A DNA stretch of 64,000 nucleotides from the human T2T-CHM13v2.0 reference genome, Homo sapiens, in assembly GCF_009914755.1 (NCBI RefSeq), contig NC_060929.1. One strand, written 5' to 3'. This document shows, in pieces, positions 1 through 64,000 of the stretch. The translations under genes and the position numbers were made by a program. Below the pieces are notes generated by a model. That model was not told the origin of the DNA, did not search any database, and saw only the letters and a program-made list of their open reading frames with translations. Within the stretch, counting starts at the first letter, position 1, and the number at the start of each line of letters is the position of its first letter.

Positions 1-2135
1 CAAAGAGAAACAAGAAAATGGATGCTCAGCAGCCCTGGGAAATGATACCTCAGTGTGCAAGAATCTACTCCATTTGTGCTAATTAATTTGTCTTTTCCCT
101 CACCTAAGAACTTCTGTCACTCAAATCCTCCCCATACTCCAAAGCAGTGTCCATAACCAGCATCAACAGCCCATAACCTTCACGGCATTCACACAGAATC
201 ACTTTTTGCTTCAATGGCAGACGGGAAGAGATGGAGGAAAGTGTTATCTGGAGCCTGAATGGTGTTAGTCACTACAGTGGACATTTGGATTACAAATCGT
301 ACTATGCCACTTAGTGCTGGATCTTAAATGACACTTATGTTTTAAACATTTGTGATATGTGCATCCTTTAAGTATAAGATCCAAAGTAGGGGGCCCTGTC
401 ACCCAGGTCTTAAGGTGATACTCTAAACTTTAGGGAATATTTCATCCAGGATCTACTGAAATCTAAGAAAAAAAAATTTGAGCAGATTGATAACAGCTTT
501 TCTTTTTTAAATGTATATAATGAGAGAGCTGTTAACAAAGTCAAAAGAGTTATTGACAGAAGTAAAGATGGCTGTAGTGGGGGAGAAAAAAAAACAGGAA
601 ACCTTTCTCTACCAAGTTTCTGCAATAATTGACTAATTATAACATGGATGACTGGGAGTTTAGAACCTACTACTCGTATTTTTCAATCTTAACTTTCCCT
701 AATATGGTAAAAACATGGCTTCAGAAAATCATCTCATGTCTTAATTCATGCTTACAAAGGTATATCAGATTAAAGGCAATAAAACGTATTTTATAACTAA
801 AAATAAAACACACGATATAATGAGAGAGCAGAAATCAATGGTACAAGGGCTCTGGAGAGATAAGAAAAGTCAGATGCTCAGTTCTTTCTTTGGATACTTT
901 TATCAACCAAACTGCCTGCTGTATAAGATTACTGGCCTATAAATTAACTTTTGCAATTAAAGCAGTGAATTTTAACTTGAGGCAAACAGAACCCTATTGT
1001 TCACTAAGTTTTATCACCAACGATTACAGGACAGAGAGATCTATATCTCCAACACTGTATGCTTAAAAAGAAACAAAACTTGTTTTTCAATTATGAAAGT
1101 AATATATGTTCATTATAAAAAACTTGAAAAACTACAAAAATATAAAACAGTATAAAGTATGAAAGTCACCCATAATCCTAACCCTAAACTATTAACATTG
1201 TTATATTTCCCTTATTGTGTATACTGCTCTGCATATTTGAGATCATACTGTGAATCATGATTTTATACCATCCATTTTTCATTTAACTTTATATCATAAA
1301 CATTTCTCATATTTTATTATTTCTAAATATCATTTGCAAGGGCTGCATAAGTCATGTGCAGACTTAGAGTACCCTCTAATTTGCTTAACCATTCCCCTAA
1401 TGTTGGAGGTTTAGGATGATCTTTGGTTTCTTACTACTATAATCACACTGTGATGAATATCTTTATTTATAAATCTTTATCTGCATTTCCTAGTATTTCC
1501 TTAGGGTACAGCTAGACTATGGAAACCAAGGAAATAAGTATTTTTTAAATATCTTGAATGTTTGTCCCCAGTTTTTTCTAATAAGGTATTCTACATTATA
1601 TGTCCACCAATAATGTATAAGGTGCCCTTTTCACCCTCCATTATCAATATATCAGGTATTCATGACTTTTTTCCAGTATTTGATTAACTGATAAATGAAA
1701 ATAATTCATTGCTGTTTTGTTTTCTATTTCTCTGACTACTAGTGAAACAGAACCTTTTTTTGCAAATATTTGTTAGTCTTTATTTGCCCTTCTGTTAATT
1801 GTCCATACATACTAACAGATACTAATCTATTTTCTTGGTGATTCATATATATGCTTCATAAAGAAAAATACTGTCTTTTGCATCATATTTCTTATAATTA
1901 TTTCCATTTTTGTGTCTTAACTTATATATTGATTTTTTTCAAGAAAGTTTAAAAATTTTTAAATAGGCATCTCAACTTTTCCCCTTGTATTTTATTTTGA
2001 GTTTAAGCTTATTCATTTATTCATTCATTCAACAAATATTCACCAAAGACTTGCTATGTGCCAGAAACTATGCAGGAACACTAAAGATACAGCAGTAAAT
2101 AAGACGTATTTTTAGCCTTCAAAGAGTTTCCATTT

Positions 2136-2348
2136 GGCCAGGCAAGATGGCTCATACACCTGTAATGCCAGTGCCTCAGGAGGCCAATTCGGGAGGACTG
2201 CTTGAGACCAAGAGTTTGAGACCAGCCTGGCCAACATGGCAAGAACCTCCCTCCACAAATAAAAATTTAAAAATGAAATAGGCAAGGTGGTGCATGCCAG
2301 TAGTCCCAGCTACTCAGGAGGCTGAGGCAGGAGGATCACTTGACCCCA
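2136..2348 (+). mobile_element. Alu (AluJ-like), 3' end and poly(A) missing
   Basis: Starts GGCCAGGCAAG..., has left arm, A-rich linker and right arm up to GGAGGATCACTTGACCCC, then switches directly into an inverted Alu. Confidence 0.9.
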
Positions 2349-2590
2349 AAAGTGCAGTGGCGTGATCTTGGCTCACTGCAACCTCCGCCTCCCGAGTTCA
2401 AGCAATTCTCCTGCCTCAGCCTCCTGAGTAGCTGGGAGTATAGGCACATACCACTATACCTGGTTAATTTTTGTATTTTTTGTAGAGATGAAGTTTTACC
2501 ATGTTGGCCAGGTTGGTCTCAAACTTGGGACCTCAGGTGATCCGCCCTCCTCAGCCTCCCAAAGTGCTGGGATTACAGGTGTGAGCCACC
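2349..2590 (-). mobile_element. Alu (AluS-like), antisense, poly(A) end missing
   Basis: AGTGCAGTGGCGTGATCTTGGCTCACTGCAACC...CCCAAAGTGCTGGGATTACAGGTGTGAGCCACC is reverse-complement Alu. Confidence 0.92.
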
Positions 2591-2776
2591 TATTTTCTGT
2601 ATTTTCTTATATTGTCTACTAATATTTTTTTGAGTCTGTTTTCTCAAATTCTTTCACCTGGGATTTATTCTAGTGTATAGTACGAAACTAAATTAATATT
2701 TTTTCTAAGCAGCTAGTTAACTATTCCAGCAACAGTTACTTAATAATTCTTTCCTTCCCTAGAAATCCTTACTGCT

Positions 2777-3136
<360 letters not shown>

Positions 3137-5123
3137 CTATTCCATTCCTTGATCTGTCTGCTAATTCTTGGCCCAGCATTACGTTGATTTAATTATTCAC
3201 ACTTTATAATATTTTAAAATATTTGGTGTTGTTAATCATGCTTTTCATTTTAATTATTCCATTTTTCAAAGCTATTTTCACTTACAAATACTTTATAAGT
3301 AATTTTTTATAACCTCTCTTGGGATTTTCATTGAAATTGAATTATATCTACAATTTAACTTGGGAAGAAACAAAATCTTTATAATATTCGGTCTTTCCAT
3401 CCAAACATTCCTTTTTCCCATTTAATCTTTCTTGAAGGCATTAATGTATTTCCTGGTGATTCTGGAGAAAACAGAAGTATTAATCAGTAGGCTTCCCTTT
3501 ATATATATACCTTAATTCCTAAGCACACCCAACCTTGATGACAAAGAAGTGTCTTTGAAAAGGAAAAAAAATAAATGGACATTGTGTGTTAGCTCCTCAT
3601 CGTTTGTTTACATCAGATTATAATAGCTCTCTATGTGTACCTAGGTGAGCAAAAATGTTAACAACAGTGGACCCCTCACCTCAGAACACAGATTTACACC
3701 AAACATCCCCTTAAAAGTTTTTTTAAAAATGACTCTGGTTTTGTCATTTCTCAATTTCCCACACTCATTACAGACTTCCTTTAGAATAATAAACAATAAA
3801 CTCTGTTATTAACTCAAATTTTATGTTTCTACTAAGCGAAATTCTAAACAACAGCAACAGTAATAACTACTATCTATTGAATATCTACTATGTTCTATCA
3901 TTAATCTTCAAAATAATCCTGCAGGATAGGTGGCTATATTCACCTTATAGGAAAGGAATCAAAAGCTTAGAGAGCAGAGGAGCAAATCCTTCCCTGCTCC
4001 GCGTTCAGCCACCCCAGCGATGCTTTATGCTTGTTTTTATTATTTGTAACACTTTGGGAAGTTATTAAAGGAAGATCTATTGCTTCCTCCTTTTGGGGTA
4101 GAACTGGATGGCAAAAAATAAAATAAAATAAAAATAAAAGCTTAGAGAGAAGCTCAAGATCACCCAGCTAGGTAATGCTGGAGAATCCAAATTCAGACCT
4201 AGCTCTCTCCCACTCAAGCTGACTCTCAAAATCATCATGATCACAGATAACTAAAATGATCTCTTAATATCCACCAAACCTGTGGCACCACTAGCTTTTG
4301 CCAATACTCTATATATGGAAAAGGTACTTTCCAATAGCCCTACAATCTTCCAAAGTTTGCTACTCTCTGTATTTTAAATACAAACAGGTAAATAAGTAAT
4401 GGGACATTGCTAAAAGTTGACTGGGGAAAGAAATACAAGCCACTGAACTGCTTTGATAGTATCTGCTCTTCAGGTTCTTACAGAGGAGGAGATTGGCTTC
4501 ACGTCCATAGTACACATCCCACTCCTACTCTACCTGCAAGTCCCCCCAGCCAGTGACCCAGCAGGATTCTATAAAACACAGACACACAATGTCAATGTTG
4601 TTGACTGCCTGGAAATTTTGAGTTTCTTTAGGGTAGTTTGATGTATTTGGGTAGGGAAACAGGATTGAATCACACAGCCTGGCCCTAAAATGTAGGGTTC
4701 TATCACTGAGTCCTTGGCTTAGGAAATGTAGTATTTGAAAATGTTGTGTGCTCATCCACTAGACCATGCCACAAATATTTTCAACCATACTCAATCTTCT
4801 ACAACCTTGTTTTCTAAAGTCTTCAAACACTCACTATAAGGAAATATTTCTTATATTTAATATAAATCTTACTTTTTGAGTCTTTTATAAATGAGAAGTA
4901 GGCCCCTTCTTGTAATAATTTTTCAAATACAGGAAAAGCGCTTTTTAGTCCCCACTTTCATCTATAGTCTATAAGCAGCTCAGCTGTTGTCAGCTCCAAA
5001 GTAGTTGATAAAAATCTTATATTTATAATACATACTTGCTCAGAAACTTGGCATTAATTTCAATTTCAAAAGTATCTTCATTAATCTTATAAATTACTGC
5101 AAAATCTGGAATAGCACCATCTC

Positions 5124-5326
5124 TTTTTTTAAACTTTTAAGTTCAGGGGTGCAAGTGCAGGTTTGTTACATAGGTAAACTGGTGTCATGGGCGTTTTTTG
5201 TACAGATTATTTCATCACCCAGATATTAAGCCTAGTACCCATTAGTTATTTTTCCTGATCCTGTCCCTCCTCCTACCCACTACCCTCTGAAAGGCCCCAG
5301 TGTGTGCTGCTGCCCTCTATGTGTCC
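5124..5326 (-). mobile_element. 5'-truncated L1PA-type 3' end
   Basis: Poly(T) followed by AAGTTCAGGGGTGCAAGTGCAGGTTTGTTACATAGGTAAAC...; flanked by CCATCTCTT on both sides (TSD-like). Confidence 0.85.
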
Positions 5327-5438
5327 ATCTCTTAACTAACAGTAAATGCTCTAAGAACAACCATTAATGTTTACTAATAATTTTCCAGGAATATTTAAGT
5401 TAAATGTCTGATTTTGGCCGTGCTAATTTAAAAAAAAA

Positions 5439-5468
5439 ATATATATATATATATATACATATATATAT
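5439..5468. repeat. (TA)n microsatellite after an A-run
   Basis: ATATATATATATATATATATACATATATATAT. Confidence 0.9.
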
Positions 5469-8400
5469 GCCAGAAAATGCCACAGATTTTCAAGAGGCAC
5501 TCTTATTATCATCTCTACAAGATGACTGAAAGTGACATTTTGAAAATATCTTTTAAACAGCTCCACCTCATGTCACTGCTGCTGAGATTTCTGACTCCTC
5601 CCTTCCGGCTCTTCAGTGACCTTCAGTGCCCACTGGATTCCAAAGCTCAATCCTCTGTGCAATGATTCCAACTCCAGGGATCAGTGTCTGAAGTGAAGCT
5701 ACAGATTGTCTGGTGGATAAATAATCCAAGAAGGAACGGGGGATGTTATGACTTTTTGAGAGAAGGCTAACATGTCATCCTTGACAGATAAACTTTAAAA
5801 AATTATAATAATGGAAATGAAGAAAGAAAACAACAGAAGATGAGAATAGCAAAAGAGCTAGACATTTCCGACAGGTAAGAAAATGGGAAACAAACCTCTA
5901 AAATGCTTAAGAAAAATATTGCAAATGTGTTTATCCAATGTGTATTTCATGTTAGAATAATCCAGTTTTAAAAAGTAAATGAAGATCATTAAAAATTGGA
6001 AATATAGTGCTTTTAGGCTAAATTGTACTAGATGCCTTTTTACATATATGATTTGAAAAACAACCCTACAGTTTCAGAATGCACTACTGTAAGAAAATTA
6101 TAAAAAGAAACCACCAAAAGCTAGTATTGGCACAATGGGGTTTTAATTACTTTATCTTTTAGTAAATAATCTTAAAAATCTGGTATACTTATTTTCATTG
6201 GCAGAGTTGAGATCTCCTTTCTTAATGCACTCAATGTTTTATTATTTTAAAGAACTGAAAACCCCCACATTCCTAAAATGATAAGTTCGGTTATTAACCT
6301 TCAAAGAAAATAAAAGTCAATTCAGACAAGCTGTGTTGGCTTGTTTTTAAAACAGTAGCTTTGAGAAGCATATATATTTTCCACTACCACTTTATATGGA
6401 TTCAGGCAATGGTCAAATTCAAGGAAAGAAAACATATAAACCATTTTCAGCAGAGAAAAATCAAAGTACATGTAATAAAAGAATGGTTGGGTCAAATGTA
6501 ATCCTCAAGTCTTAAAAGACAGCACACACTTCTGCAACAGATAGATATGAAATTTGATTTTTGGAATGGGTGAACAGTTGAATAACTTAAGGAGGTTTGC
6601 ATGATGTTGAATAACCAGGCCAATTATACTTTTTTAATAACGCTGTAAGAGATTAGGCATTTGTTTCTTGATGCTTAGTGCAGTTACTTAATGTAGTACT
6701 TTGTTCTTAGGGTAAGCTCTAAGATGTACCTTTACAGAGATTCTAGTCTATTTGTTTTCATGGAACACAAATGATTTATTTGACTGATCTTTTAAAAAAT
6801 GAAATGACCAAATAAACTAGAAATATTGCCTTGTATACGATTTAGGAAGTAGACGTCTGTTCCTGGCTCTGCAGCTAACTACACAACCATGAGTCAGTCA
6901 CTGGATCTTAGTTTCCATGTTTGTAAATCAGAAATAAAGTATCATTCCTATCTAGAGTACAGGGCTGCTGTAGAGATCAAGTAAGATAGCAAGCCTTGTC
7001 AGCACATGAATTATTGATGAATTAATTAATGAACAATGCAGTACTTTAAAAATCATTAAGCCCTGAAGACTATGAGACGTTATCTGCATCAGCACAACCA
7101 TAGAATCTGTACTCTTAGAGATTTAAGAAAAAGGAGAGAGAATTCTATGGGAGATGCTCACAGTGTGGTCCTACCCCATTTTGGGCTCCTCACATATATA
7201 CTTGGGGGTTGGGAGATGTACAAACTCTCTGAAGCCACAACTCTCTGAAGTTACATAACAGAATTTTGTTCATATAGAACGAATAGAAAATATTCTACTT
7301 CTTTGCTTTTAAAATTAACGACAGGAAATACAGAACTTGATATAAGAAATATAAAACAGGAGGCAATAGAAAATTGTGGAAAGAACACGGAACTCTCTGG
7401 AAGCCAGAAGACTTGGGCTCTGGTCCCTGTTCTGCTAATATTTAACTGCAATGCTGCAATATCTGTCAAATGAAAGGAATATATTAGAGGACCTTTATAG
7501 TCTCTTTCAGATCAAAGCACCATAGCCCCAAATGAAATAGAACAAATAATGTAAAATATAATTTTTCTATGCCATGGACAATTAAGGGAAAGGGGTAAAA
7601 CAAGAGTAAAGAATAAGACAGATGGACAGAAAGAGAGGAAGAGAGTAAATGGTAAGGAAAAAAACAGACAGACCAAAAGGCAGACACACACAAACTCTAC
7701 CCCCAGCTCTCTCCCCCTCAAAAAAAGAATTTTATGAATAAAGAGACAGAAGAAAGATACACACTAACAAAATGACATTCAGATGCAGAAATAAACATGT
7801 ACATAAAAACTTTGGTGGAATTATGCTCTTATTTTGTTCATCTTGAAACTTTTAAACACAAAACTACCCAAAAAATTTAACATACTGTTGTACTTTTATG
7901 TTAAAAGGCATAAACTGAATCAGTTCAAGGCAGGTGCCTCATGAGCTAGATACAATCAAGTTGAAGGTTTAGGATTAACTGCTGCCATATGCTACTGATA
8001 TTTTTTAGTAAAATGTCACTTGATAATTTGAGATCTCACTTCCATGGGTCAATTCCAACCAAACAAGCCAAAGATGAACTCTCCTAAAATAGAAATGAAT
8101 CCCAAGAATTTTTTTATGAACAGGGCTTAGTATTATTTTGCTTCCAGATAGGCAGGATTTAAATATTTTAACTTAATAGTTACCAGTTACATAAAGTGTA
8201 AATCCCACATTGCCATTTAAAGCCCAAATTTGGCCATTTTCCTATTTAATCTTCTCTGTATTGTGTAGAGGGTACTAGATAATGTAACTCCAGCACTCTC
8301 CTTTGATTCCCTCCTAAGATGAGGCCCTTCAGATCTATAGGCTTTTCTGAGCTCCAAGCTGAGATAGGAATTTATAGACTGGGGAGCTAATTTGTACTTT

Positions 8401-8945
8401 GCTACTAATCAGAATACAGGAGAGCAGAAGAATTGCCACCCAGTTTCAAGCCTGCTGTTGCAGGATTTTGAGTAATCCCCATTCACTATGAAGTCAGCCC
8501 AGATTGACAAGAATAGGCAACACAAGAGCTCTCGATGTTTATTCTCATCTTTATCTGCTAGGAACCCTGCAAAATTATATGAGTTTTCACATCTGTAAAG
8601 AGAAAACCTGCAGGATTCATAGGAAGCTTTTCTTTCTTGTAAATAATAAGAGCTTGGAAGAAAAAACACACAAGACTTTTCTGGTTTTGTTTGGTTTTAG
8701 CTAACTCCTTGGACTTTTCTGTACTTTGGTTTTTTCCTCTATGAAATGGAACTATAACAATCCCACTCCTCCCTAACACAACTGGTGATGGAAAAATAAA
8801 TAGCATAGCAGATATGAAAGCACTCATAGCTCTTTGGAGGATGAGGATTAGATCAGTTCAGTCCAAGTGTCTGAGACATGCAACAAGAATAACAACAACA
8901 ATAATGAGCACTTGGGTTTGAACAGTGTTTAACAGTTTATACAAT

Positions 8946-9410
<465 letters not shown>

Positions 9411-9877
9411 TTAAAATGTTTTAAATATATTATTTCATTGGCCTTTATAACAAGGTATGAAGTAGGGAGGCTATTTTTTATTTCATTTGACAGATAAAGA
9501 AATTGAGGCCAAGAGGAGAGTGCCTTGCCCCAGATCAAACAGCTAGTAAACAACAGGACATGTCTCCTGACACAAAATCTAGTGCTCATTCTAGTTTACT
9601 CAACTACATATGCAGTTAATGCCTATTTCCTTTCATTCCTATCCTCCTTTAAGTGAGGCTTGCTTGGTAGGAGGCCTCTAATTAGCAATCAAAGCTTTCT
9701 GTCTCTCATGTATAGTTCTAATCTATCAACTGTATAGAGAGCTTAAATTTTACTTGAAATTCTCCTTCAGCCAATATCTGTGAACTCTGGGTCTCATGAG
9801 TCATCCAGGCCTTAAACTTTCCTTTTGAATACCATTATTTATAAATTTTGCTATTTCTCTTATTACCACATAGCACG

Positions 9878-10310
9878 TGTTAAAGCAAACTAAATATAGC
9901 CTGAGAAGGACTCTGTACTTCTACATTTGAGTCCCTGTGGATGAACTGTAACCTAGCTTAATAGGCAGACAAGATTGAAAACCTAACCTAGGAGTATGCA
10001 CCTGTAACAATAGCTGAGTCTTAGCCAATCCCAGCGGCCATACTTCAACCACTCATAGACTGCTAAGCATTCAAACTATGTTCAAAGAAGGTAAACGTCA
10101 ACCTGTAATCAATCTAGCTGTTTCTGTACCTCACCTCCAATTTCTGGACATCACTTCCCTTTTTTTGATCTATAAATTTGTTCTGACCACGAGGCATCCC
10201 TGGAGTCTCTCTGAATCTGCTGTAATTCTGGAGGCTGCCTGATTCACAAATCGTTCATTGCTCAATTAAACTCCTTCAAATTTAATTCAGCTTAAGTTTT
10301 TCTTTTAACA
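9878..10310 (+). mobile_element. ERV1-class solo LTR (MER57-like)
   Basis: Starts TGTTAAAG and ends TTTTAACA (TG...CA termini); contains CCAAT (10025), TATAAA (10171) and ATTAAA (10265) in LTR order. Family name from recall. Confidence 0.75.
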
Positions 10311-10336
10311 CGTCTAAGCCACAGATCAGTTCCTTG

Positions 10337-10397
10337 GATCCTCCCTCCTCGGCCTCCCGAGTAGCTAGGACTACAGGTGTACACCACCACGCCCAGT
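10337..10397 (-). mobile_element. Short Alu fragment
   Basis: GATCCTCCCTCCTCGGCCTCCCGAGTAGCTAGGACTACAGGTGTACACCACCACGCCCAG. Confidence 0.8.
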
Positions 10398-11331
10398 TCA
10401 TCTGTGGTATTTTTATGCTGTTCCTCATTGTGTTATCCATTGTTGAAACCATGACAGACCTAACTATTCTTAAGGTGATTTCTTTCCAGTAAGAAACTGC
10501 TAAGCCTTAGATCTCAGAAAGAACGTGAGAAGAGGCCATCATAATTTCAAACAGCAAACAAAATTGCATTCCCTTTCATTCCTATTGCTCAGTTCCCTTT
10601 ATCAATGTTATTTATGTTGTTTTCTTCAAACTACTAAAGAATAAACCAAGATGAGGAGTACCCCCCCACCTCCGCCTTTGCTGTCTTTCAATGTTTTCTC
10701 TTTGGGCCAGAAATCCCAGCACTTTGAATGGCAGGGAATCCTTCAAGCCTGTTGTACATCCCGGTATGAATAATTCTACTGAATATAACCACCCTAAACT
10801 ATGCTGAGCCATAGAACCAGAGCCTGCCTTTCCTCTAGAAGTTAGAAGAAGAAAGCATCTGGAGGAAGGAAGAATTGGAGGAATGCTTTTTAAATGAAGT
10901 TAATTCTGGGTAATAGCTCACTAGACGCTGGCTGCCTTCCTTGCCTTAATCTCCAAAATCCGCAATGTACCCCGAAACTGCCTATGGCTTCAATCCCAGA
11001 GAGTGGAAGAAGTGAAAAGAGGAGAAGGCACATGCTATTCCATAGCAGATATGTTCTGTAATTCTGGCCCCCAAACTAAAGGCTGTAGACTGGCTCTGGG
11101 CAGTAGAGCTGACAAATTTTATTCAACATACATATACTGAGTACCTACTATGTGCTCTATGTTGGGGCTGAGGGACAAATTTAGATGTGTGTTCTCACTT
11201 AATCTTCACAACTACTCAGATAGATAGAGATTATTTATCCCCATTTTACAGATAAGAAAACAGAGGAGGAAGGGTAACTGACCTACAACAAAGTCAGACA
11301 AATACCAAGAAGTGATGCTCCAACTGGAACC

Positions 11332-11740
11332 TGTCTTAGTCCATGTGTGATGCTTTAACAAAATAACACAGACAAAATATCACAAGGTTATAAACAATAG
11401 AAATTTATTTCTCACAGTTTTGGAGGCTAGGAAGTCCAAGATCAAGGCACCAAAAGGTTCAGTGTCTGGTAAGGGCTCTTCTCTTCCAGAATGGCACCTT
11501 GTTGCTGTATACTCGCACAGCAGAAGGGACAGAAGAGGCAAACTCACTTAGGGTCTCCTTATAAAAGGAATGAGTTTGCCCTTACGAAGCCCTTTTATGA
11601 GGCCCTAATCCATTCATGAGGGCAGAGCCCTCATGGCCTAGTCACCTCCTAAAAGCCCTACCTCTTAATACTGTTGCATTGGGGATTAAGTTTCAACATG
11701 AATTTTGGAGGGAACACAAACATTCAAACAAACCATAACA
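11332..11740 (-). mobile_element. MaLR solo LTR (MLT1A/MST-like) inserted next to a MIR
   Basis: TGTCTTAGTCC...AATTTATTTCTCACAGTTTTGGAGGCTAGGAAGTCCAAGATCAAGG...ACCATAACA; exact 5-bp TSD GAACC at 11327-11331 and 11741-11745. Confidence 0.88.
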
Positions 11741-11861
11741 GAACCCAACTTCAAACACAGTACTCAGGCCTCCAAAGCACAATCCCTATCCTCCTGACTT
11801 TTTATAGTCCATTGAAGCAAGTGTGTGCATACTCAGGTGACCCTAAAAAAATACAGAAGTT

Positions 11862-12225
<364 letters not shown>

Positions 12226-12425
12226 CTATAGTTAACAAGATGCTGTTACATTCCTTGCCTCACTAGCTCTGAAGACTATACTAGCGGGACAAAGAAAGCA
12301 CCTGAGATGAGCTGAGAGGAGGGTAAAGGTACACAGAGATCCCCTGGATATTTGTTCTATGTCCTCTCAGGGGCTTTGCTACCACTAGAGAATTATCCAT
12401 ATTAAGAACTTGCATTGATATTCTG

Positions 12426-12445
12426 GGTTCTGTTTCATTTTTTAG
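12426..12445 (+). other. NPY6R: Probable splice acceptor of the NPY6R coding exon (exon starts 12446)
   Basis: Polypyrimidine tract TTCTGTTTCATTTTTTAG|G, 187 nt upstream of the ATG; NPY receptor genes typically have non-coding upstream exons. Confidence 0.6.
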
Positions 12446-12632
12446 GGTCTCAAGAGCACGCTCAAGTCATTCACATGTTTCCATCAAATACAGACACAGA
12501 TCAGGGAAGATTAAACCCTACTAATTTCTCGTCGGATGCCTCACAACAAGGTGCCTTCCAAGAACTAATGGCCAAAATATCCACCCACAACACAAATAAG
12601 CTTAGAAAATCTCTTCTTACAATCCTGACACA

Positions 12633-13744
12633 ATGGAAGTTTCCCTAAACCACCCAGCATCTAATACAACCAGCACAAAGAACAACAACTCGGCATTTTT
12701 TTACTTTGAGTCCTGTCAACCCCCTTCTCCAGCTTTACTCCTATTATGCATAGCCTATACTGTGGTCTTAATTGTGGGCCTTTTTGGAAACCTCTCTCTC
12801 ATCATCATCATCTTTAAGAAGCAGAGAAAAGCTCAGAATTTCACCAGCATACTGATTGCCAATCTCTCCCTCTCTGATACCTTGGTGTGTGTCATGTGCA
12901 TCCATTTTACTATCATCTACACTCTGATGGACCACTGGATATTTGGGGATACCATGTGCAGACTCACATCCTATGTGCAGAGTGTCTCAATCTCTGTGTC
13001 CATATTCTCACTTGTATTCACTGCTGTCGAAAGATATCAGCTAATTGTGAACCCCCGTGGCTGGAAGCCCAGTGTGACTCATGCCTACTGGGGCATCACA
13101 CTGATTTGGCTGTTTTCCCTTCTGCTGTCTATTCCCTTCTTCCTGTCCTACCACCTCACTGATGAGCCCTTCCGCAACCTCTCTCTCCCCACTGACCTCT
13201 ACACCCACCAGGTGGCCTGTGTGGAGAACTGGCCCTCCAAAAAGGACCGGCTGCTCTTCACCACCTCCCTTTTTCTGCTGCAGTATTTTGTTCCTCTAGG
13301 CTTCATCCTCATCTGCTACTTGAAGATTGTTATCTGCCTCCGCAGGAGAAATGCAAAGGTAGATAAGAAGAAGGAAAATGAGGGCCGGCTCAATGAGAAC
13401 AAGAGGATCAACACAATGTTGATTTCCATCGTGGTGACCTTTGGAGCCTGCTGGCTGCCCCGAATATCTTCAATGTCATCTTTGACTGGTATCATGAGGT
13501 GCTGATGAGCTGCCACCACGACCTGGTATTTGTAGTTTGCCACTTGGTTGCTATGGTTTCCACATGTATAAACCCTCTCTTTTATGGCTTTCTCAACAAA
13601 AATTTCCAAAAGGACCTGGTAGTGCTTATTCACCACTGCTGGTGCTTCACACCTCAGGAAAGATGTGAAAATATTGCCATCTCCACTATGCACACAGACT
13701 CCAAGAGGTCTTTAAGATTGGCTCGTATAACAACAGGTATATGA
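12633..13744 (+). pseudogene. NPY6R: Neuropeptide Y receptor Y6, frameshifted (290-aa truncated ORF 12633-13505; ancestral C-terminus continues in another frame to TGA at 13742-13744)
   Basis: Class A GPCR motifs GN (TM1), ANLSLSD (TM2), ERY (TM3), CWLP (TM6); N-terminal glycosylation sequons; NPY-Y1-family motifs TLMDHWIFG, LIVNPRGWKP, LQYFVPL. After CWLP the sequence reads CCC CG AAT ATC TTC AAT: one base missing near 13461 from PLNIFN. The shifted frame carries TM7 (CHLVAMVSTCINPLFYGFLNKNFQKDL). Restoring one base gives 1113 nt = 370 aa + stop. Confidence 0.97.
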
Positions 13745-14843
13745 AAATTGATAATGCTGAAGCTCTTCTTGAATGGGAGCTGGACAGGTAATGGTGGGAA
13801 TAGGGCAAGATGCAGAAAGAAGAAACCAGAACCAAAAATAGCAACTTTATACCCACTTTTCCTTTAGGCTAAGACTGCCTGTCTCATATGTCTATCCAAC
13901 ACACCCTCCAACATACACGAACACACATACCACCCCTTTTCTCTTAAGAAAATAACTCTAATAATTCAAACAACCTGCCCGCCATCATTTGTGGCAAAGA
14001 ATGAGAATGAGAAAGCAGAGAGAGAGGCAAACAGCAGTGATGGCTGGGGAACAATGTTCACAGATACTTTTATTCAATGGAATATCTACAAAAGTTATGA
14101 CTAATGATATGCCTAGTAAAAACACTGCTATACCTCCTTAGCACTGAAGCAAGTCTATTCTCAGATATGAAAACTGTAACTTTCAATCATATAACTATTC
14201 AATTAATTAGCCAAGTCAGAAAATCCCCCCTTAAAATTCATTAATTAATTAACAAACTAAGTTTGGACTAAAGTTGAAGGGCTGGTTTTAACTTAACATT
14301 TAAACGAAGTGTTGTAATTACAATTAATTCCCATGCTTGAATCATATCTCCAGTTTATGATAACAGTACATTTTATTCACTAACAATGCTATTAGAACTG
14401 GCCACAAATTCTTTAGCATAGCAATTATGCTAGAAATTGCTCTAACAAACTTATTAATGGCCAATGTAGATACAGCTTTCCTCACAAAGTGGCTTTTAAT
14501 CCCTAATTCTTTATGTATATTAAAAAGAGGTCATTATGACTCTATTACTGGATCTCAGAGACTTTGTCAGTAGCATTTTTATAATTAGCGCCAGATTTTT
14601 AAAACCTTCTCATATATCTTGTGGCTTAAACATTTTTAAAAGAGCCCTCATCCCCACAGAGTTGCTTACACAGGGGAATCAACTAGACTGTTCTCAAAAG
14701 ACACTAAGCTACTGTTCAAATTGCTATTAACTGAAGTCACTTTTATTAAATTGTGACCAGCTTTACCACTTCTTAGAACAAACCTCCCCTATATCTATCA
14801 AAGTTGAACTGCAGCTTATTTGTATGTTAAAAATGTAACTGTA

Positions 14844-15122
14844 GGCTGGACTCAGCAACTTACACCTGTAATCCCAGCCCTTTGGGAGGCCAAGGTGGAG
14901 GATCACTTTTGCCCAGGAGTTGAAGACCAGCCTGAGCAACACAGTGAGACTCCATCTCTACTAAAAATACAAAAAATTAGCCAGGTGTGGTCATGCATAC
15001 CTGCAGTCCCAGCTACTTAGATGAGAGGAAGGATCACCTGAGCCTGGGAGATCAAGTGAGTCATGATCACACCACTGCACTCCAACCTGGATGAAAGAGT
15101 GAGACCCTGTCTCAAAAAAAAA
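14844..15122 (+). mobile_element. AluJ-like element
   Basis: Diverged dimer with poly(A); TSD-like AAATGTAACTGTA / AAAGTAACTATA. Confidence 0.9.
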
Positions 15123-15149
15123 TTTTAAAAGTAACTATATTTTCTTTTG

Positions 15150-15333
15150 AATAAAAAGTAATGTTTCTGGAAACATCTGTGATTTTTCTATTGTGCTTTT
15201 TCTTGCACATTAGCTTTCACATTTTCCTCTCCTGAAAATCTCTTTCTCTCTTCCTCTTTCCCTCCTTCCCTTATTCTCTCTTTATTCATTCTCTTTAGGG
15301 TTTCTATTCTCTGTTTTATCATTTTGGAATAAA
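15150..15333 (+). terminator. Candidate NPY6R polyadenylation signals
   Basis: AATAAA at 15150-15155 (followed by T-rich sequence) and at 15328-15333; use not provable from sequence. Confidence 0.3.
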
Positions 15334-15413
15334 TGAACAACAAAAGCACTGCAGAACACACAAACGAAACAAAATCTAACCATCTCATGGCAGTAGCTGT
15401 AAATGTCACTTTA

Positions 15414-15762
<349 letters not shown>

Positions 15763-15793
15763 TCATTACTAAAATGATTCTGATCAAACAATT

Positions 15794-16208
15794 TGATGTG
15801 GTTTAGATGTGTGTCTCCTCCAAATCTCATGTTGGAAAGTGATACCCAGTGTTGAAGGTGGGGCCTGATGGGAGGTGTTGGATCATGGGGGCAGATCCCT
15901 TATGAATGGCTTAGTGCCACTGCCTTGGTGATGAGTGAGTTCTTGCTCTGTTAGTTCAGGTGAACTGGTTGTTTAAGGAGTCTGGCACCTCCTCCTCTCT
16001 CTTGCTTCCTCTCTTGCCATGTCATATGCCAGCTCCCCCTTCACCTTCCACTATGACTGTAAGCTTCTTGAGGCCTCACCAGAAGCTGAGCAGATGCTGG
16101 TGCTATGCCTATACAGCCTGTAGAACCATGGGCCAAATAAACCTCTTTTCTTTAAAAATTACCCAGCTTCAGGTATTCCTTTATAGCAACTCAGAACAAA
16201 CTAACACA
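15794..16208 (+). mobile_element. MaLR solo LTR (MSTA/MSTB-like)
   Basis: TGATGTGGTTTAGATGTGTGTCTCCTCCAAATCTCATGTTG...AATAAACCTCTTTTCTTT...CTAACACA. Confidence 0.88.
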
Positions 16209-16799
16209 CCACCAAAAGCAGGAAAGGGCATCAAATTCTAATATTCCTCCTTCCTCTCACCCACATACATATACCCAATCTCCTCTAATTCCGACTTCCA
16301 CCCTGAACATGCAGAAGAGATCTCCTGTATATGACTAAATAGTATGGCATTCTTTCCTTGATAAGAGCAATTTCCTTCCATAAAGATGTTTTGTTTTTTC
16401 TTTTCAACTTTTCTTGAGCAAATGGTATAACTATCAATAATAGTCTTTCTTGTGTTTATTTTTACCTCAAAAAAGTAGTGAATTAAATGTATTTTTAATG
16501 CATGCCTTCACCTTTAAGGGGCTTACATTCTGACAGGTAGGCAAACACAAGTCTATAAGTAGCTACTTCGAGAAGAAGGTATAATGGAAACATAAACCAA
16601 GTATTGTGGGTAAAAGTCTTTTATATGAGAGGAAACATGGAAAGACTTCAGAAAATCAGCCTTTATTTCCTCTATTTTTGCAGTGTTTGTGGATAATTCA
16701 TATCAATTTGGTCTATTGTTGAACAAGCTGGTATATGAAATAAGGTCTTACCTCCCTCTCTCCAGTTGCCAGATGAGCCTTTTAGGAGACTGGACTTTC

Positions 16800-17329
16800 T
16801 TTTTTTTTTTTTTTTTTAATTATTATACTTTAAGTTTTAGGGTACATGTGCACATTGTGCAGGTTAGTTACATATGTATGTATACATGTGCCATGCTGGT
16901 GCGCTGCACCCACTAACTCGTCATCTAGCGAGCATTGGGAAGGGTATATCTCCCAATGCTATCCCTTCCCCCTCCCCCCACCCCACAGCAGTCCCCAGAG
17001 TGTGATGTTCCCCTTCCTGTGTCCATGTGATCTCACTGTTCAATTCCCACCTATGAGTGAGAATATGCGGTGTTTGGTTTTTTGTTCTTGCGATAGTTTA
17101 CTGAGAATGATGATTTCCAATTTCATCCATGTCCCTACAAAGGACATGAACTCATCATTTTTTATGGCTGCATAGTATTCCATGGTGTATATGTGCCACA
17201 TTTTCTTAATCCAGTCTATCATTGTTGGACATTTGGGTCGGTTCCAAGTCTTTGCTATTGTGAATAATGCCGCAATAAACATACGTGTGCATGTGTCTTT
17301 ATAGCAGCATGATTTATAGTCCTTTGGGT
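16800..17329 (-). mobile_element. Young 5'-truncated L1 (L1PA2/3-like)
   Basis: Long poly(T), near-consensus L1 3'UTR and ORF2 C-terminus (FIAALFTIAKTWNRPKCP); perfect 15-bp TSD GGAGACTGGACTTTC at 16785-16799 and 17330-17344. Confidence 0.95.
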
Positions 17330-17849
17330 GGAGACTGGACTTTCATGTTTGCCAGATAGTCCTGGAAACAGGTTCCCCTAACCAGCACTCCAAAAACCTC
17401 CTATCCCCCAACCTCAAATCATTTTGGATTGAGAATAATTTCTCATATCTTTAAAAGCTTCTAGAAAAGAAGACTATTAGTGGAATGAATAAGTGTTTAT
17501 GCCCTAAAAGAATTAGTAAACTATCCTGAATATGTCTGTCCAGTAAACCAGAGCTGAATGAGAAAATGCTAAAACATTCTTGCAACAAGTCCCCTAAGTT
17601 TCTTCTCTGCCTGAACAGCATAGTTCATCAGCCTAATAAACAGAGTCAATCTCTCTTCCTGTAAGCTTTGTTTTTTGTAGAATAATAAATCAAGAAAAAT
17701 ATATTAAGCCCTTACTATATACTTAGCTCTGCATTTGGAATAGAAAAAGTACAAGACACAGCTTTAAAGAATTTACAACCAAGCTGAGGCTTTAAAGCAT
17801 TTACAATATACCAGGGGAGTAATTCAATGTGTTGGTTTTGAAGTCTTTC

Positions 17850-18663
17850 CTTCTTTTTTTAATTTACTTTTTTAAATTACAGTATAGGTGACAAAAATTA
17901 TATATATTTACAGTGAACAATGTGTTTTGATATATGGATAATGTTATGAAATGGTTAAATCAAGCTAATTAACATATCCATCATCTCACATACTTATCAC
18001 TTTCTGTTGTGAGAACATTTAAGATCTACTCTCTTAGCAATTTTCAAGAATCCAATACATTGCTATTAACTGCAGTCACCATGATAGACAATAGATCTCT
18101 TGTACTCATTTCTTCTGTCTGAAATTTGGAAACTTTGACCAGTATCTCCCCAGTTCCACAACCACCCCTCAGCTCCTGGTAACCACCATTCTACTCTCTG
18201 TTTCTATGAGTTCGACTTTTTAAGATTCCACATAAAACTAAGATCATGTAGCATTTGTCTTTCTGTGCCCGGCTTATTTCACTTAGCATAATGTCCTCCA
18301 GGTTCATCTATACTGTTGCAAATGACAGGATTTCCTTCTTTTTAAAAGCCAAATAGTATACCATTGTATATATATCTGTGTATGTGTCTGTATGTGTGTC
18401 ACATTTTTTCATTATCCATTCATCCATTGATGGACATTTAGGTTGATTCCATATCTTGGCTATTATGAATAATGCTGCAACGTACATGAGAGTACAGATA
18501 TCTCCCTGATATGCTGATTTCAATTCCTTTGGATATATACCCACGAATGGTATTGCTGGAGCATATGGTAGTTCTAATTTTAATTTTTTGAGGAACCTCC
18601 ATACTGTTTTCCATAATGGCTGTACTAATTTACATTCCCATCAACATGTACACAGGGGTTCCA
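17850..18663 (-). mobile_element. Old L1 (L1MA-type) 3' region
   Basis: GAGAACATTTAAGATCTACTCTCTTAGCAATTTTCAA; ORF2-like GIYPKELKS...AKIWNQPKCPS on the minus strand. Confidence 0.85.
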
Positions 18664-19224
18664 AAGGCTTCTCTTCAGGCTAGGTTGAAAGCTGACTAAA
18701 GGAAAGTTAAGGGTAACTGAAGGCAGAGTTAATATCAAAGGAGGACTCAACTTACCTTTATACCCATAAGTGAGAATATATTGAGAGAAGAGGAAGCATC
18801 CTAGATGAAGGAAGAAGAGGGGAGTATTTCAAGACTGATTATTTCCAGGAATCCCTAAAATCCTTCCTGAAGCCACCCATGCAATAAATGTGATCATGCA
18901 ATAAATTGAAGACAGAAGAAGAAGAATACTTCCGGTTGGATAAGGGAGGCAAGGCAGGTCTCTTTCTCCTGTTTCTGTGCCCAAATCAAGCTCCTTGTTG
19001 AGGCTGGGATAGTGTTTCCCCTGAGGGAATGAAAAGATGTGTGATGTTAGTGACAGAAGTATATCTGTTGTATCTGGTCATTGACTGTTTCCTGCTATTC
19101 TCTATTTTAGGTAGATAAACCTGTTCTCAGCTAGACTGTGAACTTTCAAAGACCTGTCCTAGGCATGGAAAAAGAATTTAATACATATAGATCTTGAAAG
19201 TTACTTCTTTAAAAACCAAGTTAG

Positions 19225-19546
<322 letters not shown>

Positions 19547-20974
19547 TTATTAAATGCCAGAATGTTTTCAAACCTATGTTCTATTAATTATCCAATGAGA
19601 ACATAAAGACATAATCCTAATTACACAGGGATTATAGTACTGTCAATAAGTCATGAAATTCTGAGTCTTGAAGATTCCACTTAAACATTTCTCAACAACA
19701 TTCTCTAATTCCCCAGGGCTATTAGGATCCCCTAGTCACTGCTCCCACACCCTGTGTATACCTACCATGCAGTACCAGGAAGACCTGTTTACATGTGTGC
19801 CTTCAAGGAACATGCATTCCTCAAAGGCCGGGCTTGTACCTTATTCACTGTAGTAGCTCCAGTGCCAAGTATGGCATCTGACACAAAGTAGGGGAACTCA
19901 ACAGATATTTGTAAACTGTAGGTGTAGAATAACATCTGGGATGACAAATCTTTGCTTGAAAGTGGTGTGTGGATCTGAACAGTAAATGAGGACTATATCC
20001 TCTAGATTTAGCATCTGAAGAAGCAGAAAGCTAAATTTCCATCTGAAATATAAGAGCTTAGGATACCTGCACTGGCAGGAAGACAAATAAAAACACACAT
20101 TGGTCACAAGGAGCTCAAGGGCAAGGTGAACTTTTATAGCTCAAATGTCATTTGCCAAGAAGAGCTGTGCCAATAAGAGAGCTGAGCAAGTCCTGGGACT
20201 CGAAGAAAATGCTCTATTAACTTTTAATTAATTGCCTTGACAGGTTCTTGGAACAGCTTTTAGAAACGAAAGGCCTTCCAGGGCAACCAGCCTCCAGGAG
20301 AGCAGGCCCCATTATGATTCTATTAGAGGAACCAGATTCTCTCTTAAAGGCCAATGCAGGGCAGAACTTTATCTTTTTCAGTGAGCCAAATCCTTCTCTA
20401 ATAAGGCAACATACAGCCTAAAAGTAAAAGCTATTGAGTTATTGATTTGGAGGCCATTTTCTACATCCTGGGGTCTCCAAAGATGCTTTCTGCTTTTCCA
20501 CAGCAGCAGTGTCCCTTTCTTCTGGACACTGTCACTAGATAACCTGGTTTCCTAATAATTCCAGTTATCAACCCTTCCTATTTTCTATGACATTTCTCAA
20601 CTTAACAACAAAGACAAATATTTTAATTTATGTGTGTGTGCACACGCATGCATGTGTGCATAACACTCAGGAAAATGTCTGAAAGAAAGTATCCCATAAC
20701 ATTAATAGTGTTTATTCCCAGGTGATGTGACAAGACTTTTGGGTAATGTGTCTTTATTTCTTTCCTACTTGTTCCATCTTGCTGCCTTTTTTTTTTTAAG
20801 GTAAAACTTCATCAATACTATTTCTTTTCTAATTATTTGTTGATGGTATATTAAAATACCAGGAATTTTTACGTTGACTTGTATTCTGAGCTCTTGCTAA
20901 ATTCATTTACTAATTCTAATGATTCACCTGTAGCTTCTTTTGAATTATCTGTGGACATAATCATGCTGGGTTGT

Positions 20975-21290
<316 letters not shown>

Positions 21291-21617
21291 TGAATAATGA
21301 CAACTTTATATTCCTTTCCTATACATATAACTTTTTATTTATTATTATTATCTCATTGTCTAGTAGGGGTAAACAAGCAACTTCTTTGTCTAAAAATAAG
21401 TGTGTGTTTTTTATTTTAACTTTGACCTTTAAAGAATATTTTCACCAGATATAGAATTACAGATTGGCAGTTATTTATTTCATTATTTGAAAGGTGTTAT
21501 TCCATTGTCTTCCATAATTTCAGTTGGGAAACCAACTGTCTTATTTTTTTCATTCCTTTTAAGATAATGTGGCTTTTATTCACTAGCTTTAAGATTTTCT
21601 TAATATCTTTGCATCAT

Positions 21618-21996
<379 letters not shown>

Positions 21997-22223
21997 CTAC
22001 TAAGAACATATAATGCTTATATAATTTTTCTTAATGAAGGAGAAAAAGACAAAAACTTTTTTAAAAAACCTGAGAATCCAAAGTGCCTGTCTATGAGGCA
22101 GTTGTGCTGCAAGGAGTCAAGAGATGTGGAGTCTAGCTTCTGCTTTGGGCAAATTACCTATCCTTCCTAAGCCCCTGCTTCATTCAATCAATAAATATTT
22201 AATAAATGTCTACTATGTGCTTA

Positions 22224-22790
<567 letters not shown>

Positions 22791-25700
22791 TTAGTTGCTT
22801 TGTAATTCTGTGATTCTATGTTCCAATCTTTGTTATGTTACTGAATCAGAATCCAAAGGAACATCACTTATCAGGCCCCTCCATTCATTAACTTAATCCT
22901 AAAAACACTCTTGTAAGTAAGTAATGCTATTCCAATTTACAAATTTTAAAACTGTTAATTAAGCAAGTTGCCTGAGGTCACACAGTGGTAAATTCTGATC
23001 TGTCTGGCTTCAGATTCCATCCTCTTTCATTCATTGTTCAACTATCATTTACTGAGTACCCGCCAAGTTATCTGCCTGACACTGGGGATAAAGAGAACAG
23101 TAAGATTGGATCCCTGCTCTTGACGAATGCACTTTCTGAGGGGGCAGTGTCAGTAATCCAGACAATTACAACATGGTTAGGTATTTAGAAAGAGGCAGAG
23201 TAGGACTATGGCTTTTCATCAGAATCTAATTCCCTAGCTTCTCCAAGAAACCAAGGAGCTAGGTACATGATCACTGAGAAAGACTACCCAGATTGGTAAA
23301 TTTGCAAAGCTATAGCTGAAGTCCAGCATCCCTGACTGGCCTTGACCAACAGTTCTGTCTGCTATCTACCATACAATTAAGCCAGTCTCTTTAGGTGAGG
23401 ATCTTCCAGAGGAATGGGTATCCAGATGGCATGCATTCATCTTATTATACAGAATAAACAGGCTTTCAGCCTTCCCAAACTGATGAGGAACTTCAACATT
23501 CACCTCATGGACTCTTAGAAAGACATATATAAGCTAATCATGCCTGCCATAACCTTGGAACATTTCATGGACATTTTCAGATAAAGCCCCTCCTCACCCA
23601 TATGGCTTCAAAAAATGCCCTCTGTCTCTGATTAAAGGGACTTGAGAGAAGTATGAAACCAGGATTTCCGAGTTGTTCCTGGAAGAGCTTCAGCCAGGAG
23701 CTTTCAGTAGCAGATGTTAAATCTGATTTTAGAGCCTAACGAAAATGCTGGGCTTCTAGCTTCGTGGAATGAGTCTGAGGTATAGTTTCTAAGTCAATAA
23801 CTCAGTGGAAACTTGACCTATGGTATTATGTGAAGGTTCCTCAATTCTTCTATAAGCAACTAGTGGGAAACAGCTCATATGCTTAAGCATCCTTCTGAGA
23901 GGCCACGAGGAGCATCCACTTACTCATACATTTAGAGCTATAACAAAACTGCCTCCGGTGTTGGAGGGATGGGGACTATCAATGTCTCTGGAAGCCGGGA
24001 GTCCAGGGACTCTCATCCCAACTCTTCCATGGTCTCACTGTGCTGCCCTAAGCATGCCACTTAAACCCTCTGTGTCTCAGCTCTGCCACACTGTCCCTCC
24101 AGTCCTTGGGTCCCCTCAGTGCATGTATACAAAGTCTATTCCTGTTGCCCAGCCTTTCTCTAATTCTACATATACCACTCTGCTTCCTGGCTACAAACTT
24201 GTTGCTAACAAAACTGTGAGCATCTCACCAGAAGATTCAGGACTTTATATCTTTTGACTCTTTCTAAGTGTCCACCAAGGGGCCAAATCTACTTGCTGAG
24301 TAAAGAAAAGATTCCCTGAGACTTCCTATTGGTGAGAGAAGATTCAACCTTTAAAAATTACTCAAATTTCCCAACTCCTAATACATAAAAGGACTGAGAA
24401 TCCCTTTGTCCTATTCACCTTGCTGGAATGAGGAAATAAAAGATTAATATACAAGAAAGAAAAAGAAAGTATCTATTACTTATCTTCTCATGACTTCACA
24501 TACATACAGTATGTTTTCTTACAAAGTTCTAAACAGCATCACCGTTTACAATTACTAAGACCTCCATAAAAATTCATCAAGTAGATATACCATGTTTTAC
24601 TAACCATTCCTTGGTCAGATGTTTAGAGTGCCTTAAAACTTTTCCAAATTATAATATAAATAACACTGTGATGAACATCTTTATCCATAAAACTGTGACT
24701 GTATTTTGGATTATTTCCTGAGGTTAGATATCCAAAAGTGGATCTGCCAGATCATTGGTAATGAACATTTTTATTATGCCTCATATGTATTATAAATTTT
24801 ATGATTAATTCTTAAATATATTTCAGCCACAAGACATAATTCTATTGCTAAAATATGGGATCGTCTTAGTCCAAACGTTTTGTTAAGTAGGCAGGATAGT
24901 ATAAAAGAAAACAGCCTCTAGAATCACACTGTCTGGGTTCAAATCCCAGTTCTATCATTTGGTAGATGAATGGACTTAAACAAGTTACTAAATTCTCCTA
25001 AGACAATATACATAAAGCACAGGGTCTGGCATATAGAAAGGGGTCAATAAATGTTAACCATTATTATTGCCTTTAGATTACAAAAAAAAAAGATAGATCC
25101 GTATTTTAAAAAGCCAAGAATATCTTCAAATAATGGAGTAAGAATAAACATAAAACAAAAGACAAAATAATACTCCCGTACTTACATCATAAGCAGGCTC
25201 GTTTATGGTAAATACTATTTACATCACTGTGGTTATTAGTTACATATAAATACCACTTTATTGAGTGTCTGCTGTCTTTAAAACCTTTACATACACTGTC
25301 TCATTTAATCCTCATAACAACCCTCTATGGTGATGATAATAATACCAAAAACAACAGCAAATGTTTACCAAGTGCTTATTATATGTCATGCATAGTTCTA
25401 GGAAACAACCTATTAATCATTATAAAATCCTATGAAGTAGGACTTTCCATTTAATTATTACCTTCATTATACAGACATAATTGAGTTACACAGAGGCTAA
25501 ATAGCTTGTCAAAGGTTACATAGCTAACAAGGTAGGTCTTATTACTCCCATTTTATAAGAAAACTGGAACCTATGAAAATTGCCTGTAAAAGCAAGTAAC
25601 TGGGGCAGGCTTTGAACCAGCATCTGTTGGACTCTCAAGTCCATATGCTTTTATTTCTGTTACTCTGCCACCTTATGTGGATTATCAATAGCAAATGGTT

Positions 25701-26281
25701 AAGGTTGGCTTCCCTCATTCTCACCTTCCTTTGCCATAAGCCAGAGTGTACTGAGAATAGTCTCGTTTGAACATTTGCCTCTGAGGAGAATATAAACAGG
25801 AAGGCAAGTCTGATGCAAAACTCCATATTCTGAAATGCATCCCTTAAAACAATGCACCAAGGATCCTCTCTCCCGAGGTGTCTGTCGCACTCCATCTAGC
25901 ATACATATCTGAGAGTTTCTAAGGCTTGCCTTTCAGATACTTGGTGGTTCCTAATAAGGTGCCCTAATCAGTTTCTTAATCAAGGCAACACTTCAAAAGA
26001 TTTTCAAATGAATGCTACAGACAGGTTTCCTATTTCCCTCTGTCTCAGAAGGCCCTCAAAATCCCCTCCACTGAAAGAAACAAAGCCGCTTCAAGCCTCC
26101 CAAAACATCTTGAAAATACTCACATTTTCAAAAGGACTGCACTCATAGGAAGAAACCTAAACTGAAGTCTTATTTCTCGAATGAACTAATTATTTAATAT
26201 TGGACAAATTATCTCCCTTCTTTGTGCCTCTTCAAAAGTGGAGAAAGTGTCCTGAGATTCTAGTTTAAAAATGGGGCTCCT

Positions 26282-26603
<322 letters not shown>

Positions 26604-26763
26604 TTAATATTAACCAGGGGGATTTGGTGGAGTGAGAAATGTAGACAATGGTAAAGAAATAAATCCTCTTCACCTTTGTAGGATAGAGCAAAGCAGCATC
26701 CAAAGGCCTTTCCTATCTTCTCCTGGCTTTATCCTCCACTAAAGACGAGGGAAGATAGGATCC

Positions 26764-26782
26764 TGCTGCCACCTCGTGGCAC
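26764..26782 (-). promoter_or_regulatory. CTCF-binding motif
   Basis: Minus strand reads GTGCCACGAGGTGGCAGCA, a close match to the CTCF core CCASYAGRKGGCRS, in non-repeat sequence. Confidence 0.65.
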
Positions 26783-26953
26783 TTTAGGCAGCACAAAAAG
26801 AAGGGCTTACTCAATAGGGTCATACAACCCAAATGCCCCTCAGGAAACCACATCCTCCTCCTCCTCCCTTACAATTAACTGCACAGAGCTTGACCATTCA
26901 CAAAACACTTTCAACCCTATTATCTCATTTCACTCTTCCAACAACTATAGGAT

Positions 26954-27003
26954 GGGGAAGGGGAAGGCGGGGGCGGGGGGCGGAGGGAGCAGAGGGGGCA
27001 GGG
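26954..27003 (+). other. G-rich tract (G-quadruplex potential, GC boxes)
   Basis: GGGGAAGGGGAAGGCGGGGGCGGGGGGCGGAGGGAGCAGAGGGGGCAGGG: seven G-runs of 3 or more. Confidence 0.7.
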
Positions 27004-27770
27004 TGTCAGGACTGGCTGGAGGCATAACTCCAACTCTGTTGAAAAAGCCAAAGCTCAGAGAGACTATGTGACTTGCCTAAGGTCAAACAGTGAGTAGCTG
27101 ACCGTACCTGAACCCACATCCCTTGATTCTAAATCAGGTGATTCATTATCTGCTGTATAGGGAAAAGGGTAAAACTGAGGTTTAGGTATGCTCCAGGTCT
27201 AGGAATTTGAGGGAAGGAGGCTTAAGAAGAGAAAAGGCTCAATTTCTTCTGCAGACACAACTGACTGGCCACAGGCCACAACCAGGCTGCTTGGAAAAAG
27301 GTCTACGCAGTCAACCTATCCACAGAAAAAGGTATGCAGATAGCCTGGGTTCCCGTCTTCCTTCTTGGTTTGCACATTCTCAGTTAACATCTCTAGGTAT
27401 CTCCAGCTGCTCTCCCTCCCTCTACTTTCCAGCCCCAGCCTACCCATAGGACACAAGACTGATTTATGGCTAAGTGCTAAACACCAAACGGATCCCAGGC
27501 AAGGGAGCCACAACATCTAGAAATCAGCAAAAACTGCAGGGAGAGCTGCTATGTCCCTGGGTTAGAGCTCATAATATTTGTGGCTCAGCCCAGATTTTCC
27601 TGTAAGTTTTGGCAGAAAGCTCAGTTGGCTTGTCCCATATTGATGTCATGCACACTGAAACCCAGGAGGCAATGCTGGAGTTATGACTTACCAACTAGCA
27701 TATAGGGATGGCCTAAGAATCTGAGAGTTTCCAATTTCTCCAAGGCAACCACAACTTCTTAAAGAATTGC

Positions 27771-28067
27771 AGCTGGGCACAGTGGCTCACACCTGTAATC
27801 CTAGCACTTTGGGAGGCCGAGGTGGAAGGATTGCTTGAGTCAAGAGTTCAAGACCAGCCTGGGCCACAGAGTGAGATTCCGTTTCTACAAAATAGAGAAA
27901 ATTAGCCAGGTGTGGTGGCATACATCTGTAGTTCCAGCTACAGGGGAGGCTGAGAGTGGGGAGGATCACTTGAGCCCAGTAGGTCAAGGATGCAGTGAGC
28001 TGTGATCTCACCATTGCACTCGGCCTGGGCAACAGTGAGACCCTGTCTCAAAAATAAATAAATAAAA
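27771..28067 (+). mobile_element. AluJ element
   Basis: Diverged dimer; TSD-like AAAGAATTGCA / AAAGAAATGCA. Confidence 0.92.
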
Positions 28068-28229
28068 GAAATGCAAAGCCCAGGTGCCTAAACTTTCTAC
28101 AACCACAGGTCTCCTTCCCTCTCTCCCTCCCTCCCTCCTTCCTTCCTTCCTTGTGAGTAGAGCATTCACTAAATGAGTGGAGTATTGTACGGGATAAAGA
28201 TGACGAATAAGAAATAATTCCTTTGCGGA

Positions 28230-28815
28230 ATCAGGATCTTGAAGAGATACCTGCATTCCTGTGTTCACTGCAGCATTATTCACAAGGACCAAGATACGGA
28301 AACGACTTACATGTCCATTGACAGATGAATGCATAAAGAAAATGTGGTATACATGTACAATGGAATATTATTCAGCCTTTAAAAAGAATAAAATCCTGCC
28401 ATTTGTGACAATATGAATGAACCTGGAGAACATTATGCTAAGTGAAATAGGCCAAACATAGAAAGATAAATACTCTATGATGTCACTTATATGTGGAATC
28501 TAATATAGTTAAATTCATAGAATTCACCATGGGCTGAAGGAAGGAGGATATGAAAAGATGTTGGTCAAAAGGCAGAAACTTTCAGTTATGCAAGATGAAT
28601 AAGTTCTGGAGAGTTAATGTATGGCATGGTGACTATCAGTAACAATGTTACACTATATACTTAAAATTTGTTGTTGATCCTAAGTATTCTCACACAAAAG
28701 GTATTCTCACACACACACAAAAGGTAACTATGATGGATATGTTAATTACCTTGATTGTGGTGATTATTTCACAATATGTATATCAAATCAAGTTGTATAA
28801 TTTAAATATATATAA
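28230..28815 (+). mobile_element. Old L1 (L1MA/MB-type) 3' region
   Basis: GCAGCATTATTCACAAGGACCAAGATACGGAAAC...GAATATTATTCAGCCTTTAAAAAGAA...GATGAATAAGTTCTGGAGA. Confidence 0.85.
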
Positions 28816-28819
28816 ATTT

Positions 28820-28996
28820 TATTTTTTTTTCTTTTATTATCTTTTTTAAGAGACATAGTCTCACTCTGTTCACCCAGGCTGGAGTGCAGTGGCACAATAA
28901 TAGCTCACTGCAGCCTCGAACTCCTGGGCTCAAGTGATCCTCCCACCTCTACCTCCTGAGTGGGTGGAACTACAGGCACACGTCACCATGCCTGGT
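28820..28996 (-). mobile_element. Alu monomer (FLAM/AluJ arm)
   Basis: GAGACATAGTCTCACTCTGTTCACCCAGGCTGGAGTGCAGTGG...ACCATGCCTGG. Confidence 0.85.
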
Positions 28997-30464
28997 TTAT
29001 ACAATTTTTCAAAAAAGAAATAATTCCTTTGATTAAAACTGTGTTGCCTAATGGTAAATGGGGAAATGGGAAAAAAACAAAAGTTATAAATGGATGTGAG
29101 ATATAAACATTAAGTGCTTGGGGGTTAAGAGGGAAAAATAAGATTCCTTCTGGCTTGGGAGTTAGGGGACCAAAATGGATTTTAAAAAAGCTATTTCATG
29201 GATGTATAACATATAAAACCCTTCAGAAGTCTGGCCTTTACAAACCTTCCCTGCCTTCTCTCCTACTACTACCTTGCCCTCACCCTACCATATTCTGAAC
29301 ACAAGTTTTCTTTAGTAAGTTAAGGATTAAGAATATATGTTTTGCAATCAGATAGATCTTGGTTCCAATCCTACTTCTGCCATATTAGACAACCTTGAGT
29401 AACTTTCAGAACGTCCCCTCAAGCCTCAGTTTCCAGATCTGTAAAGTACATATTATAAAAACAGCTATTTAAAAAGGTGTTTGTGAGAGTCAAGTGAGAG
29501 AATGTATGCAAAGCTTTGTGCATGAACCACAGGAAAGACTTAGCAAATAGCAATTGACATTTTTCATTATCTCTGTGTCTCTGATGATGTTTTCTTTGCC
29601 CAATATTCTCTTTACATTCTCAGACTGTTCCACTCCTGTTTCTCCAACAGGCACCTTACAAAAGTCTTTCTTCTTGAGTGCTCTAGGACCTGCTAACTGT
29701 TCCCCCACTGAGTGCTCAGAACCTTTGTTCACACCTCCTTTACTGTATTTATATGATAACAACTTGTATTTGTTTGTAAGTCTGTCTTTCAGGAATGTGA
29801 GGCTCCAGAGAGCAAGAGCTAGGTCTTATTCATCTAGCACAGTATGTGACTCACGGTACCACTAGAGAAGTGATTGTTGAATAAATAAGATTGTATTTGA
29901 GCTAGGCCTTAAATAAATAGGAATTACAGCAAATCTCTGGATGGCCTTTTAAATATGAATGTTAACCTGTTAGTGTTATACATTAACCCATCAGAAATCT
30001 CTAGAATTAATTATCAAGGATTAGCCTTTAAGATGAGCTGACAGGCAGGACCAAAGTGAGTCAAAATTTCATTAGGGAAAGCTGGAGGTGGATGCATGGA
30101 TGAATGAAAGGACCCTGGAGCCCAGGCAAGCAGCTCAGGAAACAGGTACAGGGCTTCCTTAGGTTAGCCAGGAGCACTTGGTGGTATGATGGTGAGGGAA
30201 GGGAATCACTTTAAGAGTAAATAAGAGATTCAAGGATAGACAAAAAAGTAAAATAAAAAGACCAGTATCACAAATTTTCCAGATGGTCCTAAGGGGAAAG
30301 CAACACACATGTAACACAGAAGGTCACTATGTAGTCTAAAAGGGTTAGTTTATTGATTATAGCTTTCTGCCTGCTCATCATGAAACTGTTCTCTTTATCT
30401 ACAGAGAAGCAATCCTGCCTTTCATTACAACAGAAAAAGAGGTCTCCAGGTCCTGCTAGGGCAC

Positions 30465-31110
30465 CTGAAAATTTCTCAGCCATTATTTCTTCAAATACTT
30501 TTCTGGTATCCCTGCCCTTCTCCAACTGGAGTTACATGTATATTAGATTATCTGATATTGTTCCACAGCTCACTGATGCCCTGTTCATTTTTTTCATCTT
30601 TTTTCTCTGTGCTTTGAGTACTTCCTATTATTATGCCTTCAAATGTACTAATTTTTTATTCTACTGTGTCTAGTCTGCTGTTAATCCCATCCAATGTACT
30701 TCTCATTTCAAATATTGTATTTTTCATCTCTAGAAATTTGACTTGGGTGTTTTTCTTATATCTTGCATTTCTCTCCTTGTTATGCTTGTGTTTTCCTCTA
30801 CTTCTTGAACATGTAAAGCATTTTTATCATAGCTTTTTAATATCCTTGTCTCCTAATTTTATATATGTGTCATTTCTGTTTCTATTAATTAAATTTTATC
30901 TATGTTATGGGTTATATTATCTCATTTCTTTGCACATCCAGTAATTTTTCACTGGATGCCAGACATTACTTCTCTTTCTTCAAGAATCACAGTCCTATTA
31001 TGCCTATTGTCCAATGTCTGAAAACCATTGTTTCATATATCTTGTTGGGTTTTTTAGTTAAGTTGAAAGGGTAAATTCTATTCCTGATATTCCATCATGG
31101 CAGTAAATGG
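30465..31110 (-). mobile_element. Ancient L1 fragments
   Basis: T-rich; GAAAATTTCTCAGCCATTATTTCTTCAAATA corresponds to the L1 ORF1-type FEEIMAEKF on the minus strand. Confidence 0.65.
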
Positions 31111-31159
31111 AAGGCCTTGGAATCTCTAATAAATTACTGTACCTAGGCATTAAAAATCA

Positions 31160-31464
<305 letters not shown>

Positions 31465-31479
31465 TCAATGATTGCTACT

Positions 31480-32175
31480 ATAAAATCACAAAAAGAAGAG
31501 ATAACCAGACACTTTGTGCCTCCTGATAGAGAAACACAACCCAACATCACCTGTGAAGTTGTCTTTCAAAATAAAAAATCAAACCTGAATCTGATCAAGC
31601 CTCTAGATCCAACAATCAATTTATAGGAAATACAGAAGACAGAAGAGAAGAACATCTTAAACTACACCACAGGGATACAATCAACAAAATCAAAACTGCA
31701 GGAAACTCTACAGGACAAACAACTAGTTTTTTCAACAATCACAAGAATATAAAAATGCTGGAGGGAAAGCTATAGATTGAAAGAGACTAGAAGATACATC
31801 TATTGTAATGTGTGAACCTTATTTGGATCCTGATTCAAGCAAGCCAACTGCAAGAAAAAACTGTGACATTTAGGAGACAACTGGAAATCTGAACGCAGAC
31901 TAGATCATTGATGGTATTTAGGAGTTATTACTAATTTTTAGGTGTGATTATGGTATTATATTTTTCACAAAAATCACCTCTTAGAGAAATATTTTGATTA
32001 TATTATAGACAAAATATTTTGCTATTTGCTTCAAAATAATATGGTAGGGGGCAAGACAGTAGGGGTACAGATGAAATAAGATTGATCATGAATACATGAT
32101 TGTAGGAACTAGGTGATATATATAGACATATAGATATACATATATTTGAAATTTTCTGTTATAAATAAGTTTTAA
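31480..32175 (+). mobile_element. Ancient L1 (L1MC-type) 3' UTR
   Basis: AAACCTGAATCTGATCAAGCCTCTAGATC and CTTATTTGGATCCTGATTCAA motifs typical of L1MC 3' ends (from recall). Confidence 0.65.
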
Positions 32176-33721
32176 AAATTTAAAGAGTCATAAAATTGAG
32201 ACATGGGTTCTAAAGCTGGCTCTAACATCATTTTCCTCCATGCCTATGGACTAATCACTTCTCTCTAGGCCTCAGTTTTCTCCATAAATTATGAAACATA
32301 AAACGCATTCCAATATTAATTACACTTTCCACCATATCCACTCATTAGCTATGTGACATGGGAAAGTTACTTAATCTTTTTAAGCTTCAGTTTCCTTATT
32401 TGTAAAAGGTGATGAAAATAGTAGCTAATTTTTAGGACTGCTGGTGGGTTAAACTGGATGCTGCATGTTAGAGCTCTCATCACAGTGCCTGGCACTAAGC
32501 ACTTAATAAATAATATCTATCATTATTATCTCTTGCTGCACTAAGAAATAACAATAAAGAATTCTATACTTTTTTTAAAAAAAAATGAGAGGCCTCTATA
32601 GTTTAGCCCTTCCTTCCTCCATATCTCCTTTCTTTGGGACAAAAGCAAGAAAATCTGAAACTTCCCCTCTAAAAGTCTGTGGAACAACATGCCCAATAGC
32701 ACAAGACAGGGTAGGGTTTGGCTCTCCTTCCTAGTGAGAGTCATTGCTGCGGGTCTGGAAAAAACGGAGGTGCTACTTTAGTCATTTTCAGAATATAGTA
32801 TGCAGCTGTTCTCCTGGAATGCCACACATCCTGAAGTTGCTCCAAGGGCTAAAAACAGAGCTTAGGCGATCAGCCCAATGCAGCCAAGCTCATTCTTTTC
32901 AAGGTGGCCCCATTTCAAATAAAATGGGCACTCTGTATGTAACTCCTTTTCTAACTAAGAGTTGGTCTTCCTCACCAGACTGTGAGCCCTTTGAGGGCAA
33001 AGCTAGTTGATCTTTCTAGCTTATGCTCCCTAGCAAAGCACCTGGGACAGAGCAGGTACTCAATGCATGCTAGTTGAATGAAGGAATTAATGGCCTATTC
33101 TTTTATTTTATTTGGGTTGGAGTAGGAGTGGAAAAAGAACAATGATAACGAAGAACCAATATTGGAGGGATCTCTCTAACAATTTTTTCAGGGAGTGCAA
33201 CTTGTTCACAACTTTCCCAAATACACCCTGAATATTTTTCCTTCTGAGCCTATACTCATACTCATTCCCTCCACCTGTTAATATCTTTCTCTTACTCTCC
33301 TTCTCTCACTTCACTCTTGCTGTCACTCTTTCACTCTTAATATCTACATCCTTCAAGACTTGGTTCCTCTTCCATGAAACTTTTCTCAACAACTGTTGCT
33401 GAAAGGACTCTCTTCATCTTGATTTCCTATAACACTTTATCTTTAGCTTTAGACACTCATAATGTTCTGTCATATGCAGTGGTCAGTTTTATGTTTCATA
33501 ATTTTTGTGGGATTGAAGGCAAGGTCCTCTCTCAATTTCTGAGGCACTCAGCATAGCACTTTGTATAAATCAGACATGTGGTAAGAGTTCAGTGCATGTA
33601 CTGTCTAAACTTGGAAGAGTAAGAAATATAATCATTCAACCCAATTTAAAGTAGAAAACAACTGAGCCTTAAAAAGTATGTTTCATCCCTAAGATCTTTT
33701 TTTCTAAAAAAGTTAACACAG

Positions 33722-33903
33722 GAGCCAGGCATGGTGGCACATGCCTGTAGTCCCAGCTACTCAGGAGGCTGAGGCAGGAGGACTGCTTAATTAAGTCCAG
33801 GAGTTCAAGGCTGTAGTATGCTGTGATTATACCCATGAATAGCCACTGCCACTGCACTCCAGCCTGGGCAACATAGTGAGACCCTGTCTCGAAAAAAAAA
33901 AAA
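33722..33903 (+). mobile_element. Alu monomer (FRAM/FLAM-like)
   Basis: Single arm with poly(A); TSD AAAAAAGTTAACACA. Confidence 0.88.
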
Positions 33904-34869
33904 GTTAACACATTGTTTTGGAAGTTTTGCTACCCTATTATTCTGTTTGATTAGGCAATATCCTCTTCTGGAAACCTAAGGGAAAACTGTTGTTAGGCAT
34001 ATATATCCTCTAACCAAGTGAATTTAAAAGAAAAATCAAAACATTAAAAATAATAATTTATATTTTCTTCAAATTTGGAGATAAGACAGGCTGGGCATCA
34101 AAAAACTAAGACTGAGAATCACTAGATAATTGTAGAACTGTATCTAAGCCCTTGGCTTTTCCCAACACTATCCTCCCCAAACTACCTCTCAGCATAGTTG
34201 TAGGTACAAATGAGAGGAAAGCATTGAGAAACTATAAAATATTATGTAATTTTAGGGTATAATACTCCTCAAAGGAAAGGGTCAGGATAGAAGTAAATCT
34301 TATTTCTTGAAATTAAGGATGAACTGAGGCTTCCTTGTTACTGAGATAATTGCTTTATTTTCTCTTCTAGATGATATATTCTACAACTGCCATCATATAA
34401 TGACCACTTTGTTGCCTCTTCTCTTTTTTCATTCCCTAGAGATTAAAAATTAAATATATATAAACCAAGATACCCCTACTACCCCTACCCCCAGCAAGCA
34501 AGTTCACTGAGCCTTATCAGTGTTATTTCTTCATGTTACCATATTTTATTGCTGGAGCATATTTATATCATCTAGTCCAACTTTTCCATTTTATAACTAA
34601 GGAGTCCAAATCATAGAGAGAGCATATCATTTGTACGAGGTCATCCAGCTAGTGTCAGACCCCATAACATAATCTTGTTCTCTTAACTACCAGTTCTCAA
34701 TATTACACCCAACAAGTATTTGAACACACATTATTTATTGGCCATAAATAAATATTTGTTAAACTAAAATGAATTTAATTGTTTCTTCTTTGTTTCACAA
34801 AATAGCTGGACACCCTGTAGTACCTGCAAGGAAGAAGTAAAAGTGCTGTTCTGAACTCTATGGCTTAAA

Positions 34870-35230
34870 GCCAATATGATACAGACTCTGGAGCAGGCTG
34901 CCTGAGTTCTGATCTGGATTCCACGACTGCCTATCTGTAAGACCTTGGGAAAATTGTTTTACATTTCTTAGCCTCAGCTTCCTCATTTGTAAAATGAAGA
35001 TAATCACAATAACTACCTCAAAGGGTTGTTTAGTCATCCAATAACATTTATTGAACATTTGCTCTGTGGCAGGACTCTTTTAGATGCTCAGGATACCACA
35101 ATGGACACAGAAAAAAATACTATTTATCCTTAGGGGCTGACATCCTTCTGGGATTAAAGGAGATAATCTATGTAAAACACCCAGTAGAGAGTCTGGCACC
35201 AAATAAATGTTCAATAAATGTTAGTTATGG
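34870..35230. mobile_element. MIR split by an L2 fragment
   Basis: MIR core CCTCAGCTTCCTCATTTGTAAAATGAAGATAAT; L2-like CATTTATTGAACATTTGCTCTGTG; MIR resumes at GGATTAAAGGAGATAAT. Confidence 0.7.
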
Positions 35231-35270
35231 TGGCTGTTGTTATATTTATTTTAAAACGTACCATGTGTTG

Positions 35271-35570
<300 letters not shown>

Positions 35571-36019
35571 CTATATATCTCCACTAAAAAAGCAAATCAA
35601 CAAATAAATCTTACAAAGAGCTCCAAGCAAGATTTTACGGCATAAAACAGCTCACATAGCTGTGTTTCACAAGGACAAATATTATCACCATAGCAACATT
35701 TTTCTGAGTTCTTTAATAGCAGTTGCTTGATATTGCAGAAGATTTAGGAATGGTCTTTGAAAATACCGTATAAAGAGTGTCATGTAGGAGTGAAGATAAT
35801 CCTCTCCAGCTTGTCTCCAAAAAAGATAAATTTTTTATAGGAATCACTTTAATAAAAATTAATATATAAAATCTTACATCAAGAAACACAAATCAGGGGA
35901 TGATTACTTGTATTATGTGGGAATCATAAATATTTCTTTTTGAAAGCCAGCCTCCCTGGTATATTCAAAATATTCCCAAGTATATCCAAAATATGATGCA
36001 ATGTTCAAAATTCTATGAT

Positions 36020-36805
36020 TAACAAGTGCATGAAAAGATGCTGAACATCATTAGTCGTTAATGAAATGCAAATAAAACCACAATGCAGTACCGCTTCACA
36101 CTCACTAGATGGACATAATTTTTAAAATGGAAAATAACAAGGGTTGGCGAGGATGTGGAAAAACTGGAACCCTCATACACTGCTGACAGGAATGTAAAAT
36201 AGTTCAGCCTCTGTGGAAACAGTCTGGCAGTTCCTCAAAAAATTAAACAGAATTACCCTATGATGCTGCAATTCCATTCCTAGGTTATACACCCCAAATA
36301 AGTGAATCAAGTCCTCAAAAAAGTACATTACATGCATGTTCATGCCAGCACTATTTATAATAACCAAAATGTAGGAACAGCCCAGATGTCCATCAATGGA
36401 TGAATGGATAAACAAATTGTGGTACAGACATACAATGGAATTTTATTCACCCATAGAAAAATGAAGCACTGATCTATAACATGGATAGACCTCCAAACCA
36501 CTATTACAAGTGAAAGCAGCCAGGCACAAAATGTCACATATTGTATGATTCCATTTATATAAAATATCTAGAACAGAAAATTCCATAGAAACAGAATACA
36601 GATTGGTGGTTGCTAGGGTATATGGGGAAGAGGCATGGGGAGAAACTTCTTAATGGATAAGAGGTTTTATTCAGAAGTGATGGGAATGTTTCAGAACTAG
36701 ATGGAAGTGTGGTTGCAACACATTATGCATGTACTAAATGCCACTGAATCATTCACTTTAAAATGGTTAATTTTATGTTACATGAAATTCACCCTCAATA
36801 AAATA
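36020..36805 (+). mobile_element. Old L1 (L1MB-type) ORF2 end and 3' UTR
   Basis: GAAAAGATGCTGAACATCATTAGTC...AAAACCACAATG...GTACTAAATGCCACTGAATC...CAATAAA. Confidence 0.88.
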
Positions 36806-36933
36806 TTTTTTAAGAAGATGTCACCCACATGACCAATAAACACATAAAAATGTGAGAGAAAATTACAACTGATTGTCTAGCCATTTCAGAAACCCATGTA
36901 AATGGTGCTTCTACCTATTCACAGTGAATGAAG

Positions 36934-37392
36934 TGTTAAATAAAATTTATAGGAGTTCACTGTTTTGGACTAAGCTCCCATACTAGGCCCCAAAAGACCA
37001 AACTAAAATGAAGTCACTCATGCTAAGTATCACAAAGTCAAACTGAAACATTAAGAAAGCAGGTAAAATCCCAAACAGATCAAGTTTTCTTGAAAACAGG
37101 AGAATCCCAGTAACCAATCAAAAGAGGCCCAGTTAACCGGAGCTGGCATGATAGGGAAGTCTCCTCTGCTTAACCCTTATAAGAAAAGTAACTTGAAGTA
37201 ACTTGATATTAGTCAATCTGCTTTTTCAATTTTTATTTCCTTGTTCCCACCTTCATAAACCAATTGTTCTGACATGCCCTGCGAAGCATCTATTCTATTT
37301 TATAGAATGAGATGTTGCTCCAATTTATGAATTGCTAATAAAAGCCGATTGGACATTTACACTACGTTTGTGGACATGTTGTTTATTTAACA
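36934..37392 (+). mobile_element. ERV1-class solo LTR
   Basis: TG...CA termini with an 11-bp perfect terminal inverted repeat TGTTAAATAAA / TTTATTTAACA; internal CCAAT boxes and AATAAA near the 3' end; flanks GAAG / AAAG. Confidence 0.75.
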
Positions 37393-37917
37393 AAAGGAAC
37401 AGAGAATGCTTACTAAAATCTTAGTTTCTTCCTGTTAAAAGATAATTTTTAAGGCAAAATTATGATTGCCATACAAATATAAAATGAACACATGTTAAAG
37501 GTTTCATTTAACTCATTAAAAACAGATCCAGTAAAATGTTAAAAACTGGTACAAGAGGCAGCCAGAAAATGCTGAAATGAATGTGTTAGTAAACGCAAAC
37601 CCAGCTTCATGTGTGTGAGGAGTAGTAACAATTGCACCTTTGCAAGACAAAATTCATTTGCATTTCTACAGATAAGAATAATTTGTATTACCCTCAGTTT
37701 TCTATAATTTTAAAGGATTTAAAATAGTTCAAAGAAATGAAAGGTGTAGAGCACTATAGAATCAGATAACCTAGAAGGGTTTACTAGTCAATGCCTAGCA
37801 TTCTGAAGGACATTTGGTAATTTTTTTTTCCAAATTTCACAATTTCTCCTGATATTTCTCTGGCAATAACACACTACCATGGCAAATGGCCTCTCTTCTC
37901 TGGACTTCAGGTCCTCA

Positions 37918-37949
<32 letters not shown>

Positions 37950-38596
37950 CTGAGGAGTTGGATGACCTGAAGCTCACCTTGAGCTTTGACAGTCTGCTAA
38001 GAACCTGCTTCCAGAGGCCAGATGCTGAGTCACAGATTCCTACAGATTACAAGCCCTTTAAGTCAACAGCACTCATGATCACATCACATAAATTACTTCT
38101 CTAATGATAGAACATGCCATCCTTTGATGAGGGAGGCCATGTTTCTAATGAATCATCCTTAAACGATTTGCCTTTTTTTGCACTACTACTGGAAATGGGA
38201 TAATACTGAGTTTTCCCAGCTTCTGTCATACACAACAAGCATTATTTAGTTTTTAAACAATTGGCTGAAACTAGAAAGAAGTAGTCTGGGGCTAAAAAAC
38301 AAAACAAAATAAAGTAGGTAGCCTACATGAGATGCTCAAAAAATACTGAGTTGAATGGCTTTTGAAATGTTTACACCATGTTCTACACACTTAATTTACT
38401 ATAAATGTAGTAGGATGTTTTTTTTTTTTTCCCTTTTGTTTGATCTGTTACTCTCCAGCTGCTCAGTACCGGGCAGTACAAGAGACCCTCAATCAAAGCC
38501 TGCTATTTAATTCTATAATTTATAATAGAGAGTGGAAGTGTATTCTTGTCAAAAAAATTTTTCAGCTTATGCATGGTAAGATGAAGTTTCTCTATA

Positions 38597-38785
38597 CTGG
38601 CTGAGCATGCCTAATCCAAAAATCCAAAATCTTCAATGCTCCAAAATCCAAAATTTTTTCAGCACTGACATGATGCTCAAAGGACCATTTAAGTATCAGC
38701 AAATATTCCAAAATCTGAAGAAAAAACAAATCTCAAACCTGAAACACTTCTGGTCCCAAGCATTTTGGATAAGAGATATTCTTCG
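38597..38785. mobile_element. Tigger-family MITE (MER46-like)
   Basis: GGCTGAGCATGCCTAATCCAAAAATCCAAAAT...CTTCTGGTCCCAAGCATTTTGGATAAGAGATATTC, degenerate terminal inverted repeats. Confidence 0.7.
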
Positions 38786-39806
38786 GCTTCTATGCTGGAC
38801 CTAAATTCTTTTTATTGTATTTTAAATGTATAGATCGATTCAGCACAATCAAAAGCACATCCACCAACAGTGTATATAAAAGTCTTACATGTCTAAGAAA
38901 AAAATTTCACAATTTAAAATACCTCTCCATAAAGATCTACAACATTGGACAGATTCTCCACTAAAGCCAATGCTAAGATTAATATTAGATTTCCAAAATC
39001 AGTAAAATTGTAATTGTGACCCAAACAACTGTGAGCTATCTGGATTGAAGGGAAGGGCAGCTTGAATTTCCATTAAATGCCAATACCAACATTCTTTACA
39101 TTCCAGCTAAAAATGCTTTCCTTACCATGAGACTTTGGCTTTACCCTGCCTTTTATCTCCTCATTCCCATTTAGATTTGATGTACAATTATTAGTGGTTA
39201 ATTCGGGGTCACATATTTTCTGTCCTGTTGGGAAGATGAGCACTTCTCAAGTGTGATAAATTGAAAGCTGGAACTGCATCAACTAGAGTAGAATAGGAAG
39301 ACTCTTCCCCATCCTTTCCAATTTATACACTAGCCTATTTGCACACAGCTGTCATTCCAGTTTATGCTCCTTCTTGCCAGAGAGCAGCGACCCGCCTCAA
39401 ACACAGCCTTGAGGGGCTCTTTCTTTGGGGACAACAGGAGCAGAAAACCAAACAGACAACGTGGAGGTTGTGAGTATCTTTGAAACGAAGGCTGCTGGTT
39501 AACTGGGTTTTCTCATATCATATTGATCCTACAGATGAGGAAAATCAAACGTTCTTAATTCCTTGGGAGCAGGAAAGAGAATACAATCCTGATGATTTTA
39601 ACTTATAGGAAACCAGTATAGTGGCTTCTTACTTCCAGTCTCAGGACCAAACACATTCATTCACTCACACACACATTCATCAATAAAGACTTAACTAATG
39701 TCTATTATTTAAGAACTAAGCAAAATGCAGGAGAGGACTCAAAGATAGACTGGAGCTCAATATTTCCTGGCTCCAAACATCTGCAGCTGTTAAAGGTCCT
39801 GCACTG

Positions 39807-40109
<303 letters not shown>

Positions 40110-43100
40110 GTTCCTGGACTGCCCAACACTCCTCTTTTTGGTCAGTGTACTTCTGAGAAGCCAGTGCCAATCTCGGTGAGTGGGAGACTAGAAAAAGGAG
40201 AAGTTTCCATATTTGTCCTTTCATTCTCTTCATTGCTACTGGGGGCCTTGACTCTGCCCTGGGGAGGCCAGGTAGAATCTGCTGCTGACTTTAAGCCTGG
40301 AAATGACAAACAGTAGAGAAAGACAAAGAGAAAACCTACTGATATAGCCAGAAGGAAAGGAAGAGTGTTGTGCGGAAAAAAAGAGAAGGGTAACAAAAGG
40401 AGAACAGTTAACAGCTGATCTCTACCAGGGATTATGGGAAGATTCTGACTCACCTTTTAGAGCTCAGCTCCGAAGACTGAGAGTCAATACCTACCTATGA
40501 AGGATCCCTAGAAGAGGAGACTGAATTTAAAAGTCTGTTGTGTGCATTATGCTGAACACAAGGAAAGGGGTGGAGGCAGAATAAACATTATTGAATACCT
40601 ACTGATCTCGCCTTCTATCTCACAGATTCAGTCAAAAAACAGGAAACCCAAGGAATTTGTTTTTGTGTGCTCGGTCTGTGGTTGATTTTTTTTCTTCCAT
40701 ATTTTCCAAATTTTCTATAATGAGAATGCATATTTTGTACAAATATTTAAATAAACTTTATTTAAACAAACAGAACAAACTTCCCAAACTTTCCCCAGAG
40801 AAATGGATCCGACTGTTCACTGCTGACTATATGGACTATGAAATCACAGAGCTCCCAGGGATCTTAGCAACAACTGCTGCCAGAGTCTCAATCTGTTGGC
40901 TTCTCTGAGTCTAGCAGTTAATAAGAGGATAAGAACATCTGCCTTCCTTACAGGCTTGTTGTGATCACAAGATAAATGTGTGAAAGCATTTTGTGAGCAT
41001 CAAGGACTTAATCAGTGTGAGACAGTATTATTCCAGTTAAATGCAACTTGCTCTAAAACTAAAAGAAAGTAGGTTCAGATATAAAGAAGGTAGGGATTTG
41101 CATGGATTTCCTCCCATTTTAGTTCACATGAGATCCATAGGTTAATTATAACTGGCTAAGGCTTTCTGCTCAGGACATTTGAAGTAATAACAGAAGAGGA
41201 ATTCAGTGATAAGAATCCTTAACTCCACATCAGGGAACCTGGATCACGGTGCAATCTTCAGGTCCTAGAGAACTGATTTCCTGAGATGCCTTCCCACCTT
41301 TCCAACTCTGTTAAAATCTGACCCCTTGGGGGAAACACTGAAACCCAACTGACAGAAGAGAACTAGCAAAAATATATTTGAAGCTAGAAGAAATCAAATT
41401 ATTTCCCCTGAGATTGACTCTGAGTTTGGTTTTGAGTTCTCACCTTGATGTACTTAGCTATCTCCTAGAGGAGTTGGATGGACTAACTAACTTAAACCTG
41501 GCAAGAAGCAGCAATAGGTATATCAGGACAAGGGCTAAGGACTTTTACTGACACTAGTTTATGGCCAAATCTATTTCTCATTCTGGCTCCTATTTATGCA
41601 GTGCATTAGGAGAACAGATGATGTCAACACCACCAGGCAGACAAGTTATCTCAATGCTCAGTTCCTGGCAGAAGAATTTGTGCCCTGATTTATTTTTAGT
41701 GCTTTTCTACCTTAGTAATCCAGTCAGCTGAAGAAGAGCCAGCAATCTATTCTTGGAGCACACCCATTTATTTATTCCTTAGCAATTAGCAATACATTTA
41801 GTCACCTAGGTAAGAATCTACTAGGAGTTTGGGGTCTCATCATTTGCAAACTTACAAAGACCACACAGGATCATTACCCCAATCCAAGTGTAAGTGTGGG
41901 CCTCACTATTTCATTAGTAGAAACCTTTTATTCAGGGAGAAAAACAAAGAAAGAGAGGCCGCTAACAAAATCAGGTATGCATAGCCTATCATTTTATCAG
42001 CAGGGTGGAGGTTGGGGTGAAAAGTAGGAACTCTACTTCATCTTTTATAAAATGTTAGACCTTAAGTTAAGGCACACATTTAGCTTATCATAAGCTTCAA
42101 ACTGGACTGTTGCTAGGAGTTCACAACAAACAGTTCCTTTTTACCAAGATGCAGAAAGTGAAATATCAAAAGACTAATCAGCCATTTCCACATCTTTACA
42201 TTTGGATTTAACCCCAAATATTTAATTTTATTTCAATCTCATACAGCTTGTGAGGACAGACTTATTCAACATCAGCTGTCCTCATATTTAAAAGCTTCAC
42301 CACAAAGATAAAATTAGAATCAAGTGAGGATCATATTCCTCAGCAAGAATTCTGCTCTATGTCCCACTGATGCCCCAAGCCACAACTGACAAATCAAATA
42401 CCAGCATTATTGTTGTTTTTCTTAGACACTTCCTAAGCAGCCATAGTATGATAGAAACTGTATAGATAACAAAAAGAGGCAGGATCACTAAACTCATAGA
42501 ATTATACCCATGGGTATAAATTTATTTCCAAGGTTATTTATCAGCAAAGTGGGAGGAAAGTATGTACTGTCTGGACGGAGCTGGGAGTGACTGGGAAGTC
42601 AACTATCACAAAACCCCTTTTTATTGTTGGTACTTTCCACTTCAGGAATTTTCCAAACTTGGATGAGGTTCAAATTAGACTAAAGACTGGGTAAAGTACA
42701 ACTGTTAACACCAAATGTCATCATCTTGGTATTAGACATTGGTGTGACAATGTATTATATTTTAAAAAATGAAAAAGAATCTCAAGATTTTAAACTATTA
42801 GTTGTTGAACAATCACCTTTAATGGAGTCTAATTGTAAAAATGTAGCTGTAAAAATACATCGTTAATGTTCTGTGTTCAATTTGGAGGCATTTTACCAGA
42901 GGGGAAAATAATTCAGTTCTCAACAGGCATTTTACAAGAAGGAAAAGCAGAAGCAACCAATAAACACATAAAAGATGCACAGCCTCACTTATGACGAAAA
43001 ATAAAGCAAGTTTACAAAACAATGGGATATATTATAAGAAGCATTGAGGAAGTTATTCTCAAATAACTACTGAGAATGTACCATTTAATAAAAGGGCAAT

Positions 43101-45036
43101 TTAGCTGTAACTATTAAAATATAAAATGAATATTATTTTATCCCCTGTAATTCCACTATAGTATGATCCCATTTGTGAAAAAAATAAAATTATACACAGA
43201 GCTGAATATGCAGATAAATTTTCTGTATAGATATACAAGAAACTGTTAATAGTAGAAATTGGGGATTTGGAAAGGTCAGTTGTACCTTTCACTTTGTACC
43301 TTCGGTACTCTGAATTTTTAGAATTTTTGTCCTTAAGCATTTACTACTTTTATTTTTAAAAATATTTTTGCAGTAATAGGTTTATTTCAATTTTCAGGAA
43401 AATTCATTTGTGTGGATCACCCAAGTCCCTAAAAATGCCTTATGCATCAAAAGAATTAAATTATACTCAGTAGTTTTAGCACTGACTGTATTTTGCTATA
43501 TCCTAAGTTTCTGACATTGGTAATTCCTGTATGTTCTGTAGAATAAGCCAGAACTCCATTCACTTACTAGGACAGATAACAAAGAAGGAACTTTTATTTT
43601 GAAAGTGGATTTGACCTCCCAGGATATATTTCTTCACACCCTGGTATCATGTCAATGATTAGAAAACATTTCATGTCAGGCAATTATAAGTACAATACTC
43701 TGAGCACACCAAATACTCCAAGACATTCATACCAAATTCCCACAAGATATTTTTCCAAGACCTCTGGCCCCAGGTTCAAGAAGGCAAGAATGTCACACTG
43801 AGTAAATGGCAGGCAAGCATGTTTTGATATGTGAAAGCCCTCTGTAAATTACTAAATGGAACAGAAATTTAGATAGTAGAATGTTAGTATATTTTGTTGG
43901 GGCTACTGCCTTACCTGATCTCACCAAGCATCAGACTGGGTGGGATAACTACTTGAACTATCTGCATTGTGAAATTATACTAAACAGAAAAGCTCTCCAT
44001 AGGTATAGGCTCATGTAGCAACTTTAATTTCATTCTCTCACTTTTGGCAGACCCTGTAGACAGGACGGACACTCCCTGATATTACTTTTGAGTGTGTGTT
44101 CATGTAGATTTAAAAAAATAGACTTCAGGTGCATAATTAATCATATTTTGTATTATTAACATGCATGGTACTCTTCTACTTTATTTTATTTACTGGTTCA
44201 TTTCCTTATTTATTTTAATAATATAACAAATCCAGTGAATCAATTACTCAAACCCAAGAACTACAACAATAACAATAATTCACATCATCTGTTTACTTCT
44301 CCCTTATCTCTTCCCCTTACTTTCCCCCAATTGTAACCACTATCCTATATTTTGTGTTTATCATGTCCTTGCTTTTTAAATAGTCTCATCAAGGATATAT
44401 TATTGCATCTTAAGCTGAAATAGGATAATTAAGCAGAATGAATTCCTTCATTCACCATTAACATTACAAGGATCCTGCATTAAACACTCTAGGAAATACA
44501 CAGATGCTTGAAACAGCAGAGGACTGTATTTGGCACTCAATACATTTTGATAAATTGGATCTAGAAATTTACCGTATTTTATGACTGCATCCTTAAATAA
44601 GCAAGGGATTTGCAGGGATCTCTTGGAATTTGGGCGGACTAAAGAGATTTGTGATCCAAACAACTCCTTATTCTCACCCAGGGACAGTCTGTAAAGCAGG
44701 TAGCTTCTCTATTGCCAGTGCCCTCCTCTCTCCTTCCTGCAACTTTTTCTCATTTGGCATTAAGGGCCAGGAGTTGAGTCTCTCCTACTAAATACCTAAT
44801 ATAAAACTTCTAGCGCATCTGTCCTATACATGATGACAGATAAATCTCCCTTAAGTACAGGTCCTATCATGTCACTCTCTACCCAGTATAGAAAACTACA
44901 ATGATTCTTTTACATAGAATATCACCTAAATCCTTACCTTGGCATTCAAGGCTCTTTGAGATCTGATCTTCCCTGTCAAACTGACTTGCTATTCCCTATG
45001 CATGCCTTACATTTTAACCAATGCTAAGACTTTATT

Positions 45037-45200
45037 CAGCTATTTGCCAAAGTGTAGTCTGTGGACCAGCAGCATCATGGACCAGCAGCATCTATTTTAC
45101 CTAGGAGTTGGTAAGAAATCCCAGACATACTAAATCAGAATCTGCATTCTAACAAGATTTTGGAATGATGCATATACATGTTAAATTTTGAGAATCACTG
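45037..45200. mobile_element. MER5A-like hAT MITE
   Basis: CAAAGTGTAGTCTGTGGACCAGCAGCATC...AATCAGAATCTGCATTCTAACAAGAT...TGAGAATCACTG. Confidence 0.75.
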
Positions 45201-45294
45201 TAAAACTATCAAGTGGTTTTCCATGGTACTTGAGAAGCTGTTATTATTATTTCTTTCCCTGCTGAATATGTGAGCACTTAGAAAGCAAAAGATC

Positions 45295-45625
45295 AGCCAG
45301 GCGAAGGGGCTCACGCCTGTAACCCCAGCACTTTGGGAGGCTAAGGCAGGCAGATCACAAGGTCAGGAGTTTGAGACCATCCTGGCCAATATGGTGAAAC
45401 AATCTCTACTAAAATACAATCTCTACTAAAAATACGAAAAAATTAGCCAGGTGTGGTGGCACATGCCTGTAATACAGCTACTCAGGAGGCTGAGGCAGGA
45501 GAATTCCTTGAATCCAGCAGGCGGAGCTTGCAGTGAGCTGAGATCGCGCCACTGCACTCCAGCCTGGGCAACAGAGTAAGACTCCGTCTCAAAAAATAAA
45601 AAATAAAAAAATAAAATAAAATAAA
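45295..45625 (+). mobile_element. AluS element with internal duplication
   Basis: Dimer; AATCTCTACTAAAA occurs twice in tandem at ~45401-45431. Confidence 0.92.
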
Positions 45626-45669
45626 CAAAGCAAAAGGTTATCCAAATTATGTGCCTAAAATATGTTGTC

Positions 45670-45940
45670 TACACACCCGTAATCCCAGCAGTTTGGTAGG
45701 CTGAAGCAGGCAGATCGCTTGAGCCTAGGAGATGGAGACCAGCCTCAGCAACAGGGCAAAACCCTGTTTCTACAAAAAAAAAATTAGCCAGGCGTTGTGG
45801 CGCACGCCTGTAGTCCCAGCTACTCAGGAGGCTGAGGTGGGGAGGATGGCTTGAGTCTGGGAGGTTGAGGCTGCAGTGAGTGCCACTGCACTCAAGTCTG
45901 GGCAACAGAGCGAGAACCTGTCTCAATAAATAAATAAAAT
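45670..45940 (+). mobile_element. AluJ element, 5'-truncated
   Basis: CACACCCGTAATCCCAGC...GAGAACCTGTCTCAATAAATAAATAAAA. Confidence 0.9.
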
Positions 45941-47260
45941 ATCTGTCTAGCCATCAGAAACAAAGGAATACACTGAGTGGATACTTCATAAATATCTATA
46001 GCTTGACTAATTTTGTTCCTGATTTCAGCTAAAAAGGTAACTAAAATCATAATCTTTCACTCTATTGTCTGACAAATGAGGTGCACCATAGACATCACAT
46101 CCACATAAACGCACATAGGCAAACACACATACACAGGGTCTTCTATAGATAGAATTTTTAACAGGAAAGCAACTTGCAAAAGAAAGCGATATTAAAGCCT
46201 GCCATGAAAATCAAAGCTGTTTTCAATCAACTGGACAAAATCCCTTTAAATTCCCTTTAAACTGAAATTGAGGGTCTATATGTACTTGATGGACTGTGAG
46301 GTTATATGGGGCTCTAATATTCAATAATTATGTGACCCTAGGGAACATTGCTTCTGCACTGTCCCAGAAGTGACTGTAGGGACCAGTGACAGCCCTGAGA
46401 TTAAGACTGAAGCTATAAAGCCTGACTGCTTCTCTCAGTGCTCTCTAAGTCCCAGCTTCTCTATAATCTCCCCAAAATGCTACTGCTCTTCGCATGTATT
46501 TATTATCATGACCACTCAGCCCCCCAGCCCCGCTTCCTCGCACTTCAAACTGCCCCTTGCCTCCATGAGCTTGTCACTGTCCCCCTTCTCTCCCCCTCTG
46601 TGCCTCAGCTTCTCAGTCTCTCGCACAGATCAGTACTGCCAAGGTGGCGAGGAGCTAAATTAAACTGTACTAGTGGAAGAGGGTAAGGGAAAAAAGATAT
46701 AGTGCTAACCTGTCCCGATCATCCTCTTCCCCTCCCCTTGTAGAATTCATTTATTTTTCTTTCTCTCTCTCTTTTTTTTTTTAAAGATTCAGGGGTACAT
46801 GTTCAGGTTTGTTACGTGGATATATTGCGTGATGCTGAGAGAACTGCAGTGGGGTGTCATCATATCATTTTCTGTAGTGAGGCGGCTGGACCTAGTGAGA
46901 ATTTGCCCTTTGGGTATTGTAAATATCTTTATTTCCTGAACATAGTTTCAGTTCTGTCTCTGGCAAGGCCTCCAAAGTGAGTCTTGGGGCTTTGACCCAA
47001 AGCTATTTCACATCCAAAAAATTGAATCAACACATTTATCACGCATCTCGCTCATATTTTGGAAACAGATTTTTACACACTGTCTAGTTCAACTAACTGC
47101 AATGCCACATATATCTTCTTATGTATCTAAGCAATAAACATAGACCATTCTCAGAGTTAAGTTTCTGACCCAGTGTTCTGCATATGAGAAGGTTATTGGT
47201 GGAAATCTGTTTACATCCTTAAGAGAGTCCTGCTAAACCCAAAGCCTAGTTACAAAGTAG

Positions 47261-47982
47261 AACCACAATGAGATACCATCTCATGCCAGTTAGAATGGCG
47301 ATCATTAAAAAGTCAGGAAACAACAGATGTTGCAGAGGATGTGAAGAAATAGGAATGCTTTTACACTGTTGGTGGGAGTGTAAATTAGTTCAACCATTGT
47401 GGAAGACAGTGTGGCGATTCCTCAAGGATCTAGAACCAGAAATACCACTTGACCCAGCAATGCCATTACTGGGTATATACCCCAAGGATTATAAATCATT
47501 CTGCTATAAAGACACATGCACATGTATGTTTATTGCAGCATTATTCACAATAGCAAAGACTTGGAACCAACCCAAATGCCCATCAATGATAGACTGGATA
47601 AAGAAAATGTGGCACATATACACCATGGAACACTATGCAGCTATAAAAAGAATGAGTTCATGTCCTTTGTAGGGACATGGATGAAGCTGGAAACCATCAT
47701 TCTCAGCAAACTAACACCGGAACAGAAAACCAAACACTGCATGTTCTCACTCATAATTGAGAGTTGAACAATGAGAACACATGGACATAGGGAGGGGAAC
47801 ATCACATACCGGGGCCTGTTGTGGGGTCGGGGGCTAGGGGAGGGATAGCGTTAGGAGAAATACCTAATGTAGGTGACGGGTTGATGGATACAGCAAACAA
47901 CCATGGCATGTGTATACCTATGTAACAAACCTGCACATTCTGTACATGTATTCCAGAACTTAAAGTATAATTTTAAAAAAAA
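47261..47982 (+). mobile_element. 5'-truncated L1PA (ORF2 C-terminus and 3' UTR)
   Basis: ORF2 zinc-knuckle region [21 protein letters not shown]...[14 protein letters not shown]; L1 3' UTR ending CAGAACTTAAAGTATAA plus A-tract. Confidence 0.95.
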
Positions 47983-48164
47983 GAAGAAGTTTGGACTTTA
48001 AGAACATGTGTAAAAATAAAGGTTCATCTGGACAGAAAAATAAAGAAAGTAGAACTTCAGGCTTTTCATTACAGCCTAGGTCCCCTTTCCTCTTATTTCC
48101 CAAGAAGTACACATTATGAGATTTACTCACACAGGTCAGGGAAGTACTTAAAGGAAGATCTCTC

Positions 48165-48360
48165 TGCTCTAGGGATGAACTGTGTGGATTTTATTCCTGG
48201 CTCCACAGCTTACTAGCCATGTGACTCTGGGCAATTTGTGTAAACCCTCTAAGCTCATGTTTCCTTTCTTGTAAAATGGGAATGATAATATCCCTAGATA
48301 TTGGAGTTGTTGTGAGGAGTGAATGAGATTATGTATATAAAGTGGTTAGTACAGTGCCTA
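48165..48360. mobile_element. MIR
   Basis: TCCTGGCTCCACAGCTTACTAGCCATGTGACTCTGGGCAA...TGTAAAATGGGAATGATAATA...GTTGTTGTGAGGAGTGAATGAGAT. Confidence 0.8.
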
Positions 48361-48720
48361 GGTGATTAACTCCATTTCACAGTTATTAAAAATTAAGGTC
48401 AGAGGGTTGTTGTGAATGATCTTTTTTTTTTTTTTTAATTTGCAAAGCCCGCTTAATGCTACAGATTCTCCTCTCTAGGACTCTTCTACTTGCACACATC
48501 TCTAGCACATGACACTGTCCATGTGGGAGGTAACCTGACTCCCAGCTAACGACAGTATGGGGTCTTAGCTGTCCTTATGCACGCAGTGTTCCTCTGGGCA
48601 ATAACTCTGTGTATGTATGCATGGCTAACAGAAATGGAATAGCCCCTTTTAAAAATTGGGCGTGACTTTATAACATAAAAACTTATGTACTAAATCCAGT
48701 GGCATCAAAAAGGACAAACA

Positions 48721-49031
48721 GGCTGAGAACAGTGGGCTCACACATGTAATCCCAACACTCTGGGAGGGAGGGATGGGAGGATTGCTTGAACCCAGGAGTT
48801 CAAGACCAGCCCAAGCAACATAGCAAAAGTCCATGTCCACAAAAAAAAAGTTTAAAAATTAGCTGAACATGGTGGCATGAGCCTATAGTCCAACTACTCA
48901 GGAGGCTGAGGAGGGAGGATCACTTGAGCTCAGGAGTTCAAGGTTTCAGTGAGCTATATTATCGTAATACTGCACTCCAGCTTGGGTGACAAAGTGAGAC
49001 CCCATTTCAAAAAAAACAAAAACAAAAAAAA
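48721..49031 (+). mobile_element. AluJ element
   Basis: Diverged dimer; TSD GACAAACA. Confidence 0.9.
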
Positions 49032-51217
49032 GACAAACATCCTTTTCCTATTTTAGGTGACATGTCAAAGGAAATAGAAGTTTGAGGGTTAAATATCAAA
49101 GTATTTTCTGCATTCAGCAGGACGTAAAAGACATCTAATCTCCCCTACCTCTAAGATGATGTCTCTGCTTCAGAATGCCACCACTGGAGAGGGTGCCATT
49201 GGGGTTCAAGCAATGGCTCTTCCTAAAGACAAATGAAGGGGTGAAATGTGTTTATGAAGAAATGTGTGTCTTTAAACCAGTCTATCAGAGATAAGAATAA
49301 AACAAGTCAGTTTTGATGTGGGCTTGAGGAAGTGATAGGTTTGGAGGGCTAGTTCTAAAGGAAGAAAACACTATAATGTGTGTGTAGGAAAGGGTTCTGG
49401 GGAGGGGCAGACAGAAGAGGTGAGGAGAGCTTGCAAAATATAAACTATATCAGTCAGCAGTTCTGCCAAAAGCTGGATTTGAAGTTGTTTGTTGCTTCTG
49501 GGACAGGAAGGCTCTTAACTGTAGGCAACTTTTCTCCTGTCATCTCTCATCAGCATGATCACTACAAGTGTTAGAGAGTGAGACCCAGGAAGCAGTGTAG
49601 ACTATTCACTTGGAATATGGGCCCCCCACCATCACTGTTCCTCTCCTTTGCCCTAGGGCCAGGTCAATTTCAACATTTCACCCTCAAATAAGAAAAAAAG
49701 ATCATAAACACAATCTTTAGCTAAATTTGAAAGTTCCCTAACAAAACAAAGTGAAAAGTAGCTTGCCACATCATTCAACTTTTTATCTTAGTATTTGAAC
49801 CCTAAGGCCTGAATTTTTTATAAAGAAGAATTCTACAAATTGGGTCTTTTAAAGCTAGTTCCTCTATTGTCAAAAGAACAACTGGGGAAAGACAGTCTTT
49901 TAAGAGATGGTTCTTGGAACATTTTATTTTGGTGCCCTAAGCCCTCATGTGAGAGATCTACTACCAGGAGGTCACTATCCTGTGAGCTCAAGCCACATGG
50001 AGATCACTGAAAGATGAGACACCAAGTTGGGGACTGGGGTGAACTGACAAAGATGGCACAAAGGTGCCATACATGTGAGTGAAGAAACCATCTGGGAAAT
50101 GCATAATCTAGTCCCAGCTGTCAACACTTGGATCAGAGATGAACTGCTCAGCCAGCTCTTCTCAAATTCCTAAACTAAAACATTAAGCCACAGGAGAAAG
50201 ACCATATGCCCCAGAAGAGCCCTCCAGTGAGCAAGATTTTAAAGATATGCCCCAGTTGTTTCTAATTCCACTAGGATTTCAGTATCAAGGGAAAGAAGTA
50301 GTAACATTCATAACTCATGACAGGCATCATATCCTTTGATGGAGAAGCTGTCTGAGAAAGGCCATGAACAATGTGGACTTTGACAACAAGAAAACAAGTA
50401 CAGTAAGGGTTGAGCTACATAGATATTCAAATAGAAATGCATCTTTTGTAACAACTTCATAGAGTAAATGGTTTTATATAAAAATACAATTTAGATATAG
50501 GAACCATGAGATCCAGGACAGTAAGTATTTTAATCTAACATGGAGAGACATATGATTAACAATCACAAGACAGACCTCCTCTTTGGCACTTTGTAAAATC
50601 AAAAAATTTGACAAAACACTGGGGACAAGACAAAACTCTAAATGTGATGAAGTAAAATTTCCAGTCACGTAGAAAATAGCTCACCCTTGACATCAGTTTA
50701 ATGTGTTGAAAATTTTTTAAAAGTGATTTCTTTTTCCCGAAAGCAAGCAAGCAAGAAAACAAAAGGTACAGAGACCAATGTGAAGGCTGTATGCTAATAA
50801 ATTGAGAGATATGAAATAATTAAAATCTACTTTTGTTAGAAAATGGTCTAGATCAACTGGGGAAGAAATAGTGAGATGCATCTTTAGAATCTCCCATGTA
50901 TCAAGCTTCCTTAAGAACTTTTCAAAACTGTCACCAAAATACTCAGTTGATGTCAAATATCATCATCTTCTTGAGCAGCTTGAGTATGTTCACAAAACAG
51001 ATGCATTTATTTTTGCAGGGACTAATATTACAGTCACAGTGGTGACTGTGAACTGACACAGTGGGCCACAGCAGAAGCTGGATTTGTTCAGAAACTGATG
51101 AAAACCATCTCATACACACAAAACTCACAACTCCTTTACTGACTTAATTCACATACCTCTTTCCTCAACTATTTGTTCTCCCTCCACCCCTGTTAGGTGT
51201 AATAGAAAATAAAAAAT

Positions 51218-51395
51218 GGCCAGGTGCAGTGGCACACACCTGAAGTCTCAGCTGCTCCAGAGGCTGAGGTGAAGATTGCTTGAAGCCAGGAGTTTGAGGC
51301 TGTAGTGTGCTAGGATCACCCATATGAACAGCTACTGCACTCCAGCCTGGGCAACATGGCAAGATCCTGTCTCTTAAAAAATAAAAAAATTAAAA
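51218..51395 (+). mobile_element. Alu monomer (FAM/FRAM-like)
   Basis: GGCCAGGTGCAGTGGCACACACC...GCACTCCAGCCTGGGCAACATGGCAAGATCCTGTCTC plus A-tail. Confidence 0.85.
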
Positions 51396-51554
51396 ATGAA
51401 TAAAGTAATTAAATTGTTAAAATCTTTCACAATATCTGGTGCTTTATGGACACTTTGAATTATCTTTATGTGAATAAAGGTTACCTAGTATGGCATCTGT
51501 TACCAAATAGAAGATAAATAAATATGCAAACACTAAATCTCCAGCCTGTGCTAC

Positions 51555-51767
51555 CTACCTAGCAAGACTCCATTTCTACAAAAAAAAAAAAAAAAATTAG
51601 CGAGGCATAGTGGCACATGCCTGTAGTCCTAGCTACTGGGGAGGCTGAGGTGGGAGGATCACTTAAGCCCAGGAGTTCAAGGTTGCAGTAACATATGGTC
51701 GTGCCACTGCACTCCAGACTGGGTGACAGAGTAAGACCCTGTCTCTAAAATCAAAACAAAACAAAAA
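51555..51767 (+). mobile_element. AluJ, 5'-truncated
   Basis: End of left arm, A-linker and complete right arm. Confidence 0.88.
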
Positions 51768-53873
51768 CACTAAATAATAAAATAGGCAAGCAAAAGAAAA
51801 TAAATGGAACAACACAATAAACTCTCCAACAAATCAAAATAACTTAAGCAACATTTTAAAAGAATGCAGAGTTTAGGTTATTGTATGAATTTAAAATATT
51901 CTCACTAATGTGACATTTTAATACATTTAAAATACTGTACATTGCTAAACCTGCTTTATCTTACTTCTCTTTCCTCTTTTTTTCCGAATGAAGCTACTGT
52001 CAAATTCTTCAGTTGTTCACTTTTAAATAGATCTAATGTCCTATTTTTCAGACCACTGAACCTATATAATATCCATGAAGCTAGTATAACTCTGCAGACA
52101 TCCTAGCTATTCAGGCAATGTTATAAAGGCATCATCATTGTTCATTTGTCTGATCTCTATGTATCTTGTCATCTTTCCAGGGTAAGATTGCCAAGGTCTT
52201 GGACTCTTCATTTGGTGGAGTCTAATTCTGTTCTCTTTACAAAGAGCTAGGGTTACACTCAGCAAAGGTTACCATTTACGTGAGACATGAAGCCGGCTAG
52301 CGTAACGCATCACCAAAGTAAAACCCCTGGCTATTTTTTCCCTCAAGGACATCCCCAGTGCCACATAAAATCAAGAAAGAACACTTCAGGATAGGTCACA
52401 CGTAGGGCCTGCATGTACTATGAACCCACACTTTCATTTTTATATTCTGGAGTGCGCTATTTTCAGAACAGTCAGACAAAGGGGTATTTTTCCTTTTGAA
52501 AAATCTCCTTTTCTCTCCCCTAGAGGAAAATACATGAGAATCAAATGTAAGAGACTACAGTGGCTTTAGCAAGAGAAGCCAATATTTAAGGGTGAGCTTT
52601 CTTTTAGAAATTATTCCTTTTTGTGTTTGGCTTTGCTTTATCATTTACTCAAATTAGTTATCAAAGATTTTTAATAAATAAATAATATTTTAAATTGTTT
52701 CAGTAATTTCTAAGACTCAGCTCATTATCTTTCAAACCTCTGCATTCTGAAGTGGCAGTCAAAGCCAGTGCCCTAAGTGCTGACTGCTTTTGCTTTAAGC
52801 ACTAACGTTCATCTTTCTTTCTCTTATCCTCGGATGGAAATTCATCTACTCTGGTAATTCTGAAAATTGGAGATTTTAAAGCATGATCGGGCTTCGAGAT
52901 TTTTTTTAAATGTTTAAAAATAGCAAATATTAAACCTAGAAGAAACCTTAGGGACCATCTCACTTCTGATATAACTGAGACCCCAAAAGTCTTGCCCAAA
53001 TCATAACTAATAAACGACAGCCATAAAACAGAATCCAGATTGCCTTAATCTTGAATTAGTGCTCTCTTTCACCATATTACTTGATCTTTCTATATTTTTA
53101 TCCATTTCAGATACAGATTATATAACTCAGCAATATGCCCAAAGTAAGATTCAGGGCATTTCTTTGTTCCATTAGTCATCACTGTCTTTTTTCATTGGTT
53201 GGAAGATCAGGGACAGGAAACAGGAAACTCCTTCTTGGCCTCCCCACCCCATGGATTAAATGGTAGCAGGGGCTGCCTGGTGCCTTGCCCATGAAGCTTG
53301 ACTATTCATGCTTAGAAGGAGGAGCATCATGAACATTAAGAAACCAGGTACAAAGACCCTTCTCTTTATAAAGATTGAATTTTCTCTTTTTTGTTTTCAT
53401 TAGCTTAAGGATATAAAACAATTTCAAGGTGGCAAAAGCCTGAATTCCACACACCACCAAAACTATTCTGCTCATCTTTTCCAGCTATTCCTTTGAGATG
53501 TGCCAGGAGCTTAGAGGATGTTTTATCCTCTTGCACCAACTGACCTTACACATTTACTTATAAGGCATGTTTCTTCCAAAAAGTTCCAGAAGTTTCATAT
53601 ATACTCTCTCATATGCTTCCCCCACAGGGGGAAGCATTTCATTTTTATTTTTTTGCCATAGCCAAAGTTTCCCTGTTGTTTCCAGGGTTTCTTTCCAGAG
53701 TTTGATGCTTAAAGTTTAGACTCTCTGGAAGTCACAAACATTCCCAAATGAAGTCTCAACCAATACTGCCAACAAAGCCAACTTATTCATTCAACAATTA
53801 CTTATTGAGCATCTCCTGTGTGCCTGGCACTATTCCAGACACTAGGGATTCAAGAGTGAACAAAACAGACTAA

Positions 53874-54213
<340 letters not shown>

Positions 54214-55978
54214 ATAAAAGTACTTTTAAGTCCTTTTAAAAGTAAAGTCCTTCTGGGACTTTAATGGACTGTCTGGTAATGGATGTTCTGGTAATGGACT
54301 GTTCCCTTACTCACTGAATTCAGAACCATAAACACATTCTAATCTAATAAAAGATTTAAAAAAATTACAGTCTCAACTACTCAGAATAATATCCACAGTT
54401 TTGAATTTATCGAGTAATAAAGAGTCCATTTGCTATAAACCTGCATGGATTGCGCTATAAGACAAGAGACTCAGATTCTAATCTTGACTCTTCTACCAAC
54501 AGATTGCATGACCTTGAACAAATAACATACTCTCTCTGAACCTTACTTTTGTTTTCCAAAGATGTAAGGCAAGAAGATTTCTCATGTCATCTCTTGCTCT
54601 GTAATCATAGGATTGGTTAACCTCACCTAAGATGACTGGTGTAATACTAGGATTTACTGCCAAGGTCAAAAGAGGAGGAATCCTTCTATATCAATTGCTT
54701 TTATTTGTCAGGCGGGGTTAAGGAAAACAGCAGAAGGCAACATACACCTCCTAGGAAAATGTAGTATCTCCCTGTGCAATAATCTGCGAAATCAACCAAC
54801 TCCACACCTATGTGTTCAACAGTAGGCCAGACACTTTGTGGATAGGAGACACATTACATATTAAAAGATCCCTGATCTTAAGGAATTTCCAAAGAAAGTA
54901 CATGATAATAGATTATTTAAAACAAAAGTGTATTATAGAAGTTCTAAGTTCACAAGAGAAGAAATATCAAGGAGGCCTAGATTAGTAACCTCTGAGGAAG
55001 GGTAGACTATCCCCTGGATCTCCATATAACAACCATCATCACAATAATAATAGCAGCTAACATTCATTGAGCGCTTGATATGTATCATATATAAACTAAG
55101 TGCTTTTGTAAGCCACCTAACCCTAGAAATAAACACTACTATTGTGTCTTTTTAACCGATAAGGATCATGAGACTTAGAGGGAAACCTAACGTACCTAAC
55201 AGTAAATGCAAACAATCTGACGCCAGAGTATTCCACACCATCTAATGGTCATGGGCTGCTTGCCTCACCCTCGAGATAAAGGTACAAGCCACAGTATCTG
55301 GCACACAGTTTAATGTTCCGTGAATGTTACTTAATGCCCTTCTCTATCCATCCCCCACTACCATTCACCCTCAACCCTCATCTCACATACATACCTCATT
55401 CTAAACATTCTTCAAAATTCAGTTGAAGGTCCACACTGACCTTCTTAGACCAATCAAGCTTCTTTCTCCTTATTTCTAGCACTTACTTCTCAAAGCCTTC
55501 CAGGTCATCATGCACTGTCTTGTGATGTCACTGGCATGATTTAATGTCTTATGACATTAATGTTTCTTATGTCTTATGATATTATTAAGATGAACCTATA
55601 TTATTATTCATCTTTTGCACTACTGACCTTCTCATATAATTTAATTGTGTCAGTTAACTCCAAAATCCTTTGTGTTGTTCCTGGAGTCTTAGTAAAAAAG
55701 GCATGAGGAAGCATTCACCAATGCAAGAGTTTGACTGTGAAGTTTTCATTTTTAGAAAAATGATCCAAGTCAAGCAAATGCAGCTAGCATGTCAAAGTTT
55801 GATTCCACCCTGTTTAGAGAATATGTAGATATAGGTTCTTTCTGTTTGTGCCTAATTTTAGACATAAAAGTAATCTATGCATGTTTATAATACTCTATCT
55901 CATGCATGTTCACAGAACTGAATTTATCTTCTTCTGAACTACTGAGAATACTATCTGTTCTTTGAAAATGAAAAAACT

Positions 55979-56292
55979 GGCCAGGCATGGTAGCTCACAT
56001 CTGTAATCCCAGCACTTTGGGAGGCTGAGGCAGGTGGATCACCTGAGGTCAGGAGTTCAAGACCAGCCCAATCAACTTGGTGAAACCCTGTCTCTACTAA
56101 AAATACAAAAAAATTCACCAAGCATGGTGGCACATGCCTGTAATCCCAGTTACTCAGGAGGCTAAAGCAGGAAAATAGCTTGAACCAAGGAGGCAGAAGT
56201 TGCAGTGAGCCAAGATCACACCACTGCACTCCAGCCTGGGCAACAGAGCGAGACACCATCTCAAAAAAAAAAAAAAAAAGAAGAAGAAGAAG
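55979..56292 (+). mobile_element. AluS element
   Basis: Full dimer, tail with (GAA)n; TSD GAAAATGAAAAAA. Confidence 0.94.
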
Positions 56293-57004
56293 AAAATGAA
56301 AAAATTAACTCTTACAAAAACAAAAGGCAGCTTCAGTTCACAGATTTATTTTAATCTTATGAATTTATTATAAAATACTACATACATAGGAAAGAGTTAA
56401 TATAATATATATGTACAGTTTAAATAATAATAAAAGGTACATTCTATACCCACTATCTACCTTAACAAATAAAACATGAAGTAGCATTAGTAAATCTTTT
56501 TACATCACCTAAGTTTTAGTCTAAAGCAAATTAAGCCTGATACGGTAATACAACTTCAAGATGATAAAGGGTTTTTAAAGACTGAAAAGAGCCACCAAGT
56601 ATTAAGAGATTATATATTGAGATTAGGAGGAGATTAGATAAATCTAGTTCTAATAATGGTATCAAACACTATATATAAAAGACTTTTAAGTGGGAACCAA
56701 TTTTTTTTCATTAAAGCATTGTTGTGTAATGCAAACTTATGACCTAAATTTTCTCGAATAGTTAGTTTTAGATATTCTATTTCCATAAACCAATGACTTT
56801 CTGGAAATTACCATATTTTGTTATTTAGGCTAATCTACATCTTCCAATCGACCTCTCCTACATGGAAATAATATAAAAGTTCTTTGTGGGGCCATGTGAC
56901 CTAAATGTTGGTTTGAGGAAATAAATCATCATAGTGTAAAAAAAGTATCAGGCCACAAGTTTAGGAGATCCTAACTCTAATGTCTATTGAATTATTGGCT
57001 CTGT

Positions 57005-58146
57005 AAGAGCCAAATCATGAATGAAATCCTATTCACGACTGCCACAAAAAGAATAAAATACCTAGGAAGACAACTAATGGGAAGTGAAGGGCGTATTCAA
57101 GGAGAACTCCAAACCACTGCTCAAAGAAATCAGAAAGGACACAAACGAATGGAAAAATATTCCATTCTCATGGATAGGAAGAATCAATATGTAAAAATGG
57201 CCATACTGCCCAAAGCAATTTATAGATTCAATGCTATTCCCATTAAACTACCATTGACATTCTTCACAAAATTAGAAAAAAAAAATTTAAAAATTCATAT
57301 GAAACCCAAAAAGAGCCCAAATACCAAAGACAATCCTAAGCAAGAAGAATAAAGCTGGAGGTATCACACTACCCAACTTCCAATTACACTACAAGGCTAC
57401 AGTAACCAAAACAGCATGGTATGGTACAAGAACAGACAGATATACCAATGGAACAGAATAGAGAACCTGCTAGCGAGGTTGTGGAGAAAAAAGAATGCTT
57501 TTACACTGTTAGTGGAAGTGTAAATTGTTCAACCACTGTGGAAGACAGTGTAGCAATTCTTCAAAGACCTAGAGGCAGAAATACCATTTGACCCAGCCAC
57601 CCCATTACTGGGTATATACCCAAAGGAATATAAATCATTCTATTATAAAGATACATGCACATGTATATTCATTGCAGCACTATTCACAATAGCAAAGACA
57701 TGGAATCAACCTAAATGCCCACCAATAATAGACTGGATAAAGAAAATGTGGTACATATACACCATGGAATACTATGCAGCCATAAAAAGGAACAAGATCA
57801 TGTCCTTTGCAGGGACATTGATGGAGCTGGAAGCCATTATCCTCAGCAAACTAATGCAGGAACAGAAAACCAAATACCACATGTTCTCACTTATAAGTGG
57901 GAGCTGAATGATGAGAACACATGGACACACTGAGGGTAACAACACACACTAGGGCCTGTTGGAGAATGAGGGGTGGGAGGAGGGAGAGCATCAGGAAGAA
58001 CAGCTAATCGATGCTGGGCCTAATACCTAGGTGATGGAATGATCTGTGCAGCAAACCACCATGGCACATGTTTACCTATGTAACAAACCTACACATCTTG
58101 TACATGTACCCCAGAACTTAAAATAAAACTTGGAAATAAAAAAAAG
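57005..58146 (+). mobile_element. Older L1PA element with an internal ORF2 deletion
   Basis: ORF2 motifs KRIKYLG and [19 protein letters not shown]; jumps at ~57466 from GGAACAGAATAGAGAAC to the zinc-knuckle region; L1 3' UTR and A-tail. Confidence 0.92.
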
Positions 58147-58289
58147 AAAATATATTTGAAAAAAAGAATTTTTGAGGAAAATATAAATGATGGAAGTTTA
58201 TTCTGGAGAGACAGAAAAACTGAATGAACCAGTCACTTTAGAAGATATTGAGAAAGTTTTATTAACCCTTTAGGAAAGCTCATGGTTCA

Positions 58290-58860
58290 GAATGGTGCCA
58301 TCTAATAAAAATATAATGCCTATCAGAAAAGAGAACAGCAAATATATAATTTTAAATTTTCTAATGGTAACACTAAAATTACAAAAAGGAACAGGTAAAA
58401 TTAATTTTAATAATATGTTTTAACACAACATATATAAAAGATTATCATTTCAACGTGCAATCAATATAAAAATTCATTTTGCAGCCGGGCATAGTGGCTC
58501 ATGCCTGTAATCCCAGCACTTTGGGAGACTGAGACAGGAAGATCACTTGAGGTCAGGAGTTTGAGACCAGCCTGGCCAACATGGTGAAACCCCTTCTCTA
58601 CAAAAAATACAAAAAAAAAAAAAAAAAATTAGCTGCGTGTGGTGGCACACCTGTAATGCCAGCTACTCAGGATGCTAAGGCAGGAGAATCGCTTGAACCC
58701 AGGAGGCAGAGGTTGCAGTGGGCAGAGATCGCATCACTGCACTTCAGATTGGGCAACAGAGCAAGACTCCATCTCAACAATAAGAATAATAATAATAATT
58801 TTACCTTTTTTGGTACTTAGTCTTTAAAACTGTATTTTGCATTAAAACATTGGAATTTAG
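58290..58860. mobile_element. hAT-Charlie MITE (MER33/MER3-like) split by an Alu
   Basis: TCTAATAAAAATATAATGC...TAATTTTAAATTTTCTA...ATTATCATTTCAAC.TGCAATCAATATAAAAATT; resumes TTTTTTGGTACTTAGTCTT after the Alu. Confidence 0.6.
58483..58799 (+). mobile_element. AluS element
   Basis: Dimer with expanded middle A-tract and (AAT)n tail. Confidence 0.93.
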
Positions 58861-59224
58861 TTGCTAAATTTTCATTTAAAATACTTCATGTATTTAAATT
58901 GTATGCAATTTATAAAAAGTAGATTCATATACCTAGACTGTTCTAAACACACTTAGAAGTTTTCCTAAACTGAAAATGAATATTTAGATATAAATTCAAT
59001 TTAATGAAAATAAAATTTTAAATTAAAAAATTACTGGCTCTGAGGTGAGCTCTAAACTTTCAGTTAGCTAACACAGCAACACAACCAATATTAAGACTAA
59101 TAGTGTCTATGAGGAAAAATTAAACTAGTATCGTGGGAGACGCTCAATTATTCCTGGTACTAACAACTGAAATACATTTCTCTAGTAAATCATCATGGAG
59201 ATAATAGGAACACTGACAACATCT

Positions 59225-59590
59225 GCTATGGTCCAAATGCTGACGTCCCCCCAAAATTCACATGTTGAAACCTAATATTCAAATGTGATAGCATTAAGAA
59301 CTGGGGCCTTTGGGAAGTGATTAAGTCATGAGGACTCCACTCTCATGAATGGGATTAGTATCCTTATAAAAGAGACTTGAGGGAATTCCCTTGCCCCTTC
59401 TACCATGTGAGGTCACAGCAACAAGGCACCATTTACGAAGGAGACAGCTCTCACCAAATACTAAATCTGCTGGTGCCTTGGTCTTGGACTTCTCAGCCTC
59501 CAGAACTGTGAGCAATAAATTTCTATTGTTTACAAATTACCCAGTAAGGTATTTTAAAGGGTATCATAGCAAGCCTGAACAGACTAAGAT
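59225..59590 (+). mobile_element. MaLR solo LTR (MLT1A-like)
   Basis: TGCTATGGTCCAAATG...CCCCCAAAATTCACATGTTGAAACC...CAGCCTCCAGAACTGTGAGCAATAAATTTC...GACTAAGAT. Confidence 0.88.
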
Positions 59591-59842
59591 AACATCCTTC
59601 CTTATAGTAAGCATAGCAATGTGTTTCAATATATTTCTTACTATAACAAATATTCTGAAGACTTCAGACCAAAACACAAATTCACAGATACTAATTTATG
59701 CCCTCTGAAATAATGTTTTTGAGAAATGACTCAATACCTCCTCTGGGCACAAGTGCTATAACTCTATAAAGGTAAACATCTGGATTTCTAAAATGGAGAA
59801 TGCTAAAGTAGTTCCATCCTGAGTTAAGAATTCAGTTGTTCT

Positions 59843-60206
<364 letters not shown>

Positions 60207-60297
60207 CTAGTCCGAGTGTAAATACAATACACTGGAACTAAATTGTATTAAAACCCAATGAGATTTAGAACAAATCTATTTTTTCTCTTTCTTGCAG

Positions 60298-60364
60298 GTG
60301 CTCAGGGAAGTAAGGAAGTTTTATCTCTGGAATTGTGGTTGAAATGTGCTACAGAAATTTCAGG
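60298..60364 (+). pseudogene. Palladin/myopalladin-like exon A (post-Ig1 linker), 67 nt, phase 1 to 2; putative vestigial upstream exon of myotilin
   Basis: Acceptor TTTTTTCTCTTTCTTGCAG|GT, donor CAGG|GTAAGT; open frame (G)AQGSKEVLSLELWLKCATEIS(G) joins in phase to exon B. Peptide similarity alone is weak; support comes from splice sites and phase. Confidence 0.65.
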
Positions 60365-60775
60365 GTAAGTGCAGAATCTCATGTGGATGTGCATTTGTTG
60401 CGTGTGAATATAGTGAAAGTTCCACTTTAAAAAATACCAAAAAAAAAAAAAAAACCTAAGACTTTGCAGACAAACTTTTAAGTGATTATTTGCTTTATAG
60501 GTTATTTCTTCTAGACAACGTGTTTCATAACACACCCTGATTACCAGACTGAGACAAAAGAAATTTAAAGTGAAACAATTAGGAACCATAATCCACTAAT
60601 AATTGGTTAAAAAGGCAAAAAAAGTATTAAAATGATTATGCAAATGTAGAGAAATTTAAGAATTATAGGTAAAAATGTGTGCTACATTCAAATGTGTATA
60701 CAGTGAGGCATTTCTATCAAAGTCGCCTCTAATCTTTCTTTCACTTGACGGTGTTTGGTTTTGTTTCCCCCACAG

Positions 60776-60893
60776 GATAAAGAAGAAAACCACTAGAGTT
60801 TCTCTGACCATCAGCTCCCCAACGAATGAAACCTCCAACAACAGATCAAGTTACTCTAACTTAGTTCAACAACTGTATATTAATCCCTAGAGG
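60776..60893 (+). pseudogene. Palladin-like exon B, 118 nt, phase 2 to 0, with in-frame TAG
   Basis: Acceptor TTTTGTTTCCCCCACAG|G, donor AGG|GTAAGT; encodes IKKKTTRVSLTISSPTNETSNNRSSYSNLVQQLYINP*R. KKTTRVSLTISS resembles palladin QKKTTSVSLTIGSS (recalled). Confidence 0.8.
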
Positions 60894-61590
60894 GTAAGTT
60901 CAGTTTTAAGCCTTCTGAGAGGGTCTTAGTAATGGAGACATAGGCCCAAGAAAAAGGAGTCAATGCAGTTTTCTTAAGAAGTATACAAGAAGAAAGCCTC
61001 TAGCTGCATGAACTCAAAAGAACAAGAAAGAAATCCATAGGTTTCAGAAATAACTCCATGGTAGCTCTATGGCTTGGCCCTTTGTTTGTGTGCCAGATAA
61101 GGGACAGTTGGTTTCTAGGAACTTGTTCCCATAAGAGAATATTCCAACTATCCGAGGAATGAATTCCCTTTTAATTTAAAAAAAAAGCGGGGGAGGGAGA
61201 TGCTTTTTTGGAAATCTAAAAGATCCAAGAAGAGCAATTGTATGGAGGAAGAAAAAAAATTTAGTAAAATTTAAACTTTTTTTAAATGTTTAATATATAG
61301 TATCTAAATACTTGCCAATATGCATTTCCCAAATATAATTGCCCAGTGTTGTATTTCTCCATCTCAGCTAATGGAATGCTGAAGGATAAAGAAGCAAGTG
61401 TAGCACACTGGAGCAAATACCCAAACTGACACTGAAATTAGAAGCATCATGCTTTTCATAAAGGAAAGTTAAGGTGTGGTCAGTAGCAGCTAGAACTGAG
61501 CCCGTCAGTTTCTGGCAACCATGGACCTGAGTTTCAGGGCTTTGACAGTATGAGTGACAGCACCATGTTCTCTTTTATTCCTTAAACCAG

Positions 61591-61653
61591 ATGCAGAGTC
61601 CCTGCAGCAGCCTGTCAGGATCCACTTGTGTAGTACCCTCTGTGTTTACCAAG
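61591..61653 (+). pseudogene. Palladin/myopalladin-like exon C (start of Ig2), 63 nt, phase 0 to 0
   Basis: Acceptor TTCTCTTTTATTCCTTAAACCAG, donor AAG|GTAACC; encodes MQSPCSSLSGSTCVVPSVFTK, compare palladin VHSPTSYL...PPVFTK and myopalladin QSPTNYL...APVFTK (recalled). Confidence 0.8.
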
Positions 61654-62843
61654 GTAACCTCTCCATACTGCATGATGGAGTTTAGATTTTATAAGTAAGT
61701 TTTAGACATTAGTGAAGCGGTGAGAAGAAAAAAAGGGGAAATCAGAAAGGATTTCAGAGATTATTATCACGTTATATATGAGAAAAAATGAGGCTGAAAA
61801 GGGGTGAAATGATTTGCTCAGTGTCACAGAGCAATTCATGGTTTACCCTGTGCTCTTTAGACTTCTGCTCTGTGGCCGTCCTCCACCTCTGGAGGGCAAT
61901 GCTTAGACTGTCCCCTCCAAGGAGACTGCTTTGCCTGACCTCAAAATATAGTCAAATTCTCTTAACTAGCCATAAAATGCCATTCTGAAGAAGTCAACAA
62001 GCAAAGTAGTAACTAAGTCCTGATTAGGTCACAGCCAGGAATCACTATCTTCCCTCTCACCCACTGGAAATAGCACAATTCAATCACCCCGGTCAAACCA
62101 AAACTAGGGCTAAGCCTTCTCTGGGCTCTCTGTCTCCCAATTACCAAACCTGGCAGAATTGGAATCAATGCCCATTGCTGGCTCAAAGTATGAAATGCAG
62201 GGCAGGGATTTAATCTGTACCAGATACAGGATGGGAGACAAACAAAACAATGTCATTAAGAGTAAGTGACATTGCTATTGATTCTGGAAGCTTGTTTTCA
62301 ACAGATGCTGTCACGTACATGTCTGTTATTTCTACAAGTCTCTCCTGCTGCATTCCTTCCCTATAAGATGCCTGAGACCTCTGGGCATCAAGCCTGAGGG
62401 TTAGGCTGGTCCTTAGTCTAACCTGTAGAAAGACCTCAGATTCCCGCTCTCTGGTCTCACTGCCAAGTTATAATCTGAAATATCATTCTAGATTCCAGGG
62501 TACTCTGGGGTTGCAGGTAGAGGGAGGAGAAAGATCAGGATTTAAGGGGTAAATTTAACATAAATGCCATCCATTCATTTATACATTGTGATACTAAACT
62601 AGCTAAAAACACTTTTTATATATCTGTATAACTCTTACTCTTTACAGGAAGTTTTCAGACCTTTGTGAAATGAACCTCAAAACCCCACATATTTTGCTAG
62701 CCCTATTTCATAGACAAAGAACCTGAGTTCCAGAGAAGTTAATAGTCTTTTCCAAGTTCCTATAACCAGCTTCAATCAGCCAGTGGCAGAGTTAATATTT
62801 TGGCCCAAGTTCCCTAATTCAGGGCTCTTAAGAAATTACAACA

Positions 62844-63188
62844 TAGTACTCACTTCGTTATCCAGTTTCACTTTCTGTGGTTTCAATAACCCACGGTCAA
62901 CTGCAGTCTGAAAATAGATGAGTAGAGTATAATAAGATATTTTAAGAGAAAGAGAGAGAGAGAGAACACATTCACATAACTCTTATTACAGTATACTGGT
63001 ATAATTGTTCTATTTTATTAGTTATTGTTGTTAATCTCTTACTATGACTAATTTATAAATTAAACTTTATCATAGGTGTGTATTACAGGAAAAAACACAG
63101 TGTACACAGGTTTCAGTACTATCCATGGTCTCGGGCATCCACTGAGGGTCTTGGAATGTGTCCCCTGCAGATAAGGGGTGATTACTGT
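62844..63188. mobile_element. MER44-like Tigger MITE
   Basis: TTATCCAGTTTCACTTTCTGTGGTTTCAATAACCCACGGTCAACTGCAGTCTGAAAATAG...GATAAGGGGTGATTACTG with degenerate TIRs. Confidence 0.85.
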
Positions 63189-63557
63189 ACTGCCCATGCT
63201 ACTGTGACCAATAATAAAGACTAAATCTGTGACTAGATATGTACTCAACAAAATAAATATAACAACAGAAGGAGTGTTCAACCAATCTGTTTTCTAATTT
63301 GAATAAAATGGCTCTTGGCCAAGTGAAATAATAACTTTCTCATTAAATATAATTCTATGAAGATAAAAATAATTTACACCTGACTGTAAAGCACACTACA
63401 AAGCCCAAAAGAATGCCCGACAGCGCCTTAAGATACAGTCAGCTGTCAATAATTATGATTTAAAAAAAGATGCACTCTTACTGCAAATGGCATTTCAAAT
63501 CATTGTAGATGGTATAACAGTTTCTTCCATCCTCTGAACTCTGTGTTTGTTCTTCAG

Positions 63558-63699
63558 CATCTTCAAGACATCCCTACAACCAGAGGTCAGTTGGTCATGT
63601 TTGAATGCGGAATCCAGGCCACAGCCACAGTTCAAGTTCACTGGTACAGAGAGAACGTGCAGATAGCCAACTCAGATGACTTTCGGATTCTGAGGAAAA
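63558..63699 (+). pseudogene. Palladin/myopalladin-like exon D (N-terminal half of I-set Ig2 domain), 142 nt, phase 0 to 1
   Basis: Acceptor TGTGTTTGTTCTTCAG|CAT, donor AAAA|GTATCA; encodes HLQDIPTTRGQLVMFECGIQATATVQVHWYRENVQIANSDDFRILRK with I-set B-strand Cys and C-strand Trp. Aligns without gaps to recalled myopalladin Ig2 MLQNLSASEGQLVVFECRVKGAPSPKVEWYREGTLIEDSPDFRILQK. Confidence 0.88.
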
Positions 63700-64000
63700 G
63701 TATCATGATAAGCCTTTCAATTGTTTTTAATTCCAGTTAACCTTGAAGTCTACTTCCTGTTTTAAAGTTTAATTGCTGATTTTTTTTAAAGGCTTAAAGA
63801 TTTGTGCTGGTAAACAATTATTATCTCAAATCCAAATGATTTCTCAACAATAACCAACAAAGAAAACTGTTTTGATGAAAGAGTAATTTTCATAGCTGTG
63901 AAAAGATTGGTTTATCATCATAAATTAATCTTATTTTCATAATGAGTTCTTGACATATAAACAAAAAGAAATATGAGAATAAACATATTTCTTAAAGGGT

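What the first reader, a model, noticed from the sequence alone, without database searches (positions are those of the whole stretch)
60298..63699. Hidden four-exon chain encoding the palladin/myopalladin N-terminal region upstream of myotilin: a fossil or cryptic long myotilin
Seen: four + strand segments (67, 118, 63 and 142 nt) each have a polypyrimidine-AG acceptor and a GT donor. Their phases (1-2, 2-0, 0-0, 0-1) join into one frame: GAQGSKEVLSLELWLKCATEISG|IKKKTTRVSLTISSPTNETSNNRSSYSNLVQQLYINP*R|MQSPCSSLSGSTCVVPSVFTK|HLQDIPTTRGQLVMFECGIQATATVQVHWYRENVQIANSDDFRILRK. Established: MYOT lies just downstream of NPY6R on the same strand at 5q31. Myotilin has only two C-terminal Ig domains, whereas its paralogues palladin and myopalladin have five. 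The motifs KKTT.VSLTI.S, QSP...PxVFTK and LQ...GQ.V.FEC...V.WYRE...I..S.DFRIL.K occur in the same order in the palladin/myopalladin Ig1-Ig2 linker and Ig2. From memory the matching PALLD exons are also 67 and 142 nt (needs verifying). Inference: these are the ancestral 5' exons of MYOT, so myotilin's 'lost' N-terminus is still readable in the genome, and a longer myotilin isoform may be intact in other vertebrates.
Basis: partly seen in the sequence, partly recalled or inferred. Interest (0 to 1): 0.92.

Follow-up and report, generated by a model that had tools for sequence, protein, structure and literature searches.

The report
Dead upstream exons of long myotilin
Just upstream of the human muscle gene MYOT lie the decayed coding exons of a longer, three-Ig-domain myotilin that many other vertebrates are still predicted to encode; in humans they now appear only as a predicted non-coding RNA.

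Summary
The four + strand segments exist with the stated lengths, splice signals and phases. They are not hidden: they coincide with exons 1-4 of the predicted lncRNA LOC107986368.

Exon 4 is the first half of an I-set Ig domain. Its best matches elsewhere in the human genome are 142-nt exons in MYPN and PALLD with the same phase. PALLD also has the 67-nt exon, in the same order and phase.

Outside the window I found the rest of the chain:
- a micro-exon, 20 nt in human and 24 nt in PALLD and MYPN;
- the second half of the Ig domain;
- a linker exon.

Public predicted proteins splice this same chain onto MYOT exon 2. They are named "myotilin isoform X2" and similar, and come from sharks, fishes, amphibians, reptiles, birds and several mammals. 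Other mammals carry it as a separate ~240-aa "palladin-like" model.

The human copy is dead: the start ATG is now ATT, and there are three in-frame TAGs, a destroyed splice acceptor and frameshifts. A macaque model appears to share several of these lesions.

The kind of event is ordinary: lineage-specific loss of isoform-specific coding exons, leaving a lncRNA. My six full-text searches found no paper describing a three-Ig myotilin.

The parts
60298..60364 (+). e1, 67 nt, phase 1->2. In intact orthologues it carries the start codon of long myotilin, 2 codons before its 3' end. Human has ATT at 60357-60359 where they have Met.
   Evidence: Searches give sequence, borders and phase. Orthologues start MSEIKKK, MSDIKKK or MEMSEIKKK; human reads ..TEISG|IKKK. 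PALLD has a 67-nt exon with the same phase at C4:172040308-172040374, ending ..GAMP(Q). MYPN has a 52-nt one ending ..EEMN(R). DNA similarity of e1 to the PALLD exon is weak: 50 of 5000 shuffles reach the score.
60776..60893 (+). e2, 118 nt, phase 2->0: linker with the KKTTRVSLTISS motif. In-frame TAG at 60888-60890 where orthologues have Q (..DPQR).
   Evidence: 68-73% identity to naked mole-rat, pig and tenrec long myotilin. PALLD counterpart at C4:172041974-172042079, 106 nt, same phase, AQKKTTSVSLTIGS...
61591..61653 (+). e3, 63 nt, phase 0->0: MQSP...SVFTK, the strand leading into the Ig domain. Open in human.
   Evidence: 73-82% identity to orthologues. PALLD 75-nt and MYPN 72-nt counterparts, phase 0->0, both ending PVFTK.
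63558..63699 (+). e4, 142 nt, phase 0->1: first half of an I-set Ig domain of the palladin/myopalladin Ig2 type. Open in human. The chain continues beyond the window end (coordinates on the window's scale, loci L012 and L033): micro-exon 64967-64986 (20 nt, 24 nt in the paralogues); e5 66315-66431 (second half of the Ig, acceptor AG->AC, TAG at 66420-66422); e6 about 66532/66536-66770 (junction codon TA+G = TAG); MYOT exon 2 from 74875, open for about 70 codons up to the canonical ATG.
   Evidence: Pfam I-set E 3.2e-6. Best human paralogues are 142-nt, phase 0->1 exons in MYPN (C10:69027310-69027451) and PALLD (C4:172049578-172049719). Parts outside the window.

Best explanation
These are the decayed, isoform-specific 5' coding exons of MYOT.

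Inferred ancestral state. The vertebrate myotilin gene had an upstream transcription unit encoding a short linker, one I-set Ig domain of the palladin/myopalladin Ig2 type, and a second linker. That unit had two possible outcomes:
- it ended just after exon e6, giving a ~240-aa single-Ig protein; or
- it spliced from e6 into MYOT exon 2, reading through what is 5'UTR in the short form and giving a ~750-850-aa three-Ig long myotilin.

This resembles the several promoters of PALLD, which drive its 200-, 140- and 90-kDa isoforms.

State in the human lineage, and apparently in macaque. The upstream unit is disabled:
- the start codon is lost;
- there are three in-frame stops;
- one splice acceptor is destroyed;
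- two small deletions shift the frame.

RefSeq predicts a spliced lncRNA, LOC107986368, that uses the old exon borders e1-e4. Canonical two-Ig myotilin is made from the downstream promoter.

Shown here: the exon anatomy, the paralogy, the existence of joined orthologue models, and the human lesions. Inferred: that the long form is really expressed and functional in other species, the ancestral nucleotide at each lesion, and the timing of the loss.
For: Anatomy and paralogy
- Exon-by-exon match with PALLD: 67/106/75/142/24/120 nt against human 67/118/63/142/20/117 nt, same order and phases.
- MYPN has 52/not located/72/142/24/117 nt.
- The best genome-wide paralogues of e4 are the MYPN and PALLD exons.
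- The squirrel orthologue matches the MYPN linker plus Ig2 at 50% over 127 aa, E 4e-35. The other Igs give 21-30%.

Intact orthologues
- A search of 1.84 billion representative proteins with the 47-aa e4 peptide gave 341 hits at E<=0.001. Among the 13 fetched was a 764-aa reindeer protein running e3-e4-e5-e6, then about 70 aa, then canonical myotilin to ..YESEEL.
- Searching with its first 280 residues gave 186 hits, of which 120 were listed. More than 20 of those rows are named myotilin (or myotilin-like) isoforms and cover 94-100% of the N-terminal extension.
- Species include Marmota, Dasypus, Heterocephalus, Tenrec, Cavia, Octodon, Mycteria, Anolis, Varanus, Pleurodeles, Latimeria, Protopterus and Pristiophorus.
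- Pfam finds 3 I-set stretches in the mole-rat, stork and coelacanth proteins.

Orthology rather than a recent copy
- Myotilin N-terminal Igs from sawshark to mammals form one clade (support 94/99).
- The human relic lies inside the mammals (96/84 with squirrel and whale; 99/97 adding opossum).

Human lesions
- ATT in place of the start Met.
- TAG at 60888-60890.
- 20-nt micro-exon instead of 24 nt.
- Acceptor AG changed to AC.
- TAG at 66420-66422 after a frame switch.
- TA+G junction codon at the end of e6.

The Macaca fascicularis model reads e1 in the frame that implies the same ATT, shows the shifted e5 acceptor (RKRSLHL), and ends without the W.

MYOT exon 2 is open for about 70 codons upstream of its ATG and is 76-84% identical to orthologues there.
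Against: - All long-myotilin and palladin-like proteins used are automatic gene models. I saw no transcript, junction-read or peptide evidence for the e6-to-exon-2 junction in any species.
- In at least 10 mammals NCBI annotates the chain as a separate gene rather than as part of MYOT. The human lncRNA model ends at 67040 without joining MYOT (hub table).
- The ancestral bases at the lesions are inferred from orthologue proteins and human paralogues, not from orthologous DNA.
- The human conceptual translation is only slightly more diverged than intact copies: 53% identity to opossum against 56-61% for 10 intact placentals, and 76-77% to squirrel and whale against 74-91% among the others. Sequence decay is therefore mild.
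- The 4-nt and 2-nt losses add up to 6 nt and restore the frame across the micro-exon. This could be chance or a trace of past selection.
- I examined only one human genome, so polymorphism at the lesions is untested.
- The e1 sequence similarity to the PALLD 67-nt exon is marginal.
Confidence: 0.88

Rival explanations
1. The chain is, and always was, a separate small gene: a ~240-aa single-Ig "palladin-like" protein lying upstream of MYOT. On this view the long-myotilin models are read-through artefacts of annotation pipelines, and the human lncRNA is the unitary pseudogene of that small gene rather than part of MYOT.
For: - Of 21 proteins matching the macaque model at E<=0.001, among 177 candidates, most are 182-289-aa models (range 134-314). 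They are named palladin-like, myopalladin-like or Palladin in Ictidomys, Pseudorca, Cervus, Equus, Chinchilla, Canis, Castor, Manis, Bison, Panthera, Camelus and Monodelphis.
- The squirrel, false killer whale, lion and opossum models end ..W directly after e6, as an unspliced TG|GTAA donor would give; the horse and dog models continue for 10 and 11 further residues after that W.
- The human lncRNA model ends at 67040, upstream of MYOT (hub table).
Against: - The roughly 70 codons of MYOT exon 2 upstream of the canonical ATG are open in human and 76-84% identical to orthologues, in the frame the long form needs.
- Joined models recur from sawshark, coelacanth, lungfish, bichir, newt, lizards and stork to several mammals.
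- The order Ig2 - linker - FNYERPKHF-type motif - C-terminal Ig pair is collinear with MYPN.
- The two readings are not exclusive: both transcripts may exist.
Confidence: 0.08
2. The human chain still encodes a protein. This would be either a cryptic long myotilin, or a small protein of about 110 aa starting at the ATG that opens e3 and containing most of one Ig domain.
For: - e3, e4, e6 and the 5' part of exon 2 are open.
- With the 20-nt micro-exon and the shifted acceptor, the frame runs from e4 into the second half of the Ig domain.
- Some orthologue models start at the e3 Met.
Against: - The conserved start Met is ATT.
- There is a TAG in e2, a TAG in e5 before the last beta strand, and a TAG at the e6 junction codon, so no ORF can reach MYOT.
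- A product from the e3 ATG would lack the final strand of the Ig fold and would carry a premature stop upstream of further junctions.
- RefSeq classes the transcript as lncRNA (hub table).
Confidence: 0.03
3. The segments are a chance ORF-like pattern, or a recent duplicated fragment of PALLD or MYPN inserted near MYOT.
For: Ig I-set half-domains are common in the genome, and titin exons also match e4 weakly.
Against: - Six collinear exons match in length class and phase.
- Orthologues are 70-83% identical in e4 in other mammals.
- The tree places the human relic within the mammalian myotilin N-terminal Ig clade, on a branch separate from PALLD Ig2 and MYPN Ig2.
- Sharks and lobe-finned fishes have the same arrangement.
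Confidence: 0.01

Closest known systems
Palladin (PALLD) Ig1-Ig2 linker and Ig2, and its several promoters for the 200-, 140- and 90-kDa isoforms
   Same: - Same exon order, phases and near-identical lengths: 67/106/75/142/24/120 nt against 67/118/63/142/20/117 nt.
- Shared KKTT.VSLTI and P.VFTK motifs and the 24-nt micro-exon.
- A Met 2 codons before the end of the 67-nt exon sits where long myotilin starts.
- Mouse Palld has separate promoter regions at exon 1, upstream of exon 3, and at exon 12 (PMC7333403, passages read).
   Different: - The myotilin unit has no Ig1 and no Ig3.
- It is a distinct ancient paralogue (tree).
- In human it is disabled.
- That the 140-kDa palladin starts at this same Met is my recollection and was not tested.
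Predicted 'myotilin isoform X1/X2/X3' proteins (about 750-850 aa) and 'palladin-like' proteins (about 240 aa) of other vertebrates in NCBI and UniProt
   Same: They are the orthologues of the human chain. Mammalian copies are 68-88% identical to human e2-e5, with the same junctions.
   Different: Those models are open from Met to stop, whereas the human copy has at least six lesions. They are automatic predictions whose expression I could not check.
Lineage-specific unitary pseudogenes that remain transcribed, such as NPY6R in this same window
   Same: An ancestral coding unit, intact in other mammals, is disabled in primates and still annotated as transcribed (hub table: NPY6R is a transcribed pseudogene; LOC107986368 is a lncRNA).
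   Different: Here only the isoform-specific 5' exons died; the gene's downstream promoter and canonical product survive. That NPY6R is functional in some other mammals is recalled, not tested.
Canonical two-Ig myotilin as described in print
   Same: Same locus and strand. The long models contain the whole canonical protein, from MFNYERPKHF to YESEEL. The canonical Ig1 and Ig2 group with MYPN Ig4 and Ig5 (99/99 and 98/97), as stated in PMC5479843 (passages and section 5 read).
   Different: The literature I read defines myotilin as having two Ig domains and a unique N-terminus. The 85-sequence vertebrate analysis in PMC5479843 does not mention an N-terminal Ig in the parts I read. Its supplements were not opened.

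Membership tests
Palladin/myopalladin/myotilin family, Ig2-type I-set domain with its upstream linker | Recognisable I-set immunoglobulin domain | tested here: met
   The human e4 peptide matches PF07679 at E 3.2e-6, 27.5 bits against a cut-off of 23.7. The dog orthologue has an I-set stretch at 59-154, E 9e-18.
Palladin/myopalladin/myotilin family, Ig2-type I-set domain with its upstream linker | Closest to Ig2 rather than to Ig1, Ig3, Ig4 or Ig5 of the family, or to titin | tested here: met
   Ig2 plus linker 50% over 127 aa, E 4e-35, against 21-30% for the other four Igs. MYPN and PALLD exons rank ahead of titin; short branches to PALLD and MYPN Ig2, long branches to the other Igs.
Palladin/myopalladin/myotilin family, Ig2-type I-set domain with its upstream linker | Same intron positions and phases as PALLD and MYPN | tested here: met
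   142-nt exon, phase 0->1, in all three genes. 67-nt phase 1->2 exon in PALLD (52 nt in MYPN). Phase 0->0 exon ending PVFTK. 24-nt micro-exon. Second Ig-half exon, phase 1->1.
Part of the MYOT gene (orthologue of the long-isoform 5' exons) | Same strand, directly upstream, and joined in frame to MYOT exon 2 in orthologues | tested here: met
   Hub table for positions. for joined models. maps the reindeer protein exon by exon onto human chr5 in order. These are models only; no transcript data were seen.
Part of the MYOT gene (orthologue of the long-isoform 5' exons) | Experimental evidence that the e6-to-exon-2 junction is used | not testable with these tools
Functional human protein-coding exons | Start codon and uninterrupted reading frame across the chain | tested here: not met
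   ATT at the conserved Met. TAG at 60888-60890. TAG at 66420-66422. TA+G junction codon at 66769-66770. Acceptor AC. 20-nt micro-exon.
Unitary (lineage-specific) pseudogenised unit | Intact orthologues in other lineages, disabling lesions here, no retrocopy features | tested here: met
   Intact models. Lesions as above. Introns retained at ancestral positions. Lesions apparently shared with Macaca fascicularis are inferred from its protein model only.
Long non-coding RNA | Transcribed and spliced without a coding frame | tested here: inconclusive
   The hub table gives a predicted RefSeq lncRNA model with these exon borders. The lack of a coding frame is shown here. Transcription itself could not be checked.

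The most novel reading that the evidence does not exclude
The textbook two-Ig myotilin may be a view biased by humans. On this reading, the ancestral and still widespread vertebrate gene also makes two extra products:
- a three-Ig long myotilin whose N-terminal domain is a palladin Ig2 paralogue;
- a ~240-aa single-Ig product.

Both would be functional Z-disc or actin-associated proteins conserved from sharks to many mammals. Old World primates lost them, leaving a spliced lncRNA. Models in species that keep the long form would then differ from human muscle in myotilin biology.
Probability: 0.45. Interest if true: 0.6.

Novelty: new member of a known kind. Interest (0 to 1): 0.45.

Why it matters
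It corrects the picture of the palladin/myopalladin/myotilin family. Myotilin did not simply lose its N-terminal Ig domains early. An Ig2-type domain is still predicted at the MYOT locus from sharks to many mammals, and the human genome keeps a readable wreck of it.

It also explains one anonymous human lncRNA (LOC107986368) as residual transcription of dead coding exons.

For muscle research, it raises a practical point. Species used to model myotilin disease may express a long isoform that humans cannot make. Variants in this stretch of human DNA should not be read as coding.

The underlying event, isoform-specific exon death leaving a lncRNA, is a known kind, and the gene models are already public. 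The advance is therefore one of interpretation, not of principle.

Tried and rejected
- Solved structures. A PDB sequence search with the e4 peptide put titin Ig chains first and palladin only at E about 0.6. The two palladin chains it returned (2lqr, 2dm2) matched only weakly, and no chain gave a clearly better palladin or myopalladin match, so this did not help.
- Raw searches of the paralogue loci. Unfiltered tblastn and tblastx were swamped by Alu matches. A filter on multi-copy hits was needed.
- Withdrawn reading of the e4-e5 junction. I first read a reindeer model (..ILRKIESLPFPEEVC..) as showing an upstream e5 acceptor that kept the human frame (note 2). That stretch is translated intron. 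The true intervening piece is a separate 24-nt micro-exon.
- Relic of Ig1 or of the myopalladin N-terminus in the window. None was found: best E 5.8 and 0.15.
- Sequence similarity of e1 to PALLD and MYPN by protein search. There was no collinear hit. Support rests on length, phase and the conserved Met, with a marginal DNA alignment.
- The MYPN counterpart of e2 was not located.
- The exact human e6 acceptor (66532 or 66536) was not resolved.
- A relaxed-constraint signal from protein identities is weak.
- Literature. I ran full-text searches for: LOC107986368; myotilin with "long isoform"; with "three Ig"; with "palladin-like"; with zebrafish, "Ig-like domains" and isoform; and with palladin, myopalladin and evolution. 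None showed a paper describing a three-Ig myotilin. The listings were screened by title and abstract only, except for PMC5479843 and PMC7333403.
- Earlier findings of this scan were not open.
Full report
**What is there**

The window is human chr5 (T2T), with MYOT starting about 8 kb beyond its end (hub table). Reading 60200-64000 and tabulating borders and phases confirms the four segments exactly as described:
- e1: 60298-60364, 67 nt, phase 1->2.
- e2: 60776-60893, 118 nt, phase 2->0.
- e3: 61591-61653, 63 nt, phase 0->0.
- e4: 63558-63699, 142 nt, phase 0->1.

Each follows a pyrimidine tract plus AG and precedes GT. The same borders are exons 1-4 of the predicted lncRNA LOC107986368 in the hub table. 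That model starts 10 nt upstream of e1's acceptor and uses an inner donor in e4. So the chain is annotated, but as non-coding.

**Is it more than chance, and what is it related to?**

- The e4 peptide is the N-terminal half of a Pfam I-set domain: E 3.2e-6, above the curated cut-off.
- Searched against the whole human genome in six frames, it found one exon on chr10 (48% identity, E 4e-7) and one on chr4 (41%, E 2.5e-5). Seven titin-region matches on chr2 followed at E 0.04-4.7. That makes 10 matches from 13 scored candidates.
- Both paralogous exons are 142 nt, phase 0->1, like e4.
- I take the chr10 and chr4 loci to be MYPN and PALLD. The named shrew myopalladin reproduces the chr10 exon peptides. 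The chromosomes are also the ones I recall for those genes.
- A repeat-filtered tblastx of the MYOT-upstream region against 100 kb of each paralogue found the second half of the Ig domain outside the window, at 66312-66407 (53% to MYPN). It also matched e2 to a PALLD exon reading AQKKTTSVSLTIGS...

Going through the paralogues exon by exon gives the table below. All exons are in the same order and phases.

| Exon | Human MYOT-upstream | PALLD | MYPN |
|---|---|---|---|
| e1 | 67 nt | 67 nt | 52 nt |
| e2 | 118 nt | 106 nt | not located |
| e3 | 63 nt | 75 nt | 72 nt |
| e4 | 142 nt | 142 nt | 142 nt |
| micro-exon | 20 nt | 24 nt | 24 nt |
| e5 | 117 nt | 120 nt | 117 nt |

The Ig is the second of the family. 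The squirrel orthologue aligns to shrew myopalladin residues 405-531 at 50% identity over 127 aa (E 4e-35), against 21-30% for the other four Igs. Pfam finds five I-set stretches in that myopalladin, the first at 268-355, and residues 441-530 match the Ig_2 family.

**Intact versions elsewhere**

- Searching 1.84 billion representative proteins with the 47-aa e4 peptide gave 341 hits at E<=0.001.
- The 13 I fetched included proteins that run e2/e3-e4-e5-e6, then about 70 residues, then canonical myotilin from MFNYERPKHF to YESEEL.
- A second search used the first 280 residues of the 764-aa reindeer protein. It returned 186 hits, of which 120 were listed.
- More than 20 of the listed rows are named myotilin (or myotilin-like) isoforms of 733-992 aa that cover 94-100% of the extension.
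- Mammals: Marmota, Dasypus, Heterocephalus, Tenrec, Fukomys, Cavia, Octodon, Galemys, Dipodomys.
- Other vertebrates: a stork (a cluster of 113 members), lizards, salamanders, coelacanth, lungfish, sawshark and ray-finned fishes.
- Pfam finds three I-set stretches in the mole-rat, stork and coelacanth proteins.
- A third search, with the macaque model, found 21 proteins among 177 candidates. It showed that NCBI annotates the same chain in many mammals as a separate ~240-aa "palladin-like" or "myopalladin-like" gene.
- The squirrel, false killer whale, lion and opossum versions end ..W directly after e6; the horse and dog versions run on for a few more residues. An unspliced e6 donor (TG|GTAA) would give exactly W and then a stop; this is my inference.
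- So the unit seems to have two fates: stop after e6, or splice into MYOT exon 2.

**Orthology, not a recent copy**

In a maximum-likelihood tree of 23 Ig sequences:
- The myotilin N-terminal Igs from sawshark to mammals form one clade (94/99).
- The human relic lies inside the mammals (96/84 with squirrel and whale; 99/97 adding opossum).
- PALLD Ig2 and MYPN Ig2 are the nearest outside sequences, but that part of the tree is unresolved.
- Canonical myotilin Ig1 and Ig2 pair with MYPN Ig4 and Ig5 (99/99 and 98/97), as published (PMC5479843, passages and section 5 read).
- The tool warned of long branches among the distant Igs. The placement of the relic does not depend on them.

**State of the human copy**

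The reindeer protein maps onto human chr5 in order: e4, e5 (66285-66413), e6 (66529-66771), then MYOT exon 2 (74873-75442). There the frame is open for 190 aa, which is about 70 codons upstream of the canonical ATG. Coordinates above 64000 are on the window's scale but lie outside it (loci L012, L033).

Compared with the intact mammalian proteins, the human DNA shows six lesions:

1. ATT at 60357-60359, where orthologues have the start Met (MSEIKKK..). A Met sits at the same place in the PALLD and MYPN exons.
2. TAG at 60888-60890, where orthologues have Q.
3. A micro-exon of 20 nt instead of 24 nt at 64967-64986, with excellent splice signals.
4. AC instead of AG at the ancestral e5 acceptor, so the next AG is used and the exon starts 2 nt late. 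PALLD has AG at the homologous position.
5. A frame switch near the 3' end of e5 that gives TAG at 66420-66422.
6. TA instead of TG as the last two bases of e6, which turns the junction codon TGG into TAG.

Lesions 3 and 4 add up to 6 nt and restore the frame across that junction. I cannot say whether that is chance.

e3, e4, e6 and the exon-2 5' part remain open. The conceptual translation is only a little more diverged than intact copies: 53% identity to opossum against 56-61% for ten placentals.

The Macaca fascicularis model implies the same ATT, shows the shifted e5 acceptor, and ends without the terminal W. It has TGG where human has the e2 TAG, and it keeps the e5 3' end in frame. By inference, the unit was already disabled before the human-macaque split, and further lesions accumulated later. 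This rests on a protein model, not on DNA.

**Mechanism**

The best reading is an ancestral upstream transcription unit of MYOT, analogous to the separate promoters of PALLD. Mouse Palld has promoter regions at exon 1, upstream of exon 3, and at exon 12 (PMC7333403, passages read).

That unit made a three-Ig long myotilin, a single-Ig short product, or both. In Old World primates the coding capacity was lost. RefSeq still predicts a spliced transcript over the old exons, so the lncRNA is most simply residual transcription.

Whether that lncRNA does anything is unknown. I have no evidence either way on whether it affects MYOT or the antisense PKD2L2-DT.

**Limits**

- Every orthologue is an automatic model.
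- No expression or peptide data could be consulted.
- Ancestral bases are inferred.
- Mouse and rat status is unknown. Neither appears in the lists shown, which is not evidence of absence.
- One human genome was examined.
- The supplements of PMC5479843 (85 myotilin sequences) were not opened and might show N-terminal extensions.

**Novelty**

The six full-text searches turned up no paper describing a three-Ig myotilin or this lncRNA. The papers I read describe myotilin as a two-Ig protein with a unique N-terminus.

The gene models are public, however, and isoform-specific exon death leaving a lncRNA is a known kind of event. I therefore score this as a new member of a known kind, of moderate interest.

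Noticed in passing
L033, window-scale coordinates 74875-75087 (outside the window): The 5'UTR part of canonical MYOT exon 2 is an open frame of about 70 codons in phase with the canonical ATG. It contains no upstream ATG and is 76-84% identical to the long-isoform proteins of other mammals.
   Followed up: partly
L012 967-986 (window scale 64967-64986); C4:172050244-172050267; C10:69030553-69030576: A 24-nt micro-exon coding KPRS.AEPE splits the Ig2 domain in both PALLD and MYPN. Myotilin orthologue models exist with and without the matching 8 residues, which suggests alternative inclusion inside an Ig fold.
   Followed up: partly
Proteins P0227, P0236, P0259 and others: Several ray-finned fish proteins named palladin or myopalladin by NCBI are clearly myotilin. 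They have an N-terminal Ig2-type domain, the FNYERPRHFIQ motif, two C-terminal Igs, and end in ..YESEEL or ..YESAEL. UniRef calls some of them Myotilin.
   Followed up: partly
window 5615-15173 and 60288 onward: According to the hub table, two neighbouring units in this window are transcribed wrecks of coding genes: NPY6R, an annotated transcribed pseudogene, and the myotilin upstream unit.
   Followed up: no
window 60887-62907 and 63482-63689, minus strand: Exons of the predicted antisense lncRNA PKD2L2-DT overlap the end of e2, all of e3 and most of e4. RefSeq enhancer marks lie at 62759-62918, in the e3-e4 intron (hub table).
   Followed up: no
Protein P0009: An unnamed 138-aa database protein is 100% identical to human e4 and continues into the translated upstream intron. 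It looks like an ab initio ORF call on this locus rather than a real product.
   Followed up: no
Human micro-exon/e5 junction, window scale 64967-66320 (outside the window): The 4-nt loss in the micro-exon and the 2-nt acceptor shift in e5 together restore the reading frame (..ILRK-KVYHPFL-EVCTL..). This could be coincidence or a trace of a period when the frame was still under selection.
   Followed up: no

What the first reader, a model, noticed from the sequence alone, without database searches (positions are those of the whole stretch)
60298..63699. Hidden four-exon chain encoding the palladin/myopalladin N-terminal region upstream of myotilin: a fossil or cryptic long myotilin
Seen: four + strand segments (67, 118, 63 and 142 nt) each have a polypyrimidine-AG acceptor and a GT donor. 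Their phases (1-2, 2-0, 0-0, 0-1) join into one frame: GAQGSKEVLSLELWLKCATEISG|IKKKTTRVSLTISSPTNETSNNRSSYSNLVQQLYINP*R|MQSPCSSLSGSTCVVPSVFTK|HLQDIPTTRGQLVMFECGIQATATVQVHWYRENVQIANSDDFRILRK. Established: MYOT lies just downstream of NPY6R on the same strand at 5q31. Myotilin has only two C-terminal Ig domains, whereas its paralogues palladin and myopalladin have five. The motifs KKTT.VSLTI.S, QSP...PxVFTK and LQ...GQ.V.FEC...V.WYRE...I..S.DFRIL.K occur in the same order in the palladin/myopalladin Ig1-Ig2 linker and Ig2. From memory the matching PALLD exons are also 67 and 142 nt (needs verifying). Inference: these are the ancestral 5' exons of MYOT, so myotilin's 'lost' N-terminus is still readable in the genome, and a longer myotilin isoform may be intact in other vertebrates.
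Basis: partly seen in the sequence, partly recalled or inferred. Interest (0 to 1): 0.92.

Follow-up and report, generated by a model that had tools for sequence, protein, structure and literature searches.

The report
Fossil third Ig domain of myotilin
Just upstream of the human myotilin gene lie the decayed but still spliced exons of an extra immunoglobulin domain that many other vertebrates appear to keep intact, so myotilin probably began as a longer, palladin-like protein.

Summary
The four + strand exons (67, 118, 63 and 142 nt) have AG/GT borders and join in one frame, with a TAG in exon 2.

Homology to PALLD/MYPN is real:
- The exon 4 peptide is the first half of an I-set Ig domain.
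- Its best matches in the whole human genome, after itself, are one exon on chr10 (taken as MYPN) and one on chr4 (PALLD), ahead of a chr2 cluster taken as titin.
- PALLD has the same exon series with the same phases: 67, 106, 75 and 142 nt. An Ig1 exon lies upstream, so this is the Ig1-Ig2 linker plus Ig2.

Two more exons lie outside the window (66292-66431 and 66532-66770 on the window's scale).

In other mammals and reptiles, gene models splice this unit into MYOT exon 2, giving three-Ig "myotilin isoform X2" proteins of about 600-814 aa. Other models end it as a ~240 aa "palladin-like" protein. A tree puts mammal, reptile, bird and fish copies in one clade apart from PALLD/MYPN (support 100/100).

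The human copy is dead as a coding unit. It has ATT where the others have the start ATG, two internal TAGs, a frameshift, and TAG at the junction with MYOT. RefSeq annotates it as lncRNA LOC107986368.

I found no paper describing it. All evidence from other species is predicted models only.

The parts
60298..60364 (+). Exon 1, 67 nt, phase 1-2. It is the counterpart of the 67-nt PALLD exon between Ig1 and the KKTT exon. In other mammals only its last 7 nt are coding.
   Evidence: Borders. The PALLD exon C4:172040308-172040374 is 67 nt with AG/GT and the same phases. There is no pairwise sequence similarity, so the homology rests on position, length and phase.
60357..60359 (+). ATT where the other mammals' and reptiles' models have their start ATG.
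   Evidence: All 16 fetched non-primate mammal and reptile models that include this junction have Met two residues before the [IT]K[KRQ]K motif. The macaque model P0029 and the unnamed record P0027 also lack this Met.
60776..60893 (+). Exon 2, 118 nt, phase 2-0: the serine-rich linker with KKTTRVSLTISS.
   Evidence: It is 68-74% identical to other mammals. Against the 106-nt PALLD exon C4:172041974-172042079 it shows 11 of 19 identities, E 6e-5.
60888..60890 (+). In-frame TAG.
   Evidence: At this alignment column, 12 of 13 intact rows that have this exon carry Q and one carries R. P0027 and P0029 carry W.
61591..61653 (+). Exon 3, 63 nt, phase 0-0: MQSP...VFTK. Its ATG is the start of some models in other species.
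   Evidence: It is 73-86% identical to other mammals. Counterparts are PALLD 75 nt and MYPN 72 nt, both phase 0-0, both with xSP near the start and ending in PVFTK.
63558..63699 (+). Exon 4, 142 nt, phase 0-1: the first half of the I-set Ig domain (strands A-C'). The unit continues outside the window. On the window's scale these parts are: exon 5 at 66292-66431 (L009 2292-2431, second half of the Ig, TAG at 66420-66422 after a 1-nt deletion); exon 6 at 66532-66770 (L009 2532-2770, linker, ends TA|gtaaag); and the open 70 codons of MYOT exon 2 at 74875-75085 (L013 875-1085).
   Evidence: The MYPN and PALLD counterparts are exactly 142 nt with the same phases. Outside parts. Pfam I-set positions 54-84 of 90, 25.9 bits, for exon 5.
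63644..63645 (+). Inner GT that the annotated human lncRNA uses as donor (its exon 4 is 63558-63643, 86 nt). This breaks the ancestral frame.
   Evidence: Hub annotation table.

Best explanation
These exons are the human remnant of the Ig1-Ig2 linker and Ig2 module of an ancestral, palladin-like MYOT gene. MYOT, PALLD and MYPN are old paralogues. The MYOT copy lost Ig1 and Ig3 but kept this module upstream of what is now the canonical gene.

In other vertebrates the module is still coding. Exons 1-6 encode a serine-rich linker and one I-set Ig domain. From there the models show two outcomes:
- The transcript ends just after exon 6, reading TGG TAA through the donor. This gives a single-Ig protein of about 240 aa.
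- Exon 6 splices TG|G into MYOT exon 2. The 70 codons before the canonical ATG then serve as linker, giving a three-Ig myotilin.

Canonical two-Ig myotilin comes from an internal promoter (MYOT exon 1 at 72286). This resembles the nested promoters of PALLD.

In the human lineage the module decayed. The start ATG is lost. There is a TAG in exon 2. The exon 5 acceptor region is altered. A 1-nt deletion is followed by a TAG in exon 5. The MYOT junction reads TAG. Some of these changes are shared with a macaque model. The splice signals survive, so the exons are still joined into a non-coding RNA, LOC107986368.

Shown here: the homology, the exon structure, the human lesions, and the open orthologous models.
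Inferred: expression of either product in other species, the internal-promoter history, and the timing of the loss.
For: Homology to PALLD/MYPN:
- In a whole-genome search, the best non-self matches of exon 4 are the C10 (MYPN) and C4 (PALLD) exons.
- Exon series are 67/118/63/142 nt on chr5 and 67/106/75/142 nt in PALLD; MYPN has 72/142 nt. All have AG/GT borders and equal phases.
- An Ig1 exon lies upstream in both paralogues.
- Exons 4 and 5 together cover I-set positions 7-84 of 90.

Intact relatives:
- Of the 120 rows listed, 22 are forms of 603-814 aa. Most are named myotilin. They come from mammals and reptiles.
- All 12 of these that I fetched contain this module followed by canonical myotilin sequence.
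- Three I-set stretches were found in P0007 and in P0180.
- One search gave 159 proteins of 132-420 aa. Most of those listed are single-Ig models of ~230-250 aa from mammals, about 96 birds and some fishes.
- In the tree, 18 MYOT-linked rows are split from 7 PALLD/MYPN rows with 100/100 support, and the order within the clade follows the species tree.
- 37 of 160 alignment columns are invariant from fish to mammals.

Link to MYOT:
- The human MYOT exon 2 frame is open for 70 codons before the ATG and aligns with the long models.

Human decay:
- Lesions are shown.
- Human differs at 5 of the 37 invariant columns.
- Human versus P0027 identity is 84.6% (121 of 143). That is lower than between placental orders: Pseudorca-Dasypus 88.8%, Pseudorca-Heterocephalus 89.4%.
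Against: - Every non-human sequence is a computed gene model. I saw no transcript, junction or peptide evidence.
- Long and short models may be alternative guesses by the annotation pipelines rather than real isoforms.
- Exon 1 and exon 3 give no significant pairwise match to PALLD/MYPN.
- Whole-genome searches with exons 2 and 3 found only themselves.
- I did not find the KKTT exon in MYPN.
- Naming the C10 locus MYPN rests on recalled map position. With a single MYPN row, the tree does not separate it from PALLD.
- Linkage of the bird and fish copies to myot was not checked.
- The macaque model P0029 and the unnamed record P0027 keep an open frame of 241-262 aa with an I-set score of 53.6 bits. 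Loss of coding in Old World monkeys is therefore not shown.
- Only one human haplotype was read.
Confidence: 0.85

Rival explanations
1. The unit is, in living species, only a free-standing neighbour gene: a ~240 aa single-Ig 'palladin-like' protein split off from the ancestral gene. On this view the long 'myotilin isoform X2' models are read-through artefacts, and the human copy is a unitary pseudogene of that small gene.
For: - Many pipelines model it as a separate gene of 230-250 aa ending ...QPQW, with a stop right after.
- The human lncRNA ends at 67040, short of MYOT (hub table).
- Birds and fishes appear only as short models.
Against: - Long models occur in 22 of the 120 listed rows, from several annotation sources.
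- The W codon is split TG|G exactly at MYOT exon 2's first base.
- The 70 codons before the MYOT ATG are open in human and align with the long models.
- The whole long protein is collinear with PALLD.
Confidence: 0.25
2. The human exons persist because the spliced RNA or its promoter has a regulatory role, for MYOT or for the antisense PKD2L2-DT. Coding decay would then be irrelevant to their retention.
For: - The AG/GT signals of all four exons are intact.
- RefSeq models a spliced lncRNA, an antisense lncRNA and two enhancer elements in intron 3 (hub table).
Against: - Nothing I ran tests expression or function.
- Splice signals can simply outlive the frame for tens of millions of years.
- The annotated model uses an inner donor in exon 4.
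Confidence: 0.15
3. Human still makes a small protein from the ATG of exon 3 (a cryptic Ig protein).
For: Exon 3 begins with ATG. The frame stays open through exon 4 and most of exon 5. Models in some species start at this Met.
Against: - The frame stops at 66420-66422, before the last Ig strand.
- The invariant G of the DSGxF motif is E in human.
- The annotated transcript breaks the frame at 63643 (hub table).
Confidence: 0.04
4. It is a recent duplicated or retrocopied fragment of PALLD or MYPN that landed by chance next to MYOT.
For: The best paralogous hits are PALLD and MYPN.
Against: - Introns are kept at the paralogous positions.
- Identity to PALLD/MYPN is only 42-55%.
- The clade includes fish, birds, reptiles and mammals and lies outside PALLD/MYPN with 100/100 support.
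Confidence: 0.01

Closest known systems
N-terminal Ig2 module of the 200-kDa palladin isoform and of myopalladin
   Same: - Same order of exons: 67-nt exon, KKTT..VSLTI exon, xSP...PVFTK exon, 142-nt first half of the Ig, then the second half.
- Same phases.
- I-set fold.
- Shared motifs such as DFRIL.KK and PEE.CTL.I.E.F.ED.G.F.C.
   Different: - Only 42-55% identical.
- No Ig1 or N-terminal region upstream.
- The 24-nt microexon of PALLD/MYPN is fused to the next exon here.
- The PALLD region aa 1-528 binds CARP and FHOD1 (PMC10069870, passages read). Nothing is known about binding for this unit.
Canonical myotilin (two Ig domains, serine-rich N-terminus)
   Same: Same locus and strand. In the models of other species the unit is spliced to MYOT exon 2 and shares all downstream exons.
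   Different: Papers describe myotilin as having two Ig domains and as the smallest family member (PMC5479843, passages read). The long models have three Ig domains and about 270-310 extra N-terminal residues.
Nested promoters of PALLD giving 200-, 140- and 90-kDa isoforms
   Same: An upstream promoter gives a form with extra N-terminal Ig. An internal promoter gives the shorter common form (PMC7333403 abstract and PMC10069870 abstract for PALLD; inferred here for MYOT).
   Different: For MYOT the upstream form is only predicted, and in human it is dead.
Unitary pseudogenes transcribed as lncRNA (for example the neighbour NPY6R, a transcribed pseudogene in the hub table)
   Same: - It sits at the ancestral position with introns.
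- Its counterparts elsewhere are intact.
- It carries stops and a frameshift in human.
- It is still transcribed and spliced, according to the annotation.
   Different: Here only the 5' module of a gene has died, while the 3' part (MYOT) remains an essential coding gene.

Membership tests
Immunoglobulin I-set domain (Pfam PF07679) | Profile match above the curated cut-off | tested here: met
   Exon 4 scores 27.5 bits and exon 5 scores 25.9 bits, against a cut-off of 23.7. They cover positions 7-50 and 54-84 of 90. Intact orthologues score 66-68 bits over positions 1-90.
Immunoglobulin I-set domain (Pfam PF07679) | Complete domain with both core cysteines and the last strand | tested here: not met
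   Both cysteines are present (FEC and FKC). The human frame stops before the last strand, and the invariant G of the DSGxF motif is E.
Palladin/myopalladin/myotilin family, Ig2 module | Closest paralogues genome-wide are PALLD and MYPN | tested here: met
   ranks 2 and 3 of 10 matches, ahead of the C2 cluster. One search gives the same result for the second half of the domain.
Palladin/myopalladin/myotilin family, Ig2 module | Shared intron positions and phases | tested here: met
   The 67- and 142-nt exons are identical in length. The other exons differ by multiples of 3. All have AG/GT borders. One intron, after the microexon, is absent here.
Palladin/myopalladin/myotilin family, Ig2 module | Position after Ig1 in the paralogues | tested here: met
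   Ig1 exons lie at C4:172027165 and C10:69011765, upstream of the matching exons.
Long (three-Ig) myotilin isoform | Open frame from the unit into MYOT exon 2 | tested here: not met
   Human: TA|G makes TAG at the junction, in addition to the earlier stops. Other species: met in the 12 models fetched, which are predictions only.
Long (three-Ig) myotilin isoform | Transcript or protein evidence | not testable with these tools
   No RNA-seq, long-read or proteome data are on hand.
Unitary pseudogene | Disabling changes at an ancestral, intron-bearing locus whose orthologues are intact | tested here: met
   Lesions. Orthologues. The caveat is that the orthologues are models.

The most novel reading that the evidence does not exclude
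Most vertebrates make, from the myotilin locus, an Ig2-bearing product that has never been studied. It would be a three-Ig long myotilin, a free ~240 aa single-Ig muscle protein, or both. Catarrhine primates, humans included, have lost it. The palladin family would then have a further functional member or isoform. Human muscle would differ in this respect from dog, pig, guinea pig, lizard and fish muscle. The '5' UTR' of human MYOT exon 2 would be former coding sequence.
Probability: 0.55. Interest if true: 0.7.

Novelty: new variant of a known kind. Interest (0 to 1): 0.6.

Why it matters
- Domain history. Papers treat myotilin as a two-Ig protein (PMC5479843, passages read). If the long models are real, its gene began as a palladin-like gene and still encodes a third Ig domain in many animals.
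- A candidate unstudied muscle protein, present in common large-animal models but absent in human. This bears on how well such animals model myotilin disease.
- It explains what lncRNA LOC107986368 is.
- It explains why 70 codons ahead of the MYOT start are open.
- It adds a gene-part loss next to NPY6R, itself a transcribed pseudogene in the hub table.
- It makes one question directly testable: what does the N-terminal Ig2 module of this family do? The known partners of the PALLD region are CARP and FHOD1 (PMC10069870, passages read).

Tried and rejected
- PDB sequence search with exon 4. The best hits are titin. Palladin Ig3 reaches only E about 0.6. No solved Ig2 of PALLD or MYPN appeared, so this could not decide the question.
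- Whole-genome searches with the exon 2 and exon 3 peptides. Both found only themselves, plus one chance hit. These exons are too short and too diverged for that tool.
- BLASTP of exon 3 against the MYPN exon and of exon 1 against the PALLD exon. No alignment.
- Pfam on exons 1-3, on exon 6 and on the MYOT exon 2 extension. No family.
- tblastn and a motif scan for a KKTT exon in MYPN between Ig1 and the VFTK exon. None found.
- tblastn with the N-terminal parts (including Ig1) of three palladins and with the Ig3 region of chicken palladin, against window 1-94000. Only cross-hits to the Ig exons already known, so no further remnants.
- Reading as a retrocopy or late duplicate. Rejected.
- Earlier findings of this scan.
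- Papers: 0 for LOC107986368; 0 with both 'myotilin' and 'palladin-like'. In some searches none of the listed titles or abstracts concerns a longer myotilin; I did not open those papers.
Full report
OBSERVATION

The four + strand segments are as described:
- 60298-60364 (67 nt)
- 60776-60893 (118 nt)
- 61591-61653 (63 nt)
- 63558-63699 (142 nt)

Each has a pyrimidine-rich AG acceptor and a GT donor.

According to the hub's table, RefSeq already joins these exons into the predicted lncRNA LOC107986368. That model starts at 60288 and ends exon 4 at an inner GT (63643), which breaks the frame.

HOMOLOGY WITH PALLD AND MYPN

The exon 4 peptide passes Pfam I-set (27.5 bits, cut-off 23.7, profile positions 7-50 of 90).

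I searched it against the whole human genome in six frames and got 10 matches:
- itself
- C10:69027313-69027450 (48% identity, E 4.1e-7)
- C4:172049581-172049718 (41% identity, E 2.5e-5)
- seven weaker hits on C2 near 179.2 Mb, which I take to be titin (recalled position)

The spliced C4 exons translate into a peptide that aligns throughout with proteins named palladin from chicken, lizard and fishes, so C4 is PALLD. I call the C10 locus MYPN from its recalled map position.

Exon borders read from the genome, all AG/GT:

| Gene | Exon lengths (nt) |
|---|---|
| PALLD | 67, 106, 75, 142, 24, 120 |
| MYPN | (not found), 72, 142, 24, 117 |
| chr5 | 67, 118, 63, 142, 140 |

- The phases are the same in all three genes.
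- An Ig1 exon lies upstream in both paralogues.
- Exon 2 matches the PALLD exon at 11 of 19 residues (E 6e-5, single comparison).

Results against:
- Exons 1 and 3 give no pairwise BLASTP match.
- Exons 2 and 3 found only themselves in the whole genome.
- I did not find the KKTT exon in MYPN.
- For exon 1 the case rests on place, length and phase. For exon 3 it rests on the xSP...P.FTK pattern, kept in all rows of the alignment that include the exon except a few substitutions.

One structural difference: PALLD and MYPN have a 24-nt microexon between the two halves of Ig2. Its equivalent on chr5 is continuous with the next exon.

BEYOND THE WINDOW

The window's genome could be read further. Coordinates here are on the window's scale.
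- The second half of the Ig domain lies at 66292-66431. It matches I-set positions 54-84 at 25.9 bits and is 74-91% identical to other mammals.
- A linker exon lies at 66532-66770.
- MYOT exon 2 begins at 74875. Its frame is open for 70 codons before the canonical ATG at 75086. This stretch aligns, in one HSP of 78-82% identity with the canonical N-terminus, to long models of four mammals.
- I found no remnant of Ig1, of the palladin N-terminus or of Ig3 anywhere in positions 1-94000.

OTHER VERTEBRATES

Three searches of the protein collection returned many models that contain this unit with an open frame.

- One search gave 23 proteins, among them 'myotilin isoform X2' of 806 aa (naked mole-rat, guinea pig) and 814 aa (tenrec), and 'palladin-like' models of about 240 aa.
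- One search gave 377 proteins, of which 120 were listed.
  - 22 of the listed rows are forms of 603-814 aa: 13 mammal rows and 9 reptile rows, most of them named myotilin.
  - The other 98 listed rows are palladins of 1097 aa or more.
- All 12 long forms that I fetched run from the unit into canonical myotilin sequence. Two that I scanned have three I-set stretches.
- One search gave 159 proteins of 132-420 aa, of which 120 were listed.
  - By my count about 96 listed rows are birds, at about 232 aa.
  - The rest are mammals (dog, lion, opossum, horse, pangolin, beaver and others), a macaque, four unit-type fish models and two fish palladin fragments.

I aligned 26 rows and built a tree of 25. 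The macaque isoform was left out because it is an exon-skipped near-copy of P0027.
- The 18 MYOT-linked rows are separated from the 7 PALLD/MYPN rows by a branch with 100/100 support.
- Inside the clade the order is fish, then birds and reptiles, then opossum, then placentals.
- Among 16 intact rows, 37 of 160 columns are invariant from fish to mammals.

The unit is therefore an old third paralogue, not a late copy. It has been kept as coding sequence for a very long time, to the extent that models can be trusted.

The long proteins are collinear with palladin over their whole length:
1. linker
2. Ig2
3. the FNY.RPK block
4. the SPA.FLSS.LPS block
5. the EIQG.K..IQDLERKL block
6. the last two Ig domains

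THE HUMAN COPY

Compared with the intact rows, human has these changes:
- ATT at 60357-60359, where all 16 fetched non-primate mammal and reptile models that include this junction have Met.
- TAG at 60888-60890, where 12 of 13 rows have Q.
- An altered acceptor region and a 3-nt loss at the start of exon 5.
- A 1-nt deletion followed by TAG at 66420-66422, which removes the last Ig strand.
- TA instead of TG at the end of exon 6, so joining to the G of MYOT exon 2 gives TAG instead of W.

These are shown.

Human differs at 5 of the 37 invariant columns. Three of those positions are also changed in the macaque model P0029 and in the unnamed record P0027.

Human and P0027 are 84.6% identical (121 of 143). 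That is less than whale versus armadillo (88.8%) or whale versus mole-rat (89.4%). The two primate-type rows also have the longest paths among placentals. This fits relaxed constraint in this lineage. That it equals the neutral rate is my estimate, not a computed test.

Against a simple 'dead in all catarrhines' reading: P0029 and P0027 keep open frames of 241-262 aa, with a new N-terminus in another frame of exon 1 and an upstream exon. They still score 53.6 bits for I-set.

HOW IT MOST LIKELY WORKS

In species with an intact unit, an upstream promoter drives exons 1-6.
- Read-through of the exon 6 donor (TGG TAA) ends a single-Ig protein of about 240 aa.
- Use of the donor (TG|G) leads into MYOT exon 2 and a three-Ig myotilin.

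The same nucleotides in human DNA (caa tag taa agg) fit both kinds of model.

The familiar two-Ig myotilin starts from the internal first exon at 72286. Whether both products are made is not shown.

In human the unit cannot encode either product and is left as a spliced non-coding RNA.

By analogy with PALLD residues 1-528, which bind CARP and FHOD1 (PMC10069870, passages read), the intact module may add such contacts. This is a guess.

WHAT IS KNOWN

- PMC5479843 (passages read) states that myotilin has two Ig domains and palladin and myopalladin up to five.
- In PMC8062120, none of the 12 passages returned for 'isoform', 'homolog' and 'evolution' mentions a longer form.
- Searches for LOC107986368 and for 'myotilin' together with 'palladin-like' found no paper.
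- Two broader searches listed nothing whose title or abstract concerns a longer myotilin. I did not open those papers.
- The library lacks most subscription journals, and I saw no supplements.
- The long and short forms do exist as predicted records in public protein sets. The thing is therefore in the databases but, as far as I could find, not described.

LIMITS

- No transcript, proteome or multi-species DNA data were available.
- There is no dN/dS.
- Mouse and rat status is unknown.
- Linkage to myot in birds and fishes was not checked.
- Only one human haplotype was read.

Noticed in passing
L009 2292-2431 and 2532-2770 (window scale 66292-66431 and 66532-66770, outside the window): These belong to the finding but lie outside the window. 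Exon 5 is the second half of the Ig domain, with a TAG at L009 2420-2422 after a 1-nt deletion. Exon 6 is the linker and ends TA|gtaaag where other species read TG|G.
   Followed up: yes
L013 875-1085 (window scale 74875-75085, outside the window): The part of MYOT exon 2 ahead of the canonical ATG is an open frame of 70 codons, in frame with the ATG. It aligns with the linker of long myotilin models of four mammals, so this human '5' UTR' looks like former coding sequence.
   Followed up: partly
L021 244-267 (C4:172050244-172050267) and L017 3553-3576 (C10:69030553-69030576): PALLD and MYPN each have a 24-nt microexon (encoding KPRSTAEP and KPRSMAEP) with AG/GT borders, inside the intron that splits Ig2. 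In the MYOT-linked unit the same 8 codons are continuous with the next exon, so one intron has been lost or gained.
   Followed up: partly
window 53518-53550 +: The first 11 residues of the macaque model P0029 match here at 100%. This suggests an upstream first exon about 6.7 kb before exon 1 and would explain why exon 1 keeps an acceptor. After residue 11 the human sequence differs from the macaque frame by one base.
   Followed up: partly
window 60887-62907 and 63482-63689, minus strand: According to the hub's table, exons of the antisense lncRNA PKD2L2-DT overlap the end of exon 2, intron 2, exon 3 and most of exon 4. Two RefSeq enhancer elements lie in intron 3 (62759-62838, 62869-62918).
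   Followed up: no
protein P0003: An unnamed 138-aa record reads straight from intron 3 into exon 4 (100% identical over exon 4). It looks like an unspliced ORF call, not a real protein.
   Followed up: no
L009 about 2990-3200 (window scale 66990-67200): A repeat that looks like an Alu (recalled consensus) starts about 220 nt after exon 6. The annotated end of the lncRNA (67040) falls inside it.
   Followed up: no
window 5615-15173 +: NPY6R, annotated as a transcribed pseudogene, is the upstream neighbour. Two adjacent units on this strand have therefore lost coding capacity in the human lineage. That NPY6R is functional in some other mammals is recalled, not checked.
   Followed up: no

What the first reader, a model, noticed from the sequence alone, without database searches (positions are those of the whole stretch)
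60888..60890. A single in-frame TAG is the only visible lesion in the four-exon chain
Seen: exon B ends CCC TAG AGG|GTAAGT, and the rest of the 390-nt spliced frame has no stop or frameshift. Palladin and myopalladin end the equivalent segment in QQ (recalled), so a CAG-to-TAG change is the simplest explanation. Inference: splice sites and frame are well preserved, suggesting relatively recent inactivation. Skipping exon B (118 nt) would not restore the frame, so a full-length transcript would be an NMD target.
Basis: partly seen in the sequence, partly recalled or inferred. Interest (0 to 1): 0.7.

Follow-up and report, generated by a model that had tools for sequence, protein, structure and literature searches.

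The report
Dead front end of human myotilin
This stop codon is one of about seven breaks in leftover exons that, in predicted gene models from fish to whales, give the muscle protein myotilin a third immunoglobulin domain, so the textbook two-domain human myotilin is likely a shortened form whose front end probably began to decay before humans and macaques split.

Summary
The TAG at 60888-60890 is real, and the four exons give a 390-nt frame with no other stop. They are the human orthologs of the 5' coding exons of a three-Ig myotilin found as predicted models from bichir and coelacanth to tenrec, rodents and ungulates. The aligned residue is Gln in 16 of 18 non-primate mammal proteins, so CAG>TAG is well supported. 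But it is not the only lesion and not recent. The orthologous start ATG is ATT (60357). Beyond the window a micro-exon is 4 nt short, an acceptor is shifted, a 1-nt deletion brings a second stop, and the join to MYOT exon 2 makes a third. A macaque model shares three of these, has Trp at the TAG site, and differs from human at the neutral rate (28 of 215 residues). No in-frame ATG precedes the TAG in the annotated chain, so this codon is not itself the NMD trigger. Verdict: pseudo-exons of a live gene, labelled lncRNA LOC107986368; ten searches found no paper on the three-Ig form or its loss.

The parts
53485..53564 (+). Candidate upstream exon 0 (AG acceptor, GC donor); not in the RefSeq model
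   Evidence: Matches the first 15 residues of the macaque model (score 50-54, best of 200 shuffles 41); sequence; sites. Use in human transcripts not tested.
60298..60364 (+). Exon A; mostly 5' UTR in orthologs; same length (67 nt) as the PALLD exon after Ig1
60344..60346 (+). Out-of-frame ATG: 13-codon uORF with the normal exon B acceptor; in frame with the TAG only if the acceptor at 60783 is used, as in the macaque model
60357..60359 (+). Lesion 1: ATT where orthologs have their start Met; shared with macaque (inferred from its out-of-frame reading, 16 of 16 residues identical)
60776..60893 (+). Exon B (118 nt), homolog of PALLD 106-nt and MYPN 115-nt exons
60888..60890 (+). Lesion 2: the TAG; Gln in most orthologs, Trp in macaque
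61591..61653 (+). Exon C (63 nt); begins with an in-frame ATG (A at -3) at which many bird and mammal models start
63558..63699 (+). Exon D (142 nt, as in PALLD and MYPN): first half of the lost I-set Ig domain; RefSeq model uses an internal donor at 63643. The chain continues past the window end (window numbering continued): micro-exon 64967-64986 (lesion 3, 20 nt instead of 24), exon E 66315-66431 (lesion 4, acceptor shifted 2 nt, shared with macaque; lesion 5, 1-nt deletion with TAG at 66420), exon F 66532-66770 (lesion 6, acceptor out of phase; lesion 7, join to MYOT exon 2 at 74875 makes TAG, macaque ORF ends at the same place)
   Evidence: for exon D; for the parts beyond the window

Best explanation
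The TAG is a likely CAG>TAG change in one of seven leftover exons that, by orthology with predicted gene models in other vertebrates, once encoded the front of a three-Ig myotilin; they carry about seven breaks, probably began to decay before the human-macaque split, and likely make no working protein. Mechanism: the ancestral gene had an upstream transcript (about 800 aa, extra I-set domain homologous to palladin/myopalladin Ig2) and the downstream promoter that makes the familiar two-Ig protein (inferred from models). On the primate stem the long form lost its start codon, an acceptor and its in-frame join to exon 2 (inferred from lesions shared with macaque); the rest decayed neutrally (inferred from divergence). 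The exons are still spliced as a non-coding RNA (RefSeq prediction, not tested). The TAG is probably also a stem change later turned to TGG in macaques (about 3 to 1), and is a passenger: no ATG-started frame reaches it in the annotated chain (shown).
For: Long models align exon by exon, in order, across these exons and on into every canonical MYOT coding exon; Pfam finds three I-set domains in mole-rat and coelacanth models; such models occur in fishes, amphibians, reptiles, birds and mammals. Exon sizes and phases match PALLD/MYPN (67/142/24/120 nt in PALLD). Tree: human+macaque 100/97 inside the mammal myotilin clade 100/100, paralogs outside. Lesions shown in sequence. Macaque shares lesions 1, 4, 7 and 31 derived residues of 215, against 11 human-only and 15 macaque-only, 2 columns differing in both. 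Human-macaque 28 of 215 equals the simulated neutral 28.3 (19-38) at 6.5% divergence, a recalled figure. Changes at columns conserved in 27 non-mammals: human 6 of 47, macaque 7 outside its shifted stretch (11 in all), median 1 in 23 non-primate placentals. Single copy in the genome.
Against: My relative-rate control (dead Ig versus live Ig1+2, human against 11 long models) was not significant: 15 versus 9 changes, p=0.37. Dog (6 of 50), lion, degu, kangaroo rat and tenrec (5 each) reach the human count at conserved columns. All long forms are predicted models; many species' models stop after exon F as ~240-aa 'palladin-like' genes. Macaque evidence is protein only (one named model, one unnamed assembled contig) and its frame is open for 262 codons. 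No lemur, tarsier, New World monkey or ape ortholog was seen; 90% clusters show one name each and only the best 120 of 259 and of 157 hits were listed, so the date is loose.
Confidence: 0.85

Rival explanations
1. The exon cluster survived in catarrhines as a weakly constrained stand-alone gene of about 260 aa; the macaque frame never closed (CAG>CGG>TGG) and the TAG and other hard lesions arose only on the ape or human branch.
For: Macaque model and an assembled contig (6 members, 1255 nt) have an open frame (262 codons in the contig) over exons 0-F with a full-length Pfam I-set hit. Kangaroo rat has Arg at this site, so the intermediate is tolerated. Both lineages carry a frame compensation beside the shifted exon E acceptor.
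Against: Macaque-only changes (15) are as many as human-only (11) and hit conserved Ig positions; it lacks the micro-exon and five residues at a core strand are out of frame. Three steps are needed against two; my rough hand estimate with recalled rates favours a shared TAG about tenfold under neutrality. The macaque was found because its frame is open (ascertainment).
Confidence: 0.09
2. Humans still translate a functional truncated peptide from the ATG that opens exon C, the 4-nt micro-exon deletion having offset the 2-nt acceptor shift.
For: Chain A-B-C-D-micro-E-F gives a 110-codon ORF whose stop lies 9 nt before the last junction, so it would escape NMD by the 50-55-nt rule (rule from established knowledge). 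Donors of A, B and the micro-exon match 8 of 9 consensus positions.
Against: The ORF stops before the last Ig strand and has lost conserved Pro, Arg and Gly; two uORFs precede it; the RefSeq model uses the internal exon D donor, cutting the ORF to 49 codons; divergence is neutral.
Confidence: 0.03
3. One reading: a recent single-hit inactivation by this TAG, the transcript being an NMD target because of it.
For: Within the 390 nt the TAG is the only stop and splice sites are canonical.
Against: Six other lesions, three shared with macaque; 44 of 215 residues differ from the non-primate consensus where a human-chimp-age loss would add only about 3 neutral changes; no in-frame upstream ATG.
Confidence: 0.02

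Closest known systems
Palladin (PALLD) and myopalladin (MYPN), pre-Ig2 linker and Ig2 exons
   Same: Same exon order, phases and near-same sizes, same I-set domain; PALLD exon of 67 nt ends with a Met at the position of the myotilin start.
   Different: Paralogs, not orthologs; intact in human; no remnant of their Ig1 exons was found upstream in the window.
Long (three-Ig) myotilin models of non-primate vertebrates, and ~240-aa 'palladin-like' models
   Same: True orthologs, mammalian ones mostly 60-88% identical exon by exon, colinear with MYOT.
   Different: Open frames with a start Met; human copy has about seven lesions. They are database predictions; the papers read describe myotilin with two Ig domains (PMC5479843, PMC8002584).
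Pseudo-exons within live protein-coding genes (Mudge et al. 2019, PMC6886504: 32 genes, e.g. MAP3K19, KIF25, OBSCN)
   Same: Ancestral coding exons disabled while the gene goes on, in some cases from a downstream ATG.
   Different: MYOT is not named in the main text or the supplementary files searched (file 1 not searchable, file 8 searched only by coordinate prefix and cut when stored). Here a whole folded domain is lost and the remnant is annotated as a separate lncRNA.

Membership tests
Palladin/myopalladin/myotilin family | I-set Ig domain sequence | tested here: met
   Exons D and E each pass the Pfam I-set cut-off; the non-self genome hits of exon D are MYPN and PALLD exons
Palladin/myopalladin/myotilin family | Shared exon architecture around Ig2 | tested here: met
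   142-nt exon, 24-nt micro-exon (20 in human MYOT locus), same phases
Palladin/myopalladin/myotilin family | Orthology to myotilin rather than PALLD/MYPN | tested here: met
   Colinearity with MYOT; tree of 51 rows, lion, camel, sheep and narwhal left out, bootstrap not fully settled
Palladin/myopalladin/myotilin family | Z-disc localisation, alpha-actinin/actin binding of the long form | not testable with these tools
   Needs experiments
Unitary pseudo-exons of a live gene | Coding in outgroups at the syntenic place | tested here: met
   Predicted models only
Unitary pseudo-exons of a live gene | Disabling mutations in human | tested here: met
   Seven lesions; the stops and the ATT seen directly, indels and acceptor changes inferred from ortholog proteins and paralog exon sizes
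Unitary pseudo-exons of a live gene | Rest of gene intact, no replacement copy | tested here: met
   Canonical MYOT exons align open; single copy
Unitary pseudo-exons of a live gene | Neutral evolution | tested here: inconclusive
   Human-macaque rate fits neutral; dead-versus-live control p=0.37; no DNA for dN/dS
Unitary pseudo-exons of a live gene | No protein product | not testable with these tools
   Needs ribosome profiling or proteomics
NMD target through this TAG | TAG ends a translated, ATG-started frame more than 50-55 nt before the last junction | tested here: not met
   Only with the alternative acceptor at 60783 (42-codon ORF); in the annotated chain both upstream ATGs are out of frame
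NMD target through this TAG | Stabilised by UPF1 loss | not testable with these tools
   Needs experiment

The most novel reading that the evidence does not exclude
Three-Ig myotilin is the ancestral vertebrate form, killed on the primate stem, and the dead exons were re-opened in macaques (TAG to TGG, a compensating deletion, a new start through an alternative acceptor) to give a spliced, translated 262-aa single-Ig protein with a function: a resurrected gene fragment.
Probability: 0.07. Interest if true: 0.8.

Novelty: new member of a known kind. Interest (0 to 1): 0.5.

Why it matters
Myotilin, a myofibrillar-myopathy gene, is described as the two-Ig member of its family. The evidence says the vertebrate gene can encode a third, N-terminal Ig homologous to palladin/myopalladin Ig2, and that humans lost it. 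Fish, chicken, pig, dog or guinea-pig muscle may therefore contain a myotilin form that humans cannot make, which bears on model choice and on antibody and knockout design. It also explains lncRNA LOC107986368 as pseudo-exons of MYOT and suggests that many 'palladin-like' gene models are the front of MYOT. The TAG itself is minor: one passenger lesion among several.

Tried and rejected
Single recent lesion: rejected. TAG as conserved terminator: rejected, all 60 proteins read through this site (a protein search cannot return orthologs that do have a stop). Alternative upstream donor: only a weak in-frame GT at 60875. Ig1 remnant upstream in the window: none, three paralog queries. Second genomic copy: none. 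P0001, a 100% hit to exon D, matches the splice of the antisense PKD2L2-DT read on the other strand, so it is not evidence of sense translation. Dead-versus-live relative-rate test: not significant. PDB search gave mainly titin-like Ig matches; ESM Atlas gave Ig/PALLD/myotilin-like clusters with phylum-level taxa, no help for dating. Muscle promoter motifs near exon 0 and NPY6R: one MEF2-like match each among 23 in the window, uninformative. Literature: ten searches gave no paper on a three-Ig myotilin, its loss or LOC107986368; two papers on chicken myotilin were not held and could describe a longer form. No structure prediction was run.

Full report
Observation. The sequence shows CCC TAG AGG followed by a GT donor, with the TAG at 60888-60890. 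Exons A 60298-60364, B 60776-60893, C 61591-61653 and D 63558-63699 sum to 390 nt, have AG/GT ends and read without another stop. Skipping B shifts the frame. Exon D is an I-set Ig half (Pfam 27.5 bits, cut-off 23.7), whose two other matches in the genome are the MYPN and PALLD Ig2 exons (gene names from chromosome position, recalled, and from alignment to named MYPN and palladin proteins). The matching PALLD and MYPN exons do end in two Gln.

What the exons are. A search with exon D among longer proteins returned 23 hits of 25 candidates: myotilin models of 621-814 aa (pig, marmot, mole-rat, guinea pig, degu, reindeer, sheep, tenrec) and ~240-aa 'palladin-like' models (whales, squirrel, deer, zebra, beaver, pangolin and others). 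Two more searches (best 120 of 259 and of 157 listed) extended this to armadillo, dog, opossum, birds, lizards, crocodilian, turtle, salamanders, coelacanth, bowfin, paddlefish, bichir and teleosts. The two long models scanned have three I-set domains, and the mammalian long models tested align in order over exons B, C, D, two further exons beyond the window (66315 and 66532, window numbering continued), and then the canonical MYOT coding exons. Exon sizes mirror PALLD (67, 106, 75, 142, 24, 120 nt) and MYPN (52, 115, 72, 142, 24, 117 nt). In a tree of the domain (51 rows; lion, camel, sheep, narwhal left out; bootstrap not fully settled) human and the macaque-type contig group 100/97 within mammalian myotilin 100/100, apart from both paralogs. 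There is no second copy and no Ig1 remnant upstream in the window. So LOC107986368 overlies the 5' coding exons of an ancestral three-Ig myotilin. All long forms are predictions; none was tested as protein here.

The TAG. The aligned residue is Gln in 52 of the 60 myotilin-type proteins that my pattern could read (of 243 fetched; redundant isoforms included), Lys in 4 salamander-type proteins, His in pig, Arg in kangaroo rat, Trp in 2 macaque-type proteins; Gln in 16 of 18 non-primate mammals. CAG>TAG is the simplest history (inference; no ortholog DNA).

Other lesions (window numbering continued past 64000). (1) 45 of the 60 proteins have a start-Met motif where human has ATT at 60357. (3) The micro-exon at 64967-64986 is 20 nt against 24. 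(4) The exon E acceptor reads AC at 66311-66312 and the next AG is 2 nt on; PALLD and MYPN keep AG there. (5) A 1-nt deletion near 66414 gives TAG at 66420, before the last strand. (6) The exon F acceptor (66532) is out of phase. (7) Exon F ends TA at 66770, so joining to MYOT exon 2 makes TAG; joining to exon 3 would give Tyr. Conserved Pro, Arg and Gly of the Ig are also changed.

Age. The only named primate hit is a Macaca fascicularis model (P0139), with a near-identical unnamed assembled contig (P0137). Its reading of exon A is identical to human over 16 residues and requires the ATT; it reads the shifted exon E frame for five residues before returning; it ends where human lesion 7 is; it lacks lesions 5 and 6. 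Against the consensus of 14 non-primate placentals, 31 of 215 residues are derived and shared, 11 human-only, 15 macaque-only, 2 differ in both (using P0137). The 28 human-macaque differences equal the neutral simulation at 6.5% (28.3, range 19-38; the 6.5% is recalled). With recalled branch lengths the neutral part of the stem is 0.06-0.08 substitutions per site (95% 0.02-0.12), very roughly 40-70 million years. Against this: the dead-versus-live Ig control was not significant (p=0.37), and five non-primates reach 5-6 changes at deeply conserved columns against human 6 of 47 (median 1 of 23 placentals, opossum left out for short coverage). Macaque TGG shares the T with human TAG: stem TAG then A>G takes two steps, CAG>CGG>TGG plus a separate ape change takes three; I put the first at about 75%.

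How the RNA would behave. In the annotated chain the ATGs at 60344 and 60826 are out of frame (13 and 12 codons), so no ATG-started ribosome meets the TAG; with the acceptor at 60783 used by the macaque model it would end a 42-codon frame. The ATG at 61591 gives 49 codons with the RefSeq donor (an NMD candidate), 80 without the micro-exon, or 110 with it, since lesions 3 and 4 cancel. None completes the domain. That the model's exons 5-7 are the micro-exon, E and F is inferred from its count of 7 and end at 67040.

Literature. Seen: passages of PMC5479843 (85 vertebrate myotilins analysed, two Ig domains, no hit for 'third Ig', 'three Ig' or 'additional Ig'), passages of PMC8002584 (498 aa, two Ig), of bioRxiv 2020.09.25.310029 and of PMC10069870 (palladin 140 kDa form has four Ig; the Ig1-Ig2 region binds CARP and FHOD1), PMC6886504 passages and supplement searches (pseudo-exons in 32 genes, MYOT not named), a term search of the TOGA2 preprint (no MYOT), supplement search of PMC9789052 (13 files, MYOT absent, 2 not searched). 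Ten searches found nothing on the three-Ig form or its loss; subscription papers, two chicken myotilin papers and bioRxiv supplements were not visible. What the extra domain did is untested; by homology to palladin/myopalladin Ig2 a role in CARP-type partner binding is a guess.

Verdict. Real stop, right kind of change, wrong age and weight. The finding of value is the dead front end of MYOT: a new member of a known kind, interest 0.5.

Noticed in passing
L005 region, window numbering continued 74875-75085 (MYOT exon 2, 5' part): The 70 codons before the canonical MYOT ATG are open and differ from the long-form consensus at only 8 of 70 residues in human, against 12-32 in nine other mammals; exon 1 supplies no in-frame ATG. 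Possible constraint or non-AUG extension; MYOT absent from PMC9789052 supplements searched.
   Followed up: partly
L004, window numbering continued 64967-64986 and 66311-66345: The 2-nt acceptor shift of exon E is offset in human by the 4-nt-short micro-exon and in macaque by a different indel inside exon E. Two nearby compensations are odd for neutral DNA, though splice forms were chosen after the fact.
   Followed up: partly
window 53485-53564: Unannotated candidate exon with a GC donor, matching the N-terminus of the macaque model; it has an acceptor, so the true first exon may lie further upstream (NPY6R exon 1 is an untested candidate).
   Followed up: partly
window 12606-13505: NPY6R pseudogene: a 299-codon open stretch, with a further stretch in another frame from 13397. 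A second primate-inactivated gene (recalled) directly beside the dead MYOT exons; no paper held both names.
   Followed up: no
window 60887-63689, minus strand: PKD2L2-DT is antisense over exons B-D and its annotated end falls at 60887, beside the TAG; protein P0001 matches this splice read on the other strand.
   Followed up: partly
P0136 (dog), P0140 (lion): Carnivore copies of the extra Ig carry 5-6 changes at deeply conserved columns and the lion model lacks a normal N-terminus: possible separate relaxation. No mouse, rat, rabbit or bat myotilin name appeared in the three hit lists.
   Followed up: no
L018 (PALLD 67-nt exon) versus window 60298-60364: The myotilin start Met lines up with an internal Met at the end of the same-sized PALLD exon, suggesting the long myotilin descends from an internal-start, Ig1-less form like the 140-kDa palladin (link recalled, untested).
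   Followed up: no
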